Below, piece by piece: positions 1 to 13,763 of a stretch of DNA of 13,763 nt. Location of the stretch: assembly GCA_004212155.1 (NCBI GenBank), contig RXIG01000016.1, positions 1-13,763 on the forward strand, given 5' to 3'. The notes beneath the pieces were generated by a model that worked only from the letters and a program-made list of their open reading frames with translations, searched no databases and was not told the origin of the DNA. Both the position numbers and the translations under genes were made by a program. Each line of letters begins with the position of its first letter. The first letter of the stretch is position 1. This DNA comes from an archaeon. GTDB lineage: Archaea > Methanobacteriota_B > Thermococci > Methanofastidiosales > NM3.

Positions 1-61
1 GAAAAAGAATAAAAACTTACACGATGATGGTCATAGTGCTTTTTGAAGTGGATTGATAGGC

Positions 62-1330
62 ATGGATGTCGTCGATGTGATGTTCCCGTATGGGCGAGAT
101 GAGCGCACGGTGCCCCTCCCACGCCGCAATCTGCGAGAGGTCATACGACCACCTGAATTCACACATATCGATGATGAACGTGCTGCAGTGACAGCCTCTT
201 TGCGCACGCCGATATCTTCCCCTCCCCTGCGAGAGCTCGCGCGTGGCGCGCATTCGGTCGCCATCATCGTAAGTGACAAGACGCGCCCCGTCCCGCACCG
301 CATCCTGCTCCCTGCACTACTGGAAGAGCTCCGTGCCGGCGGTATTCTTGATGGGGACATCACGATCGTCGTGGCGTTGGGGATGCACGACCCCATGAGC
401 GACGAGGAGCTCGCAGAGATGTTGGGTGAGGATGTCGTGTCTTCGATCCGCGTCGTCAATCACGACTGCATGGACGAGTCCCGCCTCACGAATCTGGGCA
501 CGACGAGCAGGGGTACGCCGCTTGCGATAACCGATGCTGTTGCATCTGCCGACCTCGTCATTTCGACGGGCTACATTGAGCCCCACGAGTTCGCCGGGTT
601 TACCGGCGGGAGGAAGAGCGTGTTGCCTGGTGTCGCCGGCATTGAAGCGCTCAAGCACAATCACCGCGTCGAGATGCTCGATGACCCTCGTGCCACATTG
701 GGCATCCTCGAGGGCAATCCCATACATGAGGACATGGTCGAGGCGGCGCGCACGGTGGGTGTCGACTTCATCACCAATGTCGTGCTCGACAACGAGGCCC
801 ACATATCAGGCATTTTCTCAGGCGACGTTGTCAAGGCACATGAGGCAGGGGTCGCCTACTACAAGGAACATGCCGGCGTCTTGAGGAGTGAACGTGCCGA
901 CATCGTCGTCGCATCAGTCGGTCATCCCCTCAACAGGGACCTCTATCAATCGCTCAAGGCGGTCTTTGCCACTGCGCCGTTCGTTGCGGATGGCGGAACG
1001 ATCATCCTTTACACATCAAGTAGCGACGGCATGGGACCCGCGCTCTTCAGGAAATGGATGACGGAGACGGACGACCCGTCCACGTTCTCGGAACGCATCG
1101 TCAGGGAGGGATTTGACCCGCGTATCGACCATTGCTACCTCCTCCAGCGCGTTATGCGCTCGGTACGCGTGTGTATCGTCTCTGAACGAGACGAGCTATC
1201 TAGCATACCGTTCATAACGTTATACAGCGATATCGAACCGGCCCTTGCAGATGCGCTCGATCGTCACGGGAGCGATGCTTCCATCATCGCAGTCCCGTAT
1301 GCAACCCGAATCATACCGCTACAGGAGTGA
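62..1330 (+). CDS. larA: LarA-family nickel-pincer (NPN)-dependent alpha-hydroxyacid racemase/epimerase
   Basis: LarA motifs IVSDKTRP, ALGMH, VVNHD, IEPHEFAGFTGGRKSVLPG, HNH, GNPIHEDM, DLYQSLKA. ATG at 62 preferred over the TTG at 53 in the ORF track. Substrate unknown. Confidence 0.9.
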   Translation: MDVVDVMFPYGRDERTVPLPRRNLREVIRPPEFTHIDDERAAVTASLRTPISSPPLRELARGAHSVAIIVSDKTRPVPHRILLPALLEELRAGGILDGDITIVVALGMHDPMSDEELAEMLGEDVVSSIRVVNHDCMDESRLTNLGTTSRGTPLAITDAVASADLVISTGYIEPHEFAGFTGGRKSVLPGVAGIEALKHNHRVEMLDDPRATLGILEGNPIHEDMVEAARTVGVDFITNVVLDNEAHISGIFSGDVVKAHEAGVAYYKEHAGVLRSERADIVVASVGHPLNRDLYQSLKAVFATAPFVADGGTIILYTSSSDGMGPALFRKWMTETDDPSTFSERIVREGFDPRIDHCYLLQRVMRSVRVCIVSERDELSSIPFITLYSDIEPALADALDRHGSDASIIAVPYATRIIPLQE

Positions 1331-1334
1331 TATC

Positions 1335-2690
1335 ATGATAATTAGAAAAAAACATGAACTGCTCTCACATGGGGAACGAGACGCCCGCACGGCCGTGCTC
1401 GACATAGCCGATGCGGCGGTCAGCGCAATGAATGGTGAAACTGCGACCCGTGCCCTTGTGCGCCTTGACGGGAATGAGCTTCGTGTGGGTGATGATACGT
1501 TCGACCTTTCACAGTTTCGAAACGTTTATGTCATCGGCGCCGGAAAGGCGACCTATCCCGTTGCCAAGGCGCTCGAGGACGTCCTTGGCGACCGCCTCAC
1601 CGACGGCGTCATCATCGTCAAGCACGGCGAGTCGAGACGACTCTCGCGCATCGATGTCATCGAGGCTGGCCATCCCCTTCCCGATCAGGCCGGCGTCGAG
1701 GGCGTCGAGCGAATGCTCGAGGTGGCCAACATGGCCGGCAAGCTCGATCTTATCTTCTGCATCATCACCGGCGGCGCGTCCGCGCTCATGCCGTTTCCCG
1801 TCGATAGCGTGAGCCTGAAAGATCTTATAACGCTCAATGAGATGCTCCTCTTCTCGGGTGCGCCCATAGAGGACATCAATGCCGTACGCAAGCACGTGTC
1901 TCAGATAAAGGGCGGATTCCTAGCCCAGGTCCTGCATCCCGCTTATATCGTCAATCTCATCATCATCGACGAGGTGGCGGGCAAGCCGTGGGGCCCTACC
2001 ATCCCTGATCCCACCACCTTCTCCGACGCCAAGGCATCGCTTGTGCGCCATGGATTGTGGGACCGTGTGCCGGCGTCCGTTCGTGACTACATTGCTCGCG
2101 GCATGGATGACCCTTCTATGGAAACGCCGTTTCCCGAAGGTGATTCGTTCATTCGCATGTACACGCATGTCATTGGTGACAATACCATGCTCTGTGACGC
2201 TGCGCTCACACGTGCGTTGTCCATGGACCTCAATGCGCTCGTACTCACATCTGAGATCGAAGGGGAAAGCAGCGACATCGGCATCGCGCTTGCATCGATC
2301 GCACGTGAGGTGCGTGCCCGCGGACGTCCCTGTTCGCCACCCTGCGTGCTCATCGCCGGAGGTGAGACCACGGTGACCATCGTGGACGATGCCCACGGGA
2401 AGGGCGGTCCCAATCAGGAGGTTGCGCTTGGCGCTGCCACGAAGCTTGCTGGCACGAGCGGCATCGCGCTCTGTGCCATCGGCACCGACGGGACCGACGG
2501 ACCTACTGAAATCGCCGGTGGTATCGTCGATGGCACTACGATGCAGCGTGCTCTCGATGAGGGCGTCGATATTCACGCCCATCTTGGGCGCCATGACGCT
2601 TCGAGCGCCCTTGTGAAGATGGGCGATGCGATCTATACGTCTCCCACGGAAACGAACGTGATGGACCTTTATCTGGTGGTGATCGTATGA
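1335..2690 (+). CDS. Glycerate 2-kinase-like protein (class II, DUF4147 + MOFRL domains), divergent
   Basis: Motifs GAGKA, EAGHPLPD, TGGASAL, INAVRKHVSQIKGG, GGETTV, GTDGTDGPT, TNVMD. Start at ATG 1335 follows SD-like GGAGTGA (1324-1330), which contains the larA stop. Confidence 0.88.
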   Translation: MIIRKKHELLSHGERDARTAVLDIADAAVSAMNGETATRALVRLDGNELRVGDDTFDLSQFRNVYVIGAGKATYPVAKALEDVLGDRLTDGVIIVKHGESRRLSRIDVIEAGHPLPDQAGVEGVERMLEVANMAGKLDLIFCIITGGASALMPFPVDSVSLKDLITLNEMLLFSGAPIEDINAVRKHVSQIKGGFLAQVLHPAYIVNLIIIDEVAGKPWGPTIPDPTTFSDAKASLVRHGLWDRVPASVRDYIARGMDDPSMETPFPEGDSFIRMYTHVIGDNTMLCDAALTRALSMDLNALVLTSEIEGESSDIGIALASIAREVRARGRPCSPPCVLIAGGETTVTIVDDAHGKGGPNQEVALGAATKLAGTSGIALCAIGTDGTDGPTEIAGGIVDGTTMQRALDEGVDIHAHLGRHDASSALVKMGDAIYTSPTETNVMDLYLVVIV

Positions 2691-3982
2691 ACGAATATGA
2701 ATGGGACGGTGCGTGCATACGTGACGTGTGTGCACGGGAAGTGCTCGACTGTCGAGGAGAGCCCACGGTCGAGGTGGACGTCATTACCGAGGCCGGCATC
2801 ATAGGCAGGGCCGATGTGCCATGCGGCCGTTCGCGTGGAAAGCACGAGGCAGTGGAGCTACGCGACGGCGACGACCGCTACCACGGCCGCGGCGTGATGC
2901 GGGCCGTACGCAACGTGAACACCACGATAGCCCCCTTGTTGAAGGGAAAGAACGCCTCGGACCAGCGCACGGTAGATACGCTCATGCGCGACCTTGACGA
3001 CTCACCGGACAAGTCCTCGCTTGGTGCCAACGCCATGCTTGGCGTCTCGCTCGCTGCTGCCAGGGCGGCCGCAGAGTCGCACGGCCTGCCGCTCTACAGG
3101 TACCTTGGCGGGGCCACTGCCCACATCATGCCTGTGCCCGTTCTCGACATGATCGAGGGAGGGCTTCTCGCATCGACAGACCTCGACTTTCAGGAACACC
3201 AGGTCATGCCTGTCGGCGCGCCAACGTTCTCTGAAGCGATCCGCATGGGCATGGAGGTCTACCACGAGTTGGGCACGATCCTCGAACGAACGTATGGCAA
3301 CCAGGCCCGAAACGTCGGTGACGAAGGGGGATACACGCCGCCCGGTATGAACGATCCGCGCGATGCGTTCGATGCTGAGCTTGCTGCCATCGAGGAATGC
3401 GGGTATGAAAAGGAGTTCGTGCTCTCACTCGATTGCGCCGCGAGCCACTTCTATGATGTAGATATGGGCACCTACACGTTCATGGGAAAGGCGACCACGC
3501 GCGAGGGCATGATCGAGTTCTACGAGGACCTCGCATCCACCTATCCTCTTGCGTCGATGGAGGATCCACTTTATGAGGATGACTTCGAGGGGTACACGAT
3601 GCTCACGGAAGCCCTCGATGTGCAGATAGTGGGCGACGACCTCTTTGCCACCAATCCACGACGTGTGCAGGAGGGTATCGACAGGCATGCGGCAACAGCG
3701 CTGCTGTTCAAGGCGAATCAGATCGGAACGGTGAGCGAGGCATTCGATGTCGCCTCATGTGCATACCGCGGCGGCCTTGCGATACAGGTGTCGGAACGGT
3801 CGGGCCAGACGGAGGACACGTGGCTTGCAGATATCGCTGTCGCACTCGATGCGGGCCAGATCAAGACGGGTGTCACACGCAGCGAGCGCACGGCTCAGTA
3901 CAATAGATTATTGCGTATAGAAGAAGGTGACCCGTTGGTGAGGTATGCAGGCAGAGGGTATCGAAATCCCTTTAGATTCTAG
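2687..3982 (+). CDS. eno: Enolase (phosphopyruvate hydratase) family protein, divergent paralogue
   Basis: REVLDCRGEPTVEV, EAVELRD, LGANAMLGVS, VGDEGG, LDCAAS, EDP, IVGDDLFATN, KANQIGT, GQIKTG, YNRLLRIEE. ATGA overlap with the kinase stop and SD-like GGTGGTGA upstream. Confidence 0.88.
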   Translation: MNEYEWDGACIRDVCAREVLDCRGEPTVEVDVITEAGIIGRADVPCGRSRGKHEAVELRDGDDRYHGRGVMRAVRNVNTTIAPLLKGKNASDQRTVDTLMRDLDDSPDKSSLGANAMLGVSLAAARAAAESHGLPLYRYLGGATAHIMPVPVLDMIEGGLLASTDLDFQEHQVMPVGAPTFSEAIRMGMEVYHELGTILERTYGNQARNVGDEGGYTPPGMNDPRDAFDAELAAIEECGYEKEFVLSLDCAASHFYDVDMGTYTFMGKATTREGMIEFYEDLASTYPLASMEDPLYEDDFEGYTMLTEALDVQIVGDDLFATNPRRVQEGIDRHAATALLFKANQIGTVSEAFDVASCAYRGGLAIQVSERSGQTEDTWLADIAVALDAGQIKTGVTRSERTAQYNRLLRIEEGDPLVRYAGRGYRNPFRF

Positions 3983-3998
3983 CTCTTTCGACACATTT

Positions 3999-4265
3999 TC
4001 ACATCTGCAATCTTCGGGCGTAGTCGTCTCTGATGGCACGTAGCAGTGCGCCATAGGTGACGTTGACAAGCGTCGTCCTTTCACGCACGGTCCGGGCGAT
4101 GAGCGAGAAGTCGATGTCATCTGGCGGCGTCGCCGTTTCAAGGTAGGGCCTGAACGCCTCCTCGAGCCCCTTGACCATGGTGATCTTACCGTCGATTGTG
4201 AGGTAGCTGCCACGTTCGCGCGGTGCTTCGCATCCGTGACATGACCTGTCGTTGCATCCTGACAT
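3999..4265 (-). CDS. Small hypothetical protein (88 aa) with Cys/His-rich N-terminus
   Basis: MSGCNDRSCHGC followed by a plausible globular segment (YLTIDGKITMVKGLEEAF...). Fills the gap convergent to eno. ATG 4265 has GTGA just upstream. Confidence 0.6.
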   Translation of the reverse strand: MSGCNDRSCHGCEAPRERGSYLTIDGKITMVKGLEEAFRPYLETATPPDDIDFSLIARTVRERTTLVNVTYGALLRAIRDDYARRLQM

Positions 4266-4318
4266 GTGTATCACTACTAGACTGTACGAAGTGTGCATTG
4301 AAAAGTATTGTGTAAACG

Positions 4319-4353
4319 AAAAAGAGAAAAAATATGAGCGACATGCGTCGCTC
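4319..4353 (-). terminator. Hairpin plus T-tract terminator after aroA'
   Basis: Minus strand GAGCGAC-GCAT-GTCGCTC (7-bp stem) followed by ATATTTTTTCTCTTTTT, starting just after the stop at 4362. Confidence 0.7.
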
Positions 4354-4361
4354 GTGTCGTG

Positions 4362-5177
4362 TTACATGATGTAGCACGATGAACTCTGGTCCTTCCAACT
4401 GAGCATATCCATTGCCTCGTCGACGCTTGCGTTGCCGACGACGATGGCACGAAGTGCCCTGACGATCCCCGACGGGTTATCATGTTGAAATGCGTTCCTG
4501 CCAAGGGAGACGCCCATGGCGCCGGCCTCCATGGCCCCATGGACCATCGTGAGCAGTTCCCTGTCGTTTGCGCATTTCGGTCCGCCCGCGATGACGATGG
4601 GGACCGGACATCCGCGCACGACGTCCTTGAACGTGTCGACAGAGCCGGTGTAGTTGGTCTTGACGATGTCAGCGCCAAGCTCGGCCCCCACGCGGGCGGC
4701 CAGTGAGACCGCTTCGGGGTCGAGTCCGTTGTCGATGTTCTTGCCGCGCGGGTACATCATTGCCAGAAGCGGCATGCCGTGCAGGTCGCACTGCTCGGCT
4801 ATCGAACCGAGCGCCGAGAGCATCTCGGTCTCACCCGGGCTTCCGCCCACGTTGACGTGCACCGAGACAGCCTCAGCTCCGAGGCGCAGTGCCTCGTTGA
4901 CACTTCCGACGATGACCTTGTGGTCGGGGTCGGCGGCGACCTTCGTGCTCGCGGAGAGATGCATTATCATGCCACAGCGCGTTGGTTCGTGGAGATGGCG
5001 TATGATCCCCTTGTGCAACACGACTGCTGACGCTCCACCCTCATCGATGGTGGATACGGTCTTATCCATGTTGGCAAGGCCGGCTATCGGTCCCACGGTC
5101 ACGCCATGGTCCATCGGTATGATCACCGCCTTACCCTTTTCTGTAATGCGGTGCATACGCACCAGCTTCCCATTCAT
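4362..5177 (-). CDS. aroA': 2-amino-3,7-dideoxy-D-threo-hept-6-ulosonate (ADH) synthase, class I aldolase of the DhnA/MJ0400 family
   Basis: [69 protein letters not shown] (Schiff-base Lys), IAGGPK, GRNAFQH. SD GGAGGTG at 5189-5183. The aromatic-rich leader peptide upstream supports the AroA' rather than FBP-aldolase role. Confidence 0.85.
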
Positions 5178-5504
5178 AGCGACACCTCCAGTGTGTCTGC
5201 CAGCAGCCGGGCCGTCTCGCCCTCCGTGGCGTGCAATAGAAGAGCTGTCTTGTTGAGTATCCTGTGCGATACTACGTCCTCGACATCATTGTGTCGTGCC
5301 GGGGAAAAAACATCGTCCTCGGGCCGTGGGCTCCCAAACATGGCGCCCGAGATAAAGACGTTCCCCCCTTTTGTGCTCAATTCCTGTTCCTAGTTTCATG
5401 TGGTTCACCATTGTCGATGGCAACGGCTCTCCAAAATCATGACAGTGCAGCTCGAAAGCATAGTCCATAATCCTGGAGAACCATGCTTTCTACTAATAGT
5501 AGAA
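5178..5504 (-). promoter_or_regulatory. Structured 5' leader / putative attenuator of aroA'
   Basis: Overlapping stems read by eye: 5504-5488; 5490-5478 with 5466-5454; 5484-5466 with 5441-5423; and a long hairpin 5368-5301 containing T6 (5310-5305). Confidence 0.65.
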
Positions 5505-5567
5505 GAAACCAAAGCGATAGCTGGACCCCTCGTTCCCACAGTGCCAAGACATGTTAGAGAGATTCAT
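5493..5567 (-). CDS. Putative aromatic-amino-acid leader peptide MNLSNMSWHCGNEGSSYRFGFFYY (24 aa)
   Basis: ATG 5567 lies 28 nt downstream of TTTATAAA. Seven aromatic codons (1 Trp, 3 Phe, 3 Tyr), six of them in the last eight codons. Ends in tandem TAG TAG. In-frame second ATG at 5552. Too short for the ORF track. Confidence 0.75.
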   Translation of the reverse strand: MNLSNMSWHCGNEGSSYRFGFFYY

Positions 5568-5595
5568 ACTATCAAGACGGAATGTCATTCAAGAG

Positions 5596-5610
5596 TTTAT
5601 AAATGTTTCC
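5596..5610 (-). promoter_or_regulatory. Archaeal BRE/TATA promoter of the leader-aroA' transcript
   Basis: Minus strand GGAAACA-TTTATAAA (TATA 5603-5596), located just downstream of a terminator. Confidence 0.7.
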
Positions 5611-5654
5611 CTGCTGAGGACGTCATAAAATATGGATGTAGTCATGAAAATGAT

Positions 5655-5688
5655 AAAAAAGAGGGACCCGTTTAGGCGTTCGGGTCCC
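5655..5688 (-). terminator. Hairpin plus T-tract terminator ending the lipoprotein operon
   Basis: Minus strand GGGACCCG-N10-CGGGTCCC (8-bp stem, stop codon in the loop) followed by TCTTTTTT. Confidence 0.75.
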
Positions 5689-6418
5689 AGATGGATTCTA
5701 TCTTTGTGACGTCTTCATAAATCGTACCTTCGATGGTGACGGAGAACAGACCGTCCTCGTAGGCGACTATGGCGGAATCCCGTGCATCGATGGGGAACGT
5801 CTCTGTGCCGCCCTCATGATGGATCGCAAACGTCTGGGACTGCGGATAGTAGGCCACCTTCGTGAAGAGCTCGGCCACGGTGAAGTCGTTGTCCTTTTCG
5901 GTGAACTCGCGTATGTCCCTAATGGAGACATAGATCTCGTTGGTGACGTCGCCGGTGATGCCAAGCACCTCGTCCTCAGTGAGGGGCTCGACGGTGACGA
6001 CCTGCTTCATCCAGTTGCAGGCGCATCCGATGTCGACGGCAAGCATCACGGGGCCGTCGTTGTCGCCGAGGCGTTCTCCCTCCCTGTAGAGGGCCAGGAT
6101 GGCCGAGTCTACGTCTGCTCGGTCGAACGAGAGGATGTAGCCGTCCTCTGCGATGAAGTTTATTATCGAGGCGTCTTCCGCTGTGCTGACGTTCGCAAGA
6201 ACGCTCGTCAGGGCGGCACCTGAGTATTCCTCGGTCCCTTCCACAAGCTGCTTCTCGACCGTCTTCTCAGGCATGTCATCGAGATCCTGGTAGGTGAACG
6301 TGGTGGGATTGTCGACTGCGCCAATCACATCGACATCCCACTCTATGCTCTCCTCGCCACCGATGCATCCGCAACAGAGCACTGCGACAACCGCTATGGC
6401 AATGAGTGCACGTTTCAT
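5672..6418 (-). CDS. Lipoprotein with molybdopterin-oxidoreductase-like (sulfite oxidase/MsrP-fold) domain plus degenerate second domain
   Basis: Signal peptide and lipobox (VLCCGC-I). V.G.V..P.TFTYQDL..MP, YSGAAL, FIAEDGY, DGPVML, NWMKQVVTVE. SD AGGTGG upstream. Confidence 0.75.
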   Translation of the reverse strand: MKRALIAIAVVAVLCCGCIGGEESIEWDVDVIGAVDNPTTFTYQDLDDMPEKTVEKQLVEGTEEYSGAALTSVLANVSTAEDASIINFIAEDGYILSFDRADVDSAILALYREGERLGDNDGPVMLAVDIGCACNWMKQVVTVEPLTEDEVLGITGDVTNEIYVSIRDIREFTEKDNDFTVAELFTKVAYYPQSQTFAIHHEGGTETFPIDARDSAIVAYEDGLFSVTIEGTIYEDVTKIESIWDPNA

Positions 6419-7282
6419 CTATCCACCTGTTAAGACCTGTATCTCGACGAGATTGCCTACCCAGTTGCTCTTGGAGAGGCTGGGAGCTATGATGCGAAGG
6501 GGGCCACCCTCTTCCTCTGCAATCTCCTCGCCGCCGGCGTGCCAGGCGATGATAGCATCTGCGAGGTCGGCATATGCCGCTTCCTTGTTGTATCCATCGC
6601 TTGCAAAGAACGTTACCGTGACTGCGTTCTCCACTTCGAGATGTACCATGAGGTCGCTGATCAGGGCACCGCCCCACTCGACATCGTCAGCGGTCACGGT
6701 GGTGTAGTCAAGGGATTGCAGTTCAGAAAGACCGACTTCGGAGGATTGCCCATCGACGCTCACCGCGAGCGAGTACGTTTCCTGGGGTGCCGTGGCGACC
6801 TCTATCCTCACGAGATTCTGGATCCACGTGTTGGCGGGAAGGCCGGGTGCGACGAATCGGATGGGCCCACCGTCCTCTTCGGGGATGGTGTCGCCGTTCT
6901 CGTCGTGCCATGCGAGCATGGCATCCTGGAGCTGAGCGTACTCGAGTTCCTTCTCGTAGCCGTCAAGGGCGACCATGGTGACCATCTGGGCGTCCTCGAC
7001 GCCAATGTGGTCCATGAATCTGTAGAACGAGGTGCCACCCCACTGGGTCTGGATCTCGGCGCCCGTCTTCTTGACCATCGTCGCGGTGATGGTCTCATAT
7101 TCGAGGGACTGTATCTCCGAGAGGCCGACCTCGGTGGGTGTCCCACCATCGACCGATACCACCAGGAAGTAGGTGTCTGGCGGGGCAGTAGTAGTGCTTT
7201 CGGAATCGTCCGAGGAAATGCACCCTGCGACCAGGGCGGTCACAAGGCATAGTGCAAGCAAGATTGGGAGTTTGCGCTGCAT
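6419..7282 (-). CDS. Lipoprotein with two tandem molybdopterin-oxidoreductase-like domains
   Basis: Lipobox LVAGC-I and a Ser/Thr/Pro linker. Two copies of WGG...A.DGY.KE...AWH...GGP(I/L)R..AP...W..NLV.I.V. Confidence 0.8.
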   Translation of the reverse strand: MQRKLPILLALCLVTALVAGCISSDDSESTTTAPPDTYFLVVSVDGGTPTEVGLSEIQSLEYETITATMVKKTGAEIQTQWGGTSFYRFMDHIGVEDAQMVTMVALDGYEKELEYAQLQDAMLAWHDENGDTIPEEDGGPIRFVAPGLPANTWIQNLVRIEVATAPQETYSLAVSVDGQSSEVGLSELQSLDYTTVTADDVEWGGALISDLMVHLEVENAVTVTFFASDGYNKEAAYADLADAIIAWHAGGEEIAEEEGGPLRIIAPSLSKSNWVGNLVEIQVLTGG

Positions 7283-7304
7283 GAACTATACGATGCACCC
7301 TTAT

Positions 7305-7336
7305 TTTATAAACGTTATGTCATATTGAAAATAACG
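7305..7336 (-). promoter_or_regulatory. TATA box with abutting ModE-like operator
   Basis: TTTATAAA at 7305-7312, 22 nt before ATG 7282. Palindrome CGTTAT-N12-ATAACG at 7313-7336, extendable to AAACGTTAT...ATAACGTTT. Confidence 0.75.
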
Positions 7337-7340
7337 TTTC

Positions 7341-8384
7341 TCATTCCTCGATGAGGTTCTTGAGTTGCGCTGGCAGGTTCTCGTAGGCGTCGGTCTCGGG
7401 ATCCATCGTCGGGAGATAGGTCTCCTTGAAGATTGCCCTCCCCTCACCGGCGATGAGGAACTCGACGAAGTCCCTGGCCTCGTCCTCGTGCGGCGCCTCG
7501 AACGGTATCGTGAGGCCGTAGATGGTGGGATGGGCTTTGAACTCGGGCGTTATTGATGCGAATCGCTGGAACGCGAGGCGCACCCGCGCGCTGTGCTCGA
7601 GCTGTGTGAAGTCGTCGTTTCCTAGGTCTATCTGCGAGGGAAGCGGCAGGAATTCGAGCCCGAAGTACTCTGACACGTTCTCGTACTCGAACGCGTAGTC
7701 GATGCCGCCAGTCTCGAGGAGCGAGAGCAGCTGCACGCTGCTGCCGCGAAGCGAGATGCGACCGCCCGACGTTTCGAGGATCTCGGGGATCTTGATGACG
7801 TACTCATCCGGGGTCTCCTCCACGTCGATGGGCGTCGTGAACTGCCCGCCATAGATGTCCTCGAATATCGTCGGGTCATCGTAGTAATCCTCTGCGAGCT
7901 GCACGATCATGAGCGTGCGGTAGCCGCTCGCATCGAATCGTGGGTCGGAAAGGCCGAGCGCCACATCGTCGCGTGAGAATATCTCGTACCAGGTGTCCTG
8001 ATTGATCTCGTCGGCATATGCGCTGTCGGGGCGATAGGCTATGCCGAGGCGATTGGTGGCAAACTGGATATACCAGTCACTGTGCGGCGGATCCCCATAC
8101 ATGAGCAAAGGTATGAGCGAATAATCGGCGACGGCCAGCACGTCGGCGTCACGGCCGAGCTCTGCCACCTGGCGAAGCACCTGTATGCTGCCGTGCCCCT
8201 CGATGAGCACATCGACGTCGGGATGATCTGCCTCGTATGCCTCCTCGATATGGTCCATGGACGCCAGGAGGCTGCCTGCGCAGATCACCGTGAGCGTCGT
8301 GGTCTCGGGACGTGTGGCATACCATATGCCCGATCCGAGCACGAGCACTATGACCGCTATCGCTGCGATGTGTGACCTGTTCAT
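7341..8384 (-). CDS. wtpA: Tungstate/molybdate ABC transporter substrate-binding protein WtpA
   Basis: N-terminal membrane anchor; AGSL, GHGSIQVLRQV, DVLAVADY, FATN, SDPRFDASGYR, IDYAFEY, LPSQIDLG, IYGLTIP. Start at ATG 8384 or GTG 8393. Confidence 0.85.
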   Translation of the reverse strand: MNRSHIAAIAVIVLVLGSGIWYATRPETTTLTVICAGSLLASMDHIEEAYEADHPDVDVLIEGHGSIQVLRQVAELGRDADVLAVADYSLIPLLMYGDPPHSDWYIQFATNRLGIAYRPDSAYADEINQDTWYEIFSRDDVALGLSDPRFDASGYRTLMIVQLAEDYYDDPTIFEDIYGGQFTTPIDVEETPDEYVIKIPEILETSGGRISLRGSSVQLLSLLETGGIDYAFEYENVSEYFGLEFLPLPSQIDLGNDDFTQLEHSARVRLAFQRFASITPEFKAHPTIYGLTIPFEAPHEDEARDFVEFLIAGEGRAIFKETYLPTMDPETDAYENLPAQLKNLIEE

Positions 8385-8394
8385 CTCTATCACG

Positions 8395-8940
8395 TTAGTT
8401 CATGGTGAGTACTTCGATGGTGCTTACGAATCGCACCCACCAGTGGCCGTCGGTGATGGGGCCGTCAGGCCCGATGACGGCGATGCGAAGCGGTCCGCCG
8501 TACTCCTCCGGTATCGATTCGCCGCCCTCCTCGTAGGCGAGGATCATCTGCAGATCGCCTGCCGGCACTTCCCCGCCCTGCTCATTGTAGGTGATGAAGT
8601 CGCCCTCGACGAACTGTCTGTAGGAGAAGGTGACCGAGTAGCCGTCCGGTGCGGTCACGCGTATGGCGCTGTTCTCGGTTATCTCCCTGTCGAGCTCGTA
8701 GAGCGCGGTGAGCGGAACGCCGGTGAACTCCATGGGGAGCGTTATCTGTCCGACGCTGTTTTTCCTGCCGCCCTCGCCCGTGACCGCAGGCATGTCCTTG
8801 AGGTCGTCGAGGGTGAGCGTCTGCGTCTCGTCGCCAACATAAGTGAGCTCCACCGACTCGCCGTCGCCAGTGATGCAGCCGGTCGTAAGTAGCATGGTCG
8901 CCACAAGGGCGATCAGGGGCAATGTGAACCATCTCTTCAT
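8395..8940 (-). CDS. Lipoprotein with a single molybdopterin-oxidoreductase-like domain
   Basis: Lipobox LTTGC-I; LTLDDLKDMP, FTGVPL, VTAPDGYSVTF, MILAYE, GGPLRI, WVRFVSTIEV. Ends immediately before wtpA. Confidence 0.8.
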   Translation of the reverse strand: MKRWFTLPLIALVATMLLTTGCITGDGESVELTYVGDETQTLTLDDLKDMPAVTGEGGRKNSVGQITLPMEFTGVPLTALYELDREITENSAIRVTAPDGYSVTFSYRQFVEGDFITYNEQGGEVPAGDLQMILAYEEGGESIPEEYGGPLRIAVIGPDGPITDGHWWVRFVSTIEVLTMN

Positions 8941-8962
8941 GGCAGAAACGGTGCATGTAATA

Positions 8963-8994
8963 CTTAAAAAGGTTATGTCTATGTGAAAATAACG
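8963..8994 (-). promoter_or_regulatory. TATA box with abutting ModE-like operator
   Basis: Minus-strand TTTTTAAG at 8970-8963, 22 nt before ATG 8940. GGTTAT-N12-ATAACG (plus-strand reading) at 8971-8994 is nearly identical to the 7313-7336 site. Confidence 0.72.
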
Positions 8995-9039
8995 AAAAAG
9001 ACCGTGATGTTTTTATGTATCGGTTTTCATGGTGGGGAC

Positions 9040-9243
9040 ATGGACCAGTTCATACGCACGGGACTCATATTCCTCGTGTTGGGCGTGGCAAATCTGGCGC
9101 TCCTTGCCTACTATGTCCTTATATCCCCTTCGGGCGGAAGCACTATCGAGCTCGTCCTGCATGCGGTGCTTGGCGTTCTCCTCACTGCGGGCGGTCTGTT
9201 CTTCATTCGAGCGAGCCCAGTGAAAAAAGAGACCCAGGGATGA
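9040..9243 (+). CDS. Small two-helix membrane protein (67 aa)
   Basis: Two hydrophobic segments and a basic C-tail. SD-like GGTGG at 9031-9035 precedes ATG 9040. Confidence 0.65.
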   Translation: MDQFIRTGLIFLVLGVANLALLAYYVLISPSGGSTIELVLHAVLGVLLTAGGLFFIRASPVKKETQG

Positions 9244-9249
9244 CCTGGA

Positions 9250-10356
9250 TCAGATGAGGAACGTGCCGTTCTCGTAGAAGAGCTCGTCGGCGGCGTAGAC
9301 CTTGCCGCCGTCCTTCATGTCCTTGAGGATGTCAAGGTGTATGGTCGACTCGTTCTTGCCGATGGTAGGCTCCGGCGACATGCCGAGGGCAAGATGGACC
9401 GTGCCGCCCATCTTCTCGTCAAAGAGCATCTCCTTGATGAAGTCCTTAACGCCGTAGTTGGTGCCGATGGCGAGCTCACCAACCCGCCGTGCGCCCTCGT
9501 CTATCGAGATAATCTCGTCAAGGAGCTTCTGTCCCTTGGCAGCCGAGGCCTTGACGACCTCGCCGTCCTTGAACGTGAGGCGAACGTCCTCTATCTCATT
9601 GCCCATGTATATGAGCGGGTAGGTGAATCGGATGGTACCGTTGGCACTGTCCTCCACGGGACAGGTATATACCTCTCCGTCGGGGAAGTTCTTGTGTCCA
9701 TCGCAGTTCACCCATCTCCGTCCCTTCGTGGAGAACGTGATGTCGGTATCCAGGCCGACGTAGCGGATCTCGTCACGTCCGTCGAGCCATGAGCATATGG
9801 TGTCCTGCTGGGCAGAGATGTCCTTCCATGCTTGGATGGGATCGTTCTCGCCGAAGAGGCATGCCGTGTAGACGAATTCCTGGTACTGTAGAAGCGACAT
9901 CGACGCCTCCTGCGCCTGTGCGTCGGTAGGGAAGGCGGTGAGCGCCCACTTGTACTCACCTTTGCGCTCGCGTTCCTGTATCGCCTTTATCGTGTCGGCA
10001 TACGCCTTCTGGTTGCGTGCCAGTTTCGCTGGGTCAACGCGTGAGAATGCCTTCGTGTTCGTCTCGGCGATGAATTGAATCGAGCGGTCCACGTTGCGTA
10101 ACAGGTAATCAATCGATATGTCCTTCTGGTCGAGCTGATCGTCGCTCGCGTATTCATAGAAGATCTCGCGCGCATGGTGCGGCTGCATGTAGAGGATGGG
10201 GTGCGCCCCCTTCCTTAGGACCTCCTTGTAGATCTCAAGCATCGCAGGCTCGGCCTCGGGTGCCCCGGCGATGAGGACTTTCATGCCCTTTTCGACCTCA
10301 GCAGAATAATTGACCATGACGGTCGCAAGCTTTTCAAGATAATCTCCCTTCAACAT
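9250..10356 (-). CDS. Aminopeptidase, family M29 (AmpS/AmpT, thermophilic metalloprotease)
   Basis: FPT.AQAQEA.MSL, NFPDGEVYTCP, GELAIGTN, LFDEKMGGTVHLALG, NESTIHLD. SD GAGGTGA just before ATG 10356. Confidence 0.92.
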   Translation of the reverse strand: MLKGDYLEKLATVMVNYSAEVEKGMKVLIAGAPEAEPAMLEIYKEVLRKGAHPILYMQPHHAREIFYEYASDDQLDQKDISIDYLLRNVDRSIQFIAETNTKAFSRVDPAKLARNQKAYADTIKAIQERERKGEYKWALTAFPTDAQAQEASMSLLQYQEFVYTACLFGENDPIQAWKDISAQQDTICSWLDGRDEIRYVGLDTDITFSTKGRRWVNCDGHKNFPDGEVYTCPVEDSANGTIRFTYPLIYMGNEIEDVRLTFKDGEVVKASAAKGQKLLDEIISIDEGARRVGELAIGTNYGVKDFIKEMLFDEKMGGTVHLALGMSPEPTIGKNESTIHLDILKDMKDGGKVYAADELFYENGTFLI

Positions 10357-10421
10357 ATCACCTCTTGGTTTGTGTGTAGGTATATACCAACCACTATGAT
10401 ACATTTTTCGTTGCGGGTACC

Positions 10422-11717
10422 CTATATGTGTTTCCTTGAATAGTTGAGGCTGGCCCTTGGATTCATTGCCACGGCCTGACGAACGACCTCTTGGTCGTCC
10501 CTGGCGAGCTCGTCAAGGACATGCCGGGGCGTGTTCGGATTGCGAGCTACGGAACGCCGCACGCACGTGACGGGATCCTTCCCAAGGTGCTCGAGAACAT
10601 CCGCCTGAGCATGTGGATTCAGAGCAACGGAAAGCCGTACCTCCCCCTCCTTGTCGTGTGCCAGCCGCTCGAGGACCGGTGGTGGAGCATCGGGATGCAG
10701 CGCTATGAATCCCTTCATGTCCCGCTCCCACGGCCTGGTCTCGTAGCGCTCCAGGGCGTTTTCAAGGGCCGTTGGGGTTGCATGGGGGTTTAACACGACC
10801 AAATGCCGTACGTTCGTGTCAGGGTCTGTTGAGAGGGCCTCGAGGATGTGCGCGGGCGTTTTGGCGTTACTGGCCACAGCCCCCCGTACCATGTGATTCT
10901 CGTCATTCGAAAGCGCCTCGAGGATCGTCTCTGGTGTCTTTGGATTAGAAGCGACCAGCTGCCTCATGCGCGGGTCTGCATCATGCGCATGCTCATCAAG
11001 GACCGAGGTAGGGACGTCCGGATGCTGCAGGACGTCCTTGAGGACTTCATCGTCGCAGCAAAGCGCGATTTTTTCAAGTGTGGCCGGTTGGACATTGGGA
11101 TTTGATATCACCGTGAAGAGGACGTCCCTGTCGGCTACACGGGCATACTCATCGAGCACCTCGGGGGGCACATGCGGATTTGATACCACTGATAACTGCA
11201 CATCCCTGTCAGCATCATGTGCATGCATGATAAGGATGTCTATTGGCACGTGCGGGTTGCTGATGACCGACAGACGCACATCGCAGTCATCGTCTTGCAC
11301 AAGCTCCTTGAGCACCGAAGGCGGCGTCGAGGGGTTCAGGGCAACAGACATCCGTATACCCTTTTCAGTGCTTCGCGAGAGCTTCTCAAGTATCTCAACG
11401 GGTGTTGAGGGTTCGCATGCCTTGAACCAGTATCGTTGCTCGATACTAGCGTTGGTGCCTCTGAGCGTACGTTTGAGTTTTTTGCGAAGTTCGAGCCTTC
11501 CCAGCATACCACCGACGAGAAAGAATGCGCCAAGATCCATAAATGTTGTGGCTTCCTTTTCCTGGAAAAGGAGAACGATAAGTGCCAATAGACACATGAT
11601 AAAAAGCTCCACAGGTGTGTGGTCGTCCTGTGTCCCTTCGACAGCCCATGGTACAGGATGGCAGTTTTGGATATCGTTGTTTGGCACATCTTGAACTTCT
11701 TCAGGCATGATATTCAT
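10422..11717 (-). CDS. Membrane-anchored leucine-rich-repeat-variant/HEAT-like repeat protein
   Basis: Two N-terminal hydrophobic segments, then about 12 repeats of 26 aa with consensus NPxxPxxxLxxLAxDxDxxVRxxVAx. Start codon uncertain. Confidence 0.8.
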   Translation of the reverse strand: MNIMPEEVQDVPNNDIQNCHPVPWAVEGTQDDHTPVELFIMCLLALIVLLFQEKEATTFMDLGAFFLVGGMLGRLELRKKLKRTLRGTNASIEQRYWFKACEPSTPVEILEKLSRSTEKGIRMSVALNPSTPPSVLKELVQDDDCDVRLSVISNPHVPIDILIMHAHDADRDVQLSVVSNPHVPPEVLDEYARVADRDVLFTVISNPNVQPATLEKIALCCDDEVLKDVLQHPDVPTSVLDEHAHDADPRMRQLVASNPKTPETILEALSNDENHMVRGAVASNAKTPAHILEALSTDPDTNVRHLVVLNPHATPTALENALERYETRPWERDMKGFIALHPDAPPPVLERLAHDKEGEVRLSVALNPHAQADVLEHLGKDPVTCVRRSVARNPNTPRHVLDELARDDQEVVRQAVAMNPRASLNYSRKHI

Positions 11718-11868
11718 ATTATACTACGCATGTAATTTATTTATCCCTTGTCCCGTGACAGTGTAACGTAATAGTCTGTAGGGGCAAATAAACGATTGAC
11801 GACACATCTGGGTGTGGTTATATCGGATTTACACGCTACTATATGGATATATATGGAGTATGGCAGTG

Positions 11869-11876
11869 TTTTTATA
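11869..11876 (+). promoter_or_regulatory. TATA box of the TauE/SafE gene (leaderless spacing)
   Basis: TTTTTATA ends 22 nt before ATG 11899, the same spacing as the 7282 and 8940 promoters; no SD. Confidence 0.6.
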
Positions 11877-11898
11877 GATTGCACATTAAGAAACCCCT

Positions 11899-12642
11899 AT
11901 GGACATGAGCATGGTGGCAAGCTACGCTGCAATCGGCCTTGTAACGGGCATAGCGAGCGGCATGTTCGGCATCGGTGCTGGATCCATCCGCATACCTCTG
12001 CTCCTTTTCACGGGTATGCCGCTTCTCAACGCGTTTGCGACCAACATGGTCGCGATACCGTTTTCCACGCTCGTTGGCGCGTACATGCACCGGGCGAAGA
12101 TCCAGTGGGACATCGTCAAGTCATTCACCGCCGGCGGGCTTTGTGGCATCATCCTTGCCACCTACCTCGTGGGCGTAGCGCCTTCCTCCGTGCTCGCCTT
12201 GGTGTTCCTCCTTGCGGCCGTGCTCACTGCCATTGGCCTATATCTTGACAAAATAAGCGCCACGGTCTACGACAGGCTGCGGCCCACGCCACACAATCTG
12301 TTCATCGGCGCCTTCTTCGGCAACGTCCTCATCGGGATGCGTGGCGGCAGCGGTGGCACGCTGTTCCCGCCGATACTGCGCTCGATGCACGTGCGGATGC
12401 ATTGTGCCATAGCCACATCGCTTGTTGCCAGCTTCTTCTGTTCGCTCGTCGCGCTATCTGGTTATATATATCGTGGGGACGCACTGATAGCCCCCGGCCT
12501 CATACTCTCTGCCACGGCGATGGCAGGTTCATACATCGGGAGCATCATCGCCATCAATACAGAAGGGCGATGGCTGAAGATGGGTCTTTCCATGCTCGTC
12601 CTGACGCTCGCGTGTTATGTCGTCTATAGCGAGTTCGCGTAA
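11899..12642 (+). CDS. Sulfite exporter TauE/SafE (TSUP) family membrane protein
   Basis: GIASGMFGIGAGSIRIP in the first half and GMRGGSGGTLFPP...AIATSL in the second half; about 8 hydrophobic helices. Confidence 0.88.
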   Translation: MDMSMVASYAAIGLVTGIASGMFGIGAGSIRIPLLLFTGMPLLNAFATNMVAIPFSTLVGAYMHRAKIQWDIVKSFTAGGLCGIILATYLVGVAPSSVLALVFLLAAVLTAIGLYLDKISATVYDRLRPTPHNLFIGAFFGNVLIGMRGGSGGTLFPPILRSMHVRMHCAIATSLVASFFCSLVALSGYIYRGDALIAPGLILSATAMAGSYIGSIIAINTEGRWLKMGLSMLVLTLACYVVYSEFA

Positions 12643-12647
12643 ACTCA

Positions 12648-13763
12648 TCATCGATCGACGGGAGCGATCCTGCACGGCAGGCCGCGCAGCTGGGCAGAGC
12701 CCATCTCGGGTGCAAAAGGTCTGTCGCTTGACGTGAGCACGTTGATGTTGCTCTCATCCCACCCGTCAAGCGGACCACGCTCGGGGAACCACCATCCATG
12801 CTCGGCGATGACGGTCGTCGGAGCGACATGCTTCGAGGTGCGTGCGATGTGGACGATGCGCCCCTTCTCCGTCTCGATGGTCATCTGCTTGCCCGGTTGT
12901 ATGTCATACCGCTCCGCTGTCGTTGGATGGACGAGCGCAACGGGGAACGGGTGGAGCTTTCTGAGCGAGCCCACCTCCCGATTGCCCGAATGCACGAACG
13001 GTCCCATCTTCCATGTGGTGAGGAGGAGCGGATACGCCTCATCTGTTCTTAACAGAGGGCGGAATGTGGGAAGCGGGTCGAATCCCCATTCCTCGAGCTG
13101 GGAAGAGTAGAGCTCGATCTTTCCGGAATCGGTATGGAATCCCTGTGCTTCATGGTCGCCATACAGTTTTTGTGCAGGGATCATACCCCGTTCGCACAAC
13201 TCGTCGTAGGTCATGCCCGACGGTTCGAGGATGAAGTCAAGCGCATCAAAGACGGTGTCCCATCCCCAGTTGAGCCCCATGCGGTCTGCCAGGTCGGCCA
13301 GGATGCTGTAGTCTGAACGGGCCTCGCCCACGTTCGTTATCGCCTGCGTCGCGCGCACCTCGGGCACGAACTCGCCCACATGGACGGAGTTGATCTCGAG
13401 ATACGATGCCACGGGCAGCACCACGTCGGCAAGCGCCGCCGTCGGCGTCATGTGAAGGTCGGCCACGACGAGGAAGTCAAGCGACGAGAACGCCTCCTTG
13501 ACCTTCTCGCTTTCCGGCCAGGTGAGCAACGGGTCCGACCCCATGACGTATGCGCCGCGGATGGAATACGGGGCGCCCTCGAGCATCGCCGTGGTGAGAT
13601 TCTGGTGGAGCGCGAACGGCATGAGTGGGATGATGCTCTCGCGGTAGTTGACGCTCATGACGTCCCCGGGCAGCTCGTCGTGCGCGACGAGGTCGGGGTC
13701 GCCGTTGTGGCGCAGCGGCGGGCGCGCCCAGAATATGTCGCCGCCATGGATACCGAGATTGCC
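12648..13763 (-). CDS. Molybdopterin (bis-MGD) oxidoreductase, DMSO-reductase family, acetylene-hydratase-like; 5' part outside the window
   Basis: Frame is open to the window edge (GNLGIHGGD...). PYSIRGAYVMGSDP, DLHMTPTAALADVVLP, T.SGKIELYS, YPLLLTT, HS.NR, AEHGWWFPE, SNINVLT, LRGLPCRI. Confidence 0.88.
   Translation of the reverse strand, partial: GNLGIHGGDIFWARPPLRHNGDPDLVAHDELPGDVMSVNYRESIIPLMPFALHQNLTTAMLEGAPYSIRGAYVMGSDPLLTWPESEKVKEAFSSLDFLVVADLHMTPTAALADVVLPVASYLEINSVHVGEFVPEVRATQAITNVGEARSDYSILADLADRMGLNWGWDTVFDALDFILEPSGMTYDELCERGMIPAQKLYGDHEAQGFHTDSGKIELYSSQLEEWGFDPLPTFRPLLRTDEAYPLLLTTWKMGPFVHSGNREVGSLRKLHPFPVALVHPTTAERYDIQPGKQMTIETEKGRIVHIARTSKHVAPTTVIAEHGWWFPERGPLDGWDESNINVLTSSDRPFAPEMGSAQLRGLPCRIAPVDR

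What the first reader, a model, noticed from the sequence alone, without database searches (positions are those of the whole stretch)
5423..5504. Mutually exclusive RNA stems start at the leader peptide's FYY-stop codons
Minus strand. Stem A: TTCTACTA-T-TAGTAGAA (5504-5488) covers Phe-Tyr-Tyr-stop-stop. Stem B: GAAAGCATGGTTC (5490-5478) with GGACTATGCTTTC (5466-5454), 13 bp including 2 G-U, overlaps A. Stem C: ATGGTTCTCCAGGATTATG (5484-5466) with CATGATTTTGGAGAGCCGT (5441-5423), 19 contiguous pairs including G-U, is incompatible with B but compatible with A. All deviations from Watson-Crick are G-U on this strand, as expected for RNA-level selection. Ribosome position at the aromatic codons versus the stop could choose between B and C.
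Basis: partly seen in the sequence, partly recalled or inferred. Interest (0 to 1): 0.8.

Follow-up and report, generated by a model that had tools for sequence, protein, structure and literature searches.

The report
Aromatic leader-peptide switch in an archaeon
A tiny upstream gene packed with phenylalanine, tyrosine and tryptophan codons, followed by competing RNA hairpins and a second tiny gene, sits in front of the first enzyme of aromatic amino-acid synthesis in an uncultured archaeon and looks like a ribosome-based amino-acid sensor of a kind so far established only in bacteria.

Summary
The sister species has no substitution across 141 nt here. The organism is an archaeon. The downstream gene is ADH synthase (aroA'), the first step of the archaeal aromatic pathway.

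The stems are one part of a ~430-nt leader kept in 8 distinct aroA' leaders of one family. The window's genus carries a second copy before the separately placed aroB'. The leader holds:
- a BRE/TATA promoter
- a near-leaderless 24-28-codon ORF1 ending in aromatic codons
- a hairpin domain starting just after its stop
- a long-range helix from the Trp/Phe codons to a box beside ORF2's ribosome site
- ORF2, read in one constant frame through a conserved G-rich hairpin and U-tract

Best reading: ribosome-mediated attenuation by aromatic aminoacyl-tRNA supply, relayed through ORF2. The B-versus-C choice is unproven: C wins in every modelled state, B and C are genus-specific, and no antiterminator pairs with the hairpin.

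Seven literature searches found no archaeal precedent. Unchecked notes of this scan report similar ORFs in other archaea.

The parts
5596..5611 (-). Archaeal-type promoter element: TATA box 5603-5596 with a purine-rich BRE just upstream (5611-5604). It ends 28 nt before the ORF1 start, so the mRNA should be leaderless or nearly so.
   Evidence: Read. The same element stands at the same distance in all 8 aroA' leaders and in the aroB' leaders. The sigma-70 scan found no promoter-like site here. The start site is inferred, not measured.
5493..5567 (-). ORF1, the leader peptide: 24 codons plus stop, with a second stop at 5492-5490. Six of the last 8 residues are aromatic and a Trp lies further upstream.
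   Evidence: An ORF of 24-28 codons ends at the same distance from the TATA box in all 8 leaders, using all three stop codons. Aromatic residues make up 58 of 96 positions in the last 8 codons of 12 leader ORFs, against 7.9% in 1176 long ORFs of this genome. Between the window and L037 the N-terminal half changes freely, while the last 12 codons are identical base for base.
5488..5504 (-). Stem A: a small hairpin over the Phe-Tyr-Tyr-stop-stop codons.
   Evidence: -5.6 kcal/mol, z -2.8, 5 of 200 shuffles as good.
5454..5490 (-). Stem B: arms 5490-5478 and 5466-5454. It starts 3 nt after the first stop codon.
   Evidence: -17.9 kcal/mol, z -4.8. It appears only in short transcript prefixes and when the ribosome is not at the stop. 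Natural variants at 5465 and 5464 keep it.
5420..5486 (-). Stem C: arms 5484-5466 and 5441-5423, extended in the MFE. Its 3' arm contains a Shine-Dalgarno-like purine run (5432-5427) that is paired with a pyrimidine run in the 5' arm.
   Evidence: -31.7 kcal/mol, z -5.3. The block holding the purine run is invariant in all four leaders of the aroA'/aroB' alignment, and in the aroB' leader it lies 7-8 nt before the ORF2 start. The variant at 5473 turns a G-U into an A-U.
5401..5511 (-). Long-range closing helix. ORF1 codons at 5511-5507 pair with 5405-5401, which lie between the ORF2 Shine-Dalgarno sequence and its start. An alternative register pairs 5501-5495 with 5412-5406, which covers the Shine-Dalgarno sequence itself.
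   Evidence: MFE of the 118-nt domain: -45.7 kcal/mol, z -5.9. The alternative register is in the MFE of the longer fold. The homologous helix between the Trp-Phe codons and a conserved box is the consensus of the 6 leaders other than the window and L037, and it is in all 6 of their MFEs.
5286..5399 (-). ORF2: 37 codons plus stop, with a Shine-Dalgarno sequence at 5409-5405. In-frame alternative starts lie at 5411 and 5423.
   Evidence: a Shine-Dalgarno sequence and ATG at 5-8 nt spacing in all 8 leaders, and the same reading frame through the G-rich box and the U-tract. The insert between the conserved strands is 6, 9, 24, 30 or 39 nt, a multiple of 3 in 10 of 10 leaders.
5301..5368 (-). G-rich-box hairpin inside ORF2. 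P1 pairs the G-rich run with the U-tract and following C's (U-tract 5310-5305). P2 is 4 bp. Next come a conserved 5-6-nt loop or internal loop and a variable P3 (5351-5345 with 5324-5318).
   Evidence: In P1 and P2, 96.7% of 120 cells are paired, against 80% or less when the partner is slid. One pair shows a compensatory change. Alone, its energy is not better than shuffles (z -0.8). Covariance model R1 finds it only before aroA' and aroB'.
5234..5296 (-). Two small hairpins (5296-5281, holding the ORF2 stop in its loop, and 5272-5257), followed by a conserved T-rich box (5246-5234).
   Evidence: Seen by eye in the sequences printed: hairpins at matching places with different sequences, and a similar box in 7 leaders. 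The automatic alignment was too poor to count pairs. Not tested further.
4362..5177 (-). aroA': 2-amino-3,7-dideoxy-D-threo-hept-6-ulosonate (ADH) synthase. This is the regulated gene. Its Shine-Dalgarno sequence is at 5189-5183.
   Evidence: NCBIfam TIGR01949 equivalog, 333 bits against a cut-off of 299, and NF005556 at 355 bits. Pfam DeoC.

Best explanation
This is the 5' leader of the aroA' (ADH synthase) mRNA of an archaeon. It works as a ribosome-mediated sensor of Phe-, Tyr- and Trp-tRNA supply.

Inferred sequence of events:
1. Transcription starts a few bases before ORF1, which is translated at once.
2. If aromatic aminoacyl-tRNAs are scarce, the ribosome stalls on the aromatic codons at the end of ORF1. 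It then covers the RNA that would otherwise form stem A and the long-range helix to the ORF2 ribosome site.
3. The hairpin domain just after the stop folds: stem B first, then stem C in this genus.
4. The ORF2 start region stays open and ORF2 is translated.
5. The ORF2 ribosome runs through the conserved G-rich hairpin and its U-tract. This keeps that element from stopping transcription, either intrinsically or through the archaeal termination factor, so aroA' is made.
6. If aromatic amino acids are plentiful, the ORF1 ribosome reaches the stop and leaves. The ORF1 codons pair with the ORF2 site, ORF2 is not read, the hairpin and U-tract form, and expression falls.

Shown here: the parts, their conservation, their order, the reading frames and the stability of the helices. 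Inferred: the start site, the stalling, the sign of the control, and whether the output is termination or something else.
For: Archaeon: two TBP repeats in the genome, and all 5 true relatives carry archaeal record titles.

Gene identity: ADH synthase above the curated cut-off.

ORF1: present in 8 of 8 distinct aroA' leaders at a fixed distance from the BRE/TATA element, with varying stop codons. Aromatic residues fill 58 of 96 tail positions against a 7.9% background.

Constraint: no substitution in 5533-5393 against the sister species, while third codon positions of aroA' differ at 16 of 145. By my own arithmetic the chance is about 1e-7.

Stems: z -4.8 to -5.9, and natural variants keep them.

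Shared design: a hairpin starts 3-6 nt after the ORF1 stop in the five leaders modelled (the window, L035, L038, L039, L040). It is open to a ribosome stalled 3 or more codons upstream and blocked by one at the stop.

Long-range helix: the pairing of the Trp/Phe codons with a box beside the ORF2 site is the consensus of 6 leaders. It is in 6 of 6 MFEs and in the window's 118-nt MFE.

ORF2: conserved Shine-Dalgarno sequence and start, one frame throughout, and insert lengths that are multiples of 3 in 10 of 10 leaders.

Module moves with the genes: aroB' follows aroA' in G002-G005. In G000 and G001 it lies elsewhere and has its own copy of ORF1, ORF2 and the hairpin.

T-runs mark gene ends in this genome: runs of 5 or more T in 17% of 60-nt stretches after long ORFs, against 3% inside them.
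Against: Equilibrium folding with ribosome footprints does not show consistent unmasking of the ORF2 site. The unpaired probability rises from 0.24 to 0.63 in the window but hardly changes, or falls, in L037, L035, L040, L046, L044 and the aroB' leaders.

Stem C is the end state with or without a stalled ribosome.

P1 and P2 of the hairpin are almost invariant, so covariation is weak: one pair with a compensatory change, and 27 of 500 shuffles score as high. Alone, the hairpin is no more stable than shuffles (z -0.8).

The run of U at the tract is only 4 long in 5 of the 8 aroA' leaders and in both aroB' leaders. Archaeal termination is not known to need hairpins (recalled).

There are only 10 related leaders, and they are kin.

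RNA evidence is thin: one 165-nt contig at depth 2.7 over 5339-5503 in one RNA library, which may hold DNA.

The domain is significantly stable in 4 of 7 other leaders, not in all.

Nothing was measured in cells.
Confidence: 0.6

Rival explanations
1. A classical bacterial-style attenuator in which the choice between stems B and C is itself the decision, and one of them acts as antiterminator of the downstream hairpin and U-tract.
For: B and C exclude each other and each is far more stable than shuffles. B is blocked by a ribosome at the stop and allowed by one stalled upstream. A hairpin followed by a U-tract lies downstream.
Against: No segment between ORF1 and ORF2 is more complementary to the 5' strand of the hairpin than shuffled sequence: z -0.6 to +1.4 in 8 of 8 leaders. 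The hairpin forms in every modelled state. C beats B by about 14 kcal/mol and has an 11-nt toehold in B's loop, so B should be short-lived. B and C are not kept outside the genus.
Confidence: 0.1
2. Purely translational control. Stalling in ORF1 changes initiation at ORF2 (or reinitiation after ORF1), and ORF2 translation alters folding, stability or ribosome loading of the aroA' message. No transcription termination is involved. In the window, stem C would act as a helix that sequesters a Shine-Dalgarno sequence.
For: The 3' arm of C carries a purine run that is invariant in the aroA'/aroB' alignment and serves as the ORF2 Shine-Dalgarno sequence in the aroB' leader. The ORF1 codons pair with the ORF2 ribosome site in the window and in L063. 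By eye, a small hairpin overlaps the aroA' Shine-Dalgarno sequence in several leaders.
Against: ORF2 ends 100-300 nt before the main start, so direct coupling is unlikely. The modelled accessibility changes are inconsistent. This reading does not explain why ORF2 must run through a conserved hairpin and U-tract.
Confidence: 0.15
3. The conserved G-rich hairpin is a binding site for a protein or a small molecule (riboswitch-like), and that is the real regulator. The two short ORFs are secondary or incidental.
For: The 5' strand and the loop are conserved at synonymous positions across genera, more than a mere helix or a peptide requires. The element occurs only before aroA' and aroB'.
Against: No Rfam family matches at E up to 1. 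The insert lengths keep the ORF2 frame in 10 of 10 leaders, and the ORF2 Shine-Dalgarno sequence and start are conserved. The aromatic bias, fixed position and varying stop codons of ORF1 are hard to explain without translation.
Confidence: 0.1
4. ORF1 and ORF2 encode small proteins that act in trans, and the RNA helices are ordinary mRNA structure.
For: Both ORFs are conserved as open frames. ORF2 has two short conserved peptide blocks.
Against: The ORF1 N-terminal half changes at 7 of 8 consecutive residues between two species whose aroA' proteins are 98% identical. ORF2 between its conserved blocks varies in length from 2 to 13 codons. The noncoding stretch 5492-5412 is as conserved as the ORFs.
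Confidence: 0.05

Closest known systems
Corynebacterium glutamicum aroR-aroF leader-peptide attenuator (Neshat et al. 2014, as described in the review PMC11802643; I read the passages found with 'aroR' and 'leader peptide')
   Same: A short leader ORF with Phe and Tyr codons sits before the gene for the first committed step of aromatic amino-acid synthesis. Ribosome stalling at those codons raises expression.
   Different: It is bacterial, and the enzyme is DAHP synthase rather than ADH synthase. It has a single leader ORF. Here there are two upstream ORFs, an archaeal promoter, and no terminator/antiterminator pair that I could find.
E. coli trpL-trpE and pheL-pheA attenuators (textbook knowledge; also named in PMC11802643)
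   Same: Regulatory codons cluster at the end of a leader ORF. Overlapping, mutually exclusive helices begin at those codons. A ribosome at the stop blocks the first downstream helix.
   Different: There, helix 2:3 competes directly with terminator 3:4. Here the downstream hairpin has no competing partner and lies inside a second translated ORF. None of Rfam's 4227 families, which I recall to include the bacterial leader families, matches at E up to 1.
E. coli pyrBI leader
   Same: A leader ORF is read through the attenuator hairpin and U-tract, so a closely following ribosome prevents termination.
   Different: Its input is UTP-sensitive polymerase pausing, not stalling in a separate upstream ORF. 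It is bacterial.
Leaderless polycysteine short ORFs of mycobacteria (bioRxiv 10.1101/834739; search listing and start of abstract only)
   Same: A leaderless short ORF rich in one kind of codon sits at the 5' end of an operon mRNA and acts as an amino-acid-responsive attenuator.
   Different: It is bacterial and senses cysteine. I saw no report of a second relay ORF.
Multi-uORF control of yeast GCN4 and mammalian ATF4 (recalled)
   Same: Two or more upstream ORFs in series decide the expression of a downstream amino-acid-related gene.
   Different: That system works by scanning and delayed reinitiation tied to initiation-factor phosphorylation. Nothing here shows reinitiation.

Membership tests
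Ribosome-mediated (leader-peptide) transcription attenuators | A short ORF on the same transcript directly upstream of an amino-acid biosynthesis gene | tested here: met
   ORF1 is at 5567-5493, between a BRE/TATA element and aroA'. It is kept in 8 of 8 aroA' leaders and 2 of 2 aroB' leaders. That it lies on the same transcript is inferred.
Ribosome-mediated (leader-peptide) transcription attenuators | A cluster of codons for the pathway's end product(s) in the leader ORF | tested here: met
   Aromatic residues fill 58 of 96 positions in the last 8 codons of 12 leader ORFs, against 7.9% in 1176 long ORFs. The window has 6 of 8.
Ribosome-mediated (leader-peptide) transcription attenuators | Mutually exclusive RNA helices that overlap the end of the leader ORF and depend on ribosome position | tested here: met
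   Stems A, B, C and the closing helix in the window. In L035, L038, L039 and L040 there is a hairpin starting 3-6 nt after the stop; the closing helix is the consensus of the 6 leaders other than the window and L037.
Ribosome-mediated (leader-peptide) transcription attenuators | A terminator hairpin with a U-run whose 5' strand can alternatively pair in an antiterminator | tested here: not met
   The hairpin and U-tract are present. No upstream segment is complementary to its 5' strand beyond shuffles: z -0.6 to +1.4 in 8 of 8 leaders.
Ribosome-mediated (leader-peptide) transcription attenuators | Regulated premature termination in response to aminoacyl-tRNA supply | not testable with these tools
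   Only contigs of two RNA libraries were available. One 165-nt contig lies over 5339-5503.
Rfam families (4227 covariance models, release 15) | A match to any Rfam covariance model | tested here: not met
   No Rfam match at E up to 1 anywhere in the window.
pyrBI-type attenuation (leader ORF read through the terminator) | The leader ORF spans the hairpin and the U-tract | tested here: met
   ORF2 covers the hairpin and U-tract in 10 of 10 leaders, always in the same frame.
pyrBI-type attenuation (leader ORF read through the terminator) | Coupling set by nucleotide-sensitive polymerase pausing | not tested
   No data.
Translational attenuation (ermC/cat type) | A stalled ribosome in the leader ORF opens a helix that masks the next ribosome binding site | tested here: inconclusive
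   In the window the unpaired probability of the ORF2 site rises from 0.24 (free) to 0.63 (stalled). There is no consistent change in the other 9 leaders.
ADH synthase (TIGR01949), for the regulated gene | Score above the curated equivalog cut-off | tested here: met
   333.2 bits against a cut-off of 299.45.

The most novel reading that the evidence does not exclude
This is a two-uORF relay that gives Archaea their own form of ribosome-mediated attenuation. Stalling on the aromatic codons of a leaderless first uORF keeps a long-range helix open. That licenses a second uORF, whose ribosome reads through a conserved hairpin and U-tract. By doing so it shields the nascent RNA from archaeal termination, whether intrinsic or by the FttA/aCPSF1 factor. 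No terminator/antiterminator competition is involved. The module was duplicated when the aroA'-aroB' operon split.
Probability: 0.3. Interest if true: 0.9.

Novelty: new variant of a known kind. Interest (0 to 1): 0.75.

Why it matters
Leader-peptide attenuation is a textbook bacterial mechanism that depends on coupled transcription and translation. I found no published archaeal example in seven searches (and the paper read).

A conserved sensor of this kind in archaea would show that they use the ribosome to read amino-acid supply. It would also show that translation can be wired to archaeal transcription termination, which works differently from the bacterial kind.

The duplicated leader before the two separated genes gives a natural control. 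The second uORF running through a conserved hairpin gives a concrete hypothesis to test in genetically tractable archaea.

It also explains how the archaeal ADH-synthase route to aromatic amino acids may be regulated, on which my searches found nothing.

Tried and rejected
Rfam: no match in the window at E up to 1.

Sigma-70 promoter and simple terminator scan of 5100-5750: no promoter-like site, and one terminator-like site on the plus strand only. The scan does not cover archaeal promoters.

Classical antiterminator: the best duplex between the 5' strand of the G-rich hairpin and everything from ORF1 to ORF2 was no better than 300 shuffles in 8 of 8 leaders.

Equilibrium folding with ribosome masks (free, stalled at three positions, at the stop): no consistent effect on the ORF2 site.

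Crude genome-wide search for TATA-preceded short ORFs with biased tails: 21 hits, and only the window's ORF1 was convincing. A look-alike on contig C7 lies before a gene that I took by eye for diphthine synthase and overlaps a T-run, so I dropped it. That filter missed the aroB' leader, so it is insensitive.

Pattern scans:
- 1 of 6 genome matches (L036, with a bacterial record title) was chance.
- 8 of 13 metagenome matches (L041, L042, L045, L047-L050, L052) were chance.
- 3 metagenome matches repeated known leaders.

Covariance-model hits in G005:C35, G010:C37 and G017:C161 (E 0.005-0.03) have no leader features and lie in long ORFs, so I dropped them.

Automatic alignment of the stretch after ORF2 was too poor for pair counts.

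Public reads:
- Two RNA libraries gave only contigs. One covers 5339-5503 and two cover 4518-5068. This shows neither transcript ends nor levels.
- No cover elsewhere in the stretch proves nothing.

The f4 leaders are not more stable than shuffles (z +0.7).

I repeated the count from stored files.

The script stopped with an error after printing the gene comparison. Its planned comparison of the upstream gene was not done.
Full report
OBSERVATION

The short ORF ends Phe-Tyr-Tyr-stop-stop, with stops at 5495-5493 and 5492-5490.
- Stem A pairs 5504-5497 with 5495-5488.
- Stem B pairs 5490-5478 with 5466-5454: 13 pairs, 2 of them G-U.
- Stem C pairs 5484-5466 with 5441-5423: 19 contiguous pairs, 5 of them G-U.

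B and C share bases and cannot coexist. A overlaps B by three bases and is compatible with C. Energies and shuffle controls:

| Element | Energy (kcal/mol) | z against shuffles | Shuffles as good |
|---|---|---|---|
| Stem A | -5.6 | -2.8 | 5 of 200 |
| Stem B | -17.9 | -4.8 | 0 of 200 |
| Stem C | -31.7 | -5.3 | 0 of 200 |
| 5510-5418 (folds as A+C) | -39.9 | -5.4 | 0 of 200 |

WHAT THE SURROUNDINGS ARE

The gene that starts at 5177 is ADH synthase (aroA'), the first enzyme of the archaeal route to 3-dehydroquinate. It scores 333 bits on TIGR01949 against a cut-off of 299.

The window is a whole contig of a 1.49-Mb genome that is 89.8% complete. That genome encodes a TATA-binding protein. The five related records found in the genome collection are all titled as archaeal MAGs: Thermococci, Methanofastidiosia and other labels.

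A TATA box with a purine-rich BRE lies at 5611-5596 and ends 28 nt before the ORF1 start. The bacterial promoter scan found nothing. Rfam has no match in the window at E up to 1.

RELATIVES

A search with the aroA' protein over 61 genomes gave close homologues in 5 of 6 other genomes of the family. All five have a short aromatic-ended ORF upstream.

A motif taken from these leaders found 5 true matches of 6 in the genome collection and 5 true matches of 13 in the metagenome collection. Two of the metagenome matches were new. That gives 8 distinct aroA' leaders, and all 8 have the same order of parts:
- BRE/TATA.
- An ORF1 of 24-28 codons that ends at a fixed distance from the TATA box. The stop codon varies among the three kinds.
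- A structured spacer of about 90-110 nt.
- A Shine-Dalgarno sequence and ATG.
- An ORF2 of about 29-37 codons that runs through a highly conserved G-rich box, a hairpin and a short U-tract.
- A further 100-300 nt with small hairpins and a T-rich box.
- The aroA' Shine-Dalgarno sequence and start.

ORF1 IS A REAL, CODON-BIASED LEADER ORF

In the last 8 codons of 12 leader ORFs, 58 of 96 residues are Phe, Tyr or Trp, against 7.9% in 1176 long ORFs of this genome. The window has 6 of 8. The 12 ORFs are the 8 aroA' leaders, 2 aroB' leaders and 2 from a second family.

Between the window and its sister species (L037) the leader differs at 36 of 468 positions, and the differences are clustered:
- 10 in the N-terminal half of ORF1
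- 6 at the start of ORF2
- 8 in the loop of the ORF2 hairpin
- none between 5533 and 5393, apart from one inserted base at 5437

The first 435 nt of aroA' differ at 19 positions, 16 of them third codon positions. At that rate, 141 unchanged bases have a chance of roughly 1e-7 by my arithmetic.

The single-base insertion shows that 5492-5412 is not coding, so the constraint there acts on the RNA.

Contigs of public runs hold strain variants at 5473, 5465, 5464 and 5448. The three variants that lie in the stems change G-U to A-U or the reverse. The haplotype with 5473, 5465 and 5464 gives B -18.4 and C -32.1, against -17.9 and -31.7 for the reference. Only 21 of 68 possible transitions in 5423-5490 cost 0.5 kcal/mol or less in both stems.

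WHAT IS CONSERVED IN THE SPACER

The sequences of B and C are not kept outside the genus, but two design features are.

First, a hairpin begins 3-6 nt after the ORF1 stop in the window, L035, L038, L039 and L040, the five leaders modelled. In prefix-by-prefix folding this hairpin forms when a ribosome is stalled three or more codons before the stop. It is blocked when the ribosome sits on the stop. In the window the hairpin at that place is B, and C takes over once its 3' arm is made.

Second, the Trp-Phe codons near the end of ORF1 pair with a conserved box just upstream of the ORF2 ribosome site. This helix is the RNAalifold consensus of the six leaders other than the window and L037, and it is in all six of their MFEs. 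In the window the same kind of helix pairs 5511-5507 with 5405-5401, between the ORF2 Shine-Dalgarno sequence and its start (MFE of the 118-nt domain, -45.7 kcal/mol, z -5.9). An alternative register pairs 5501-5495 with the Shine-Dalgarno sequence itself.

The closed domain is significantly stable in 4 of the 7 other leaders tested (z -2.1 to -4.3). It is not in L038, L044 or the aroB' leader.

ORF2 AND THE G-RICH HAIRPIN

All leaders keep a Shine-Dalgarno sequence and ATG at normal spacing, and the same frame through the G-rich box and the U-tract.

The stretch between the two conserved strands is 6, 9, 24, 30 or 39 nt, a multiple of three in 10 of 10 leaders. For four independent length changes the chance is about 0.01 by my arithmetic. 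Translation of ORF2 is therefore under selection, while most of its peptide is free to vary.

The hairpin has four parts:
- an outer helix between the G-rich run and the U-tract
- a 4-bp second helix
- a conserved loop or internal loop
- an optional third helix

In the outer and second helices, 96.7% of 120 cells pair, against 80% or less when the partner is slid by 1-3 columns. Only one pair shows a compensatory change, and 27 of 500 shuffles score as high. Alone, the hairpin is not more stable than shuffles (z -0.8). Its 5' strand is conserved at synonymous positions, so something beyond the helix and the peptide constrains it. I cannot say what.

THE MODULE FOLLOWS THE GENES

A covariance model of the hairpin was searched over the 34 genomes of the order. 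It found the six aroA' leaders and second copies in G000 contig C10 and in G001.

Those second copies lie about 250 nt upstream of aroB' (dehydroquinate synthase II, Pfam PF01959). They come with their own TATA box, their own aromatic-ended ORF1, a hairpin starting at the stop, and a Shine-Dalgarno sequence with an ORF2 through a minimal version of the hairpin.

In G002-G005, aroB' follows aroA' directly. In the window's species pair the operon is split and each gene has the leader. An alignment of the four leaders shows shared blocks. One is the purine run that is the ORF2 Shine-Dalgarno sequence before aroB' and that forms the 3' arm of stem C before aroA'.

WIDER SPREAD

In the phylum, 7 of 133 genomes have an ADH synthase above the cut-off, all in this family and in one other, f4.

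The two f4 genomes have asd-aroA'-aroB'. About 100-170 nt before asd they carry a 14-codon ORF whose last sense codons are Phe, Tyr and then Trp or Cys. Those leaders are not more stable than shuffles.

HOW IT MOST LIKELY WORKS

A ribosome parked on the aromatic codons covers the ORF1 strand of stem A and of the closing helix, and leaves the post-stop hairpin free. A ribosome that reaches the stop blocks that hairpin and then leaves, which frees the ORF1 codons to pair with the ORF2 site.

The only conserved link from this sensor to the rest of the leader is ORF2, which reads through the hairpin and U-tract. I therefore favour a relay:
- Stalling in ORF1 keeps the ORF2 site open.
- The ORF2 ribosome removes or shields the hairpin and U-tract.
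- Transcription, or the life of the message, continues into aroA'.

T-runs of 5 or more are enriched after genes in this genome, 17% against 3%. This fits U-tract termination as the output.

Steps shown: the parts, frames, conservation and stabilities. Steps inferred: the start site, the stalling, the direction of the effect and the nature of the output.

WHAT SPEAKS AGAINST IT

- Equilibrium models with ribosome masks unmask the ORF2 site clearly only in the window (0.24 to 0.63). They do not in the other nine leaders.
- C is the end state in all states.
- There is no antiterminator for the hairpin.
- The run of U at the tract is only four long in most leaders.
- Covariation is weak because the helices are nearly invariant and the sample is small and related.
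- The RNA data are one low-depth contig over 5339-5503 in a library that may contain DNA.

COMPARISON WITH WHAT IS KNOWN

In function the closest case is aroR-aroF of Corynebacterium glutamicum. There a Phe-Tyr-Phe leader peptide sits before the first enzyme of the pathway (passages read in PMC11802643). In logic the closest are the trpL and pheL attenuators of E. coli.

The defining terminator/antiterminator pair was tested and not found. So this works like an attenuator but is not a member of that structural class. Reading a leader ORF through the hairpin recalls pyrBI (recalled).

Searches for archaeal leader-peptide attenuation gave nothing relevant. A Ribo-seq paper on Methanosarcina mentions possible uORFs in 5' UTRs, and the word stem 'attenuat' does not occur in it (passages). 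Papers outside the held library, and supplements, were not seen.

Earlier notes of this scan, which are AI notes and unchecked by me, report aromatic leader ORFs before aro operons in several other archaeal lineages. None lies on look-alike sequence. The kind of element has thus been met before in this scan on other DNA. The two-uORF relay and the duplicated leader are what this locus adds.

VERDICT

This is a new variant of a known kind of control, in a domain where I found none described. Interest 0.75.

Noticed in passing
L062:1501-1760 (G000 contig C10, minus strand), upstream of aroB' at L062:344-1264: A second copy of the two-uORF leader. [quoted passage not shown] The sister genome has the same (L063).
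   Followed up: yes
L073:352-396 and L076:274-318 (family f4, before asd-aroA'-aroB'): A 14-codon ORF whose last sense codons are Phe, Tyr and then Trp or Cys, preceded by a TATA-like box. In L076 a stretch of about 21 nt covering the ORF end is repeated once more about 70 nt downstream, without a start codon. In L073 two T-runs of 6 precede the asd start. These leaders are not more stable than shuffles.
   Followed up: partly
L035, L038, L039, L040, L044, L046: first ~55 nt of ORF1 (alignment A2, columns 1-57): In the leaders other than the window and L037, the ORF1 start-codon region pairs with the Arg-Asp-Phe codons of the same ORF in a 14-bp helix. This could modulate initiation on the leaderless message. 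The window's genus lacks it.
   Followed up: no
window 5234-5296 and 5181-5197, minus strand: After ORF2 there are two small hairpins whose sequences differ between leaders while their places match, then a T-rich box. By eye, a small hairpin also overlaps the 3' part of the aroA' Shine-Dalgarno sequence. These may form a second control point.
   Followed up: partly
window 5672-8940, minus strand: Three consecutive ORFs with the molybdopterin-binding oxidoreductase domain (PF00174; 248, 287 and 181 aa) are interleaved with a solute-binding protein (350 aa). They follow an M29 peptidase and a leucine-rich-repeat-variant/HEAT protein. This is an unusual cluster of unknown role.
   Followed up: no
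window 3999-4298, minus strand: A 99-codon ORF between aroA' and the convergent enolase gene has no Pfam or NCBIfam match.
   Followed up: no
window 4300-5750 in public runs: Of the 24 runs listed, 18 runs on record as (probable) DNA hold half or more of the sampled words of 4900-5640, and most are labelled oil-field, crude-oil or subsurface. One of the two laid holds a near-identical strain with 15 differences over 1451 nt.
   Followed up: partly

Follow-up and report, generated by a model that had tools for sequence, protein, structure and literature searches.

We observed that the gene at 5177-4362 on the minus strand of the window, the 13,763-nucleotide stretch of DNA analysed here, encodes a 2-amino-3,7-dideoxy-D-threo-hept-6-ulosonate (ADH) synthase of 271 aa (TIGR01949, Pfam DeoC). 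Because its product scores 333.2 bits against TIGR01949, above the cut-off of 299.45, the gene is confirmed as aroA', and an earlier reading made from the sequence alone (hereafter the sequence-only reading) had correctly named it as the first enzyme of the aromatic pathway. Its Shine-Dalgarno sequence (SD), GGAGGTG at 5183..5189, falls partly within a small predicted hairpin; positions -14 to -5 before the gene start have a predicted mean unpaired probability of 0.20-0.53 over the 10 leaders described below. One of four public RNA runs contained part of the stretch (share 0.29), and two metatranscriptome contigs aligned to 3900-6500 gave coverage at 4518-5068 only, inside aroA'.

The leader of aroA' opens with a short reading frame on the same strand, ORF1 (5493..5567). 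Its ATG lies at 5567-5565 and begins 24 codons (MNLSNMSWHCGNEGSSYRFGFFYY) that end in a TAG at 5495-5493, with a second TAG directly behind it at 5492-5490. Seven of the 24 codons are aromatic, and six of these are among the last eight. The first stop lies 315 nt ahead of aroA', and no other long gene of the minus strand intervenes. A TATA box, TTTATAAA at 5603-5596, is located 36 nt ahead of the ATG. The sequence-only reading had described this aromatic-tailed, near-leaderless ORF with its double stop accurately, but the ORF lies on the minus strand. Archaeal promoters follow a consensus of BRE plus TATA with a known TATA-to-start spacing. By that consensus, the BRE-like GGGAAAC and the TATA box together form a putative promoter (5596..5611), and the usual spacing would leave ORF1 a 5' UTR of ~6-8 nt. 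In a predicted helix, P1, the middle of ORF1 pairs with the 5'-terminal stretch of the RNA, AUG included, and the helix shows compensatory changes between genera (GAUAGU/AGCUAUC vs GCAGU/AGCUGC).

We found ORFs of this kind in related genomes. The ADH synthase cut-off was passed by 7 of the 133 genomes of the phylum, all of which belong to one of two families, f1 (Methanofastidiosales-like) and f4. In f1, leaderless ORFs whose tails are rich in F, Y and W head 8/8 distinct aroA' leaders and 2/2 leaders of the aroB'-aroD-E-K-A-C-pheA-tyrA operon, which together make up the f1 set of 10 leaders. With 2/2 leaders in f4 the count reaches 12/12, in a small and related sample of about 5-6 independent lineages from one order, and the conservation of the ORF, a check that the sequence-only reading had proposed, is thereby borne out. 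A purine-rich stretch with TTTATAAA, TTTTTAAA or TTTAAATA occupies the position equivalent to the promoter in 10/10 f1 leaders. Alignment also revealed a palindrome, GAATGACATTC (5580..5590), downstream of the TATA box and ahead of where the transcript is predicted to begin, possibly a transcription-factor operator; GAAT-N3/4-ATTC-like palindromes align among the aroA' leaders and were not found in the aroB' or f4 leaders. aroA' and aroB' lie on separate contigs, and each retains its own copy of the leader.

Within the 1.49-Mb genome, 38 of 25,002 ATG-initiated ORFs of 12-45 codons carry at least five aromatics in the last ten codons (23 with five, 13 with six and 2 with eight). Such ORFs are rare, and only the two that head aroA' and aroB' have both a TATA box and a gene of the aromatic pathway behind them; none of the others is followed by such a gene. 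With its conservation in relatives, this makes the ORF more than a chance find. Motif scans of genome contigs (17 stretches) and metagenome contigs (31 stretches) returned as real matches f1 genomes, duplicate f1 leaders and the metagenome contigs L060 and L069. Most matches were rejected as chance matches in bacteria. Two further candidates were also set aside: a 1-mismatch match in G012, which lies inside an unrelated gene of 555 aa, and a 2-mismatch motif near C7:88219, which has no aromatic-pathway gene downstream.

The 315 nt between ORF1 and aroA' had been taken for non-coding structured RNA, a view that has to be given up, as two further conserved reading frames occupy them. The first, ORF2 (5286..5399), comprises 37 codons (MKLGTGIEHKRGERLYLGRHVWEPTARGRCFFPGTTQ), is preceded at 5 nt by an SD-like GGTGA (5405..5409), and stops 106 nt short of aroA'. 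ORF2 is found in 10/10 f1 leaders at a length of 21-37 codons, and in all ten an SD (GGTGA, GGTGG, GGAGG or AGGAG) lies 5-9 nt upstream of its ATG. Inside ORF2 we observed an almost invariant AGGGGGG-N5-CUU_UAU_C, which consists of an SD-like purine run (AGGGGGG, 5363..5369) and, 5 nt further on, the slippery codon of a proposed +1 shift heptamer (CUU_UAU_C, 5351..5357). Seventeen positions of the 21-nt block ACAAGGGGGGAACGYCUUUAU are invariant in 8/8 aroA' leaders, the aroA' proteins behind them being only 63-69% identical, and the block recurs with one change in an aroB' leader on another contig. The distance from this G-block to a downstream U-tract differs across the leaders (61, 61, 31, 52, 52, 46, 46, 46, 28 and 28 nt) and is always 1 mod 3, which indicates that indels in the interval are triplets. 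The best-conserved element of the leader is thus a putative +1 frameshift cassette in ORF2, and not ORF1.

CTT_T stands in the ORF2 frame in 10/10 f1 aro leaders, each time as CTT_TAT, and TTT_T stands at the corresponding place in 3/3 cassettes of f4, which read AAGGG-N5-UUU_UAY. The SD-like run lies 4-6 nt from the slippery codon in the aro cassettes, with 4-5 nt behind the G6-7 run in f1 and 5 nt behind AAGGG in f4. The assembly contains no 16S gene from which the anti-SD could be read. The genome encodes a tRNA-Leu(GAG) and one tRNA-Tyr(GUA) gene. From this arrangement we infer a slip of peptidyl-tRNA-Leu off CUU and onto UUU during the wait at UAU, the Tyr codon in the A site. The zero frame of the aro leaders closes 12-27 codons past the start of the G-run.

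The second frame, ORF3 (5174..5356), is +1 relative to ORF2 and is free of stops between the shift site and a TGA at 5176-5174, which overlaps the aroA' ATG as ATGA. In 10/10 leaders the +1 frame has 0 internal stops across 54-121 codons, whereas the two remaining frames have 34 and 29; the probability of such an open frame in shuffled sequences is 0.001-0.12 per leader. The stop of the +1 frame overlaps the start of aroA' or aroB' as ATGA in 9/10 leaders, and in the tenth, M060, a TAA directly abuts a TTG start. In f4, the L009 leader contains two cassettes in series, and a ribosome that started at the leader ATG and shifted by +1 at each of them would arrive at a UGA overlapping the ATG of asd in an asd-aroA'-aroB' operon. 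In L007 the +1 frame contains an ATG of its own and closes 37 nt ahead of asd. A stop that overlaps or abuts the next start, the arrangement expected for termination-reinitiation, is present in nine of the ten f1 leaders as ATGA, in M060 by abutment, and in L009 as ATGA at asd. Coupling of translation at ATGA overlaps has been reported in archaea (PMC6728339), and translation of ORF3 would be coupled to that of aroA' in the same way.

Substitution patterns in ORF3 differ between groups. In the comparison of G000 with G001, five changes in the ORF3 frame are synonymous and one is non-synonymous, against 0:6 and 0:5 for the other frames, and between G003 and G005 the ratio is 8:16 (2:20 and 2:22 in the other frames), which speaks for selection on this frame. 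The aroB' pair (5:23) and the group of G004, M060 and M069 (2:18, 2:22 and 3:18) show no constraint at the protein level, and only the open frame is kept in them. No family in Pfam or NCBIfam was found for ORF3 (68 aa) or for the 60-aa ORF.

We observed a sister cassette at the trp operon, whose leader lies at C21:24865-24780. An SD-like run followed by N3-UUU_UGG leads into trpC in 4/4 f1 genomes with a trpC match. In 4/4 of these leaders a leaderless ATG opens M-x5-7-GG(S/V)FW, and the AGGTGGTTCATTTTGGC stretch is identical in three of the four. The SD-like run is AGGUGGU followed by 3 nt (UCA) in 3/4 and GGUGGUG followed by 2 nt in G000. The slippery codon is TTT_T in 4/4, and the +1 frame from UUU_U is trpC itself. 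The zero frame closes 2-29 codons past the Trp codon and is not conserved. Since the codon that follows the slip site is UAU or UAC (Tyr) before aro, phe and tyr genes and UGG (Trp) before trp, the waiting codon matches the pathway. These cassettes appear, on balance, to form a family of aminoacyl-tRNA-sensing +1 frameshift switches on aromatic genes, with Tyr as the input for aroA' and the aroB'-to-tyrA operons and Trp as the input for trp. The sequence-only reading had proposed a search for cognate leaders before other amino-acid operons, and the aroB' (Tyr) and trp (Trp) cassettes would be such leaders. Scans of the organism's own genome, which covered ORFs with a TATA box, an ATG and a slippery CUU or UUU codon, found none that would respond to His, Leu or Thr and no additional leaderless candidate for frameshifting; the single extra hit, at C20:57076, looks like chance.

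The leader also contains a predicted hairpin, P5, with an inner hairpin, P6 (5301..5368), in which the G-run and ACGUC pair with GACG...UUUUUUCCCC and the T-run lies at 5310-5305. P5 is predicted in 10/10 leaders at -17 to -33 kcal/mol. Its middle stem reads CGCC:GGCG, CGUC:GACG or CCGCC:GGCGG depending on the lineage, and the variants are therefore compensatory. In 10/10 f1 leaders it ends in U4-6 (UUUUCC/UUUUUU), 110-330 nt before the gene and inside both ORF2 and ORF3. The sequence-only reading had proposed attenuation of the pheL/trpL type; at this locus, a ribosome stalled on ORF1 would prevent P5 and its U-tract from acting as a terminator, so that polymerase enters aroA'. The stable hairpin with its U-tract and the aromatic-rich ORF retained in 12/12 leaders are consistent with such a mechanism, as is the pairing of the ORF1 tail (CUGGUUUU) with a conserved AAACCAG block in the minimum-energy folds of 4/10 leaders (G003, G004, G005 and M069).

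The folding results argue against it. When the ORF1 tail or its stop codon was masked in ViennaRNA, a thermodynamic model that imitates a stalled ribosome, P5, which is the sole terminator-like hairpin, was unaltered in 9/10 leaders, and the duplexes between the ORF1 tail and downstream sequence were no stronger than those of shuffled controls (z -0.5 to +1.8). Nor did a ribosome on ORF1 consistently change the predicted accessibility of the ORF2 SD. RNAalifold on the 10 whole leaders, aligned with MAFFT, gave 5 invariant pairs and no covariation, in an alignment that is poor outside the conserved blocks. Archaeal intrinsic termination is not known to need a hairpin, and most of the U-tracts have only 4 U. 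Furthermore, hairpin and U-tract sit within two conserved reading frames, and attenuation does not account for a G-block that never varies, for indels in triplets or for an open +1 frame with its stop on the gene start. We therefore consider attenuation unlikely as the main mechanism, with hairpin switching by a stalled ORF1 ribosome not borne out, though it may act alongside a frameshift switch. P5 itself may serve as a frameshift stimulator, a terminator or a mask over the cassette.

A second explanation dispenses with recoding. ORF2 and ORF3 would be started separately, ORF3 from a non-canonical or internal codon and trpC from GTG, and the G-block would be a protein-binding site, an internal promoter or an RNA motif for some ligand. 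The GGGAAC-N3-TTTATC of the G-block does resemble the BRE/TATA arrangement upstream, and GGTGGT contains a conserved GTG, in frame with trpC, at which trpC might simply start. Internal ATGs occur within ORF3 in 6/8 aroA' leaders and in the +1 frames of L007 and of the aroB' leaders; the latter frames are open far upstream, and none of their ATGs has an SD. The region also lacks an Rfam family match, so that it may contain an RNA element of a kind not in Rfam: a scan of 4900-5900 at E<=10 gave two chance-level matches, at 15.9 and 14.6 bits against gathering thresholds of 50 and 55. However, ORF3 of G002 (121 codons) and of G003 (59 codons) contains no ATG anywhere, and in 7/8 aroA' leaders no ATG, GTG or TTG is found between the upstream stop of the +1 frame and the G-run. 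The exception, G000, has TTG where its sister G001 carries TTA; in five of the eight leaders the upstream stop is the TGA in ORF2's own ATGA. A promoter or operator would impose neither an open frame, nor triplet indels, nor a stop-start overlap, and the choice of Tyr codons before aro and of a Trp codon before trp would go unexplained. Separate starts are thus improbable, to a degree that leaves them as roughly a one-in-ten prospect in our judgement.

Transcriptional slippage is a known route to a change of frame (PMC5009743), and every leader has homopolymer runs in or close to the cassette, so polymerase could slip on G6-7 or on the U-run and yield some mRNA that is one base shorter, with ORF2 and ORF3 joined; we find this scarcely credible, as runs of 6-7 G or 3-4 U fall below the typical length, the trp cassette has no G-run, and neither the codon phase of CUU_UAU and UUU_UGG nor the match between codon and pathway would be explained. 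The runs that support slippage are typically of A or T and 9 or more in length.

Taken together, these data suggest that the aroA' leader is a translated, three-frame, aminoacyl-tRNA-sensing frameshift switch and not a non-coding attenuator RNA, a reading of the sequences to which we assign a probability of roughly two in three. The anatomy of the leader and its conservation are direct observations. Transcription would begin a few bases ahead of the leaderless, aromatic-tailed ORF1, and ~90 nt further on ORF2 would start from its own Shine-Dalgarno sequence. Fourteen codons into ORF2, the ribosome would reach AGGGGGG-AACGU-CUU_UAU_C. If Tyr-tRNA is ample, UAU would be read, ORF2 would end 106 nt before the gene, and aroA' would be poorly translated and its mRNA perhaps prematurely terminated or left unprotected. 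If Tyr-tRNA is scarce, the ribosome would wait, and peptidyl-tRNA-Leu on CUU would slip +1 onto UUU, aided by the SD-like G-run behind the ribosome. The shifted ribosome would then read ORF3 through the hairpin and U-tract to the UGA that overlaps the aroA' AUG, where it would reinitiate or open the ribosome-binding site of aroA'. From the arrangement and conservation of these elements we infer that the ribosome slips, that the supply of charged tRNA governs the slip, and that ORF3 is coupled to aroA'. The same cassette would govern the aroB'-aroD-aroE-aroK-aroA-aroC-pheA-tyrA operon, and the trp sister cassette, with Trp in the A site, would place ribosomes in the trpC frame. ORF1 is a conserved companion on which ribosomes probably stall when Phe, Tyr or Trp is short and thereby influence how ORF2 is loaded, and this is the least supported step of the proposal. 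What survives of the original idea is the ribosome as a sensor of aromatic aminoacyl-tRNA, which is the best reading of the locus; hairpin switching through a stall on ORF1 does not.

If the frameshift reading is right, the cassette is compact (~25 nt) and directly testable by point mutation, it supplies an annotation rule for trpC-like genes that apparently lack a start codon, and it could become a portable amino-acid-responsive switch for archaeal genetics. Amino-acid sensing at individual archaeal operons is known mainly from transcription factors such as TrpY. Our literature search turned up neither a paper describing an archaeal leader-peptide attenuator nor one on a frameshift switch that controls a biosynthetic operon. 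Should the proposal prove true, the leader would be the first amino-acid-responsive cis-acting translational sensor in Archaea.

The closest known design is that of prfB, in which a slippery CUUU follows an SD-like sequence located 3 nt upstream, with a spacing that is critical in E. coli (PMC10798248). Both systems have a short zero-frame ORF, a slippery CUU_U that allows re-pairing on UUU, and SD-like purines just upstream, and in both a slow A-site codon would choose between the end of the short ORF and the +1 frame; the trp cassette even shares the 3-nt spacing in 3/4 leaders. Here, however, the host is an archaeon, the SD-like run of the aro cassettes lies 4-6 nt away, the +1 frame of the aro leaders encodes a fast-evolving spacer peptide, which ends on the start codon of the enzyme gene, and not an enzyme, and the ribosome would wait at a sense codon that specifies the pathway's end product and not at a stop read by the gene's own product. 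Because this A-site sense codon would be slow only when charged tRNA is scarce, we have not filed the locus as a member of the prfB family. If our reading is right, the prfB design has been taken up again, or has arisen anew, with a sense codon in the role of the input.

The slip itself resembles the hungry-codon shift described by Gallant and the CUU_AGG_C of Ty1, where scarcity of the A-site tRNA drives a +1 slip on CUU_NNN_C (PMC5009743). In Ty1, a constitutively rare tRNA sets the ratio of products. Hungry-codon shifting has been regarded as error-like, and the 2016 review states of a starvation-specific function that "no examples are known" (PMC5009743). Here, in contrast, the cognate pathway would be regulated through the shift itself, and the leaders, if the reading is true, would provide the first case in nature of hungry-codon frameshifting that serves regulation. 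A frame change that opens a downstream start has a precedent in the ermC leader, where a ketolide-induced shift sends translation into the spacer, unfolds the mRNA and exposes the start (PMC5009743); there the inducer is a drug and not the supply of aminoacyl-tRNA.

With trpL, pheL and pheM, the aroA' leader shares a short ORF of end-product codons ahead of biosynthetic genes, and the translating ribosome would be the sensor in each. It differs from them in that ORF1 is leaderless, two more translated frames would precede the gene, and alternation between terminator and antiterminator is not borne out by folding. In mycobacteria, short leaderless poly-Cys ORFs with runs of cognate codons act as amino-acid-responsive attenuators of operon expression (bioRxiv 10.1101/834739); they work by stalling, without a dedicated slippery site, an SD-like stimulator or a stop-start overlap. 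If true, the aromatic leaders of these archaea would represent a third solution to the sensing of tRNA charging, beside leader-peptide attenuation and T-boxes.

We found the reported leader ORF (ORF1) on the minus strand of the window, where MNLSNMSWHCGNEGSSYRFGFFYY spans 24 codons from an ATG at 5567 to a TAG at 5495-5493, with a second TAG at 5492-5490. A TATA box, TTTATAAA (5603-5596, minus strand), precedes this ATG by 36 nt. The 315-nt gap to the next gene (5177-4362, minus strand) is as given in the sequence-only reading, which had also named the gene correctly as aroA' (ADH synthase; TIGR01949, 333 bits, cut-off 299). The host assembly comprises 1.49 Mb in 28 contigs, including the window (C18), and is 90% complete. 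Of four listed public RNA runs, one metatranscriptome holds the locus, and its contigs cover just 4518-5068, inside aroA'. Upstream of the leader, a row of genes (5672-8940, minus strand) encodes three molybdopterin-binding oxidoreductase-domain proteins (248, 287 and 181 aa) and a periplasmic solute-binding protein; its first gene ends in a T-rich stretch (~5660-5650) immediately ahead of the aroA' promoter. Directly 3' of aroA', a 99-aa ORF (3999-4298, minus strand) with no match in Pfam or NCBIfam converges with an enolase gene (2687-3982, plus strand). Elsewhere in the window, a gene for a 431-aa protein of leucine-rich-repeat-variant (LRV) and HEAT-like repeats (10422-11717, minus strand) adjoins an M29 aminopeptidase gene (9250-10404).

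At least five aromatics in the last ten residues occur in 38 of the 25,002 ATG-initiated ORFs of 12-45 codons in this genome. Among its 182 short ORFs lying 24-39 nt past a TATA-like box, the two richest in aromatics are ORF1 and MDMKQNPSSHRFTSMDFSFGSFSYTFY on contig C10. The latter heads an operon-like row of eight genes (C10:96338-103407, locus L111), namely aroB' (3-dehydroquinate synthase II-like), aroD, aroE, bacterial-type shikimate kinase, EPSP synthase, chorismate synthase, prephenate dehydratase and prephenate dehydrogenase; the row showed no separate chorismate mutase. We identified aroA' orthologues (56-98% identity) in seven other genomes of the order. All five of these that belong to family f1 have a TATA box followed by a near-leaderless, aromatic-tailed ORF (...YRFGFFYY, ...RSFYCFYFSY, ...RSFDWFYFSY, ...RSFDWFYFVY, ...YSCSWFFFSF); two further tails, ...YSSCSWFFFSF and ...YSSSWFFFSF, come from metagenome contigs. 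The f4 operon is asd-aroA'-aroB', and ahead of asd lies a TATA box followed by a short ORF ending in ...RRDLFYW or ...RRDLFYC. The ADH synthase cut-off was passed by 7 of 133 genomes of the phylum, all f1 or f4; in one f1 genome (G001), aroA' is truncated by the contig end and falls below the threshold. In G002-G005 of f1, aroB' lies immediately 3' of aroA'; in G001 and the window's own genome (G000), the genes occupy separate contigs, each with its own leader. Duplication of the leader along with the splitting of the operon provides good evidence for a functional cis element. Short F/Y/W-rich ORFs are conserved ahead of aroA' in f1 and ahead of asd-aroA'-aroB' in f4, and candidate cognate leaders precede the aroB' row and, on C21, the trp operon. 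These results confirm that the observation is real and the leader ORF conserved and meaningful.

The best-conserved stretch of the eight aligned aroA' leaders is not ORF1; it lies ~200 nt downstream. This block, ACAAGGGGGGAACGYCUUUAU (17 invariant positions), has a single-change copy in the aroB' leader and no other convincing copy in the genome. A near-identical block inside a 555-aa f4 gene (G012, L037, nt 25-1692), read as ...TRRGGRLSV..., stands in an unrelated coding context and is probably coincidental. We also judged as chance a two-mismatch copy of the G-block on C7 (88150-88220, minus strand), beyond which come a T-rich stretch, a TATA-like box and the short ORF MCRLRNAAWFFFGFSIR. That ORF precedes a 248-aa gene that, as a guess from its start, might encode diphthine synthase.

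The block lies within a second ORF (ORF2; 5399-5286, minus strand), and in all ten leaders (eight aroA', two aroB') GGTGA, GGTGG, GGAGG or AGGAG stands 5-9 nt ahead of the ORF2 ATG. The distance from block to UUUUCC takes five values (61, 52, 46, 31 and 28 nt), each 1 mod 3; such triplet indels are a coding signature. In the +1 frame relative to ORF2, termed ORF3, there is no stop between the block and the downstream gene start in any of the ten leaders, leaving 64, 64, 121, 60, 59, 57, 55, 54, 92 and 92 open codons. Over the same stretch, frame 0 holds 34 stops and frame +2 holds 29, and an open +1 frame has a probability of 0.001-0.12 per leader in mononucleotide shuffles. The ORF3 TGA overlaps the ATG of aroA' or aroB' (ATGA) in nine leaders; in the tenth, metagenomic M060, a TAA immediately precedes a TTG start. 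The 315-nt spacer, taken for structured RNA in the sequence-only reading, is not non-coding; it holds ORF2 and ORF3.

Ahead of the block, ORF3 mostly lacks a start codon of its own in the aroA' leaders. In all eight of these the +1 frame is closed by a stop 3-9 codons ahead of the G-run, this stop being in five cases the TGA within ORF2's ATGA, and in seven there is no ATG, GTG or TTG between this stop and the G-run. The exception is G000, whose TTG corresponds to TTA in its 98%-identical sister. In G002 and G003, the ORF3 frame lacks any ATG. Past the ORF2 stop, synonymous and non-synonymous codon changes between G000 and G001 number 5:1 in the ORF3 frame (other frames, 0:6 and 0:5), and those between G003 and G005 number 8:16 (2:20 and 2:22). 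No such bias was seen in the aroB' pair (5:23) or the G004/M060/M069 group (2:18, 2:22 and 3:18). A frame that is always open with a peptide only partly constrained is as expected if ribosome passage matters more than the product.

Divided into ORF2 codons, the block is AGG GGG GAA CGY CUU UAU C, and the genome encodes tRNA-Leu(GAG) and one tRNA-Tyr(GUA). We propose that peptidyl-tRNA-Leu on CUU, with UAU in the A site, would slip +1 onto UUU, so that AUC would be the next codon in the open frame. The A-site codon specifies Tyr, which the regulated pathway makes as an end product, so a shortage of Tyr-tRNA would raise the +1 share. Shifted ribosomes would terminate exactly at the aroA' start codon. 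ATGA overlaps in archaea mediate termination-reinitiation coupling, according to PMC6728339. In predicted folds the aroA' SD is partly paired (probability of being unpaired, 0.20-0.53). The direction of the proposed regulation, with Tyr-tRNA shortage giving more aroA', is sensible. In the window, a palindrome, GAATGACATTC (5580-5590, minus strand), sits between the TATA box and the point where the transcript is predicted to start. Similar GAAT-N3/4-ATTC palindromes align among aroA' leaders and are absent from aroB' and f4 leaders; the palindrome may serve a transcription factor as operator, additional to the translational switch.

A parallel cassette precedes the trp operon (trpC-D-E-G-F-B-A; G000 C21:24780-24865, L117/L118). 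Here ATG CAT TCA ACA CGT GGT GGT GTA TTT TGG begins 29 nt past a TATA box; the zero frame stops after 38 codons, and the +1 frame from UUU_U is trpC. Its product carries the IIAEVK motif typical of TrpC. In all four f1 genomes with a trpC match, a leaderless ORF of 13-38 codons, M-x5-7-GG(S/V)FW, has UUU_UGG behind an SD-like GGUGGU and opens the trpC frame in +1. The zero-frame ORFs of the other three (L119, L120, L121) read MKQTNSGGSFWPV and MSLKCKGGSFWLRPHD, each up to its stop, and MSTDTQGGSFWRK at the start of the third. They share an identical AGGTGGTTCATTTTGGC, with trpC proteins just 46-52% identical to that of G000, and in two of the three the trpC frame is closed by stops 8-9 codons upstream. 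Families f2 and f3 lack the cassette, and their trpC genes begin with an ordinary ATG. It is possible that f1 trpC starts ordinarily at the conserved GTG inside GGTGGT, but this GTG has no SD and would leave the Trp codon without explanation. Given UUU_UGG and CUU_UAU, the codon after the slippery U-run is thus Tyr at aro/phe/tyr genes and Trp at trp genes, a match that we cannot explain by promoters, operators or chance.

In f4 the cassette is AGA AGG GAU UUA UUU UAY, that is, a purine-rich stretch, 5 nt and UUU_UAY. One leader (L009, genome G015, nt 277-490) carries the 23-nt GAAGGGATTTATTTTATTGTT twice, 67 nt apart, upstream of asd. The +1 frame of copy 1 enters copy 2 in frame, and that of copy 2 ends in a UGA that overlaps the ATG of asd. 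The leader ATG is thereby connected to the asd start codon through two +1 steps in succession. A second leader (L007) is a weaker case: it has a single copy, and its +1 frame (tail ...VFDCYWRY) ends 37 nt short of asd and has its own ATG.

The sequence-only reading had proposed pheL/trpL-type attenuation through ORF1. The conserved leader ORF favors this, but the mechanism is only partly right, and the strongest conserved feature is the +1 cassette. Near the ORF2 SD, the ORF1 tail can pair with an AAACCAG block, with the start of ORF2 (G002) or, in aroB' leaders, with GGAGG; these tail duplexes were no stronger than shuffled controls. Masking ORF1 in folding predictions gave no consistent change in ORF2 SD accessibility. 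A helix, P1, is predicted to pair the transcript 5' end, including the ORF1 AUG, with mid-ORF1, and its sequence differences among genera are compensatory. ORF1 of the aroB' leaders ends in UUU_UAU_UGA and its +1 frame is ORF3, so ORF1 may there be a second entry point. A further hairpin, P5, is predicted in all ten leaders from the G-run to UUUUCC (-17 to -33 kcal/mol), with a compensatory middle stem. P5 might act through its inner hairpin to promote the slip, might mask the cassette where the RNA is not being translated, or might be a transcription terminator.

Sequence comparison thus points to a candidate +1 frameshift cassette, with a cognate aromatic A-site codon and a parallel at the trp operon, as the strongest conserved feature. 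The underlying anatomy is solid, and we give its interpretation as a frameshift switch a probability of about two in three. In a non-exhaustive literature search we found neither a leader-peptide attenuator described in Archaea nor a frameshift switch by which a biosynthetic operon senses its own amino acid. A 2016 review gives "no examples known" for hungry-codon frameshifting with a starvation-specific function, calls frameshifting in pheL apparently incidental and describes ketolide-induced frameshifting in the ermC leader as working through unfolding of downstream mRNA (PMC5009743). In human cancer cells depleted of tryptophan, frameshifting at Trp codons is reported as mistranslation (PMC13751296, PMC11425274). 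The aro cassette shares its slippery CUUU with bacterial prfB, in which an SD lies 3 nt upstream and peptidyl-tRNA-Leu re-pairs with UUU before a slow A-site codon (PMC10798248). In aro cassettes the SD-like run lies 4-6 nt from the slippery codon; the assembly of the window's genome contains no 16S gene from which to read the anti-SD. The cassette also shares the form of the Ty1 heptamer CUU_AGG_C, whose A site is slow through a scarce tRNA (PMC5009743). The proposed switch would be a variation on two known kinds of element, recoding sensors like that of prfB and leader ORFs for amino acids, neither of which is described for archaeal biosynthetic operons in the literature searched.
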